The notes under the pieces are model-generated. The model was not told where the DNA came from, searched no databases, and worked only from the letters and a program-made list of their open reading frames with translations. A stretch of 64,000 nucleotides of DNA from Hydrolagus colliei (taxonomy: Eukaryota). This document shows, piece by piece, positions 1-64,000 of the stretch (the first letter of the stretch is position 1; every line of letters begins with the position of its first letter). The position numbers were made by a program, and so were the translations under genes. The stretch spans positions 13,578,001-13,642,000 of the forward strand of contig CM068748.1 of the NCBI GenBank assembly GCA_035084275.1, in the 5' to 3' direction.

Positions 1-1133
1 GAGTTTTTGGAAAAATGCTTGCAAGGGTTCAAATATAAGCTATATTTCAATGCTTGCAACAGTGTTTTTCTGAGTGTTATACTCTTTCTCTGGTCCTCTC
101 CTAACAGTATTAACTGTCAGCTAGTTTAAGAAACGATGTAAACTGATTATGATTTGCCCAGTGTAGCCTTTCTAAGTTTGGCACAAACTATCAAACATAT
201 TTCTCAGTAAAATTATCTTGCAGGAGTTTACATAAAACATGCACCACAAAGTTTAGAACCTATCAACTTATCATATTTACTTTTCTTTCCACTTTCCTGA
301 AAAAACAGATATATGATTACATATTACATCAGAGGTGGGATAAATTAGAAATATAACATTTCCTGATGAGTAGAACAATATCGAGCATCAACAGATTTAA
401 ATGTTCTAAATTTCCACGGGGAGAAAATGAGGGATTTCTTCCTGTTATGAAAGGAGACTTATTTCTGTCAGTTTCATCTGCATGATCATTTTGCTGAGAT
501 CTTCAACACTGACCTTTCACTTTATGTTAATTAGACTAAGCAATTAGGATAATGCCGGTTTGCTGAATGTCTCTCCTATTGTAGAACATAATGGAACTGA
601 TTCTTTCCCCTATTTATATTGCAATCAATGTTCTTTTTGCATGCTTAAAATACAGTTCATTTTGCAGACTGCGTTAAATGCATTTTCGCTATCTGGCTGC
701 ATGTTTGCAGGTTGAAACTCTTGTGTTTTTAATAGGAATCTAAGAAGCATCGATAAATCCTGCATCTGTAATCAAGAATACACATATGTATTTCTTATTA
801 ACACTACCTTTTCAACTGTACAACCTGGATTTAATTGGAAAGAAACCAGGTGGATAGGATCAGTATTGTGTTTGTAGTCCTATTAAGTGACAAAACTACG
901 TGACTGTGTTGAGCTCCAAAATGAATTGCTTGTCGATGGAATATCAGAATTGTGTCCATCCTGTATGGAGGTGTAGGTAGTCTGCTTCCTGAGCTAGGCA
1001 GGTCCACAGTACTCTTTAGGCAATGTTAGTGACAGGTCAGTCAGTCTGGGTTGTCACCAGCATGTAGAGAGTCACACTGATCACTGGGTTCAGGATTCTG
1101 CCCACAAAACACAGACACTTCACTTTACAGTAA

Positions 1134-1338
1134 TAACAACAACAAAATTACATTAACATTACACCTTTCACGTTGGGAGGACGTCCCAAGGCACAGGACA
1201 GTCAGTGTTTCAGACCCGAGCTTGGTGTTGGGATTGGGGAAGGTGGAGGTAAAGGAGAGGATTTGGGGTGACCGATGGGACAGTCGGAAGAGGAGGGTCT
1301 TGACACGGGACTTAAAGAAGACTAGGGAGGGGTCGATA
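1134..1338 (-). mobile_element. LINE2 3' fragment
   Basis: (CAA)n tail plus CCTTTCACGTTGGGAGGACGTCCCAAGG, shared with the 60476 copy. Confidence 0.8.
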
Positions 1339-2517
1339 TCATGTGAAGCACTTTGGGATGTGAAAGACACTGTTCCAAATGTAAGGATGATTACTTTTCC
1401 CATTTGCCTGAGAGAGTACACACTCCATTCCAGACAAAGTGAAATTTCTGTGCACACATGGCATGCATATGTGGAACTCAGTCTGGTTTGGATACTCTTA
1501 AACTTGGAGATACAAAATTGTGCAGTTTGAACTTCATACCTAGTAGGCAGTGTAAAACTACTAATATTTTGGCACTAAGTTTCTCAGAGAGACCATAAGG
1601 ACATCTGATCGGGGTAATCGAAATGCCACACTGATGAAGCAATGGATGCTGAAAGATTGTAGTGTGAGCATAAGAACCACCTTTATGAAGCATCCAAATC
1701 GTATTATGTTATACTGGATGTAAAATAATGGGATCTTCATTTTGATGAGACCCTAAGTCACCACACACCTCCTCACAAAAACTTGTTAAAAATTCCCCCA
1801 AATAAATGTCTGTTTACAAGTGTTTTATTCATGGTGTTTGAGGACCATAGACTCAATGTGTGAGTTTACACCTGAATAATGGATGAAAAGTTTGATTTCA
1901 TTAATAAATTATAGCCCTGTATCTTTATGTTTACATTGCTTCAATTATTCATGATGTGTCCCATCAAGGGTCCACATATGTTTGAGTAATAGTGTGATAT
2001 ATATAATAATAATAATCCTGCATAGACATTGAGTGCTTATGTTAGAGAAAAATATAGGTCAGCTCATATTTGAGCCTTCTCCATGTGCTTCATAGAAACT
2101 CCATCTCACAGGTGATTCGTCTTAGCCTTAAGTTAGGTTAAATTGAAGAACTCCATTGATGCTCTGTAACTTCAAGCCCCATGGAGGGAGTAGCATATCC
2201 TTATTGAAGTTGAATTCAGTGCATAAGGAAATGAGAGAGCAAAGCTAAATAATATTGCTTTGGCACTTTGTGTTGATGCAGCAAAAGTATGCTTACTAAA
2301 ACTAAAGATGGCAAATCTTATGCTGTGCATCTTGCTTATTGAGTATTCTGTTCTGTATAGGCATACGTTTTTTTGTTTTTTTTGGCTGTGAATATGCTTC
2401 CAAGCAGATGACTTCAATGGCATGTGAGAAGTGCCTTTGATTTTGTTAGTCTGATACTAATCCTCTTATTTGTGTCTCTCCTTTACTTTTGCATGCTGTT
2501 TGCTGTGACTGGCGCAG

Positions 2518-2544
2518 GGTCTAAAGGGGGAACCTGGTGAAAAG
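2518..2544 (+). CDS. COL13A1: COL1 exon, GLKGEPGEK (27 nt)
   Basis: ggcgcag|GGT...AAG|gtgagt. Confidence 0.9.
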
Positions 2545-2899
2545 GTGAGTCACTAAAAGGAAAGGGAAGCTTCCCCATATAAGCAATATTTTTATGACAC
2601 GTTAATTAATACAAAGTCTACTTGCTGGCTGCTTCAAAATCGCAGGTGTGTTCGGAAGACCAATTCACTTGCAAATGCCATTTCCAACTGCAGTAGTAGG
2701 GAATGATGAGTGGTGGCTTAAGATGGTAGCTTTTGTTCTGGAAACTCTTTTCGTTCCCCTTCCCTTCTCCCCATTTTTTCAACCATGGCACATAGTCACA
2801 TTAGTAACCCTGTTATATCACTCACTGTTAGTCTGTTAGGCCATCAGAAGCATGATGTTTACTATGAATGATTTTGGGTAGCACCACCACACACACATG

Positions 2900-3090
2900 C
2901 CACCACAACCCCTTTATTCCTTTCTTCCTCTTGTATACATTGAGTATCCTTTTGAATGCATTGATATGTTCTGCTTCAACAACAGCTTCTAGTAGTGAGT
3001 TCACCATTCTTCCCCCTCTCCCGAGTAAAAGGTTCCTCCTCAACACCCTTTCGGATCTGTTGGTGGCTGTCTTATATTTCTGGGCCCACT
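2900..3090 (-). mobile_element. CR1 LINE 3' ORF2 fragment
   Basis: Translates NSLLEAVVEAEHINAFKRIL (CR1 WN.LP..VVEA..FK..LD motif). Confidence 0.7.
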
Positions 3091-6000
3091 CAATTTCCTT
3101 ATTTTATTTCTCCAGTTTTTAGTGTTTTTAATGCCGTTTTTTAGAAACTGGCTAGAATTGTTGAACTACTCAAATTTAAATGGATTTGATGATGTAAGTA
3201 TTCCAACGAACATCCTTACAAATCAAGTCAAAAGTCCTTAAATAGCTGTCATCTACACTCACAACTGCTGCCAGCCTTAAAACTTATTCCAAACCTAAAT
3301 AAAATTAGATAAAATATAAATGTCAGATTCAATTTCTATTTTGGAAAATTACTCTTGGGATTCAGTTAATGTGGATTTGACTCCAAGCTGCCAATTTGAT
3401 TACATTTGTTCATTTGTCCGGTATTGTTTAAAGATAATGTCATAACAATTTATCAGTTCTGATCATTTTGCCAAGTATTAAACCATATTAGAGAAGAAGA
3501 TTAGGAGTATAACCAAATATCTTATTGTTTATAAACGATGTGAATATTGTGCATTGTCCAGCTTTGCTTAGGCTAGCGCTCAATGGAGTAATTAAGCCTT
3601 GAAGATTTATTTACTCATCAAAACATTACAATACAAACTACATTACAAGCTGATAAACTGTATGGAAAAATAGCTTTCACGTCTGACTACTTGAATCTGT
3701 CTATTGGTGTGGGCAAAAGGGTTATTTTGTTTTAATGATTTCCCTGGAATAAGTTTTAGGTAAGAGTTTTATAAAATGAACATTTATATTCATGCACAGT
3801 CTGGCTTGAAATCTATGTTCAGAAAGAGGCTCAGTAGTTAAAGGTAAAATAACCAATTATAAATCTTATAATTTTGTTCATGAACTGGTTAAAAATTATA
3901 GCTACTTTACATACACTGCATAAAGATCCATTTCTCATACTGAACGATGTATTTTAAGCATTATTAAATACTACCCAGCAAACTACCAGATGTACAGGCC
4001 AGCACTGTGAGAAATACATAGGTGAATATTATGTGTGGTAAGTAGAGTAGCGGGGAGGAGATTTTCCTGGGAATGGAATTGCTGTTTTTTTTCACACTTT
4101 CCTGTCTTTGTATCTTATATAAACCCCTGCATCTATACACTGTACTACCACTTACATGGCCAAATAGATTAAATATTTGTTTCTCACCAGAGCAAAAATA
4201 TCACAATGTTTTGCCTTTAAGAGACCACAAGGTAACTTTGAAACTACAGTACAGTACAGTAGAGTACAATGAAATCTGTATATTTGTTTCCATTCACACT
4301 ACCATTCACACTACCATGTATAAACACCCCTGCAAATGTAAATTTGTTCAGACAAAGATAGTGATGTTGCCACCGATGAGGCCCACTGGACCTTTTAGTT
4401 TACAGACTACTCCCAATGGTTGAGGATGTGACTATGTTGCATGGAGTGACTGCACTATCCAGAACAGAACAATACCCGGTTTGATTTTTGTTTGTGCTGG
4501 GTTACCTGACCTCAACTGTGGCAGCTCATTATTCCCATCTCAGGGAAGGGGTACAAATCAGGCTGGTTTTAGGGTCTTGACTGGAGTCTGTCAACTCCTG
4601 CTGCCGTATGTACAACATGTGTGGAAGCCAAGTTAGGAAAATAGCTGCCTCTAATGAGGTTCTGATGAGTCTGCTGACTTGACACTCCAGGTTTGTACAC
4701 AAAGAAAAGACACCTGTGTAATTTTGGGGCAATGACAAGAAGAAGAAAAAATAGGGAAATTGAAGTTGATAACTGAATTGCTATTCGATAACTTTTAAGA
4801 CAAATTGTTGCAAAGGTGCTGTCCTTGATTGTTGTCATTTCATACAGTATATTTGACTACTCAAAAACCATGACAGCACCTTGATCTTTAAATTCAAATG
4901 CTGCTGCTTCTTTTACGATTTCCAGCATTCTCTCCCTCTCTCTCTCACCACCCCTCTCTTTGCCCCTTCACCCCCCCACCCATCCCACCCCAGTAGCAAA
5001 ACCGGTATCCATCTCTTGCACCTTATTTTTGAATAGTTTAAAAATCTGTGCTCTGGTTTCTTGCTTAGGAACTGGATTGTCTACAGCATATGTGAAATGC
5101 ATTGGCAAAATGAGTCATAATTGTTTTTAACCTTGCTGGAAAGGTTCTGGAAATGTACTTATGTACTGTGCAAGCTACACACATAGGCAGTGGTTTCCTA
5201 AACACCAGACCCATATAATTCCTATTCATTTTGAAAATGGCCCACGATGGAGTAAAAGTGTTATTTAGAGGTTAACCAACTTACAGAGGTTTATATCTGG
5301 CCTATTTAATTCCAATCGACAGTAGCACTGGTGTGACGCTGGGTGCATTCCATATTGAATAATCTTTTTTTAATCCCCACATAATTTTTTCTTAGAAACA
5401 GCACTGCTATTTGATTTAATGCTTTTCATGGGAACAGAAAGAAAACATTAAGAAAAATGGAATTGGCAAAAAGATGTACAGTTGTTACTGCTATAAATGT
5501 AGAATCCTCATTGGGAAACAAAAAAAACAATGGAGAGTCACCTGCTGTCATACCCATTTACTTTGCAGCTGGTCACAGAACACCATATTTGGATTCTCTA
5601 CAGCCACTTGTATACCAAATTACAATATGGAGCTGGGGAGGACATCATGTAGCTGTCAAGAGCATTAGCGAAAGGACAGATGGGTGATAACTAGAGAGTT
5701 TGGAGGGGTCGAGAGTGTTTTTTTTAGGAATGAAAGGAGCTTTGAAAGAGGGTTCTCTACCAGTGCATAGAGAAGGTTGATAAAGTGCAACTTTTATCAA
5801 GAAGCAAGAAGCAAAAGACATTCCAGCATTACTGATTTCAGTAAATTACATCAACCTGACCTATTGGATCTGTTCATTGGCTGCAAAAATCTATAGGCAA
5901 AGTGTTGTCTGGTGGTTTTATAAATATCTTCAGAGTATACCTAGAGTCTGTCTAACTTGCATGGTCTATCAAACTATTGTTGGTTAAGATGGGTAGATTT

Positions 6001-6352
6001 GGCACTCTGTCTCAGTTAGAAAACCCACTGTGTCCAATATGTAACTGAGCCAAATAGATTTGATCATTTCCACGTTTGATCCACTGACTTTGCTGGTCTC
6101 AATTGGGCCAGCAGTAAGTGCTGATTGGTCTCAGCATCCTGATGGGAATGTGAACTCAGACCTCGTGAATGTAACCCTGTGATCCCTACTGATAAGTACA
6201 GGTGTGTGGACATCAGATTTAGGACCAAGTGCAGCTCAGCTGTGTTATTCCCAATAATCAAATGGCCCGTCAATGCCGACTGCTAAACGTGCGTGTAAAG
6301 GAAAGCCACCTGTGTGGTACGCTGGGGGAAGCCTGTGTAAGTGTAAGCCTTC

Positions 6353-6421
6353 AACAACAGCAAACAACAAAATTACATTTATAGAGCACCTTTCACGTCG
6401 GGAGGATGTCCCAAGGCGCTG
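6353..6421 (-). mobile_element. LINE2 extreme 3' end
   Basis: TTACATTTATAGAGCACCTTTCACGTCGGGAGGATGTCCCAAGGCGCT. Confidence 0.8.
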
Positions 6422-6589
6422 GAAGAGATGGGAGGAATATTTGAAGGAAAGAACAAAACAAAAGCAATTAGATGAGTCAATTCAGTTATATAGTTGGTTT
6501 TTGCTGGTAAATATGCAATGCAGGAGAGATTGAGCAAACTACGATTTACTGATGTTTAGACTGTAACAATCTGCCTGCTTTTTCTTTAG

Positions 6590-6640
6590 GGAGCTCCAGG
6601 AGATCCAGGCATCTCTATTATTGGACCTCGTGGCCCTCCA
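6590..6640 (+). CDS. COL13A1: COL1 exon, GAPGDPGISIIGPRGPP (51 nt, contains helix interruption)
   Basis: ttctttag|GGA...CCA|gtaagt. Confidence 0.95.
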
Positions 6641-8086
6641 GTAAGTCTCTCTTAACCTATTAAAATTCCTTGTTAATTGTGCATTTGACAATGACATATT
6701 ACAATATCCACCAATTAAAAAAAATACATATTGTTTGTTATATTGAAGAAATGTGATCACTCACTGGATTCTGCATTGTATTGTAATTCTCCCACCAACA
6801 CCACCATCATGTTTATTTCTTCCCACTCCAGATTACTGGTTGTATGATTGAAGACATTCTTAAACATTATATTCCACAAATAAAGCACCAATTTTAGGAT
6901 GACTTTATGTCTGTGTGCATAATGTGATTCAAAGCATTTTATACCTGTAGTTGAGTTTCTTAAATCTGTGAGAATTGCTAAATGTATTCATGCTCTTTAA
7001 AGTGTTATTGAAAGCTACATGTTAGCAGTGCCCAGAAGAACAAAAATCCTGTCTAGTTTTATACAAATGATTGGGGGGGTATTTAATTTTGATGGATGTT
7101 TGTAATTTCCTTTTTGATCAGAGCATAAAGAATTGATTTTATTTGCAGAGATTTTCACTCCTCCTCGAGTTTAAGTCAGGGCTGAAGAAGTGGGATTGCG
7201 CAATTTTAAGCATCTGTTTTTCCAATTAGTCCTCAAAAGCCATATAATAAACCATTACTAATGAGGAACAGATTGGGAGCCAGTTCCATGCTCCCACATT
7301 TTTGGTTTGACAAATGAAGAACAAATAACAGCCCCTTTTGTCTTCAAGGGAAGCTACTGTTTCAGAAGCCTTAATTAAAATGATTTTGACCTATCTTCAG
7401 TCATTGTGGGCAGCTAGAGAAAGCTGGCTGTACAGCCAAGCAATGTCTGGCACCATTGCCAAAGTATTGACTGAAATGCAGGAAAGTCAAGAAAATTGCC
7501 TCCGGTATTACATTCTTTAAATGCTGCTGCTGTAAAAAAATATAATCCTGTGTGAAAATAATTATATTTGAAGTCTCTGCAAAGTACTGTGGAAATCAAA
7601 GTGGCATTTGTGTTTGAATTCAACAGCCACCCCATTTCAGGGTTAGGCCTAATCTCCATCTGTTTCCTCGCTCTTGCTAGAAGTTTAGTGCTGCACTGAG
7701 CAAATATATCTGCTGTGTAGCTGAACCAAATGGATCGGAAAAAGAAATCCAATTACTGCACTGAATGATACAAATTCAGCTGAGGAGGAATATAGTTGGC
7801 TTCAGTGCCTCAGGATAGGGTGTGGAATGTTCCAGCCCCTGATACTGTCTAGTGGCTCTTCCTAAAGGTGACAGAATCAGCCCTGCCGCTAATTCCTGCA
7901 TCCTCTCTGTCTAGATCCACTTTTGATAAGGTACTGCAGGGCGCCCACTACCTACCAACAATATATATTTCCACCCCACTTTGAGATGGCATAAATATAA
8001 CATTTTGTGACCTAATGTTAGAGAATCTAACACGACGTCCGAATGCTGGTTTGCATGGTTTCACTGCATCTCCTATACCACCACCA

Positions 8087-8360
8087 CCAACAACAACAAC
8101 TTTGATTTATATAGTGCCCTCCATGCCGAATAGCGTCTCAGAGCGCTTCACAATAACAGATCCCAGGACCGAACCAGGGGCAAGGGTAGAAAGGTGGCCA
8201 AAGGCACGGTCGAAAAGAAAGATCCTCATAATATCTCCGACCTTAATCATAGTATGATGGGACGGAACGCATCGAAGGTCATTGCGATGGATGGGCTCTG
8301 AGAAAGTGCCTGAAGTAACAAGGAGGGCAGCAATTTGATGGGGGGATGTGGGCGGGTAGG
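8087..8360 (-). mobile_element. LINE2 3' fragment, second subfamily
   Basis: (CAA)n-CTTTGATTTATATAGTGCCC tail; GGCACGGTCGAAAAGAAAGATC similar to the 60476 copy; right end approximate. Confidence 0.65.
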
Positions 8361-9577
8361 CAGATAAATGCAATTTGTGAAATAAAACTATTCCTTATAT
8401 TCAGACTTTACACAATTTAGTTTGGGGAGCACTTTTACTCAACTAAGCTGTTTTTGAAAGTGTAGTTTAATTTTACCGTGATGTCCGTCTATTCATTTGA
8501 AATGACTCATTTTTTGCTTGTAAGTAGCTGCATATTTTGCAAGAACATTCATAATTTGTTCACTCCACTTTGTGGTGTCTTTATAGAACAATCTTCAGAG
8601 AGGTTTTCCAACTATGAAAGAGCTATACCGAACCCTCAAATGCATCTGCCATTTGTTGAATCAGAGGAATGCAGTAAAATATTGTAAACCACGGCAGATG
8701 ATTCTAGATGCTTTAGTTTAACTCAATATTGTTGAAAATGACATGCCCTTCTCAACTGACAAATCCTGGAGCGTCTGCATCAAATTCAAGCACTTGGCTA
8801 TCTGTCATCCACATGTTTCACCAGCAAGGATGGATTAAAGCGGAATATATTTAAACTACTATCATTTCATGAAGTGGCTGTATGTTAAAAGAAAAGTAGC
8901 TGACTTTTCTAAGATAATTGTGAGAAATCTGTGAAATCATCACCTTCTAAATGGGTGTCTACTCCCAACTGCTGTAAGTCAGCCTTCTGAGAATAGTAGT
9001 AGACGTTGCGGGAAATAAAAAATTATTATTCTTTTCTGTTAATTAGAGGGAGCTGCTGACAATGGGGGTCAATTTATTGGCACATTTGGTATTTATCAGA
9101 TTCAATGTGCTGCAAACAGAGATGGACACACACTCCTACTCCAACGCCGTTGTCAATGGTGACATCGCTGAAATCAGGTCCCAACATTAATCTCACAGAT
9201 AAAATTAGCCAATTCACTTCAAGGCTACATTCATCTACAAAATACACAATGATGCTACATCATATAAAAGCAGTACTATTATCCTGACGTTTGACCCCCT
9301 GACAGAGTGCTACTGGTATTCCAAGCTTTTTTTTTTAATTTAAAAAGCTGGTATTCCACCTCTTTGGCCTCTCCAATTAACAAATATTGACCAACTAATT
9401 GAGAGAGGAAGAAGTTAGATATCTTGTGGAGGTATTTGTTTCACATAAAAATTTAGATTGGAGCAAGGAAATGGGTCCTTAATTTCATATAATTCACAGT
9501 GGAAAAAGCTCTTAAATACAATGTGGAATGGAATGATGCTTTTTGTACCCCCTCATTGTGTCTTTTTCTTTATGCAG

Positions 9578-9613
9578 GGTCAACCAGGAGCTAGAGGCTT
9601 TCCAGGATTTCCG
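9578..9613 (+). CDS. COL13A1: COL1 exon, GQPGARGFPGFP (36 nt)
   Basis: tatgcag|GGT...CCG|gtgtgt. Confidence 0.93.
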
Positions 9614-12600
9614 GTGTGTTGACTGTTTGAGAGACTGCCTGCCATACTTTTTCTTCAAAGTTGTATTTACGAGCCATTCCATCAAAGTTGCCTATGAATA
9701 TTCTACCTTATTTATTTTACAAATTGTATTCTAATAAGGCTATGTTAGTTTCTGAACGAAAGAATGTATGCCACAGAAGATCTATTTATATACAATACAT
9801 ATCTTTTGATCACTTATGTGGCTGTGAATTCTGAAATCAGTTAATTGTGCTCCAAACTATTTAAATTTTTGGCTGTGAAGCGAGCCATTTATCTGCTCAT
9901 GATCTACATATTCGTTAGCAAAGAATTGCCATTGGCAGAAACATTCTCATTTTCATGAATACAATTAATTGACAAAGTAGTTTTCAACATTGTTGACATC
10001 AATTCTAATATGTTGCTCCTCAACAAGAACAAATATTTTTATTTTGTAAAATTATAATGTGCTTTGTTTGAAAGGAATAGATTTTTTGTAAAGACTTGTT
10101 TTAGTCAAACACAAGGCATATTGCACTATTCAAAATGATATGGTAGAATGTTAAAACTACTGCCTGAATACTTTTATAAAAGTAGAAATAATTTCTGATG
10201 GCTTGCTTTTGATATGTCTTGTAATCTTTGCTGGAATTGCTGTGACGTTGGACTAACTCCTGAATGAAAATATGAGATTTTGCCATTCTGTCCTATTAAA
10301 GTAATTTGTGATAGCTGTTTACAGCACAGAAGTCTATTCGGCTTGTTGAGCTTGTGCTGGTGATGTGCCATTCCTAAGTGTTTAAATTGCCAAGATTTGG
10401 GTTCTAACAAAAGGTTTGCCATTTATAGCGAGGGATATAATAGCCACTCAATAGGAAAATATTCAGAAATGAATATTGAGTATGGAATTCACTCCATTCA
10501 TGAGGGCATGACTCTCAATGTCACATGTGTTGCATTTAGTTTCTACAAATGATATACTTCAATGATTTTACTGTCCTGAAATGTTTTTGAGGCATATTTT
10601 GCTTTAACTTTTTTTTATAAGGTTAAAATAGTAGTTGCATTTTAACTCTGATGCCTTCAGGAAGAATTTGCTTCCAGCAGTGAAAATACATTGAAGAAAC
10701 TCAATTAGTTTTGTTGATCAGCACTACTTATTATTGCTTCATTCTACAATCATTGTTGTGATTTTTAACTCCCAATTTGATTCAATGTGATGTTTTATTT
10801 TCAGTGAAAACTATTACAGTTTAGTGGAGTGAAGTAAACATTGTGATGTTTATGGGCAGTGACAACATTACAGTCATTGATCCGTCAATATGAATGTTAG
10901 AACAAATCAACAAAATGGTGCCCACTGGCATTCTTAACATCAATAGCCCCTATGAACGCCGTAACTGACCCCAAACAATAAAACAACCCATTAAACCGAA
11001 TGGTATAAGCCCCCTTGAATGATTTCAAGATGGAAATCCATTCTCAGCATTTAAATGATGTTTTTAAGGTGGTTCAGTTAAACTGCTTGATTGTGTTACT
11101 GTCTCCCACGTCATTCCCAGGCTTCTCTTGTTTAATATTTATTTGGTGTCAGGATATAAAATTAGACATCAGCCTTTGTGGGGAAAATAAAACATATTTT
11201 CTAAATTTCCTTTTGAACTACAAACCTGATTTCCTTTTTTTTCTTGTATTTAACACTATTTTAAACTAGGTTTTAATATTATTTATGAGTATTCAGTTAA
11301 GATTAATGGCATTTTAAAGTCCTTGTCTTTACTTCTGAACTCATGAAATGCGATATTGTGACTCATTGACTGTGATGCCTTGCAGCTCCATTGCTATCAG
11401 AAAACTGTCACCTAACATTTGAGTAGACCATTTCTGTGAAGGAATCTTGACTTTCATTTGCAATGCTTCCATGATAGTGTATGGCTTACTGCATAGGGGC
11501 TGTACGGTCTGTTAATCTTAACCGCTTGGGCTGAAAATATAAATGAAACATGAAACTAGCTTTGTGGATGGTTTGTATTGATGATTCAGCTGCAGTGCAG
11601 AATGTGTGCATAACATGTACATACTACAAGTTAATAAAGAGAGTAGAGTGTATATAGTAGTTTCAAAATATTGGGGAGAAATTCCACCTGCATCTAGATT
11701 TACACTTATTTATGCAACCTTTTAAAGTGTTCAGAATTTAGCAAATGGTTCAATTCAGTTATAATCCTCATTTTTCTTTAAGTTCTTGTAAAAACACTGG
11801 CTTCAATTTGAAGGCTATATTTAAGAATTTGCTGAACATTCGGGAATCTTTGAAATACTACATAAATAAAGTAAATCTAGATTTCTGTGGAATTTCTCCC
11901 CAGGGTTTGCAAAATATCTTTGAGTTTTGTTGGTACAGCACAGATTTAACTATGAATGGGTATTGTCTTATTTGATTCTGTGGTCCTGTGAAAACCTGTG
12001 TGTATATATTGGAAAATAAATATGCCTGAATATGTGAGAGAAATGTTTGTATTGATAAACATTGTGAATGTCACACATCCATAAATACAAAAATGGAGCA
12101 ATATTTCCAATATCTTTTATGGTTGCATCTTCTCACAACTAAAGTAAAGCATCAAGTGAATAGAAGTTTTGAAGTGTAAAGTGTAAATTGTCTTATTTGA
12201 TTCTGTGGTCTGAAACCCTCAATTCATAATACTGTCCAAAATTGATCTATTACCATGTAAAACGGTATAAATCCTGATTACTTCAAGCTTTACCAAGCTG
12301 CTTCTTTTTTTAATGAATATGCTGAAATACTATAAAACAATGTGCTTTTACACATCTCACTACCAGCTGATGGGAACCATCCTTTAAAACTGCCATTTAA
12401 CAAATGAGTGGTTACTAATCTGGTGAAATTTCCTGGGGGGATTGTTGCTTCCATGTTTCTATTGTTAACCATTTCATTTCTAAAACCAATAGCTATGTTC
12501 ATTGCTGTTGATACTTATCTGCTGAGAACCCTGCACATCATTTCCTACTAATGTGTTTAATTTTTTAAAAAAACATTTGATATTCTGAATCCATTTATTT

Positions 12601-12638
12601 ACCTGTGGGTATTTATTCTTTCTTAATTTGTTTTGAAG

Positions 12639-12665
12639 GGCCCGATAGGGTTGGATGGCAAAAAC
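12639..12665 (+). CDS. COL13A1: COL1 exon, GPIGLDGKN (27 nt)
   Basis: ttttgaag|GGC...AAC|gtaagt. Confidence 0.93.
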
Positions 12666-13065
12666 GTAAGTATTCTGGCTCTTAATTGTTAGATATTACA
12701 CATGACATTCATTTTACTTTCTCAGTTCCGTTTAACATAACTTATAAGCCTTTCATTTCACTGTGCTAAATCTTCCAAGTGTCATATATTACAGTGATCA
12801 TATTAAATCAAGGTAAAATTACATTAAATACTTATTTAACCCATCAACCAAAAAAAAATTGGTATGTGGCTGGTGCCCATGATTGCTTAACAAATACAGT
12901 TTCATATTATCAAACTTGCATTTAATAAAACACCTTTTAATGTTGTAACAACTCAAATGTAGCAAGTCTTTTCTGTTTCAATTTCTACAAGCTTTTCACA
13001 AGAAAAATATTTTCAAAGATATTGTCATTCAACACTACCTGAATATATTTTTCCTATAATTTCAG

Positions 13066-13092
13066 GGGAAGATGGGTCAAAAAGGTGAAATG
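13066..13092 (+). CDS. COL13A1: COL1 exon, GKMGQKGEM (27 nt)
   Basis: tttcag|GGG...ATG|gtaaga. Confidence 0.92.
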
Positions 13093-13725
13093 GTAAGATC
13101 TGAAAGTCAAATGTGCCATTCTGTTTCACCCTTTTATTGGTCAGCCAAGAATCTGACACACATCGTGCTTAAGAGTATCTTCAGACTGGTGCTGCTGAGA
13201 AAACTTCATGGATATTTCTGTACAGACTAGTGCTGTTTGCAAACTTATGTGATCTGAATTAGAAATATTGTTCCGTTTCAAAATAATTCAGTAAAACTAA
13301 ACTACTGTACAGTAAAAAGATTTACATAAATACTGCGTGACAAGCTCAGGATATTACAAGAATTAAGAATAAAAATTCATTTGTGAAGTTCTGCAGTTTA
13401 TTGATGGAAACATCAGCAATAAATGGAACATTCTGTAATTTCTTGGCTTTCGAAGCAAAACTTTTCAAATTCTTCTGATGTTTGAGGTGATGTAATGCAA
13501 ATTAAATGTTACACTGTTTTTTTCCCCCAAGTAAACCTTTACAGATGCTGTAAACAAAAGTTGCTTTGTTAAAAATAGCAATGTTCCCAAAATGTCCTTG
13601 TTTACAGTCAATCATTACTTATCCGTACAAACATTCTTTGTATATTGGGAGGGGGCAAAACCCTTTGTAGGAAGTAACATTTTTCTGTTTGCTGTAACCA
13701 CTGACTTTAAAAAAATTATTTATAG

Positions 13726-13752
13726 GGTTCACCTGGTTCGAGAGGTGAAAAG
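13726..13752 (+). CDS. COL13A1: COL1 exon, GSPGSRGEK (27 nt)
   Basis: tttatag|GGT...AAG|gtgaga. Confidence 0.9.
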
Positions 13753-13817
13753 GTGAGAACACTTTGCCATTATACTGTATGTACATAATCTGGTAAGACT
13801 ATATATAAAAAACATTA

Positions 13818-14619
13818 CCGTATATCTCCGCTTATAAGGTGCACCCGCGTATAAGGCGCACCCCCCGTTTTTGACCTTTTCTTGGTGAAAAAAAACGGAA
13901 GCATTTTCAATGATATTGCCGGCAGAAGGGAGGAGAGACAGGAGAGACAGGTAGGTAGGGAGAGAGAGAGGCAGGCAGCCAGGCAGCCAGGGAGGGAGAG
14001 AGGGAGTCAGGGAGAGAGAGAGGGAGAGAGGCAGGCCGGCAGCGTGGGAGAGAGAGAGGGAGAGAGAGAGAGAGGCAGGCCAGCAGCCCGGGAGAGAGAG
14101 AAGGAGAGAGGCAGGCCGGCAGCCCGGGAGAGAGAGAAGGAGAGAGGCAGGCCGGCACGCAGGCAGGGAGGGAGGGAGGGAGGGAGGGAGAGCGGCAGGC
14201 CGGCAGCCCGGGAGAGAGAGAGGGAGAGAGGCAGGCCGGCACGCAGGCAGGGAGGGAGGGAGGGAGGGAGGGAGGGGGAGAGGCAGGCCGGCACACAGGC
14301 AGGCACGCAGGCAGGGAGGGAGGGAGGGAGAGCGGCAGGGAGTGAGGCAGGCAGACTGAGTTCGGCAGAAGGTAAGCACAGCACTGAAGTCCGCTGCTGC
14401 TGCCGCTGCCCGGGCGGCCGAGGCCAAAGCCCCATCACCCGCTCCTCCCAACCCCCGCCGGACACTGACCAAACCCCGGCTGACAGCGCGCCGGCCGCCC
14501 CTCCTGTTTACTGTATTTCCGAGGCTCAAAATTGCTTGTTCCTGCGTATAGGGCGCACCCCCAACTTTCGAGATCTTCCGACATGAAAAAAAGTGCACCT
14601 TATACGCGGATGTATACGG
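13818..14619. mobile_element. Non-autonomous Tc1/mariner-superfamily (Tc2/pogo-like) MITE, 802 bp, with G/A-rich minisatellite core
   Basis: TA on both sides (13816-17, 14620-21); 27-bp TIRs CCGTATATCTCCGCTTATAAGGTGCAC vs CCGTATACATCCGCGTATAAGGTGCAC (3 mismatches); subterminal GCGTATA(A/G)GGCGCACCCC repeats; GC-rich compared with the flanks. Confidence 0.9.
13921..14360 (+). repeat. Purine-rich degenerate tandem array: (GA)n, (GGGA)n and GGCAGGCCGGCA units
   Basis: Repeated gagagaggcaggccggcagcccgg units; source of the low-complexity ORFs in the track. Confidence 0.9.
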
Positions 14620-14650
14620 TAATTCCAATGTTTTCTGTTTATTTGCAAAG

Positions 14651-14677
14651 GGTGAACCTGGTCAAAAGGGAGAAAAG
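14651..14677 (+). CDS. COL13A1: COL1 exon, GEPGQKGEK (27 nt)
   Basis: ttgcaaag|GGT...AAG|gtaaga. Confidence 0.9.
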
Positions 14678-15519
14678 GTAAGATGCAAATTTGTTGATTT
14701 TCAAGAATAGAATTCAGAGAGCATTATGTTAGCAGGGTTCTGTGAGCCATGGAACAAAGTTTTTTGAGGAACCAAGTAATTTCCAGTGAATACCTTAAGT
14801 AGCAAAAAAAAAGGTTAAGCGTGTAGAAAATATGGTAATAATTAATGTAAAGAGAGAGATGTCTTTAGGTATAGTGGTGTGTGTATTTCCCATTGTATCC
14901 ATGTCCTAAGCGTTTCACAATGCTGGATTGAGATAACATGTAAGAAGACATTTAGTGTAGATTCTCCTCCCCATTGCTCTAAATTGAATATTGCAATGGC
15001 GAGCTTCAGTTCCCAATTTGCAAATTATTGAAGAGGAAGATTATGTATCCAAAATTTCTGTTCTTTAGCTGAATTCTGCGAGCAGTTTGAAACCATAAAA
15101 TTACGAGGAGATCTGTGACACGCCAGAAAGTCCATCTATGTCTCTCCCTTTTCCATTTCGAGTATTATGTAGTGGTTTAGGGATTGGACTTCTTCTTTAT
15201 GAAGCTTTAAGTTTTTAGCTTATGTGTTGTTTGTTTTGATCAGTTTTAAAGGATTTAAATTGAGGCAACTGATATCAAAAGCATACCTAAAAATCCCAGG
15301 ATTATCTTAATAAATCTTGTAACAGGCACATTAAAGATTTGAACTACTTGAATTTGCCGGAATTCTATTTGTATAAATTAAATATAAAATGAACAATAAT
15401 ATTTACATAAAGTAATCTTTACAAACCAAAGTGACTGTTACAATATTGTGACTGCACAAATGGCACGCAGGGCAATGGCTTGTTTTGAGGAGTGAATAAC
15501 TGTGTAAGATTGTACAAAG

Positions 15520-15635
15520 ATAATTACGGGATACAGCTTCTTGTTTGGGCACAAAATGTCAAGCAAATACCAGGATCGTGGAAGACGAACTAGATGGATC
15601 TTGGTGTTCTTTCACCTAGCAAATTCTTAGTATCT
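15520..15635 (+). mobile_element. CR1-like 3'UTR fragment
   Basis: GACGAACTAGATGGATCTTGG...CTAGCAAATTCTTA, a CR1-type stem-loop end. Confidence 0.5.
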
Positions 15636-15731
15636 TTTGTTCTTCTATTTGCTTCTGCGTACTAGATACATAAGTCAAACTATTAGTGAATATGCAACAG
15701 CAAAACATTTTCCTTTTATTGCTTTTTTTAG

Positions 15732-15761
15732 GGTCATCGTGGAGAATCTGGATTGCATTTT
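15732..15761 (+). CDS. COL13A1: COL1 exon, GHRGESGLHF (30 nt, one-residue interruption)
   Basis: ttttttag|GGT...TTT|gtaagt; similar to the exon at 18592. Confidence 0.8.
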
Positions 15762-16861
15762 GTAAGTAGCTACCACTGCTGCAATGTACTCTGCAATGGG
15801 ATCCTTTCATTCTTATTGATTATTAGTCACTATTTTCTTGATCATGGTCAATGATCTTGTAGAGTGTGGAACACTTCTGTTTTGTTAGAACCAAGAATTC
15901 CCTTGGTCTTAGTGTAACATCATTAAATTGTCAGACAATTCTCATTGAAATGAGGATGAGGTGGGTGTATAAATGGAAAGGTCTTGTGTCTGGAAAACAG
16001 ATTTAAAAGATGAGGTTTGTCATTGAATCAAGTTGTTTATTTTCTCTGGGCAGTTCTGAATTATCTGTCAATGCTTTTTGTGGGATCTAACATACATTTT
16101 GCTCGCTGACGTTCTGTGCTTATAATAGAAATCCCATTATAAGTTTGTGGTTTATACTGGGGTCAACATTTTGTGCAAATTGGGGATTCAAAATAACCAG
16201 TTTCCAAAATACTTCCTAATTCAAGTTGTGTATAAATAATAAACAATTGACAAACAAAAAAGATTGTTAACAGTAAAACAGACTTCCAAAATGCACTGCT
16301 GGCTCCAGTTGAAACTTGGCAGCGGATGGACTGGGATTTCATGTGTGGAGCATTAAGCCTGAAGTTGGAGGACACTTTGTGCCTAGATCAGGGTTTGGTA
16401 CTTAAATGTTATACTGTACTTGGATCAGGCACTGCATACAATTGGAAGGAGCGATTTCATACAATAGAATTCTGTACTTGGATCAATACACGTTTACCTG
16501 GAGATGATTGTTGCAGTTAAAAACAGCTGTTGCCTTCATACAATTGGGACCTGATTTAAAACACAGGCACAAAATGGCTTTGTTCTGTGCTAAAATGTCT
16601 TGGAAAATACTTATTGATGCTCAGCGGCTAGCTAACTGGATCCTCTATTCCAGGTAGCTAGTGATCCTTTTTTAAATACTGTACTATGCTTTCGCTCTAA
16701 TGTGTAAAGTGTTGGTCTCCATTTTTGAACCTGCTTCAGTTCATTGTAAACTTTTTTTCATATACAGTATATCATGATATAGTATACTAACGCTTGAGTA
16801 TCCCTCTTTTGGCCTAACCAAGGCAGCATTTCACTATGACTCATTGTTTGTGTTTGTGCAG

Positions 16862-16879
16862 GGTCTAAAGGGTGAGAAG
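16862..16879 (+). CDS. COL13A1: 18-nt microexon, GLKGEK
   Basis: tttgtgcag|GGTCTAAAGGGTGAGAAG|gtgagc. Confidence 0.8.
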
Positions 16880-17605
16880 GTGAGCATGTTTTCCTTTTTC
16901 CAGTATTTGTAAGATTGCACTATCTTTAGAGATCTCTGCATCTTACTCTTTAATACTGTATTCAACTTTGCAAAGTTATAAAATATATTTTTCTTAAATT
17001 AAAATAGTGATTGCCCTTACACTAGCCTTCACTATAGAATTCTTGATATGCCATGCTGACTAAAGCAGTGTGCACTTCTCAAAGTGCTGTATTTAACAGG
17101 GAAACCATACCAACCACTATTACTAAATTATGCTCCCTGCTTTGAACATGCGCTTTTTACAAGACTTCTAGAACCTGCCCTGTACTATATTGTACAATAT
17201 TCATAAACCGCTTTTTAACTATGCGAAACATAGAACGTTTGCATGTAGCTCATATATATATATTGCTTTGTGCTATAAGGGAATATAATTTTTTGTCAAT
17301 AGCTGCATGTGCTCAAAATAATGTAGAATATTTAAATGATGGATTATTTATTAAGAATACCATAAAAATTGTTTCTATAGAGTGTACCATTTGGAAAAGA
17401 AAGTTATTTAACAATACTGTTTGAATCTGAATCAATTTCAAACTAGTATTTCTGACATGTTGAAACATGGCAAAATGTAAAGCATATCTAATGGAGATAT
17501 AAAACTTCTTGCCGCCTCACATATTGCACTGTGTTCGCGACATCATTGCCATAGTTCCTTGTTATCAATGAATACAGTAGGAATTCCCCCAAGTCTGGAT
17601 TTTTA

Positions 17606-17730
17606 CAGTGAATGTACTAACATCTGATTGGACACTGAATGCACTGACTTCTGATTTGAGCAGTGAATGCACTAATATCTAACTTGGGCAGTGAACATGC
17701 CAGTTCTGACTTTGACAATGAATGTGCCAA
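17606..17730 (+). repeat. Degenerate 27-28-bp minisatellite, about 4.5 units
   Basis: CAGTGAATG(C/T)ACTAA...TCTGA(T/C)TTG units in tandem. Confidence 0.7.
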
Positions 17731-17921
17731 TAAGCTATTAATGTATTAATATTTCTTAAAAATGGATTCTACACCATTCATTGGGAATAATGTGCAATAC
17801 CTCCTTATCATATTAATTGCAGAAATGTTAAGGGACAAGAAATAACAATAAAAAGACACCAAAGGATTACATATAAGGTGGCTGCATGTATACGTTTAAA
17901 ATATTGCTCAGCTGGGGCAAG

Positions 17922-17973
17922 AACAACAACAATAAAATTACAATTATAGAGTGCCTTTCACGTCAGGAGGACA
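17922..17973 (-). mobile_element. LINE2 extreme 3' end
   Basis: (CAA)n...TATAGAGTGCCTTTCACGTCAGGAGGAC. Confidence 0.7.
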
Positions 17974-18591
17974 TGAAAGGCAAGAAAGGGTTACTGTCTT
18001 TATTGTAACACATCTCTTTTTAGGTTACTTTTTGTAATGCTAATGTTTGGGTTGCTTTGGGGGAAAGTACATACAATTATTTTTTTCTCTTTTATAAGTG
18101 ATGAAGAATTATTTTTAATATTTCAGTGTTAACGGTTCAAATGTTTCTGCCATTTTGTTCCAAACATACAAAGTTCACAAACATATTGGTCTATATTTCA
18201 AAATCTAGTGCCTTGCTAGTTTTAGTTGTGCTTTGGTATTATATATATTGCTGTTGCACTACAGTATAATTATACATATTGCTTTAATGAATATATTTGG
18301 CATATATCTTCCACCATCATGTCAACTGCGAGCAGGCGAGTGTTTGGTCCACGTCCTCTGAATTTATAAAGGAAGCTGATTCTTCAGAACCTAGTTTGTG
18401 AAATGGAAAACAAAACACTGAAAAAAATTTGTCAATAGAAACAAATAATGTTACCAGTTTATATACTATAGAGTAGCCACTCACAAGTTCAAAAAGATGT
18501 TGATTTTCTTCAATTCTTTTCATTCATGGAGAGAAAGCTAAAATGAACACTGCATTAAAACATAAATCTCAACAAACTTCCCTTCTTTTAG

Positions 18592-18618
18592 GGCCAGCGT
18601 GGAGATTCTGGACTCTCA
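18592..18618 (+). CDS. COL13A1: Last COL1 exon, GQRGDSGLS (27 nt)
   Basis: cttttag|GGC...TCA|gtaagt. Confidence 0.9.
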
Positions 18619-19099
18619 GTAAGTGACTTGTCTACTACATAATACATTTTCTACAATAAAGATAAATGGTATAAAAACAACAGTGTTTATGCATACTGGG
18701 GGGTGAATGAATAAATACTGTGTGCACTCTTGTGTGTGTTGCAATGAAATATTTGGAAATAACTAAGTTAATAATAAAATGTTGTTTGGTTATTCATGAA
18801 TTGAAGTCATAATGAGTTTGAAATATAACCTGGAATGGGCAGATGAAGGAGATTTTTTTTTAAAAAATTGTATTTGAAGTCTCATTTAGTGATCCCATTG
18901 CAGAGCATACAGTTTATTCATGAGTTGTCATGCAAAGCTTGGAAATGGCTTTGTCTGTGATTTCTTTTCTCCTCTTCCCAAACACAAGTTTCTAAACTTG
19001 TAAAACCTAACCTTTGATAGATTCAGCCACTAACCCCCACCCCATCTCTGAACAGATAAACATCAAAATATTGCATCCATAGTACAATACTTGCAAGTA

Positions 19100-19336
19100 A
19101 GTAGGAACCTGATTGTTCGTTGATTGGAAGATCGCTTTTCTGGTGGTAATAATTCCATTAAAAAAAGTGGTCACTTAATCCACGGCTGTTTTGGGAAAAC
19201 TGCTGTGCGCAATTGGTTGCCGCATTTTACCCACAAAATATACAGTCAATTCACTGTACAGTAAATTCTGTGAAGCACTTTGAGGCCTCTAGAAGATGTG
19301 ATAAGGCACTATATCAAATACTAGGATTACTATTAT
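19100..19336 (+). mobile_element. Same SINE family, 5'-truncated
   Basis: GCTGTGCGCAATTGG...ATACAGTCAATTCAC...TGTGAAGCACTTTGAG and tail. Confidence 0.8.
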
Positions 19337-20911
19337 ACTTTCAGTCTGACTTGGGGAAACAACCCCCAAATTGTTTTTAATTGGAAATCGAATGAGGGAA
19401 TCTTGATTCTTTAAACTTGCAATATAAGTCCGTTGCATTCTGAAACTGTTTTCTAGTTCCTGCTCCATGGATAGTCTGTGCAGCTGACTCAGTCCATATA
19501 TATTGGGTAGCATCAGCACACCACAAAAAAAATTTAGTCCATAATAAATCCTGCGGATCCTGTGAGGGGAAGGCTTGTCGCTGGAGGATTTAATTAAGTG
19601 GTGTTGAAGATCTGATAACAGCTGTGAGGTTGTCCTTGTGCCACTGAGTCTCCTGGCGAGGGTCAAACCAGTCCGTAAGATAATTACAGCGATATAGAAG
19701 GCTGATAGGGCTATGACTTTGCTAGCTACACATCAACTGTATTTGCTTTGTAAAATCAGAGTGACAGGAACTGTCGAAGTTGGAATGTCAGTCAGGTCAG
19801 CCTTCTGCCCCAGTACATCGTTAACACCGAAGCAGCAGGAAATATTATGAAGAGACCCACATTTTTTAATCAACCTATAGCTTATTACTTCAGAACCACC
19901 CCTTCAGTTTTACATCATCTCATTTTAATTTAATTGCTGCTTGACTGGAAGTTAATTTGAGTCCAGCATAGAGTGTGTAATGTAATGCTTCTAGCCTGAT
20001 ATTAGGAGCAACTAAATGGCTCTGTAACTACTTAGTTGAATTCAGATATGGGGTTAGCAAACAAAGGCGCAGATTCTTAATTATTACAAAATGTCACTGT
20101 TGTCATCACCTTCATTTTTAGAAAAAATGACAGTAGCTCAGCCTCCATTGCTTCCATTCTCCTACTGATCTCAGTCAGGTGCCATGCTGAAATAGGAACA
20201 AATCTGTACATTTCATTCCTGACCCCGTGGGGTTAGGCATGCACAGCCAGAATACAGGAGAGGAGAAGAGAGCACAAAGTTACAAAGTAAATCCCATAAA
20301 TTTGTGAATAAAAATTATTGTCCACAACACTTAAGGTATCTCTTCTTTTTTCTCTATCCTTTTCTGTCCTATTTTCTTCCAATGAAGAATTCAGGCAATT
20401 TTGCTGTTGATGTGTGTGGTTTGAAGAGCAGAAATAGCAGTGTAACAATATGACAGGTGCTCTGATTTAGATATGAAATTCAATTCTTGTCAGTCAGAGT
20501 TAACATAGCAAGTGCAGTTGGCACAAAGCTGCCATTGGCAATACAAAATAATGTACTGTATCATATCAGCCTCCTATATTGCTGTAATTATCTTACACAA
20601 TAAAAACATGACCCAGTCAACTTTCATAGAAATGGTATGTCCATTTCTGCCCCATCTAGATTGTATTTCAGAATATTTCATCAAAACAACTGTTTTAATT
20701 ACTCAAGCTACTTTACATATTGTGTGTATTCAAGTGAGTGTGGGTTTGAGTGTGTGTGTTGCAAGTTTCAGCTGAAAAGTTGATAGTAGAACTTATTCTA
20801 AGCATTGTTTCTGCTACTTTCCATGTCACAGCAATAGGTTGCTTGTGAAATTAATACTATTTTTGATGATATTCCACCAAACAAATTATATGGGTAGTTG
20901 TTCAGTGAAGA

Positions 20912-21198
20912 TGGAGTCCTGTAGCTTAGCCATTAAAGCACTCGCCTTATGAGCGAGAGACCTGGGTTTAATTTAGGCAAGGCGAAATCTTGGGCAAGTT
21001 TCCGAACTCCACATACCTGATAATCCCCCCACAAAAAAGGTCATTTCAATAATCGACTGTTTGTGGGACACTGCTGTGCACAATTGACTGCTGCGTTTCA
21101 CCCACATATTTACAGTCAATTCACTTTATCTGTGAAGCGCTTTGAGATGTCTAGAAAACGTGAAAAGCGCTATATCAAATGCAAGGCTTATTATTATT
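20912..21198 (+). mobile_element. tRNA-derived SINE, near full-length with internal deletion (resembles recalled chimaera SINE2 family)
   Basis: tRNA-like head TGGAGTCCTGTAGCTTAG...GGTTTAATTT; tail TGAAAAGCGCTATATCAAATGCAAGG(ATT)n; many sister copies in the window. Confidence 0.85.
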
Positions 21199-21270
21199 CA
21201 GAAAGGGTTGAAGATTTTACTGTTAAAACAAAAATAACAAATGCCAAGCCATTTTGTATAATAGTAATAT

Positions 21271-21348
21271 AATAATAATAATCCTTGCATTTGACGTCTT
21301 GCAATAATCCTTACAATCGCGCTTTTCACGTCTTCTAGACGTCTCAAA
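21271..21348 (-). mobile_element. Rearranged SINE tail fragments, inverted relative to the 20912 copy
   Basis: AATAATAATAATCCTTGCATTTGA and GCGCTTTTCACGTCTTCTAGACGTCTCAAA. Confidence 0.8.
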
Positions 21349-21683
21349 CATATATAAATAATATATACAAAAATGTGCGTGCACATTTATTATGTGTGGA
21401 GGGAACAAACGTGATAAATTTGTATCCTATCTGTCCCTATCCTGGAGTCTGAAATTACAAACACAATGGCTGACGGGGTTGGAAAAATTCAAGACTACAT
21501 GGCCTTCAAAATTTAACTTTAAAGTTTAACTTTGTAGGGTCGACGGTAAGTGGAGTATTCTTTATTTAAAAAAGACAAAAGGTTACTTTAAGAATACTAT
21601 GCACATTTATGAAAACGAGTGAAGAAGAATGATTCTGTCTGCCTGTGGATAGAATCACCCAGTTTCTATGTTGCATTCTGTAG

Positions 21684-21740
21684 GAGTTCCCTGGGACCTC
21701 ACTAGCAGCACTTCGTCTAAATCAGATCCTGACTGTGAAG
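21684..21740 (+). CDS. COL13A1: NC2 exon, EFPGTSLAALRLNQILTVK (57 nt)
   Basis: ttctgtag|GAG...AAG|gtttgt; same length and AALR..QI...K pattern as the recalled human NC2 exon ECLSSMPAALRSSQIIALK. Confidence 0.85.
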
Positions 21741-22360
21741 GTTTGTGGGTGCTTTCACTGTCACTATGATCAGTCTTGCAACAGAGTGAGTCGTCTTGTT
21801 TTTGAAGGCAATATTTTCATTTCTGCAAACACGCAGCACGGCAAACCAATTCGTAAAGATTGGGAACTAACCTGTAATTGGTTTATTTGACTACATTTTG
21901 AGCTGAAGATTGATATTGTTCCATTTGACTGGAGAACTAAATTCTGTATTGAAAACTATTTTGATGAGAGCGAATGCAAAATCTGACATGTTGGCTCACT
22001 TTGTCATATGACTGAATCGCAACTCTTCATTTAAAGCCAGCAACAAGTTCTGAGGGTGGTCTTTGGTGAAGAACAATTTGCCTTTTCTATGGATTACATT
22101 TCTTTTCCTGTAACTTTTGTCATATGACGAAAGGGTTTATATTTTCACCAATTTCACCCGTATGCAAACATTGATGTTGCTGGTTTTCTCTCAATTGTCA
22201 AGCTCTGCTGCTTTTCTCAACATTCTCATCTTTTTTTCCTATATTCTCCCCACTCCCTCCCCCCTCCCACCCCCCCCACCCCCCCAATCCTTTGCTGGCA
22301 TCAACTCATGACCTTTGGCTTTGTACTGGCCTGTGAATTCTGGCTCATCTGGCTGTTCAG

Positions 22361-22432
22361 TTTACACCTCCTGGATTGTCTGTGCTGCTAGCAGCTGACG
22401 AGCAGTATATCAAACGCCATCACTACTTCAAG
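22361..22432 (+). CDS. COL13A1: Second NC2 exon, FTPPGLSVLLAADEQYIKRHHYFK (72 nt)
   Basis: ctgttcag|TTT...AAG|gtaaac; open phase-0 frame; IKR motif shared with recalled COL13/COL25 NC2. Confidence 0.78.
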
Positions 22433-22662
22433 GTAAACTTATTTTCTGTTGCCAAGGGCCAATGTGTTCCTTTTCTGTTTTCCTTTTTTTTTCTTCTTCT
22501 TCTCCTTTGTTCCTTTCTATTTATCTAGTCTTTGGTTATGAAGTATGCTTTTGGCTGCCCTACATAATACCATTTCTTCTGTCTTAATCAGAGAACCAAT
22601 TGCAAGCCATTGGTTCAGATGGCTCACAGCTTTAACTTGTCGTCTTTTTTATTCAATCTCAG

Positions 22663-22779
22663 GGTGAACCAGGACAAGCTGATAATAACTATTCTCCAGG
22701 GCCTCCAGGTCCCCCAGGGCCCCCCGGACCCAAAGGACCTCCAGGGTATTCAGGACATCCAGGGGCAAATGGATTACCA
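22663..22779 (+). CDS. COL13A1: NC2/COL2 exon, GEPGQADNNYSPGPPGPPGPPGPKGPPGYSGHPGANGLP (117 nt)
   Basis: aatctcag|GGT...CCA|gtatgt. Confidence 0.95.
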
Positions 22780-23268
22780 GTATGTTTTGAGTGTTCCCAT
22801 TTATTCTTTGGCCTTAAAAGTTTTTTTTTATGTCTTTCCAGTGACCATAGTAAAACGATGAGACACTTCATGGAGGAAACCCAAAGTTTACTACTTTTTG
22901 CATCCTTATTGAATTTCAAGCCTTTTAAGAAGATCATACCACTGCACCACATAGTCCTACAAACTTTTGTAGTTACATTAAAAATCCAAGCATTCGATTC
23001 ATTTCAGAATATTCAAGCTGCAACCTAAATGCAGCCAGTGACCATTATCAATACTTGTATGTCCATTGAGAAATACAAACAAATTAAATATTGGAAAGAA
23101 GCAATATTGGAAGTCAAATATACAAACTGCCACTTTGATTGCAAAGTTCATGAGTTTTTGCCTGTTTCTTAACGACATAGAGCATTTTCTATGTTCTCAA
23201 TATGATATGACAAGGACATTGAAGAGTTGCCCATATCAAACAATGGCATATGATTATTTATTTCTCAG

Positions 23269-23313
23269 GGGAAAACTGGAGAACCTGGAAAACCAGGAAG
23301 AGATGGAATGAGG
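23269..23313 (+). CDS. COL13A1: COL2 exon, GKTGEPGKPGRDGMR (45 nt)
   Basis: tttctcag|GGG...AGG|gtaggt. Confidence 0.93.
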
Positions 23314-24118
23314 GTAGGTACCCATGATTCAAATAGTTTATTATGTAAATGATTTGGCAAAGTAACTCATTATATTTTCAAATGACATTAATTCAACAAA
23401 GTCTCATTATTTCAAAATATGTGTTGTAATTTCTTCTTTCTTTCCCTGCAATACACTGGCCCCTCTCTAAGTTGGCACACAAGTGAGCTTTCCCCGGAGA
23501 TTAGTTTGTGCAGCTATAACAAATGATAGTCATAGCACATCGTCCTTGTTCCAATGTAAAAGCATTTATCATATTTTTCTCCCCTCAACTTTGGCCGAGG
23601 TTTCGGAATTCACTGCACTTTTTGTTACTTTTCTTTTTCTTTTGAGTAGTCTGCACAACGGAGTCTTGCAACAAATTCACATGTGCTACATTTTAAAAAG
23701 TAAATCATTCGTTACATTCCTGCTGCAGTAACTTAATCCAAAGACGCAAAAACCTTTTTTCTCCCAAGATGGTCATTTGTACAGTAGAAGCATTACTCTA
23801 GAGTAGAGTACTGGAAATTGTGTGGTAACTGAAAGCTTCAACAACACTATTTATGTTGAGGATCCACTTATTAACTTTTCAATAATCATTCGCTGGGAAT
23901 GTTGCACCTTGATTCTGTGCTGTACAATTTAACCCATTTTATTTTTTAAATCACGGTGATAAATAGTGATAATTGAATTACATTTGAATTACCATGTCAC
24001 TTTTTGCCTTAAAACATTACAATTTCACTCTTCACATTTCCTAGTATTGTCAGACAGTTTGTTACTATCAGTTAAAAGTGGCCTGTTCACATCTTGTCAC
24101 CGTCTTTTCGTTTTTCAG

Positions 24119-24145
24119 GGCTCAACTGGAATGACCGGTATGAAG
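24119..24145 (+). CDS. COL13A1: COL2 exon, GSTGMTGMK (27 nt)
   Basis: tttttcag|GGC...AAG|gtaatg. Confidence 0.9.
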
Positions 24146-24539
24146 GTAATGAATTGCTTGTCTATTTAGTTTCTAGGATAATATTAATAAATCCTTTTTT
24201 GAGGACAAGTTCATGTAAAGTCAAGCTATTGTGAAGCATTTGCTCTGTTATGTGTCTTTATTCCAAGGCAGAGTATGAAGCCTGAACATAGTAAAATTAA
24301 TTTTGGCATTCTGCATCCAACAAAGGATTGCGGAATAAAACTGATTGAATTTTTTTAACAGCAGATTTTAATTGTCTCCATTTGCAAGTTGATGATAACA
24401 ATGTAGGAAAAATGAATGGTTCTACATTAGAGAAAAATTGCTGTCTTTTCAATATTGAGTGCATTAATGCAGACTATATGTGGATTTAGATATTCTTCTA
24501 GAAAATTGTAGGTAACTCATTTTCACATTCTAATCACAG

Positions 24540-24566
24540 GGTGATTCCGGACGTCCAGGTGAAAAG
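24540..24566 (+). CDS. COL13A1: COL2 exon, GDSGRPGEK (27 nt)
   Basis: aatcacag|GGT...AAG|gtaaga. Confidence 0.92.
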
Positions 24567-25223
24567 GTAAGACCGCTTTTTGCATTTACCCTAATTTATT
24601 AGTTCAAAAGTTCCAAGCCTAAACTAAATACAATTGGTTTACTTAAAATTGCAAATATAATGTTACTGTTTGACACTGTGTGAAATATTAAATGATTCCT
24701 TGAGTAACCAGAATTATCAAATTCTGAAACACCATCCTTAATTTTCAAGCTGGTTTCCTTTTCAGATCTATAGGAAATTTGTTTTAAAGTTAAAACTGAA
24801 TTCAACAATTGCCCCATTCTGGACACTCTGAAATGCTAGATTAATTGAGTAAATCTAGACTGGTTGAATTTATATCCCCTGCCCCCACCCCATATCTACT
24901 GCATTAGATAAACCATGTTCTGTGCATGATAGTGAATTTCACCTCATTTTGCAAAGACAAAACATAACATCTGGAACATAGGGTACAGTAGACATTTGTG
25001 CCACTGTATATTGATTATTTTTCGTATACCATTTTAATTGGTTATACTTACTAAATATTAACACATAAAAAATGAAAGGACTATAAATTAAAACAGCTTA
25101 TTCTTCATTATAAATGAAGATGTATTTGATCGTGGAGCTTTATTTAAAACTCCTGCCTTTGAAGCAGCATTAGAGAGAAAATGAAAAAAAAACTATCATT
25201 TACTTTTGTTTCCTGTCATCCAG

Positions 25224-25259
25224 GGTGATCCAGGTACTACTGGAAAGTCAGGAGCAAAG
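25224..25259 (+). CDS. COL13A1: COL2 exon, GDPGTTGKSGAK (36 nt)
   Basis: tcatccag|GGT...AAG|gtgatt. Confidence 0.9.
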
Positions 25260-25726
25260 GTGATTTGTTTAGTATTGTTATTAATTAATAGTGGCAATTA
25301 CACTGTATGTTACAACAAACTCTCTTTCCTAAGTATTCTATACTTAAAAAGAGCATCTGCACTGAAAGTAAAAATATATTGGCAAAAGCTATTCAGCATG
25401 TCACAGATTAAATGAGCAAATTGAGTGAATGAAATTGCTTCATTAGAGTGTGTTGGCAGAAAACAGGCTTTCTTCTTGCTTGTTTTTCTAAATTATATTG
25501 AACATGCCATCAAATGTTTTGGCAATATTGTAAATTTCATTGTTTGTTTGTGGAGAATTTGCATATGATGTAGCAAAATTCAGGTTTTACTACCTCGATA
25601 TCCAATAGAAGTGGAGACTTTGGAAAGTATCTGTGTATTTACTCTCTTTATCATAAGGAACAATGGTGACCTTTTTTTCTGAGAGATTCTAAATAATGAG
25701 AAGCAAATGGACATTTTCTTTTGCAG

Positions 25727-25762
25727 GGTGATCCAGGAATGCCAGGGCAAGCAGGAAGAAAG
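25727..25762 (+). CDS. COL13A1: COL2 exon, GDPGMPGQAGRK (36 nt)
   Basis: ttttgcag|GGT...AAG|gttaga. Confidence 0.92.
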
Positions 25763-27072
25763 GTTAGATTATTCCTTTTGTATCTATTGATGATTTAATT
25801 TACGAGTTGCCAGTTCCTTAATGTCTATAAATTTGTTTGTGTTTATTATGTGATGGTGATGCCCTGTTTAGACTGATGTGTCTTGATGAGAGACGTGGGA
25901 CAGACGTGGATGCACACCCATGTTCTCTTGCAATATTTTTGAGAGATAATTTTGTTTAGGTGTCAGCTGGGTGTCCTGACACCTACAGAAATTGAGCACC
26001 ATACTTAAGAGAATGCATATTACCCTCTGTCTGGAATGGAATACACATCCTGCCTTTACCTGATTTCAGAGATGATAAGGCACAAGTTGGCAAGAGCCCA
26101 AACAATTTTTAACACACAAAATGTGCTCTCCTACATATCGTTTCTGAACAATATGAACATTGGCGTAACCGGGAGGAGGTTTTTTTTCCATCCATTTATC
26201 TGCCAAATATTCTGATTGTTCTGCCTCTAAATTGTCCTTGGCAATAAACCTAACTCCAAATTGATTAACATGAAGCTGCAACCTATTTGCCACATCTTCG
26301 CTAGATATTTGAGCCAACCTTCAGTTGCCACAAGAGACAGGCTTTTGTTAATGTGGTAGGAGTCCAGTTGAATAGTAAACTGGCTGAATTGTTTGGTGTC
26401 TGCATTTCAGTATTTGAAGTAGTATAATGATGTGGGAAAAAAATGCGGCTTAATCATTTAGTGCAGTGAATATTCAATGGCAGCTTCAGAAGTGAAGCAC
26501 TCTTCCAGCTGTACTCCCAATAACTGATGCTGATGAGGGGTCTGATGTGTAAAGCAAACAAATAACATGCAGTGCTGGTATATCTGAAGGGAATTAAATA
26601 ATGGAAACTGAATAATCTGAACCCTTGTAAAAATGACTAAAGGTGAATATAACTTGCCAGAAATCTGCTGGTGTATCATTGGACTTTATATGGGTGGCCA
26701 TGATTCGCCCACAAAACACACAGTCGAAACAATTGGATTTGTTTTGAGAAAGCGATATTGGCTATTGGGAGCATATTTAGTAATGTACGTGATACACAAC
26801 TTATGGTGCATTGTGAACAAGATAATACAGCAAGCTGATTGTGTTGAGAAGCCAAATTTGCTATTTGAATTATGCTAAATGTTTATACAGTATACAAATA
26901 TAATTTGGAGAATTGTAGCGGTTACCATTATCATCTTTTCACTTAGTAGATGTAAAATGCAACAATACAAATGGTGGAAATGAGAAATGAAAAGAACCAT
27001 TGGAAATCCACAGCAGATCAATCAGTATCTGAAAGATGTACCCGGATTAATATTTGGAACATGACCCACTTT

Positions 27073-27210
27073 GTGGAATCCTGTAACTCAGTGGTTAGAG
27101 CACTCACCTCGCAAGTAAGAGACTTGGGTTCAATTCTAGGCAGGGCAAAACCTTGGGCAAGATGTGAAAAGTGGTACAGTATATCAAAGGCAAGGATGAT
27201 TATTATTATT
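27073..27210 (+). mobile_element. Same SINE family, head fused directly to tail (large internal deletion)
   Basis: GTGGAATCCTGTAACTCAGTGGTTAGAGC (A box), GGTTCAATTC (B box), then the GATGTGAAAAG...GCAAGGATGATTATT tail. Confidence 0.8.
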
Positions 27211-28885
27211 AGCAGGTCAGATTGCCACCATTTCCCTTTCTGCTTAGTTTTTACTTGCTGACTTAAAAACTTATTGAGCCTTCAAATGAGTAAGATGTTT
27301 CAAAATGCCAACCTGTTGTATTGTACAAATTGAGGATTTGAGCAATTGAACTATGGAAAGCTAAAAGATGTATGTGCTGTCAAAATACAACGAGCTCGCT
27401 TTCTGAATGGAGAATTGTAACAGACTTACTTTACTCATCCATTGAAGTTTTTTAAAAAAAAGTTTTTTATGTTTTTAGGATGGAACTCTTCAAATAAGGT
27501 TTATCCTAGCTTTGCTGCATTGTGTAAACCAATCTGTTAAAAAGTGCCAGTTGAAGCTTAACGTCGACAGGCGAAAGGTTGAAATCAGAAATAATTGAGG
27601 GCCATGCTTTTTTCATTATGTAGCAAAACTGTTTATTGTAAAAGAGTGCATTCATGGCAAAATTGTGGCCAGCTTTTGGACCTTGTCTCAGTTGTAAAGT
27701 TTTATGCTGATATAAAGTTGCTATTCCTGCACCAATACCAGCTTCTTTTTTCCCAGTCCTTTATTGGAACTCTTAGAATACTCTTTGGAATTCACAATAA
27801 ATAGGGAGGAGATGGAGCCTGATATTAATGTTCCATCCTAAGGCTTTAACTGTTATTCAGTGTATAAATAAATGCTACAAAAGCAAGCTACAACAGATTT
27901 TCCGTTTCTGAGAAGAAAAGTTAAGAATTTGAAGTTAGTATTGTTTCTGAACAATGAATGCTTAAATGTTTCAGTAGGCTTGAGAGAATTGCACTCCTTT
28001 GCATCCGTTTATGTTATAACCATATTGAAAACCTTACACCCAGGCCCTATTTGTCCAACTGGAAACAATTGGGCTGGTGAGGTCAGAAGGCAAATGTGTA
28101 GAACATTATACTGACATAAATAGAAGTGCATAATCTCATTGGACATCTTTTAACAGCGTGTGCTAGATCATATGACTGTTTTAAATTCTCCTTTTACAAT
28201 AATAAATAATCCATAATTTAGTGCTTAATGTATTGAAGAGTAAACCTGAAGTGGTGTGTGCCTGACCTTATAGTTGGAAGAAGAAGTGTTTATACATTTC
28301 CTGCCACAGGCAATAAATTTCGACATTCATCTGCCTGTCTTACAAACCATCCAGCTGTGGACCACTCTTCTTTTTTTCTCTCTGAAGTCCTTTGTATCAA
28401 AGAAACTGCACTGACTTATTTATTTCATTGCATGTTGCTAGGGAATAGCGGACTGTATATATTTTAGATCTTTATCACCTGTAGAATTGATGTAATTTTC
28501 CAGTAGTCCCAATAATCCACGACACATTCAATTCTTGTACCTTCCTGTAATACTTGCACCTTAGTATTTAGTGATGATATCATCGTGCACCAACTAAATG
28601 GAGTGTGGATATTAATGTTGATCACAATAGCGAGGACTGAAAACAGTTTATTTGAAAATTTATTTTTACCTGAAGACTTGGAAGTAATTTAACCACAGTA
28701 TAGGTAACAGGTATAGGTAACAATATCCAGCAATTTTATGTTTGTTGTCAACCAAACCCTGTGATAAAAATTATATTCTTAGGTTCATTGTCACTGCACC
28801 TAGAGTTCTTGAATACCATATAGTGGCTGTTTGCTGGTCAAAAGTATGTTACTATGCCACACAGTTGTTATTCCTCCAGTGCCAC

Positions 28886-29285
28886 CTAACTCAGTTAGTT
28901 GCAATCTCAGCTCTGGGTCAAAAAATTGTAAGTTGAATACCCATTGTGGCACTTTGACCTCACAATCTAGGCTGGCACTCAATACCTGAGTTCTGGATTG
29001 TTGGAGGTGCTGGCCTTTGTATGAAATGTTAAACCAATGTCCCATCTACTCGTTCAGGTGAGCATGAAAGATGTTTTGATGCTCAAAAAAGAAGAGTTTC
29101 CCTCAGTATCCCAGGCGACAATATATATATTGTCCAGATAAATTAAACCTTCATTTTAAGGCAGTTTGTTGGCACAACTTGTGAGCAAATTGGCTGCCAG
29201 ATTGCCAATGATTTCCAATTACCTGTAAAAGTGTTTTAAGACTATTTGTTGATAGTACAAGCACCATATCAAGTGCAAGGATTAT
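28886..29285 (+). mobile_element. Old DeuSINE-like (SacSINE1/AmnSINE1-type) element
   Basis: ATCTAGGCTGGCACTC...GGAGGTGC...ATGTTAAACCAATGTCCCATCT...CAGGTG resembles the recalled Deu domain; shares the 3' tail CATATCAAGTGCAAGG with the younger SINEs. Confidence 0.55.
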
Positions 29286-30098
29286 TTCTTCCACCTTGAT
29301 TTGATGCATCTTTAAGCTCTTCATCGATATTCTTATATACTTTATTGCTGCTTGCATCAAAAGGTTAATAGACTGCCAAAGCCACCCAGTCAGTAAAGAG
29401 CTAATTTGTTCAATTTGTAGTGGGATTATCACTGAATAAAGTAGACACACGAGCACTCTACTACTTCTAGAAGAGGAATACTATATTTACTGCTCTCAAT
29501 TTCTTTTCTCTTTGCTGCCATGCTGCCTGCACACTCTGTATGTACAAGAGTGATGATAGATCTTTGGCTTGCCAGATTCAATGTCTAGCATTTCAATCTT
29601 TACAGAGATCTTTCCAAAAATACTACTGGTAATGGGACTCACATAATAAATCCCAATCAAAACAGATATATGGACTAATTCCAGTTCACATATTCACAGT
29701 CAAATAGCTAGTCCCTCTTGGGAATCTGGGAATCAAGTTGTGATTATTTTACTTTACTCTGAAGCAGGCATGCTGCTGTTCAATCATCTTATAACTTCAT
29801 ACAATGCAGTTAGGACAGTAACATTTTAAAACAAAATGCTTGACTGGAAGCTGGTTGAATAATTAGAAGACAAATTGCGTGTGTCTCACGGCCCAAAAGT
29901 TTACATTGTGCCACATTGTTGGAATCTTGCATGTCTCCTGTAAAGGGAACCTTTTATTCACTCATGTTTTGGTTTATTTATGTTCTGTCATTGTGTTTGC
30001 TTTTTTTTCACCACTGGATATGACTCGGATATACTTTGCATGTTTCTGACTCCTTGACTCCTGCTTTGCTATAATCTTATTGTTGTTTTGTTTCTCAG

Positions 30099-30161
30099 GG
30101 AGAGTTTGGTGAGCCAGGGCTGCCTGGTCCAACAGGCCTTCCTGGACCTGTAGGGCCGAAG
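30099..30161 (+). CDS. COL13A1: COL2 exon, GEFGEPGLPGPTGLPGPVGPK (63 nt)
   Basis: tttctcag|GGA...AAG|gtaaaa. Confidence 0.94.
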
Positions 30162-30679
30162 GTAAAACGCAGAAATAATGCATGGCTTTTCAGTTTTGAA
30201 GACTAAATGTGTTCAATCTTGAATAACATAGATTATACAAAAATTTGGGAAAAACATAACATTTCAGAATGATGCTTGTGTAAAAAAAAGGCCTGCTGAG
30301 TGCTGTTTAGGATGGCACCTTTGTCAGATTCAAATAGATAAAATCGGAATGCTTTAAAAATTGAAATGCTTTGTTTAATAAAATAGAAGCAATCATGAGG
30401 TCAGCTTTTGTTTTTAAAGATAATAATAATAATCAAGGTGCTCAATTCATATCCTAGGGCAAAGATAGCTTGAACAGTTACATCAAAAGACCAGTTGTTT
30501 GTTGGTGCCAGTGCGTGAATGCTATTTCATAGTGATTTCAAATAACAACCTAAACTCTGCACTATACATATGATATATTAGTTGACCTCAAATGCTTCCC
30601 CATTGTGTCAGCTCCTGTCTTCGTACTTTACAGCAACTTATCTCTGCTCTTTTTCTGGCTTTTTTATTTATTTTAACAG

Positions 30680-30706
30680 GGAGATAAAGGAAACATTGGA
30701 CATAAG
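30680..30706 (+). CDS. COL13A1: COL2 exon, GDKGNIGHK (27 nt)
   Basis: tttaacag|GGA...AAG|gtagga. Confidence 0.9.
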
Positions 30707-31405
30707 GTAGGAACATAGGGAGGTGCTTCTCATCTTTTCTCACTTAATCTTGTTTTGCTTTAATCTCATCTGTTCATTTTCTACTCGCTCTATCACTGGT
30801 CTGAATTAGGGTAGTAAAAATGTGGAAACAATAAGACACAACCAGTTATTTTTGTCCAAGTATTGAATTTTAATATCATTGGCAACCTGGAACCTGCAGG
30901 GGTATAGATACTTTAAACAAGATATTATAGTTGGAAGCTAGTTCTCAATATTAAATTCTCCAGCATCTAAGTGAATTGTTGAAAAAATTGCATTACACAA
31001 TTCTGTTCTGCAATTCTTGTCTCTTCCTGCCGTAAAAGAAATCGAACATTTATGTAATGTTGGAATTGCCCTTTGCTCATATTTTGCTTTGTTGCTGACT
31101 TTTGTGATCTGTACCCTCAAGGGAATAAAGTGGGATTCCCAACTGCAATTTTATATTTCAGGTAATTTCTGTAATAACCCGTCTTTTCATTCAGAGGAAA
31201 AACCATTACAAAACAGCTTTTAATTCAATGCTTGACCTGGTTTGTAAACTTCTATCAGCCAGTCAAAATAGAGAAGTATTGTCATTTGATTCCAACATTT
31301 ACATGTATTAGAAACCCAACGTGACTGCTTATAATAGCCACATGTGGTTTGTATGTTTCAATGCTCTTGCTAGTTATTCCATTAATCTGCCATTATCCTA
31401 CACAG

Positions 31406-31450
31406 GGAGATCCAGGTGAAATGGGTCAGCCAGGTGAAAAAGGAGAAGGG
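31406..31450 (+). CDS. COL13A1: COL2 exon, GDPGEMGQPGEKGEG (45 nt)
   Basis: ctacacag|GGA...GGG|gtagct (weak donor). Confidence 0.87.
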
Positions 31451-32059
31451 GTAGCTGAAAATTTCTTTCAGAAATTTTTGTTCATTGTAAATTAACATAA
31501 GGGCTCAGAAGGTAGATGCATGTCAACTGCCCACTGCGGAGATTCAGATTTTTTATATATAATATACTGTATATATATTTTCTAATGAAGTTGAAAAAAA
31601 TCACTTTTAAAACAATTTTTAGTCACATTGCAAACTATATTAAGAGGAACAAAATGAAACAAATATGTGGTGGTGTTGAACCAATCCTATTGGAATAACT
31701 AAACAGACTGAACAGGGAAATGAATAATACAGAACTTTAAACCAGAACTTTAAACCCTTTCTTATCAGTTCCCTTCACATCTCTGACTATTAGTCAGGAT
31801 AGATATAAACTTATTTTTAAAAAGTGTAACGTTTGTTTAAATGCTATTTCAATCCAAAGGTTTCTGCTTATTTTTGGCTAGTTAAAATCCACTGACTCCT
31901 TTGTCTGACATTTGTATTGGTAATATTAGTGTATTAGTCATTGCCATCTACTTGCCCACTTCTACTCTTCCCAGCATTGTTTCTGTAAGAACTTTGGGAA
32001 AAACAGAGTTTGGTATCTGATTCCCGAGTGAATTCAATTGTGGAGCATTCCATTCCAGC

Positions 32060-32093
32060 TGTGTGTGTATGTATGTGTGTGTGTGTGTGTGTG
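32060..32093 (+). repeat. (TG)n microsatellite
   Basis: Direct reading. Confidence 0.9.
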
Positions 32094-32122
32094 TAAATAT
32101 ATATATTTAGAGAGAGATTATA

Positions 32123-32333
32123 CAGTAAAAGCCCGTTTATCCGCACCCTCGGGACCTGGCCAATGCCGGTTAAAGCGCTTGCCGGGTTTTGGGCCGAAAA
32201 CACAAAACCCCCCAAAAATTTGAATGCATTTTTCCAGATAAATTCCAATTAATCGAATGCGTACCTTTATTTTGCGATGCCGCTTATATGGAAATTATGG
32301 TCGATCGGGTGCCAGATAAACGGGCTTTTACTG
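32123..32333. mobile_element. Tigger/pogo-like MITE, 211 bp
   Basis: TA flanks; perfect 19-bp TIR CAGTAAAAGCCCGTTTATC, extendable to about 26 bp; CpG-rich interior. Confidence 0.9.
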
Positions 32334-32399
32334 TACATATAATTTTAATTTGTCTGACAAACATGGAAACTCACCATCTTGCTTAAGAGTCTCCAAACC

Positions 32400-33100
32400 C
32401 AACTGAGATTTTCATGCATCCCACCTATATATGGGAATTCCAGTGATAGATTGTTGGAATGGAATACACACTCTCCCTGGAGGGATGTATCCTGCTTACC
32501 TAGTTCTGGAAAGTATTTGGCACAGGTTGGCAAGAGCCAAGGCTTGGGGACCCCAGAGCGTATGTTGGGGTGCTGCCAAAAATGCATAGCTTGCCATTGA
32601 TATGGTGATCTGGCAAACATCCCTGCTGCTAGTCCAGTTAGGACCACCCTACCCATTAAGACTTTAGCTTGCTGGGTTAACAGGGGGATGATTCCCTGCT
32701 CCAGGGAATAGTATATCTCCACTATATCATTCCAGGTCCTGCCTATGAGGCTGCCTGTTCTGTCTCAGGTAGTGCCGTGAAATACCGTGGAAGTGCCCAT
32801 TTCAGAATCTGGAGACTGCCAGAGAGCACTGGCTCGATGCCGACATTTTATTGTCAGCTGCTTTCCCATTGACAAGGCTCCGCAGGGCGGTGTCCATCTT
32901 CTCCCAGCGGATAAAGTCATTAAAACCCTTCAATCTGGCTCTTGTCTCCCGCCAGCTCTTTTGTCCTCCATGCAGATGGGTCTCTGTTATGGTTTATTGG
33001 GTCAGACTTCAATTCTATGTAGTGTTCCCTCCAGACCACAAGGAGGAAGAATCTGGTATCAAAGAAGGTTGCGATTAACCATGTCTGATATGTTAGTTCA
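32400..33100 (-). mobile_element. Degenerate non-LTR retrotransposon RT fragment (RTE-like)
   Basis: Minus frames give DTALRSLVNGKAAD (resembles L..GKAPG.D) and GIIPLLTQQAKVLMGRVVL (resembles RGISLLS..GK.LARV.L). Confidence 0.5.
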
Positions 33101-34140
33101 TGTTATCACTTGGTAGTGGATATAGTTCCTTGTCTATTGACATTATCTCTGATGTTGATAGCACATGTGTGTTCTTTAAAAGGAAAGTGCAAAAGATTAC
33201 AAGCAGATTAATTAAAATAATATTTCAGAGGAGACACTGTTAAAGATTATTGCATGTTTCTTGGTGATGGTATGGTGGGCAGATGGTATGATGTTGAAAT
33301 TTAAGATGACCCTTCCAACCTTTTTTTTTAAATGAGAAGTATTAAAATGTGTTCATGTCGAAATACAACTCTCAGGTAGACAGGAACAGTGGGACCTGGT
33401 ATTTGAAATGTAATGTATCTGGTGCTGACATAGATTCGAATGATAAATTTAAGGCCACCATGGTTTGAAGTCAAGCTGTTATGGTTTGTTATCAGAGTGC
33501 CAGTGCCATCTGCTGGTACATGTAATGAGATATTGGCTTTATGGCTGCTTTGGTGATAAGCACGCTTTGATACATCCTCCTAATGTGAAAAGGCACTATA
33601 TCAAATTAATCGTTTATTTTATTATTAATTTCAATAAAATTTCAGGACAACTTACTGAAACAGGGTTACATAATCACAAGAGGTTTCAATGAAGAAGGCC
33701 CTCCAGTCCATTTGGTCTCATCCTTCCTGAATGCCCACCATCCTGCCATTACATAGGCAAGTCTGTTACCACACCAATTACAGAGGTAGTTCAATATTTT
33801 TGTAAACTACTGTTGGAGTCATCAACATCATGTGCATACAAAATAATGCAGTTTTGAAAATAAACTCCAGGCTCCCAACATACCAATGTGGTATCACACT
33901 ATTTATTTTCCATCCATTAGTTTTCCAAAGAAAAAATTTGAAACATTTGCAATGACTTCAGATGTGAATTAGCTGCATTTGGCTAATTCCATGCAAGGCC
34001 AGATTTTCATGAGATTGTCTATATGTCCTGTTTACACATATGTTTGAAGCAACATTTTACCTCCAGCTTAAAAAAAATTCATAGACATTTTATCATCAGA
34101 TAGACAATCAATACGAATAATCCCAAAGAAAAATAAATAA

Positions 34141-34305
34141 ATTGGTGTCTTCAATCCATCACTGTTTGTGGAATGCTGCTGTGTGCAATTGGCTGCCACA
34201 TTACGTCCACAAATACACTGTAAATTTAAGTGACTGTATATCATGGGAAGCACTTTGAGACATTTAGAAGACGTGAGAAGCACTACATCAAATACAAGGA
34301 TTATT
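34141..34305 (+). mobile_element. SINE 3' half
   Basis: Similarity to the other copies in the window. Confidence 0.75.
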
Positions 34306-34504
34306 TTAAATTAAATTATAAAAAGTTTTCTCCATAGTTCTTTTTAATACTGATCCCTTGAGTTTTATAAACAAGTGTACACCCCAAATTTAAAGATAAA
34401 CTTCATTCCACATTCCAACATTTTGAACTCTTATTTGCAAATCATGAACAGTACTTTCTTGTGACATTTTGAAATCTTTCAAATGCTTGCACAATACTTC
34501 ATAC

Positions 34505-34590
34505 TTTGCCCAAAAATATACAGTCAATTCACTTCAGCGCTTTGAGACGTCTAGAAGAAGTGAAAAGCACATTACCAAATGAAAGGATTT
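34505..34590 (+). mobile_element. SINE 3' fragment
   Basis: ATATACAGTCAATTCAC...GCGCTTTGAGACGTCTAGAAG. Confidence 0.75.
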
Positions 34591-37272
34591 TAAAAAATCT
34601 TGCCCAGATATTTTGTTCATGTTGATATATATTTTATTCCATTTCTCTTAAGAAAAGAAACAAACATAGATCCTGCTGGGCTGTGGGGGGTTGGTGGGGA
34701 GGCGCTAATGATTTAAAATTACCATTAATCTCAAACGTTTCTGTGATAAAACTAATCATTGTTAATATCGACTGACTGGGATACTGGTCATTTTCTCCTG
34801 CTGTCAGCAAGCTCCATGAAAAACAGATCTCAAAATGTTACCATTTGAGGTGTATTTTTCATCATCTGCAGGAGGAAATGTGTTTGCTACAAATTCCACT
34901 GCATAAATGTTAAATCTATTAGAAAACATTTTCATGGGAATTCATCTCTGGGAATGTGCCAGTAGTTCACTGGTTTGTTTTCTATATAAGCAGGGGAGAA
35001 AAAGCCTGAAAAAACCCAGAATGTGGACTCAGTCCATGATTTGGGGAAATAACTAAACCTTTTGGGGGATTCATGTTGATTGAGTTCCCATTCTATTCCT
35101 CTGAACCCCAATTATATCACAATTAGAAAAGCTGCTGCTTTACAACCACAAGTATTTTGGTCTAGAGAGCCATGTAATTCCTAGACTAATTTTTTTTTAG
35201 AAAAACTAAAATTCTGCCCATTCTGGCACAGACATTTTGACTATTTTCATCAAACACTTGAGCTGCTCGAAGCACAGTAGCTCAAGTACTTGAGTTCTCT
35301 CCTTGACTCCCAAGCAGTAGACTAAGAGTGCAAGTCCCAGGGTGCTGCTCTCACTTGCTTGTTTCAATTGGTTAAGCGCCATATATGTTCAGCCAAGATG
35401 CTAAATGGAGCACTGCAAGGAAAGTGATCCATGGGGAGGAGGAGGGTATTCGGGGACCGGAGGAAAAGAAAGTATACCCTACAAATAGGAGCACATCTGC
35501 TCACAGTATTTTATAGTGCAGGGTTTAGCAAGAATCTGTGCCTCATAGAATCCTGTTCTTTTCCTGCATAATACATATATTGAATAAGATGGTTTATAAT
35601 AGCAAAGTTGATCAAGATCATTCGTGTAGTTATATGAACAGAATGATACACAGGAACTCAAAATGCAATGGCCATATGTGCTGTGTTTAAAACCATTTGA
35701 AGGGAAAAATTACCTTGACCACTATGAACTTTTGGCATGTGCATCCTCTGACTGAAGCAATTTCTTTAAAATTGCAAATGGGTACATACATATGGTGAGC
35801 ATTGGCATTTGGAGCACATTAAACTATCGACAAGAATGATGTTGGTCAGATCAACATTTTCTTCCATGCTAACCAGGTACAGCAAACTTCCCAGACCAAG
35901 GTGGATATGGGATGATTTGCTGATGACAATGATCACAACTCACGTGAGAAACCTGCTGGTTTAAACCATTCAGTAACCAATGAATAAATAGGAGATGTTG
36001 AATTTGAATAATAATGCTCCAACAAAACATTCATCTTCCCACAAGGTTAATTTAAAAATGGTTATTTTCTTCATGCACATTAGAGGTTAAGAAATGGAAA
36101 TCAAACCATCCCATTTTCAGCTCATTGCAATAAGTGAAATAATTATTATAAATAGATTCTGGAATTGATCAGTAATATTTCATGAAGGCATTCCTGTTCA
36201 TTTTTACTGAGACTAATATTTAATGTGCAGCTTTATGTGCCAAAATTTAAACACTACCGTCAGTGTAACTTTTCTAAAATATTATTTGATACATTGTGCA
36301 TCTGTAAGTTGTATCTGACTTGAGCCATTTGTTAAACACAGTAGAGCTTTGGCAGAAAAGTAAAAACTCAATAGGTCTGTGGGGGATTGAATGTATGGGG
36401 AGATCTATGGTCAGGTTTACAGCAGGAAAGTGGAAACGGATTTCACTGCCATTGCCTTAACCCCTTGAATACTGCATTTCGTTATGCTTTTCTAAAGTAA
36501 ATGTACATGAGTAAAAAGATGATTTTCTCTTTGAATGCAACATTTTCCCACAAATAATTCAATACTATTAAGGGAAAAGTGTGGATCTTTCTCATTTATT
36601 AGCCAAATCCTTCATTTAACAATTAAATATTTTAAACATTTTTACAGAACATCTAAATACTGTAGAGCAGCCCTGAAAATGGAGGATTCTTTATTTTGCA
36701 TCGTTAATTTGATTCAAGTGCTCTATATACTCACATCAGGAATTGCAAAGTAGGAATTTCAGGTTCTGTTATCTTGTTCAGCAGTGAATTATGGCATTTC
36801 AAGACATTTGTGCCAACAGAATTGGTTGAGTTTAGATGAGTTTAAAGTTGGTTAGTGCTGAATCCTAGAAACACAATGATGGTTTACTTCAATTCTATAA
36901 CTGAATGGGGTAGGAGGTGGTGAGGAGGGTGTGGGGGAATGATAGATGCTACCATTTAGCATAGTTTACAACTGTGACCATAATCACATTTGCAAAAATC
37001 CGAATTCAAGTTTTAAACCACTGATAAAACGTAAGTCATTGAAATGTGTAGATATTGATTGTCTAGATGTGAATGAGATATTGGAGTAAGTGTGGGCAAG
37101 GCCAACATTCTTGACTTTCTTCTTCCCCTCTATCTTCATCCAGCCGTTATTTCCCTGTACATGTCTATCCCCTTAACCTTCACCACCTTTCCTGCTCCTT
37201 TATATACAAAATGGATGATATGTTTTCCTGTAACATTATCCAGTTGGTTTGTATCTATCTTATCTTTTGTAG

Positions 37273-37317
37273 GGAGAGATAGGAAGGCCTGGCGTTCCAG
37301 GAAAGCCTGGAGCTAAG
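37273..37317 (+). CDS. COL13A1: COL2 exon, GEIGRPGVPGKPGAK (45 nt)
   Basis: ttttgtag|GGA...AAG|gtattc. Confidence 0.93.
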
Positions 37318-38221
37318 GTATTCCACCCCAACAGATTTCCCCTACTCTCTATCACTTCCCTACATGCCTGCTGAACTCATCTCATGGCCTTTATACTAAA
37401 GAAGGCATCATTGTAAACTCTAAATAGTCTATATAATGCTTTCACAGATTAAAATGGTCAGTCCTTTTCCCATTCCCAACTCTTGCATCATTTTAAACAT
37501 TTATGTTGCATTATTTAAAATACTCATTGGTTAACTAACTGGATTGTGCGATGATAACACAACAGCATGTGAAAATTACTGTACAAGTGACTAACTACTT
37601 GCTGTTCCTGAAGTTTGCAATACGTGAGGATCATTAAAAATATCACATTCTAAGGCATTGCAATTTCAAATTTTACATACATCGACTTGAAATCAAGATT
37701 TTTCATTTGGAATTTGACTCAAAACATTTTTCTGATTTTAGATATGTATCTGTGGAGGCCAAACAAGACATTGTAACTTTGTGAAGAGTGCTGCAAGGGA
37801 ATAGCTAGATTTTCTTTGCTTTCCCATTTCGTCCTAAACGTTAGACTAGTCTCCTTATATAAGTTCAAATATCTGACTTTCCCTCATTCCCACCAATCCT
37901 GGTTAACTGTTTGAAACTTAGTAAACTAATAAATATAAAATAACCCAATATTTACAGAACCAAAGAATCTCTAAAGCTTGTTGGATTCACTTTTCGCCAG
38001 TAATATAGAGGGTGCCTTACAAATTTTCTAACAGACAGCCATAACAATCCCATTTAATACCCCTTTACCAACTACTGATCATTTTACTATATATGGCAAG
38101 GTCATCTGAAATGTTAACAGCTGTATCATGGCATAATAGTCCTGAAATTCTGTTATTCTGTTTATCTACTGGTCTCTATGTATGTGATCTCGCCTCCGAT
38201 CTTATTTTCTATCCTTTTTAG

Positions 38222-38254
38222 GGCATACCAAGTTCAGCTGCTTTTGGGTTAAAG
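38222..38254 (+). CDS. COL13A1: COL2 interruption exon, GIPSSAAFGLK (33 nt)
   Basis: ctttttag|GGC...AAG|gttagt; position and length match recalled human GAPGIAVAGMK. Confidence 0.85.
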
Positions 38255-38383
38255 GTTAGTTAAAGTACAACATTGTCAAACCCAATTCTTTTCCAAGGTG
38301 GTTTCTTTCATTGGTAAATTTCACTTTCCTTTGTCTCTCTTCATTTCTGATCTATTGGTCTTTACACTTTCTTTTGGACACAG

Positions 38384-38419
38384 GGAGAGCCAGGGAATAT
38401 TGGACCTCCGGGAGAAAAG
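38384..38419 (+). CDS. COL13A1: COL2 exon, GEPGNIGPPGEK (36 nt)
   Basis: ggacacag|GGA...AAG|gtataa. Confidence 0.92.
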
Positions 38420-38499
38420 GTATAATACCACTTTATGTATTGATAGTTTTGTTTGTGGCCTCCACCACTGCATGTTCCCTCAGACCCCAAGACCCATAT

Positions 38500-38915
38500 C
38501 CATTCATCATGATGTCCAGGCTTGACTATGTTATTCCTGACTCGCTGGTCTTCCCAACTTTTCCCTTTACAAGATACAGATTATTCAAAACACAGCAGCT
38601 CACATCCTGACCCACGTAAACCCCCATGAACCAATTGCTTCTATTGCCTGTGGCTCCCAATCCCCCCAAAAGTCAAATCTAAAATCCTTGTCCTCACTTC
38701 TAAATCCCTCTAATGATGCTCGTCCCTTCCTCCGCTGAGCGGGCACTGGCCTGGTCTGTGTCCCCTGATCTGCCAGACACATCATTTTGATGGTCAGATC
38801 CTCAGCTTTTCAGCATTATTATTATTATTATTATTATTATTATCCACCCTCTGTAACTCCCAGGATCCCTCCGCCCTCTCCCTTATCTCCTTAAAAGCCC
38901 ATCTCAGGACATACA
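38500..38915 (+). mobile_element. Degenerate LINE2 ORF2 fragment interrupted by (ATT)n
   Basis: SRLDY motif and IQNTAAHILT-like remnants; frameshifted. Confidence 0.65.
38815..38843 (+). repeat. (ATT)n microsatellite
   Basis: Direct reading. Confidence 0.9.
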
Positions 38916-39673
38916 TAAGCCTCTAGTCCTTCTAATCTCCTCTCCTATACGCTTCTATTTCCTTCTGCCTCATGTGTTTAATGCTGGTCTGCCTTGCAGT
39001 GGAACACAATTTGATCTAAGAGCTGATTTAAACTTGTCATATAAGTATAATGGATGGATTTGTATGTTTGGTTTACATAAAGACTTAAACCTATAACAGC
39101 AATTCTATGAAACTTGATACCTTACTGAACCACTCACTCCATTGTGTGTTGTTTTATAATGCCAGCTAACTGTGTCTTCGGGAATCAATAAGTCCCAACC
39201 TGTATTTTACTTACTATAAATGTATTTGAACAGCTGTACGAGTATGAAATCCAATCCACCGTTTATCATCTATGTTGTGAAATGTTCTGTAGGCTTGTCA
39301 ATCCAAGAGGGCCTTTTTGTAAGTCATTTGATCATCACTCCAGTTAAGCCTTCTTTCACACCTTCAAGCCCAAGTGGGCTGATTTATGGTGCTTAATGCT
39401 CCACAAATGTAAAACGGATGAATGTAATCAGCTGATGCAGTTGAATTGTCAAAATGAATAACTTCATAATGTCCCAGGCATACGAACTCGAGAAACTTGA
39501 GAAGGTTCCTGTTTAATTGTCACTGTTATATGTTCTGTTCCTCACCTTGAGGCTCTGACTCCAGTGTTGTTTTATTGAGAATATAATGTATTTTAAAGTT
39601 CATTCTCAATTAGCTTTTTTTTTAATCGAGTCTTGTGTGGTGATTTCCTCCTTTCATATTCAAATACAAATAG

Positions 39674-39718
39674 GGTGAACCAGGTCTTCGTGGTCTTCGA
39701 GGGAGAAGAGGTCATAGG
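39674..39718 (+). CDS. COL13A1: COL2 exon, GEPGLRGLRGRRGHR (45 nt)
   Basis: acaaatag|GGT...AGG|gtagga. Confidence 0.9.
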
Positions 39719-40429
39719 GTAGGACTTGCAGCGTGGATTTAATTGACTCATTGGTGCATGGATCTGGAGCTATATTTACCATTGCATTTACCTCCCAAGA
39801 AATTACAGCTAGTTTTGTTTAAAAACTAGTTTTGTGTTGAACCAAAATTGGTGATTTTTAACATGTACATATTAGAGGCATTTGCATGGTGATATATAAC
39901 TGACCACTACCGGACCAATCAAGGCTGTTATTGTTATATCATTTGTGTAATATCTATCTAACATTTTACACAGTGATTTAAGTTATTGGTAAATGCTTTT
40001 TTCCCTAAAATATTTAGCAATATTACAGCTCTGTACTCTGTGCTGGGTTGCCTGCTTTCTACACTATTCATAAGTGGCTTGGAATGGTGTAACCTTATTT
40101 AAAATTGCTGACAAATATCCAGTATCCTGTAATACAAAGATAAATGGCATGCAAAGAGAACTGAACCAATTATGATAGTAAAGTTTTAAAAAATGTTTTC
40201 ATACTGATTTCTATCCACAATGAAGCGAATTAGATTAGTAAAAATGTTCTCAATGAAGGTGTGCCCACTGTAGGAAATGGGGAAAAAGGATTTGGCGTGG
40301 TTACCAATCATTAACTGAAGGTATCCAGTGAATGTGTGGATACCATCAATAAATCTAATAATTAGTTGCATGTCAAAAAGATTTGACCAAATCAATTAAA
40401 ATACTGTGCCATTTGGGCAATCTATATTC

Positions 40430-40780
40430 AAAAGGACATTGGTACATTTGAGCGGAAAATAAGAAGAATGCTGAGGACCATTTCAGAACTTGGGGCTCTA
40501 AATAAGAGGAGGTATGCAGTTAAATCTGTTACAGAAAGACTGAGAGGGAGAGAGTGTGCCCTGATTTAACTCTTTAAAATGATGAACTGCATAGATCATG
40601 TAGATTTGGATTCTGTTTGTGGAAGGAAATGGCTTAAGGTTATTGAACCCTAAATGAGGCAATAGAAAGGAGCATTTACTATTGGCGCATATGTTTTACA
40701 AAAAACAAATTCCCTATGGAGCACTTTGAGATGTGTTTCTGTAAAAATTCAAGTTCTTTCTTAGGTGAAAGAGTATTTCA
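40430..40780 (+). mobile_element. Old CR1 ORF2 fragment
   Basis: Remnants KDIGTFER..RR and RLRG, ..FKMMN..D.VD. Confidence 0.5.
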
Positions 40781-41688
40781 GCAAAAGCAGTTGAGAGTTC
40801 AGATGTGCAGAGCAATTCCTTCAAAGAAACTGGATAAAGGTTGGGAATGGGATTGAAAGTAATTTGAGTTAAGATTATCTAAATGTAGGTTGTAATAATC
40901 AAATGCTTTTTGCGACTCAAGCCTTTGTGTGTTAGACGGCGCACATGTTACTTTGGAGGAAAGGAATGAATCTGGAAAGTAGCCGATCATGGTTGAGTTG
41001 TGTGAAGATGGATAGACTGTGTGGAGTTTTACTTTGTAGTTTTGGGGGATTGAGGACCTGTTCACTGAAGAGATGGAGTCCACAATAGAGTATGTAGACA
41101 GAGCAAGCTGGGAGGGTGAATATTTAAAGCTTTAAAGTAGCAAAATTATGACCTGAGTTTGTTTTCAGATAATGAATTCCCTAATTTAGGTCTCACATGT
41201 TGAAGAGCATCTGGTACATTTTGGTTTTGCAAAACAACTTGAAACATAGAATTTTGTGGATATCAGTGACTGTGAATCACTTTATTGAATGGATCACTGT
41301 CTTTGGAACATAATCTGAGAGGCTTTGACGAAATTAGTACATGACCTGAAAGCTGGATAAATTCAGCCTAAAGTTGAAATTGGAGCACACTTCTCCAATA
41401 TATTACAAAATAACATTTGCATAGTGATTTCACGTCAAGAAGGTGCTGGACAGTCAGGAATTTTCTGTTGCAATGTAAAATATTGTGCAGTAAACAAAAT
41501 CTATTGTACATTCTGTGCTTGATTTGACTCCTAAAGTGGCAAAATTAAAGTAATTTACATTCTTTTGTTCCATTTGTACAAAAAAGCACCTTTTTATCAC
41601 AATTTTGGGGGTTTAGAATTGGTTTTCACTGGAATTATAGATTATGGTTAGAAGAAATGTCAAACTGCTCTATTTGCTTATCATGCAG

Positions 41689-41724
41689 GGTGAAAATGGG
41701 ATTCCAGGTGAAGCTGGAGAGAAG
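41689..41724 (+). CDS. COL13A1: COL2 exon, GENGIPGEAGEK (36 nt)
   Basis: tcatgcag|GGT...AAG|gtaagg. Confidence 0.92.
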
Positions 41725-42219
41725 GTAAGGCTTGGTTCAGCGGATTCGATCCACTATACTGCAATTTGAATCGGGAGGTGCTGGTTGCGATTGCTGAGGG
41801 AACTATGTACACTTGACAATCTCAGTGATTCAGAAAATGACCAATCCCATCCCTTACTTGTGTTACCATAACTGTAATTCAACAACTCATCAATAAAATG
41901 GAAGTTAGTGACAGAATTAACTTGCCACAACTATAAATCCATAATGAAAAGTAAATTTTGAAAACATGTTTAGGTCATGATTAATAGATATCTATTGTCC
42001 TGTTTATGTACATCTTTTAGGATTTATTTATATCCTTTCAATTGAATTTGCTGAGCTTTTGCCTGGCCACAACTGCATTTGTGTTCTTGTGCACTGCCAA
42101 TGGTGTCTAATGCTCATCACAACTTTCCTGTGAATGTTCCAAGAAATATTCCACAACTGACTACAGAAAACAAAATGCTGTGTCCGTTAATTGTTTGACA
42201 ATATGATCTTATTCAATAG

Positions 42220-42306
42220 GGTGAGAAAGGAGATGCGGGAATATCAACCAATGGAATTAAAGGGGAACCGGGTTCAACTGGACCTCGTGGATCTCCAGGG
42301 CAAAAG
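42220..42306 (+). CDS. COL13A1: COL2 exon, GEKGDAGISTNGIKGEPGSTGPRGSPGQK (87 nt)
   Basis: ttcaatag|GGT...AAG|gttttt. Confidence 0.92.
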
Positions 42307-42747
42307 GTTTTTATAAATATATATATATGTGTGTACAGTGTGTGTGTATATAGCATATGTTTCATTGAAAACTTTTGCGCTCATTTGAATATGGTACGTC
42401 CATACTATTGAATGGAACCTTTCACCCTGGGTTTGTAATGTCACCATCTTAACATTTCCAAGATGTTTATAGCAATCATTAGATACAAATGAAAGCTCCA
42501 CTTCTCAACAGTTTCAAAAGCCAACCTCAGAAGAGCACTTCTGCCACATTACTGTACCATGAAGTACTCCTCTCTTTTCATTATACTTTGTTGTATTTCT
42601 ATCCTGATATGTACACAAATAATTGTAATTGCATCTATAATGTGCTCTAATTATTAACCAAATAACTTGCTGAAACACCCTCTTTTTGTGCTATTTCTCT
42701 TTAGTAATTCATAGCTCATATTAATCTTGAATTTGAAAGTTTTTTAG

Positions 42748-42801
42748 GAAAAGCCTGGGAAAATGGGAGAGCCTGGTTTGCATGGGCAGCAAGGATAAAA
42801 G
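42748..42801 (+). pseudogene. COL13A1: Decayed or poison 54-nt collagen exon, EKPGKMGEPGLHGQQG*K
   Basis: ttttttag|GAA...GGA TAA AAG|gtggca; Gly at 5 of 6 triplet starts, first codon GAA instead of Gly, in-frame TAA at 42796-42798, degenerate donor. Confidence 0.8.
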
Positions 42802-43299
42802 GTGGCAACACTTGAGTTTAAAAAAACTGCTTAGAAGAATATTAATTCTACAAATGTTTCTCTTTAACTCTCCTGATAGATTGGTACTAGTGAGAGATGT
42901 TTTAAAACTGCAATTTTTTTTGATGATCTGAGATTAAAACAACAATGTTCACAACCTTCGGGGAAATGACTGGATTGATAAAATTCCTTGTGGTATTGAA
43001 CAATTTTTAACTTATTACATATTGCCTGTTAAAAAGCAACCAATAACACTGTTAAAAGGACAAAATGATTTTTACTTCACTTCAACCATTTTCCAAATTT
43101 AACTGCAGATCTGCACAATTTATTGGTAAGGCATGTATTTGTTTTTAATATTAGATTTTAACAAAATAGGAACGAAAGTTTTTATTTTAAATATATGTGA
43201 GCGTTGTTGAATTAAAGCATTATGACATGCCTCTTCTGTTCAAAAATCTCTTTTAATCCATAATACTGCTTTTGACTTAAATTGTCACCATTACCTGCC

Positions 43300-43450
43300 A
43301 AAATTGCTGTGCACAATTATGCTGACATGCTTTCCGACAAATACACAGTCACTCCATTTCACATTAATTCCTGTGAAGCATTTTGAGACATCCATGTTAA
43401 TATGGGGCCAAATGCTGTAAGGCACCATACCAAATGCAAGGATTATTTAT
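43300..43450 (+). mobile_element. SINE 3' half, diverged
   Basis: GCTGTGCACAATT...TGTGAAGCATTTTGAGAC...CAAATGCAAGGATTATT. Confidence 0.7.
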
Positions 43451-43567
43451 CAAATTGAAATTACCTTGAATGCATACAAACATCTTTGAGATGAGGTGCG
43501 TGAAGATTATTTCAGTCTCTTACTGTTATTATATTTCATCAACACTCGCTTCTCTTGATGTGTTCCG

Positions 43568-43845
43568 TCAGTATTTCAGACCCGAGCTGTGGTTGGGTTC
43601 AGGGAGGGTGCAGGGAAGGGAGGGGAGGGGGATGACTAATGGCACAGTCGAAGAGAAGGGTCTTGAGGTGGGGCTTGAAGTAGGCTAGGGAGCGGGCGAG
43701 GCGGAGGGATTGCGGGATGTAATTCCAGAGGTTGGGGGCAGAATGGCTGAAGGCTCGCCTGCCGATGGTGGGGTGGGTGGGTCGGGGGACATGGAGCAGG
43801 CCAGTCAGCGGAGGGAGCAGACAGGTTGGTAGGGGGTTAGAAGGT
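43568..43845 (-). mobile_element. LINE2 fragment
   Basis: TTTCAGACCCGAGC...CAGTCGAAGAGAAGGGTCTTGAG...CCGATGGTGGGG, similar to the 1134 and 60476 copies. Confidence 0.75.
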
Positions 43846-43905
43846 CACAGAAGTGTCTGTATATCATTCTCTTAAGTAAATGTTTTTCATTATACATCAT
43901 TTCAG

Positions 43906-43932
43906 GGGGACCCTGGCCAGCCTGGACCAAGG
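43906..43932 (+). CDS. COL13A1: COL2 exon, GDPGQPGPR (27 nt)
   Basis: catttcag|GGG...AGG|gtgagt. Confidence 0.92.
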
Positions 43933-44252
43933 GTGAGTTTATTACTCTGGTGACTCAACTTTGATTACGACCTTCCGATTGAATGGCATAAATTTTTGTC
44001 TATTGGTCATCATCATTTAAACGATTTCCTATTTGAAAATGACTATGTTGCTTTGTAATCATATGATGTGTGTTTTAAAATCTATTGTGATAGTTTTTCT
44101 ACTGACCCCCTCAAAGCTGACCGGTGTCCCATACTGTTTCCAGCATGCTCAGACATCATTAACCCTTTAATATCCAAGATCAAATTACAAGTACAGATTT
44201 TTATCGGCTTCATGCTGTAGTGATGTATTGATCTATTGTATATCTTCTGTAG

Positions 44253-44330
44253 GGTTCGACAGGTCAGAAGGGTGAAGCAGGAAAAACTGAAATTATCGAT
44301 TACAATGGGAACATCAGTGAAGCTCTCCAG
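44253..44330 (+). CDS. COL13A1: COL2/NC3 exon, GSTGQKGEAGKTEIIDYNGNISEALQ (78 nt)
   Basis: ttctgtag|GGT...CAG|gtaaat; MACIT NC3 motif DYNGN. Confidence 0.96.
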
Positions 44331-44633
44331 GTAAATTTCAGTAAAACTTGTACTGTATTACACACAAACAAGACTTTTAACTACAAGAGAATTTTTGATT
44401 GAGCACATTGGTATTACTTTTGGATCAAATGACCCCAATTCTACATTTTAAGATGATTCCAGGTTCAGTTACCAATTATAACACTGCAGTTTTACAACAC
44501 TAGATTTATTTGCCAAATAACTAACTTAATTGTTTGAATTTCTTGATATAATTTGCCTCTACCTTCTCAGCTGTATTAGCACTATCTCTTTACCTTCCAT
44601 CTTAACTTGAATCCATACTTCCTATAGTACAGT

Positions 44634-44934
44634 TAATAATAATAATCCTTGCATTTGATATAACGCTTTTTACATCTTCCAGACATCTCAAAGTGCTTCA
44701 CAGAATATACTGCAAAGTGAATTGACTGTATATATTTGGGCGAAACGTAGCAGCTAATTGTGCACAGCAGGGACCCACAAACAATTATGGATTGAATTGA
44801 CCAATTTTTTTTGAGGGATTATTATTAGGAGTGTGGAATAAGGAAACTTGCCCAAGGTTTTGTCCTTCCTGGAATTTAACCCAGGTCTCTCATTTGTAAG
44901 GAAGTGCTCTCACTACTGAGCTACAGGACTCCAC
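44634..44934 (-). mobile_element. tRNA-derived SINE, same family, near full-length
   Basis: Reverse complement of the 20912 copy; (TAA)n tail at left, head ...GAGCTACAGGACTCCAC at right. Confidence 0.85.
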
Positions 44935-45160
44935 AATGTTGAATGTTATATATACAGATTTCATGGTAGCAGGTGCTCTCCATATGTAGAATACACATAG
45001 TATGATTTCCATACTTTCATGTGATTTAATTCTTACCCCTCCAATAAAAACAAGTGATAATTAGTTATTTATGTTGGAGTCGTTATGAGGGAAAATAAGA
45101 GTTAATGTTTTAAATGTTATTTCACCTAAAAACAATAGTGGTTTATCTTTTATTTTTCAG

Positions 45161-45184
45161 GAAATCAGAACTTTAGCCCTGGCG
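45161..45184 (+). CDS. COL13A1: NC3 microexon, EIRTLALA (24 nt)
   Basis: tttttcag|GAA...GCG|gtaact; matches recalled COL13A1 EIRTLALM. Confidence 0.92.
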
Positions 45185-46969
45185 GTAACTAAATAGAATT
45201 TTATTGAATGCTTTATTGATTGCTTCTGCATTTTGAGCTGAAACAGAGTTGGCATTGTAAAGTTAGTGCATCCAATTATATTTATTATAACGGATGCTTT
45301 TAACTCTGTTAACTTTGGAATTTGGAAAATAGTAATTAACTGCCCTAACATTTGTCTGCAGTTGTCTCGATATATTACGAGTTGGAATTCATTTCAGAAG
45401 CAATATGTTCAATAACAAGGCTATTTATAAAAAAAAGTGTTATAAATTCATTAGAATATTTCTTGAATGCCATGTAAATAGTGTTGCAGTGTGTATTTAT
45501 ATTTTTTGCACACTTAGATTATTATAACTGTTGAAGAAAACGTCCAGTGAGCATTATAAACATGACCTTTTGATGATGTCAAGCCTCTAATGGAAATTCC
45601 TTTTATAATTGCGCACTAAAGGTGCTGGCTGTAACATCAGAATTTTACCCCGTATTATTTCTGTCTTTCACAAAAGGAACAGGGTATTGTACTTTCTCTC
45701 CTAAAAGTCCTCACTGCAATCACCAAGCTGTCAATAGTGACCTGAGATACCCTGTTCTCTCCACTCCTGCACCTCCCTGCAGCTGTAACGTATGCCATTG
45801 GCATCATTAAGCTTGCCTTGCAATTGCCCTTAAGAGCAAACTGTATAAAAAGGTAGAAAAATTGTGCTGTTTCTTAAACATGCACACAAAGCTTCATTCA
45901 CCTCTTCAGCTTCCAGAGACGCTTGTTTGCTTCTGTAAATGACGCCTGTCCCTAAATTGGGGAGAAATTAACAATGCACGTAATATGAAAGATTCTGATG
46001 ATTGTTGAGTTGTTGAGGGAAGCTACTCTACATGACTTGTGCATGACATAACCAGCATGATGTGATCTAGGTATATTGTTGGCATGTTTTACCTTTGCAT
46101 TTATTAGCTGGTTTGTGTTGTCTACACATCTCTTTCTGAACCACCTTAGAATAATGGAATGTAAGGTCAGTCAGCCTGCTTCACTGAAAATAGAGGACAA
46201 CAAGACAGTGGATAGAGAGGGAAAACCAAGTATTTTTAATTTGAAGTCAGCTGTTCACCAGCTAGGTAGAGCAATATAAAATATTTGGTAACCACAGCAT
46301 CGCCAGCTAGATTCAGTACATTAATTTGGTACTGAATTTTTCCAGTTTTGACATGTCTGGATCGACAATCCAGTACTGGCTTTGGGCCAATGTGTGGGGA
46401 TTTCCCATGTAACCACTCGCTGACAGGTCTCACCACTGATGTTCAATGCAGTGGGTCCCAGCTGTGTGCAAAGGTCGGAAACGGTGGGCCTCTGTGGGGA
46501 GGGGAAAGGCAAGGGAAAATACAAATCTCCTACCAGGTGTGAGAGTCCTTTACATTGCCTTGCTTGGGAATATACTTTATATTTGAAGGAACGTCTCTTT
46601 TAATTTCTTCTTAGTATGATTAGTTTCTGACTGAATTAAGGACATTTCAGTATCTCAATAATTTAGAAATAGGATCTGTTTGCATTACAGAAATTATTTT
46701 CCAGCCTAAATGACAATTTCTGAAATTAAAACAGAAGTTCAGACTTCAGTAATATAACTGGAATAATTGCGTTTTTTGGCCACTGATTTAGAGAACTCTT
46801 TCCAAAGTGCAACTGAAGGACCATGGTACTTGTAAATTTTATTACAGATTGGATTTAATCCAAGACTGTTCAATGCGATTGATAGACCAAAGAAAAATGT
46901 GTTTAACATAAATATATTACAACCCACATCTGTAGCATTCACTTTTGTTTGTCTTTGTCGCTCCGCCAC

Positions 46970-47030
46970 TGTCGAGCACTCTGGGGCGCTACCCTGTGTG
47001 AGCGGCGCTTTACAAATGCAAGTTGTTGCT
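46970..47030 (+). mobile_element. LINE2-type 3' tail
   Basis: GCGGCGCTTTACAAATGCAAGTTGTTG. Confidence 0.55.
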
Positions 47031-47543
47031 TTCTCTCCTTCAACCAATTTCACACAATGAATCTTTCTTAAAGTCCGCATTAGAGAACAAATGCAGCCAT
47101 AGACATCTCCTGTGTCTCTCTAGCAATACTGTTTGATGCTGGAATGTACCCCCAGCACGCGGCAATTGAAATAAATAATTTTCACTCCCTCTCACTGACT
47201 GACAAGAAAAATTACACTTTGTTATGTAGTCCTGAAAGTGTGTATTGGCTGACGTGAGGAATGTGACTCTGGGTATCTTCAGGCAGTAATGTTTGGATGT
47301 TATTTTATTATCATAATAAATGCAACACCTGATTTAATAATGGAATACCTAATTATTTTGCAGTTTTTGCACTTCTCACATGCATGCACAATAAATATGT
47401 TTGTGTGCCTTAAAAGTAAACTTAGAAATTGATATCTGCCCACCATTTTACTTTTGATACTTTTTTTTAGACATTTGAGTGTGTGATTTTGTCTTGAAAC
47501 ATTCTTTTGGAGCAATTAAGTGATGATGATATTTGATTTGCAG

Positions 47544-47579
47544 GGTCCCCCAGGACTTCCCGGATACCCAGGCCAAAAG
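47544..47579 (+). CDS. COL13A1: COL3 exon, GPPGLPGYPGQK (36 nt)
   Basis: atttgcag|GGT...AAG|gtatag. Confidence 0.93.
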
Positions 47580-47874
47580 GTATAGTTTTTGCCTATTTCT
47601 ATTGTTAAAAGACATGAATGCTGCCTCTGATCTGTTGAGTTAAAAGAAGTCGATATATTTTAAGAATAAGCAAAACCAAATGGTCAGTCAACCCACGAGT
47701 CAACAATATTGCGATTGCTTAACTCACCACAGTCTAATGCTTATAAAACCTGTTTAACTGTACTGCTTAATGTAGAAGGTGCGTACAATGTTGGAGAATA
47801 TTTTGTCTGGATATTTTCTACAATTTACAGAAGTCAAAGCGAAAAACATACCTTGAATCATTATGTATTTTTAG

Positions 47875-47919
47875 GGTGAAATAGGCTTGCCGGGTACATC
47901 AGGACTTGATGGAGAAAAG
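47875..47919 (+). CDS. COL13A1: COL3 exon, GEIGLPGTSGLDGEK (45 nt)
   Basis: atttttag|GGT...AAG|gtactt. Confidence 0.94.
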
Positions 47920-48063
47920 GTACTTTAACTTTTTGTTAACTCGGAAAATGCATCCTAGTTTTGTGTTGCTGACAGTTTGAAGTTTCAGTATACTTGCCAG
48001 AACAAGTGGCTTATTGTATTATTTAAATATCAGTCAAACCTAGCTGTGTGTCTGTTGCTTTAG

Positions 48064-48207
48064 GGTCCTCGCGGTAAACCGGGTGAGATTGGATTGCCTG
48101 GCCCTGAAGGCCCAAGAGGCATTGAAGGGTCTAAAGGAGAACCAGGAATTATAGGATTCCCAGGACCTAAAGGAAACAAGGGAGAAGTTGGCCAGGCAGG
48201 TTCTCCA
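48064..48207 (+). CDS. COL13A1: COL3 exon, GPRGKPGEI...GEVGQAGSP (144 nt)
   Basis: tgctttag|GGT...CCA|gtgtgt; 16 perfect Gly-X-Y triplets. Confidence 0.95.
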
Positions 48208-48575
48208 GTGTGTTCAAGTGTTTCAAACAATGTTCTAAGCATGAGTCATCAAGACCAATAGACCAACTTCTTTCATATCACTTGATGGTATTGCACGTTT
48301 TAGCTCCAATCCATTTCTGGTTTAGTATCTCAGGATTATGTAGATAAGGTATTTCTAAAGACAGTTTATGTGATTGTCCATATGTGACAATGTTAACAGG
48401 CAGAATTTATATATTAGTCAGATTTATTTAAGATTAATATACCTACCATATATGTAGCTTTCTCCTCTCTTTCATGTTTAGTTTCCCAGCAATCGAATAT
48501 TTGAAGCTTAAATGATTTTTGAGGGTGCTTTATGCAAAGACCAGTTTCTGATCGGTGGCTCTAATATGTTTTTAG

Positions 48576-48674
48576 GGTCTGGATGGGCCGACCGGTGAAA
48601 AGGGAGAAAGAGGGGAACCTGGATTGCAAGGTCCATCTGGCCTGCCAGGTCCTGTTGGTCTTCCCGGGACACCT
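48576..48674 (+). CDS. COL13A1: COL3 exon, GLDGPTGEKGERGEPGLQGPSGLPGPVGLPGTP (99 nt)
   Basis: gtttttag|GGT...CCT|gtaagt. Confidence 0.95.
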
Positions 48675-48687
48675 GTAAGTATCAGTT

Positions 48688-48743
48688 CGCTCTTGAGACG
48701 CCGCCCGGCGTGGAGGGCGCTATGTAAATCAAAGTTGTTGTTG
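48688..48743 (+). mobile_element. LINE2 extreme 3' end inserted about 13 nt after a splice donor
   Basis: CGCTCTTGAGACGC...GGAGGGCGCTATGTAAATCAAAG(TTG)n, the reverse complement of the 8087-type tail. Confidence 0.75.
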
Positions 48744-49409
48744 CATGAATGGAGACTTTCTCCAACATATCATTTCAGTGATGTGTTTATGAAGTATTCT
48801 ACAACATAGACAAAGTTTTCTACTGTGAGAAGTTGCACACAGATAGTTGTGCAGGAGTTTGGCGGGGTAGGACCTGTCTTCACTGAAACTTGCATGTTTC
48901 TTCATAGCAATAAATGATAAATACTGGTAGATAATGATGCATGTTTTTTTTTCGTTTTTAATTCTAGGGAGATAGAGGAGAAAAGGGTGATGGGGTAAGG
49001 CGCCACCACATTTCTTCACTCTTTAAACCTTTACTGATTTTGACCCTGGAGGAATTCCTTGTTTTCAAACAGTATAACATGTGATCAATATATCGGTATG
49101 CAGAATGGCAGAGGTGAATTATTCATTACAATATCAACAACATAAACAGGTTAAGTTCGTTAATTTCAAATTTAGACATAAAACAGAGACATTAAATGAA
49201 TGTGTACATTAAGCTGTTCTCCTGATGACTCGGTGTTAAAGAATTGCCTGGTATCTAACTGCGTTTTACGGACTTGAGTCCTGAAATTTCATCTCGTCTT
49301 TGTGAGACCATTTTGTCTTAAAATTCAAGTGAGGGCAGAATTAGTTATGTATAGATGCATGGAATTGTTCTATCGATGATTACCATTTTCAAAGTAGAAA
49401 TAATCGTAT

Positions 49410-49810
49410 CTCAACAGAGGTCTGGATGAAGAAGGCCCTTCTGCCCATTTTATCTTTATCCTTCCCTGATACTCGCATTACAGTTCTCTCGTTATAACAC
49501 TAAATTTCTTAAATGAATCCAGCATCCTGGCCTTAACCATCCTCCCGATAATCAGTTCTAGGCATTAATGATCCTGTAGGTTAACGCTTTTTGCTTTCAG
49601 TTCTGAAATTGCCCTTTGAAAAATCTAAACCTGTGCCATCTTGATCCCTTGGCCTCTGGAAACATTGTACATTCCTTTTCAATTCCATTTAGAATTTCAC
49701 ATATCCTCCCGAGACACCCCTTTTTGAAGTAGACAAGCTCCAGCTTATCTAATGGTTGCTCACAGTTCGGAACTCTATAACACTGGGAATCATCCTTACT
49801 CTTCAACACA
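49410..49810 (-). mobile_element. Old CR1 3' fragment
   Basis: Translates LDKLELVYF...EILNGIEK...GSRWHRFRFFKGQF; CR1-type 3' end near 49420. Confidence 0.55.
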
Positions 49811-50195
49811 CAATGTGCAACATGAGTACTACATCTTAATTCAATAGGCCTTTCTCTCCAATCTGCCAGTGTCCCTTGTTGATAATGTTATGCTAGACTA
49901 TATTACTTTAAAGACTTGTGTAAGGTTGAGAAAACTTGAAAATGTAGTAAGTGGAGACTGCATTGCTGGATGATGTTCACTTCAGGAGCTTTACCATGGT
50001 AAAATGATTCAAACATGGACACTTACATTTTACATTCGCAGAGTGATCGACAGCCAACTGTTTTAGGTGCCTTTTTGAAATTGAAGGATGATATTAGCTT
50101 TACTGGTCCAGCTATATCTTTGTGAAATGGGCATGGATTAGTGCAAAACCTGACTATTGGATGTTTTTAATTTTTAAACAATATCTTTTCCGCAG

Positions 50196-50246
50196 GTTGT
50201 TGGTCCAGAAGGGCCACCTGGTCCACAGGGGCCCCCAGGTCCGATT
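50196..50246 (+). CDS. COL13A1: COL3 exon, VVGPEGPPGPQGPPGPI (51 nt, starts with 2-residue interruption)
   Basis: ttccgcag|GTT...ATT|gtaagt. Confidence 0.92.
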
Positions 50247-50299
50247 GTAAGTATTAGATAATTGCTTCAAGTTAACATGAATAAATAATAATAACACCA

Positions 50300-50435
50300 T
50301 AATAATAAACTACTTTACTTGAGATAGAGCCTTACCATGTCATTTGAAACAACTCAAAATGCTTCACAGAATTTATTGTAAAATGTATTGACTGTATTTT
50401 TTTAGGCAAATATTGCAGCCAATTTGTACACTGTA
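50300..50435 (-). mobile_element. SINE 3' half, diverged
   Basis: GCTTCACAGAAT...TTGACTGTAT...GCAGCCAATT. Confidence 0.65.
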
Positions 50436-50649
50436 ATGCCCCCATCTTTCCACTCACCATTAATCCACTTGACAAATTTAGAAAAGTATTTAGGAATTGT
50501 AATCAAATTTTAATTCTGGAAATGTTGAAATTGTTTTGTTCTTCAAAGCCCCAAATGCTACATGTTTTCCGATTACAAATTTGGAAGTCATGTATGTGAA
50601 ATTATCTTTGCAATGTCACAAATTTGAATTTTTTAATTGTTTCACTCAG

Positions 50650-50676
50650 GGACTCCAAGGGCTTTCAGGAGCAAAG
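50650..50676 (+). CDS. COL13A1: COL3 exon, GLQGLSGAK (27 nt)
   Basis: tcactcag|GGA...AAG|gtaagt. Confidence 0.92.
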
Positions 50677-50866
50677 GTAAGTTAGACTTCAAGATAAATA
50701 TATACTTTTACAAGGAAGGAATAGGATGGGATTAACAGAGATTTCTTAATATGCAGACTCTGGAACCTTTTATTTGGTTTCCTTCGCCCAGTGTTTTTGT
50801 GACACCATTTATTTTTGTCGAGACTGAAATTAATGCCTGATATCTAATATTTTGTCATTTGTACAG

Positions 50867-50920
50867 GGTGATTTAGGATCAGTTGGTTCTAAAGGTGACA
50901 GAGGTCCTCTGGGATTGCCT
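50867..50920 (+). CDS. COL13A1: COL3 exon, GDLGSVGSKGDRGPLGLP (54 nt)
   Basis: ttgtacag|GGT...CCT|gtaagt. Confidence 0.94.
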
Positions 50921-52579
50921 GTAAGTTGCACTTTCTGCTTTTTTATTTATTAGCCACTTCAGGCATGGAATTGCCATTTGAGGTTTTGGGGCATGAACGT
51001 GTAATTAACATTTCCTTTTTTAAATTTAATTAACCCTTAAAAAGCTAATTTTATACAAAACATCTAACCCTTTAGGTTTGACTGCACGTCAGACTCGGGT
51101 TTCTGAAACCTAATGGATAACTCACCAGTATGTAGCATTAGTCAAATCTAGTGCTAAACAAACCTCCACACGAAGCTCACAAATTCATTACACATTGGAG
51201 TGCCGTGGGGAAAACAACATTCCTGTGAGAATTTCACTCCCTGAGAATGTTGCAAGATTGAGCGTTGATCTCTGAATATAATTTTTTAATATAATTTGTC
51301 ACATGACAATTATTTGTCCTGTGACATAACTGTATTTTAAATTATAATACCTTACTTTAAATTAAATCATTATGTGGGAAGAGCAACAGCAAAGCCTGTT
51401 TTATTTTTTGCTTTATTCAGATATCCATATGTACATTTCATGGGAGAACATTAGTAATAGTACTCGGGAAAAGGAACTCAATTTTTTTCCCTCCCCTTCC
51501 ACTTCATAGCCTATGGAAATCAGACCATTTGTACTGCCCTTGCCATTATCACCTCAAAGGCTGGGGATCAGACCAGTATGCACTCACACTTATGAGTGAA
51601 TAGAGCTATTTTTGCCCCAGCTTGGTTCCACACATAGCACAAGTCTAATTCAGCAATCATCCGTCTGATTGTTCCCATATGCAGAGTTCCCATATTATCC
51701 TGAAAATGTTAATTCAGAACCTAAAACGGGTGTGAACGTTTAAGGTTCAGATTTAAGATATTCAAGATAATTGGTGGTATTCCTTACTACTGTTGACCCA
51801 TTTTGTATCTGGCAAAGGTCATATTATTTTGGCCATAGATGCCACATGGGAATTATTCTCATATCCATGCTGATCATTACTCACTTCACCAAGCATTAGG
51901 ATACATAATTGGAAGAGAGAAGACTATGCATGATTTTCATGTTTCAATCACACGGCTAGAGGCAAAAGACTGGAAAAAATGTGCTGCTCTGACCTTTTAA
52001 TGGTGGAGAAATATTTTGCTCAAAACATACCACGTGTTACAACATTTCAGTCCTAGATTGGGTGTTTTACTCTCCAGAAAAGCAATTATCTAACAGGTAG
52101 AAATTAGTGTTGTATCATCAACATTGGCATAATTCATTGTTGGTCCAATTTACGTGTACCATAAGTCACTTTTAATCATGTGTTGTGCTAGTCATACTCA
52201 CTTTTAATCTTTGCTAAATGTCAAGTTTTGGCATTCAGTTTTTCCAGCTCATATCTGTGCTAGCTTCAGAACATTTCTACTGACAGACAAAACTTTCATC
52301 ACAGTGTCACTTTCACTTGTGGATGGTGCTTCCAATGTGACGCTATACAAATATTTACTGTTTATAATTTAAGAAATTACATTGATTGTTACTGGCCTGA
52401 CTTGTATGGAAAGCACACGGTACACATTGATTCTTGTGAGCTGGTTGATATGTCAGGTCTTGATCTCTTTCAACATTGTCACCTTTCATTGCGTTATGCC
52501 AACACATGTCCCTTTTCACTGTCACACTCATCTCTTCCCCACTGTTCTTTCCACTTTTAACACTTCATACACTGTCCAG

Positions 52580-52615
52580 GGTGCTTCTGGCTTAGACGGA
52601 CAGCCTGGACCACCG
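52580..52615 (+). CDS. COL13A1: COL3 exon, GASGLDGQPGPP (36 nt)
   Basis: ctgtccag|GGT...CCG|gtgagt. Confidence 0.94.
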
Positions 52616-53596
52616 GTGAGTTCCATATGTCCATTCTCCTAGATAGTTCATGCCTGCTACACTGTTGTTGGATTGCATAATGAAGTTAATATAGTTGGAT
52701 TACATGCCTGTACTGTGGTCCATGTGGATTGTAAATGAGCATGACAAATATCCCAGTGCATGTGACTGCTTGATTCAGTTTTTTGGTTCGATCATTTGTA
52801 TTGGGAAATGCTTACATTATGTTCAGTTGATTTAAAACAAGGTCTTGTACTGAACGCCCTGAATTTTCAACAAAACAATCTATGGTTCATAGTAACAATG
52901 TTCTGTCTTAGTAGGTTTGAAGGCATTAATGTTTATGTAATGTCCCTGTAACGTTGACTTTTTTTTATTCTGTGAAAAACTGTCTTATTTTGTGTGGTGG
53001 ATATTCTCACCTGCTTATAAGGGATTGTAGAAAGGCCTGGGAACAGATGGCTAGCCCATCCTCCTATTCAGAGTTTGGTGCATAGATTTAGAAAACACAC
53101 ATAAGAAGTAAGGAAGGAAAATGTAAATGCTAAATGTTTCCTTTAAACAATTGGATATCAAATATATATATATATTTTAATTACAGTACATTATTTTTCA
53201 GATTTTTTTTTACTTTATGTGAACTTGGCTCATTTGATCGTTTAGAATATCAACCATCCATCTTTCCCATTGTAGCATCAAACAGTTGCTTATATGAGTA
53301 ACATGAAATAATAAAAGTGTATATTTCAAGAGTATGGAGTGTATACATAGCACTACTCTTATATGAAAACCCGCTCTGAGTATTCGACCAACGTCCAGGC
53401 TTACGTCAGCAACAAAAATGCCCCAGTCCTACTAAGAATCTATTTCTTTTCCTTTAGGCTGAGCAATTGATCCATGTGCTATTCTCTAAATGAGAAAAAT
53501 GCTCTTCTGCTCTTTCATCTTGACCCTTCTTGTGAATTGTTACTTAACAATAGAACTAGATGGAATTGTTGTTAAAATATGTTCATTTCTATGTAG

Positions 53597-53650
53597 GGTG
53601 TACCAGGCCCAGCGGGTTCACAGGGGCCAGCAGGACCAAAAGGAGAAAGG
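53597..53650 (+). CDS. COL13A1: COL3 exon, GVPGPAGSQGPAGPKGER (54 nt)
   Basis: ctatgtag|GGT...AGG|gtaaga. Confidence 0.94.
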
Positions 53651-53697
53651 GTAAGAATCAAATATGGGACTGTAGATAAAGGGAATCTAAATTTAAT

Positions 53698-53795
53698 GAT
53701 AATAGTAATCCTTGCATTTGTGATAGTGTTGTATCATGTCATTGAGAAGTCTCAAAGCCCTCCACAGAATATGCTGTAAAGTGAATTGACTATAT
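53698..53795 (-). mobile_element. SINE 3' fragment
   Basis: AATCCTTGCATTTG...GTAAAGTGAATTGACT. Confidence 0.7.
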
Positions 53796-54008
53796 TCAAA
53801 AAGGATGAATTTAATCTGTCTGTAATACAAAATAGTGATCAATGTTATCAAAACAAATAACCTCATGTCACACTTCTGTCGACAATATTTTTAAAGACAC
53901 TCAGCAATGTGAGTTATTCGAATAAATGCACTATCGCATAAATGTCAATATTGTCTCTGAATGTATCCACTTACAACACCAAACTATCTGTATTGATATC
54001 TGTTTTAG

Positions 54009-54062
54009 GGTGATAAAGGAGATGCTGGACCTCCAGGACCAATTGGACCGCAGGGAATAACT
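54009..54062 (+). CDS. COL13A1: COL3 exon, GDKGDAGPPGPIGPQGIT (54 nt)
   Basis: tgttttag|GGT...ACT|gtaagg. Confidence 0.94.
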
Positions 54063-54426
54063 GTAAGGAAACTGGTTAATAGATAGGAATCTGAAAAACC
54101 ACTTCAGTTCTTTGTATGTTTTGGGAAAGCACGCATAATCCAACTTCAAAATAATTTCCTGTAAATTATATTAGTGAATACACTATACTAAATGGAACTG
54201 TAATTTCAAATATAAAGAAACTTTCAGGGAGCCCACCTTGTGGCAATAATACAATAGTTCCAACCTACACAGCTATCAGCCCATTTCCAATTTCACCTTC
54301 CTCTCCAATAGATGGAATGTTGGATTTATTGTAAAGCATAATGTAATTTGTACGTGAAATGTGGCAACGAATATGCGCATAGCAATGTCGACACTGAATA
54401 ACAGATCTAATAATGTTCTCTTGTAG

Positions 54427-54462
54427 GGATCACTAGGACCAAAAGGAGAAAAAGGAGGCCGG
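54427..54462 (+). CDS. COL13A1: COL3 exon, GSLGPKGEKGGR (36 nt)
   Basis: tcttgtag|GGA...CGG|gtaagc. Confidence 0.93.
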
Positions 54463-55969
54463 GTAAGCATGCCTGAACATTATGATACTTAAATGTCCCT
54501 TTTTTTATGCATGGTATTTTCAAGTAAAGCTCAACCTAATGTTTACATATACTACAGCCGGAAGTAATTTAACAATGATTACAGTTGTAAAATTCAATGT
54601 AACATCATTTGGCAAAGTAATATTGAGTTGACATTCATTACATCAAATAAACCAATGAATGCCACTGCAAATGCCCCTTATACGCTTTTATTGAAAATAG
54701 TTTTATCTCTTCCTTGAAATACTGTTATTTGGAAGCTTTTGACAAAACTATTTGGGAGTTTTCATTCGATGGGATTTATTAAGGTTAGAAACAAACAAAT
54801 GAGTCATTTGTAAAGTGCGTTGTCAAAGAGTGATTTTCATTAACTTATAAAATATAACTTTAACTTAATTTAACTTAAGTGAAATATATTGCTCAGTTTG
54901 ACGTTGAGCATTTTTTTAAAAGGTTTGTTGTGCTGTTATTCTTTGCGTTCTTTTGCTGCTTTTTTAAAAGAAAATTCCTCCGAACAGGTCTACCTTAACC
55001 CCTTCAACCCTTCTTTCCATATTTAATCCCTGATTATCCTCTCATCCTACTCAAAGTGTTTTTTCCTTCTCTCTCTCCTGACACTGATTCCTAATGTATG
55101 AACCTCTCCTTTCCTGCAAGGTTTTTTTTTCTAATGTATAATCTGTTCCTATCCTTTTTTAAAAAAAAATTATATATTGCATTATTGCTCTGATGTTTAT
55201 AAATGAATAGGAAGTAAGCACCAATGAAATGCACACTTCTGCCCTTTTTAGAATAAATCAAAACATTTATTTTCCAACTATATCAAGTACAAGGATTATT
55301 CTGTGTTTAAAAATAATTTCTAAGATATTATTCAGTTACATTTCGTGCATATAATTTTAATTTAACTATTTATAAATATAGCTTTTGAGTGTTTGTGTAC
55401 ATTCTTAAATGTGTTGAATTATTTTTAAAAAATTTAAATAATGCACTATTTTAAAGCAAAATATTTTTACTTGGAGAAAAAAAGTATTTCCTCAAAACAA
55501 AAACAATCACAATTATTTTAAAATACAAAACCCTTTCATGTGTTAGATCTACACGAATAGAGCACTAGAGTATACTATTACACATCAACAGTACATCATT
55601 CCTTGTTTTGCTTTGCATCAACCTTGTCGAATAATTTCCTAACTTGGTAGAAAATTTAGGAAGAAGTTTGATTTCTTCAGAAAGGAGTTCTGTGCAGTTA
55701 TATTCTCATTTCTAGTATCCTTCACATAAAGGACAGAGGTGCAATTTCCATTTATAAATTGAATTAATTTTCTTTACCATTTTATTTTGTGAAATCTGTA
55801 AAAAGATAACATATCTCATCTCACCAATGGTGGTAATATCATCTAAATAACCCCCAAATTAAATAGTTTTTTTTTGTTTCCATTTTGTATTTCCTTATCA
55901 CCAAGATATTTTCTGCAGAAAGAAAGTAAAATTGTTCCAACTTTTTCCTTTGACGAATATTGTTTGCAG

Positions 55970-56056
55970 GGGGAGAAGGGAAAGAGAGGTTCTAAAGGGC
56001 CTAAAGGGGATAAGGGAGACCAAGGAGTGCCTGGATTAGATGCACCTTGCCCATTG
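55970..56056 (+). CDS. COL13A1: COL3/NC4 exon variant [30 protein letters not shown] (87 nt)
   Basis: gtttgcag|GGG...TTG|gtatgt. Confidence 0.95.
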
Positions 56057-56659
56057 GTATGTTCTGTTGATGTGATCTGAAATGGAATGTATGTAATGGA
56101 AAAATAAGGGAGGACCTTCCTGAATGTTGCTTTAAAATTGTCCGTCATTGCAGCCCTCAAGGCCAAATACCATGGGTGTGGAGTCCCTCCATTATAATAT
56201 TGGCACAAGATATGGAGTTAAGTACAAAGTGTGACTCTGGAGTGTATTGGAGTTAACATTTGTGTGCACATTGCTGGACCAGGATTTGCTCAGTCTGCAA
56301 TGGTATTTCCTTGGTATTCCTTGAATTGCCACTGCTTTGCAACCTGAGTACCGACATCCACAAAAGGTCTGCTGCTGCTTTCAGGGCTTATCAGTGAAGA
56401 TTTGTATTCACAGAGCATTGGATTTTGAACATCATGATTTCATTTGTGACATTCAAAATCGGAGATCATCCCTTGGGCAGGTTCAAACACTAGGCAGGTT
56501 CCAAGGGTGCAATGATGTTTTGTAATATTTTCCTCATGTGCTGTCATGGAGGTATATACCGATTTGCAGATTCCACAGTCCTCCTTCCTTTCTCCATCTA
56601 CATGAAAGTCAGTATTAAGATGTATCTGTATTAACCGAGTCAGTTCATTTTGTAAACAG

Positions 56660-56737
56660 GGATTCCGAGGCTTTAAAGGAGAGAAAGGTGAACCGGGCTT
56701 ACCAGGCCTGGATGGGCTTGATGCCCCTTGCCCATTG
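56660..56737 (+). CDS. COL13A1: COL3/NC4 exon variant [27 protein letters not shown] (78 nt)
   Basis: gtaaacag|GGA...TTG|gtatgg. Confidence 0.92.
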
Positions 56738-57496
56738 GTATGGTGTTATCTCCCTTCCCTTCCTGCACGTCTTATCATTTTCAATCCACGTTCATGCATG
56801 GTAACTAAATAATAACACCTAGTGCAACATGGATAAAATGCTTTTTTTGCATAACCACCATTATTAACAGCCAGTGACTATCATGCATATTAACAAAGTT
56901 AAATGAAATAGTTTGTTATAAGTATAAACGTGAAACACTTAAAGCAAAGCTTTGTAGCATATAAAGTGTTACTCACTTTGTCTATTTGTCAATTCAAAAT
57001 GTTCTTGCAGAGTAATCCAAGTTAAACCTACCCAATGTTTTTTTTTAACCAAATAGAGAAAATAATTGCCCAATTCATGTAAGAAACACTAAATCAAATT
57101 CTGATCTGTTTCCCAGAAAATAGACTAAGCTGTGTTTAAACTTGTGCATGTTTACACTTGAGAGTACATTTTACAAACCTTCCATCCCATCACCGATATC
57201 AAAGATTTGTAACATTTCATGTGCTAAAGACTGCATGAAATGGATCACAAGGGCCAACTGTAATCAGCCCGTCTTGACAGCTGAGAGAGAAATACATAGG
57301 AGGAAGGGCATAGGAGGAGAAATCCTATCACGATTCAAGTTAATTGAGTTAAATCATACTTTTCCCCTTATATGCATAAAATAATTATTTTTAGCTTGTG
57401 ATTGTATCATTAGTTTCTATTTTAAAAGTCAGGGATTTCAACCAGACTTTACACGTCAACCAGACCTTTCACCTTCCACTTCAACCAGACCTTATA

Positions 57497-57630
57497 CACT
57501 GCTGTGTGCAATTGGCTGCCACGTTTCTCCCACAAAATATACAGTCAATTCACTTTACAGTGTATTCTGTGAAGCACTTTGAGACTTCTTGAAAACGCTA
57601 AATCAAATGCAAGGAGTATTATTATTATTA
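57497..57630 (+). mobile_element. SINE 3' half
   Basis: GCTGTGTGCAATTGGCTGCC...ACAGTCAATTCACTTTACAG...CAAATGCAAGG(ATT)n. Confidence 0.8.
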
Positions 57631-59661
57631 CACAAGCACCCCTCTAATTATTATATTGCTGCTACAGGAGGTTCTCTCGTGGACTCTACCCTTGTTTATC
57701 GTATTTATTATCCTGTTTTCTTTTTTAAACCAATTAAAAATTAACACTTCCTCACCTTTTCCCCACCTTTCCTTAAAACCTGCCCTCAGTGCATTCCAAC
57801 CATGTACCAATGGGTCAATATCAATTACCTCAATTAAATTGTTTTAAGCACATAAGTAAATTGTAACTTTAAAGTGTGTCCATAAGAAATAAGCAAAATA
57901 TAGTGTAGTTCTATCAGTTTTTTTTGTGTTAAAAAAATGTACTTATAAGTATCTGTAATGCATATTATGTGTTTTGTTAGAAGGCCTTGAATGTACAAAT
58001 AATGTTCTTTTGATTTTAGATATGGCTCAAAAATGCAAACTGTTTTAATGAGCTATTTATCGTTACTTAGGCATATGCATGAACTATGTGGTTCTTGTGT
58101 TTGGTTTCTATGTTTTAAAAAAGCATGTTGCATACAATTGCCAAGCTATAAATGAACATACAATTTCATCACAGTGCAATGAGCTATCGTTTGTCAGTTC
58201 AATCTTGATTGATGGATAAAATAGTGCACATTCTATTTCAAATGTTCCTTGGAATATTTATTTCATTACAATTTGCAGAGGGAAGAATTGCCCTTAACTA
58301 AGAGCAGAGATCTTAACATTGTAGAGCAGAGAGCTTAACATAGTAGCAGGGGAAATAATGTGTATTGCATAAAATATTGTGTATTGTAACATATACACAC
58401 AGTAATTTATTTGCAACATACAAGTTTTAACTCCAGTCATTTTTACATGGTTATTGCAAAGAAGAAACAAAAGGGTCATTATTACAATAATTTGCTCTGT
58501 AATGGGTACTTTAGAAAACAATCTTGAAAATTCATGAAGTAAATTTTGGTGAGTGGGAAATATCCAAATCCCTAAGGACAAAGTCTTTCTCTGTCATATA
58601 TTGGTTGGATCATCAAATTATATTTGCTTCCTTTTTGACCGTGCTTGCTTCATGTTTGTGGTTCTGAACAGAAGCATTAACTGGTGTCATTTGGAACAGA
58701 CCTATCTTGATTTCTAACTGAGTTCAGTTCAACCGTTCATCTTATCGATGGCCACAAATTCCATACCATTTCAGTCAAACATGAAATTGAATAAAATGGA
58801 ATCTAAGAAAAAATGTAGAGCTTTATTAAATTATCTAATTTGTCACTGATCAAAACCCTTAAATAGTTTCATTTCTAGACTTTCCAACTATTTAAATTGT
58901 TGTCTTGGTTAAAAGCTAAACAGTTTATAATCTTGCATCAATGTATAAACTAGACCTGACACAGAACAAAAACACTGTAAAAAGTCCTTGAAGCTGGGAC
59001 CTATGGGAAAAATTAATCACAGAGTGATTGTAAAATAGCAGACCCAAAAATCACAAAGTTCTGATGAATTAACTCATGTTTAGTACTAAGTGAGTGACTT
59101 TCACATTTATAAAGGATAACTTTAATAGATGACACAAAGTAAAGGAAAGGTCAGAGCACTGAAGAAGTATGACTGATCTTCAAAGCTCCAGTGAATGTTA
59201 TTAAAGAAAAATTCCTGAAAGACTATATACAGATTTACCCATTCTAAGTAGTGTGAGAGCACCTAAATTAAGTTCACTAAACCACAGTAGTGAATTAGTA
59301 AATATATGACTCTTAAGACAAATATTACTGGAAAAGTCCTTTAAAAATAAAGTTGTTTACTATTCTAAAAATGGTTGAAAACTGCAGGGAAAGCGATAGC
59401 ATTTGATGACCCAAATCAAGATTGTTACTCAATTCTGTTGGGAATATTGAAATGCCATTTCTGGAATGGAAATGGTCAGGATTGAATAATGAACATATGT
59501 TTCCGGATTTTTATAATTGATTATCCTTAAAACATGGGCTGAAATCTATTTTTTCAAATTGAATAAGATAATGTGGATGATGAGAAAGTACTGAGTGAAA
59601 AGAATGAAACGGAAAGTAGGCAAGTATATGAAATTAATTTCTTTATTACTTTGAAACTCAG

Positions 59662-59700
59662 GGTGATGATGGCTTACCTGTACAAGGCTGTTGGAATAAA
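59662..59700 (+). CDS. COL13A1: NC4 exon, GDDGLPVQGCWNK (39 nt); stop codon is in the next exon
   Basis: aaactcag|GGT...AAA|gtaagt. Confidence 0.96.
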
Positions 59701-60475
59701 GTAAGTAAAATCAGATTCATATAAGCATGTTTGGCCTGTTTTGTATATTTCTAATGATTGTGAAATCCCCAAGCTTTGTATTGACATGAAGCTACAAGTA
59801 TTTTTATGCTGTCATATAACATTAATCAATTTTGTTGTGCAGTTTTATAACATTAGTCAATTAAACACATTTTAGTGTGGATACTATTTACAATGATAAA
59901 GTGGTGCAGTGCAACTAATATAGGTAGAGACTCGCAGTATGTCTAAGTATTGCCTTCAAAATTTAAATCCCATTTGATTGCTGATTTGCTTTAATGGCAA
60001 ATTCTTAAATGCACTCTTAATGTAAAGGCAGCATAGTATTAGTTATTTTAAGAACACCAGAAAACAAACTTCAAAGTTAAAGCTGAATTCAATTAATTGC
60101 CAAATTTCACACGCTCTACAATGCTACGTAAACAGAGTAAATTTAGACCAAGATAAAATTACTCATCGTTTATTTCTAAACCTATTACTTATGGAAATTT
60201 CTGGTTGCGTTGGTACTAAGTAGGTGTTGCAAGTCCTGGACTGTTACCAAATGTTGTCTTGCTGAGTACATTTGTAAATGCATTGCACCTATTGATTACT
60301 AGTTTTATGGACTGTAGAATTGTTGAATTTGTGAACCTCAAATGCATTATTGAAACGAATTGAAACACACTAGAATTAGGGCAGATTGAACCAATTGCAA
60401 TGCAGCTGATAGATTAACACAACCACTTTGTTTATGCCTCAAATCCCATCTAATTGATTTAACTTCATGCAGCAT

Positions 60476-60938
60476 ACAACAACAACAACAACAATTTACA
60501 TTTATAGAGCGCCTTTCACGTCGGGAGGACGTCCCAAGGCGCTAAACAAGAGGCGTGTGACCCGAGCTGGGAGGGGAGTGTTTGGGAAGGGGTGAAACAC
60601 GAAGGGGAGGTAAAAGAGTTCGGGGTGGAACAAAAGGCACGATCGAAGAGGAAAGTCTTCAAATCGGCCTTGAAAGAGGAAAGGGAAGAGGCGAAACGGA
60701 GGGATTGAGGGATGGCATTCCATAAGGTGGGAGCGGAGAAACTGAAGGCCCGGCCTCCGATGGTGGGGCGGTTCGGGCGGAGGGCTTGGAGCAGGCCAAG
60801 TCCTGTTAAACGGAGGGTCCGGGTGGGCGTGTAGGGGGAGAGTAGATCGGCTAGGTAGGATGGGGCAAGGCCGTGCAAGGCCTTGTAGGTGAGGACGAGG
60901 ATCTTAAATTCGATCCTCTGGAGGATGGGGAGCCAGTG
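60476..60938 (-). mobile_element. LINE2 3' fragment, young (ORF2 C-terminus intact)
   Basis: Translates HGLAPSYLADLL...GGRAFSFSAPTLWNAIPQSLRFASSLSSFKADLKTFLF, a typical L2 RT C-terminus; (TTG)n tail. Confidence 0.92.
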
Positions 60939-62882
60939 TGATGTTGTTGTTGATATGGTCCAGAAGTTAAATACATACTAGATCAAAGCATAGAACACCT
61001 TAACAAATTGTGTGTTTGTTAGGATTACATCAGCAATTGCTCTAAAATATTATAATCTGTTCATTGCTCAAAAATTAAAGAAGAAATGTATTAAGGAATA
61101 ATGCAGTTGAAATCAGCAATTCAGAACAACCATTCTCCCCTAAATAAACAATCAGAATTCAATGTACCATGTACAGTACTTATACTGAGAGATACTTAAA
61201 CTGGAGCTCACTGCTCTGTGGGAATATTTTGTATAATATATTCTAAACTTCTGAGTTAGTCTATTTGGCACAGATATCAGACATTTGAATGGAAAATATT
61301 GGTCATTTAAACAGATTACATGAGGAAAGATATATTACTTCAGAAAAGTCAGAGATGTTTTATATTTATAAGCAAAGTGAGGAAGAGAAAATGAGTGTGT
61401 GCCTTGAGCTTGCCAAGGCCCTGTGGTTACTGACTGACAATTTCTTAGCATTAATCCAATCCATACACTCACATAGAATGATTCAACTGGGAGATTTAAA
61501 AGCAGACTGACAGACTTGTATACCAAAAATTGGCTGTGAGGATTTTAAATATCTTTTGGGCCTTGAGCACTGGCGGATGAAAAGGTACAAATGCAGTCAA
61601 CCCACAATAAATGATTACGATGGTTTGACCGTTTTCAAACTATACAAGGAATGAGCAGTGAGGATTGGGAACCAAATAAAAATCATTTCAAAATAATATA
61701 TTTGTGAGTAGAGCAGTGAGAATAACTTGATTTTTTAAATAGCTGTGTTCGTACTGGATAAGCGAGCGAGGTCCTTTAAGGAATATGTGAGGTAGAAATA
61801 TTGTTCAAAGGATCAGGAAATGGTAAAAAGTGTTTAAATGAATTCCTCAAAATGGTCTATAAAAAAAATGCAGACAAAGCAAATTTTCGATCCAGTCATT
61901 TTGGCTCAATCTGTAACAGATGTAGAGGTAGGAAAGCAAGTGTAATGTTTCATGTGTTCTAAATTCAGAGTGACAGCTGGCAGAAGATGAAGATTAATTA
62001 TTTTTATGAAAACTTCAGTGCGTCCAGTTATTTTCTCCCCATTGCCATATGTGCCTTTGCTCTTGATCCCCAGCCTCCTCACACTGAGCTGAGGTTTCAC
62101 GGATGTTGGTTGTCGTCCAGCACCCCGCCCGGGCATTGTTCATGTCTAAATTGCAGACACTTCACGTGTAGATGGCTTCACAACAGAACCTCACCTCACC
62201 CAGCTGCCACACACACATACAACCAGTGGAGGGTGCTAGACTGTGGCTGGCTTTCCCCCTCCAACCTTGGCTGGACAAATTCACCCAACCCATCTAATAA
62301 ACTCAGCATGGACTGGCTCACAAATCTAGACTCCACTATTAAAATGTTGCTAATTGCCTCTCTGGCCATATGAAAGTAGTAGTAGTACCAGCATGGACTA
62401 GACTTCGAGCCAGTGAACTCCTGTTCCATAAGCTGAAACTCTTTACAATACACCATTGAGGCTGTCTCCGAAAGGATACAAGGTTAAAAATCAGATGAAT
62501 GATTTGTTCAAGGAATATCTGAGTGGCTTTACTTGAATGATGGGATAAATTTGCTAATGAAAGTTTACGGCATAGATGCCACTTAATGGGATGAATCTTC
62601 ACTTAACTGTAGAATGTGGGAAGAAAAATTTGCTTCAGAACAAACATTTTCCATTAATTAGATGTTCTCTAGTTTAAGTGTTCTATGGCTCCACTTTAAT
62701 GACATATTTTTCTGCCTTTAATCTCTGTGTCAGCCATGGCATTTTGCACATGAGGCCAAAACTAATATTTTTAAAGCTTATTGCCATGGGATCACATGAG
62801 TAACACTGAATTTAATGATATGAAAGTGTTGCTTTTTGATAGTATGCAGCTCTGGAACCAACTATGTTTTTTTCTGCTCCAG

Positions 62883-63020
62883 TGATGATCAAAGTATTAA
62901 TCAGTTATAAATGCATAAAATGCAAAACTGTTTAGAAACAGATAGCAACCAGTGACTTTGATTGTCGGAATAGAAGTCTGAATTCTCAATCTGAATAAAC
63001 ACACTTCAATCGCCATTGTG
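62883..63020 (+). other. COL13A1: Candidate alternative terminal exon or acceptor beginning with TGA
   Basis: tttttttctgctccag|TGATGATC; AATAAA at 62994-62999; end approximate. Confidence 0.45.
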
Positions 63021-63610
63021 GAATTATTAGCTATTTAGGCTATACTCTGGATTCAGAGTTCATTCAGTTATGCCTGTGTTTCAGATAGATTTACTTTACA
63101 GGGATTTGCAGAAGTGTTACAAGGGGAAATCAACAAGGGAAATCTTTGTGAATATTTTCTTTCACTACCAGTTAAATTTTACAGTGGGTAGGTGAAAGTG
63201 GCCTGACTTTTTCACGTGCATTCTGTTTCGAAGTACAGTATAGAGTTTTGAGTTTCAGCCCAGAAAGGATTGGATGTTAGACAAAGTGTTCTCTGGGGGA
63301 TGTGAAATCACAACAAAAATCAGTACCAGTAGTCCTACAGCTCATGAATCAGAAGCACAAAATTTATCCATTCTTTGGACTTCCCTCAAGATTAGAGAAA
63401 CACCATTCTTTACCAATCAATGTAAATGCACGCATGCTCTGGCTTCCAGTTCCTGTCACCTACTTCAGCATTCAGTTTCACAAAGCCCTAAATCTGGTTC
63501 ATGACATATTCTGTGACGCCTCATGTTTAAGCCCTGAATCTTGAACTAACCTGAGTTTGTTTTTCTTTTTTCTTTTTGCAGTGATGATGATCTAACCACA
63601 GAATGGAGTG

Positions 63611-63618
63611 TGTACATA
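63611..63618 (+). promoter_or_regulatory. Pumilio response element (UGUACAUA) in 3'UTR
   Basis: Exact match to UGUAHAUA, followed by an AU-rich tract. Confidence 0.55.
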
Positions 63619-63706
63619 GAATATTTATTTTTATACAGTTTTTTGCAATTGTGAAAATTCTTTTTAAATGATTTCATATTTTAAATTCACACTTTGTATA
63701 AATTGT

Positions 63707-63712
63707 ATTAAA
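63707..63712 (+). terminator. Polyadenylation signal ATTAAA
   Basis: Preceded by TGTA motifs, followed by a TGTGTTGTC/TGTCTTTGT downstream element. Confidence 0.6.
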
Positions 63713-64000
63713 TCCTGTGTTGTCTACCACTGTCTTTGTACCTGTGTATTCACCCACTAACTATGTTGCCTAATACATCAGTATCATTTGCATGATATTT
63801 GTGCATATGTAAAGAGTCGCATAATAATTTATTATATTGACTGGACTGCACATAAATGCAGACCTGGTTGGTTGAAGTAAATCCCCAAGCCATGTATGTA
63901 TTTTTACTATTTCTTTCTCTTGCCTTTTTAGTATCTTTTGAGCAAGACCTTTTGGTTAAATTTAGTGCTTTCAGCGAAATCAAACCAGAGGTTGTTTCAA

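Follow-up and report, generated by a model that had tools for sequence, protein, structure and literature searches.

The MACIT collagens XIII, XXIII, and XXV have an interrupted triple helix with an NC3-type segment, a conserved C-terminal region with two cysteines, and many optional in-frame exons (Tu 2015, PMC4678570), features that they have in common with the gene described here. Both COL13A1 and COL25A1 are genes of neuromuscular disease (PMC4678414, PMC12669723, PMC7848082). Heparin, perlecan, nidogen-2, and fibronectin are ligands of collagen XIII (PMC4678414), and PTP-sigma/delta are bound by collagen XXV (PMC7848082). The role of the MACIT C-terminal region is stated as unknown in Tu 2015 (PMC4678570). 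In the excerpted text of that paper, splicing is described as exon deletion, a duplicated exon goes unmentioned, and the term "mutually exclusive" occurs 0 times.

The closest described systems are the human counterparts of the exon pair that we analyze here as exons A and B. In the supplementary table of Martinez Gomez 2021 (PMC8373072), event 49 (COL13A1) and event 50 (COL25A1) each consist of a 29-amino-acid (aa) and a 26-aa exon and are entered as tandem-duplication substitutions of the internal class, with gene duplication = 1 and Gnathostomata as the last common ancestor. For both events, the proteomics cell and the cells for three earlier catalogues are blank. The A-only/B-only transcripts are ENST00000645393/ENST00000357811 for COL13A1 and ENST00000642955/ENST00000399132 for COL25A1. 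Elsewhere, the part of Hatje 2017 (PMC5740500) available to us lists four COL13A1 exons, all different from A and B, and a COL25A1 cluster (2215) that comes without a sequence, and the pair is not mentioned in the main text and one supplementary file of PMC9741552. Enforced exclusive duplicated exons, such as those of SCN2A and SLC12A1 (PMC8373072), are likewise tandem homologous exons that predate gene-family duplications.

The pair itself, its occurrence in the two genes, and its dating are therefore already catalogued, and the locus described here is the expected orthologue. Event 49 is the orthologous event, with a 29-aa A followed by a 26-aa B; its A-B intron is 979 nt by the table coordinates, compared with 603 nt here. 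Event 50 is the paralogous pair, with equal lengths and order. The table rows for event 49 carry no regulatory motif, no polarity (A as the ancestral exon), and no junction counts. In the full-text literature that we searched, whose coverage leaves outside most subscription journals and the older papers on collagen XIII splicing, three points made below did not come up, namely, the RBFOX-type site conserved after B, the standing of A as the likely ancestral exon, and the difference between the reference exons.

Results

Identity of the gene

We analyzed a 64,000-nucleotide stretch of the Hydrolagus colliei genome (assembly GCA_035084275.1, contig CM068748.1, positions 13,578,001 to 13,642,000), referred to here as the window; positions are those of the window, on the plus strand unless stated otherwise. 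Judged by its sequence, the gene that carries A and B is the COL13A1 orthologue. There are 34 candidate collagen exons on the plus strand of the window, every one bounded by AG/GT and in phase 0; interrupted Gly-X-Y domains are encoded on short exons of this kind, and an NC3-type exon lies at 44253-44330. The 5' exons of the gene, with the type II transmembrane segment and the furin site of NC1, presumably lie upstream of the window. The C-terminal region has two conserved cysteines, and its last exon is of the collagen XIII type. This last coding exon (59662-59700, 39 nt) carries the second cysteine and agrees with the end of human collagen XIII at 12 of 13 residues, by eye against the Tu 2015 alignment (PMC4678570, supplementary file 1). 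It terminates in a donor at 59700, and the TGA stop codon (63582-63584) appears to open the final exon 3.9 kb downstream, whose use we infer from an AG acceptor with a pyrimidine tract. The last coding exon of a COL25-type paralogue in the same genome (G000:C1) likewise terminates in a donor. A stop codon at the start of an exon is the arrangement that a 1988 paper on collagen XIII reportedly names in its title.

Three other features of the window were recorded. A GC-rich low-complexity repeat with long open frames on both strands lies inside an intron at ∼13730-14660. A 153-codon open frame on the minus strand (∼60520-60977), in a GC-richer patch, may resemble the end of a LINE-type reverse transcriptase. 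A 36-nt exon at 52580-52615 has a counterpart at G000:C1:50907721-50907756, with a 12-residue translation identical in the two paralogues; it is missing from the reference protein of human collagen XXV as aligned in Tu 2015 and may be another old optional exon.

Exons A and B

Exon A (55970-56056) is 87 nt long and encodes 29 aa, comprising eight Gly-X-Y triplets followed by APCPL, with a basic N-terminal half. Exon B (56660-56737) is 78 nt long and encodes 26 aa, comprising seven triplets followed by APCPL. Both exons are in phase 0, are bounded by AG/GT, and encode GLDAPCPL at their 3' ends; a 603-nt intron (56057-56659), which lacks GCATG, separates them. The neighboring upstream COL3 exon occupies 54427-54462 (36 nt, 12 aa). 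The coordinates and translations of A and B, as well as the flanking junctions at 54462 and 59662, are as given in the original prediction, which had been made from the sequence alone. Its description of the splice sites as good holds for the AG/GT ends of both exons but not for the acceptor of B (56631-56659), which is weak, with pyrimidines at only 10 of 20 positions and an upstream AG at -18. This acceptor combines a TAAC at -28/-29, a putative branch point, with a poor pyrimidine tract and an AAACAG end, and it is kept in all five loci that we compared.

Over their last 26 codons, A and B are identical at 51 of 78 nt and 17 of 26 residues. Nine of the 17 common residues are written with different codons, among them the TTA GAT GCA versus CTT GAT GCC difference pointed out in the original prediction. 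A has six Lys/Arg residues and a net charge of +2, and B has three and a net charge of -1, so that the proposed change in the basic patch next to NC4 is borne out. B has two aromatic residues and an extra GLD, A has a Lys/Arg cluster, and the first conserved C-terminal cysteine is supplied by either exon. A genome-wide search with a pattern of the exon end plus donor returned three matches, namely, A and B of the window and A of the paralogue, compared with 0 for the reversed control. At the protein level, a search with the C terminus of a full-length model and a HMMER search of representatives returned mostly unrelated collagen repeats, and just 1 of 146 new representatives had the motif.

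Age of the duplication

The COL25-type paralogue (G000:C1) contains an 87-nt A and a 78-nt B in the same order, 651 nt apart, followed by a collagen XXV-type ending. A pattern scan of metagenome contigs recovered three vertebrate loci, one of COL13 type (L048) and two of COL25 type (L047 and L049), and all three had both exons in the same order. Among the 10 exons from these five loci, identity was 58 to 75 of 78 nt within exon type and 40 to 51 of 78 nt between types. A tree of the 10 exons (5 A and 5 B, 78 nt) separated A from B with support of 100/99, and a topology holding the four COL13 exons together was rejected (p-AU, 0.0066). The exons are thus grouped by type rather than by gene, which, on these sequences, places the exon duplication before the split of COL13 and COL25. 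Adjacent homologous exons in the same phase that are more similar across species and paralogues than between copies have the pattern of a tandem duplication. The original prediction of an old duplication with both copies under constraint is upheld by the pair in both paralogues, the codon differences, the tree, and the human catalogue, and both exons are found in all five loci and in human.

At the protein level, exon A of the COL25-type gene is identical to human COL25A1 A (29 of 29 residues). By eye, A of the window and human COL13A1 A agree at 25 of 29 residues. B of the window matches the second exon of human COL13A1 at 25 of 26 residues and human COL25A1 B at 23 of 26 residues (also by eye), so that its nearest human match is the second exon of COL13A1 itself and not, as had been suggested, the COL25A1 ending.

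Homologous segments from arthropods bear on which copy came first. The six named segments match A at 21 to 24 of 26 residues and B at 16 or 17, and five unnamed segments are also nearer to A (16 to 19, versus 14 to 16 for B). Because the arthropod homologues match A, A is likely the ancestral exon and B the derived copy, as far as these comparisons go.

We found no COL23A1-type gene in this genome by pattern searches, short-protein searches, or an NC3 protein search, a result that does not imply absence; COL23A1 may have diverged, be missing from the assembly, or have been lost. The candidates for a third paralogue that were inspected individually (L010, L016, L017, L019-L023, L025-L027, L030, L036, L037, L039-L041, and L046) proved to be other collagens or matches by chance. 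For human collagen XXIII, the ending shown in the Tu 2015 alignment contains, by eye, a 29-residue segment, the length of A, with some B-like residues.

RBFOX-type motifs around exon B

Both paralogues keep the same arrangement around B: a poor pyrimidine tract ending in AAACAG before the exon and, past the donor, GCAYG after a run of pyrimidines. In the window, the motif at this conserved position is TGCACG (56764-56769); the other four loci have GCATG. A GCAYG was found at +24 to +38 after B in all five loci, compared with 3 of the 33 other donors in this gene that have one at +15 to +45. The RBFOX motif named in the original prediction, TGCATG at 56795-56800, is present but is a second site, at +58 from B, and 5 of the 33 other donors of the gene also have a TGCATG within 100 nt. 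A conserved RBFOX-type site after B thus stands, and it is not the copy that had been reported. The QKI-like motifs proposed to follow B were not supported, as the consensus ACTAAY is absent from the intron span 54463-59661.

The five A-B introns contain neither GCATG nor GCACG; for GCATG, this is 0 in 3,007 nt against 5.4 expected, with one locus supplying 2.9 of the 5.4. The conserved GCAYG therefore lies in the proximal downstream intron, with none upstream, as in an RBFOX-regulated cassette exon. We also examined 53 database open reading frames (ORFs) that read across B into the intron, after excluding 14 near-duplicates. Codons +6 to +16 were compatible with GCATG in 45 of the 51 ORFs that were long enough to score (2 of 53 were too short), compared with 36 of 380 control windows upstream and 49 of 190 further downstream; this peptide test indicates compatibility only, on ORFs that are themselves related.

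RBFOX proteins bound downstream of an exon generally activate its inclusion, with GCACG as one of the primary motifs (10.1101/840272). The weak acceptor and downstream GCAYG, conserved in five of five loci and in both paralogues, predict RBFOX-promoted inclusion of B, and we infer from sequence that B is an RBFOX-promoted exon.

Possible joint or exclusive use of A and B

The original prediction presented A and B as a probable either/or switch, which, taken strictly, would place exactly one of the two in each functional mRNA. Several observations agree with this. The human A-only and B-only transcripts are classed as internal substitutions, and the authors of the catalogue describe them as mutually exclusive (PMC8373072). 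All reference proteins in the Tu 2015 alignment have exactly one cysteine-bearing segment. In the window, a 16-nt helix with 94% complementarity, between 55581-55596 and 56059-56074, would loop out A and cover its donor and could thereby mask it. However, unlike the SCN2A/SLC12A1-type pairs, A and B are subject to no co-inclusion frameshift: their lengths of 87 and 78 nt are both multiples of 3, and A plus B is in frame without a stop, so that the joint form is not a target of nonsense-mediated decay (NMD). A steric clash is not expected either, since the A-B intron is 346 to 973 nt long across the five loci and the branch-point-like TAAC lies at -28/-29 from B in all of them, far from the donor of A. 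The helix at the donor of A (-20.5 kcal/mol) ranks only second among 33 donors, no clear equivalent was seen in the other four loci, and we rejected competing RNA helices as a shared mechanism. Thus, we found no feature in the loci compared that would enforce exclusion, whether by frameshift and NMD, steric clash, or conserved competing helices. Further, both-in and both-out forms are annotated. The col25-like gene of Puntigrus tetrazona has four RefSeq models, one each with A plus B, B alone, A alone, and neither exon, and both GenBank predictions from Dissostichus have A plus B; the evidence for joint inclusion thus consists of predicted models, one RefSeq XP record and two GenBank records from one species, and the RefSeq set is col25-like, not col13. 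In human fibroblasts, exon 36 of COL25A1 is skipped on its own and in frame (PMC12669723); from the exon count (38 exons in the transcript, with the stop in the last), this exon would be B and the product a form with neither exon. On balance, we regard strict exclusion as unlikely.

The opposite reading, in which both exons are usually included in this species and COL3 is lengthened with a second cysteine-bearing interruption, is in our estimation quite improbable. It draws on the A-plus-B models in two teleosts, on an A-to-B junction that nothing blocks, and on the tendency of duplicated exons to become constitutive (PMC8373072), but human reference proteins have one exon each, and the weak acceptor and downstream GCAYG of B, conserved in both paralogues, fit regulated inclusion. 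Least credible, to the point that we give it almost no weight, is that one of the two exons is a duplicate from the assembly or a silent relic. Beyond the weak acceptor of B, nothing speaks for this, whereas B is 25 of 26 residues identical to the human COL13A1 second exon and recurs in the 53 genomic read-through ORFs and all five loci, and A and B share just 51 of 78 nt; conservation in other genomes refutes it. As read from the sequences, A and B are probably a substitution-biased but unenforced pair, for which strict exclusion is unproven.

In the four Puntigrus col25-like models (P0046, P0167, P0168, and P0169), an 18-residue exon that lies upstream of A occurs only in models that lack A, a hint that its splicing is linked to that of A in these predictions. 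A lizard prediction (P0078) has the same skip, and a sturgeon prediction (P0048) does not.

Discussion

We consider it reasonably likely, on the evidence above, that A and B are intact copies of a penultimate exon that arose before the split of COL13A1 and COL25A1 and that they act as frame-neutral cassettes that mostly replace each other, probably without being forced to do so. In the model that we propose, A would be the ancestral default exon, and abundant RBFOX proteins would turn on B by way of the GCAYG that closely follows it. Reading from the sequence, a swap of A for B would make COL3 one triplet shorter and halve its Lys/Arg content while keeping the first C-terminal cysteine; inclusion of both exons would give two cysteine-bearing interruptions, and skipping of both would remove the first C-terminal cysteine. 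The likely purpose of such a choice may be to adjust how the tip of the ectodomain binds acidic partners, for example, heparan sulfate. A literature search found no mapping of heparin- or PTP-sigma/delta-type binding, or of disulfides, to the A/B segment.

A broader and more tentative proposal, which we hold to be possible but rather doubtful, is that collagens XIII and XXV have in common an RBFOX-controlled switch dating from before the vertebrate genome duplications, by which the ancestral basic tip would become neutral in nerve and muscle, altering the binding of these neuromuscular-junction collagens to heparan sulfate or receptors. The human COL25A1 reference protein carries B and the COL13A1 reference protein carries A. 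Because the references carry different members of the pair, published alignments of the COL13A1 and COL25A1 C termini compare nonorthologous exons. If the RBFOX-switch proposal is true, the difference between the reference C termini would reflect isoform choice and not divergence of the paralogues.

What is useful here beyond the catalogued pair is a concrete and testable model for a region whose function Tu 2015 calls unknown. If the choice between a basic and a neutral segment is conserved and probably driven by RBFOX, it would bear on the choice of isoform for binding assays. In that case, variants in the exon missing from the reference transcript, B in COL13A1 and A in COL25A1, would merit attention.
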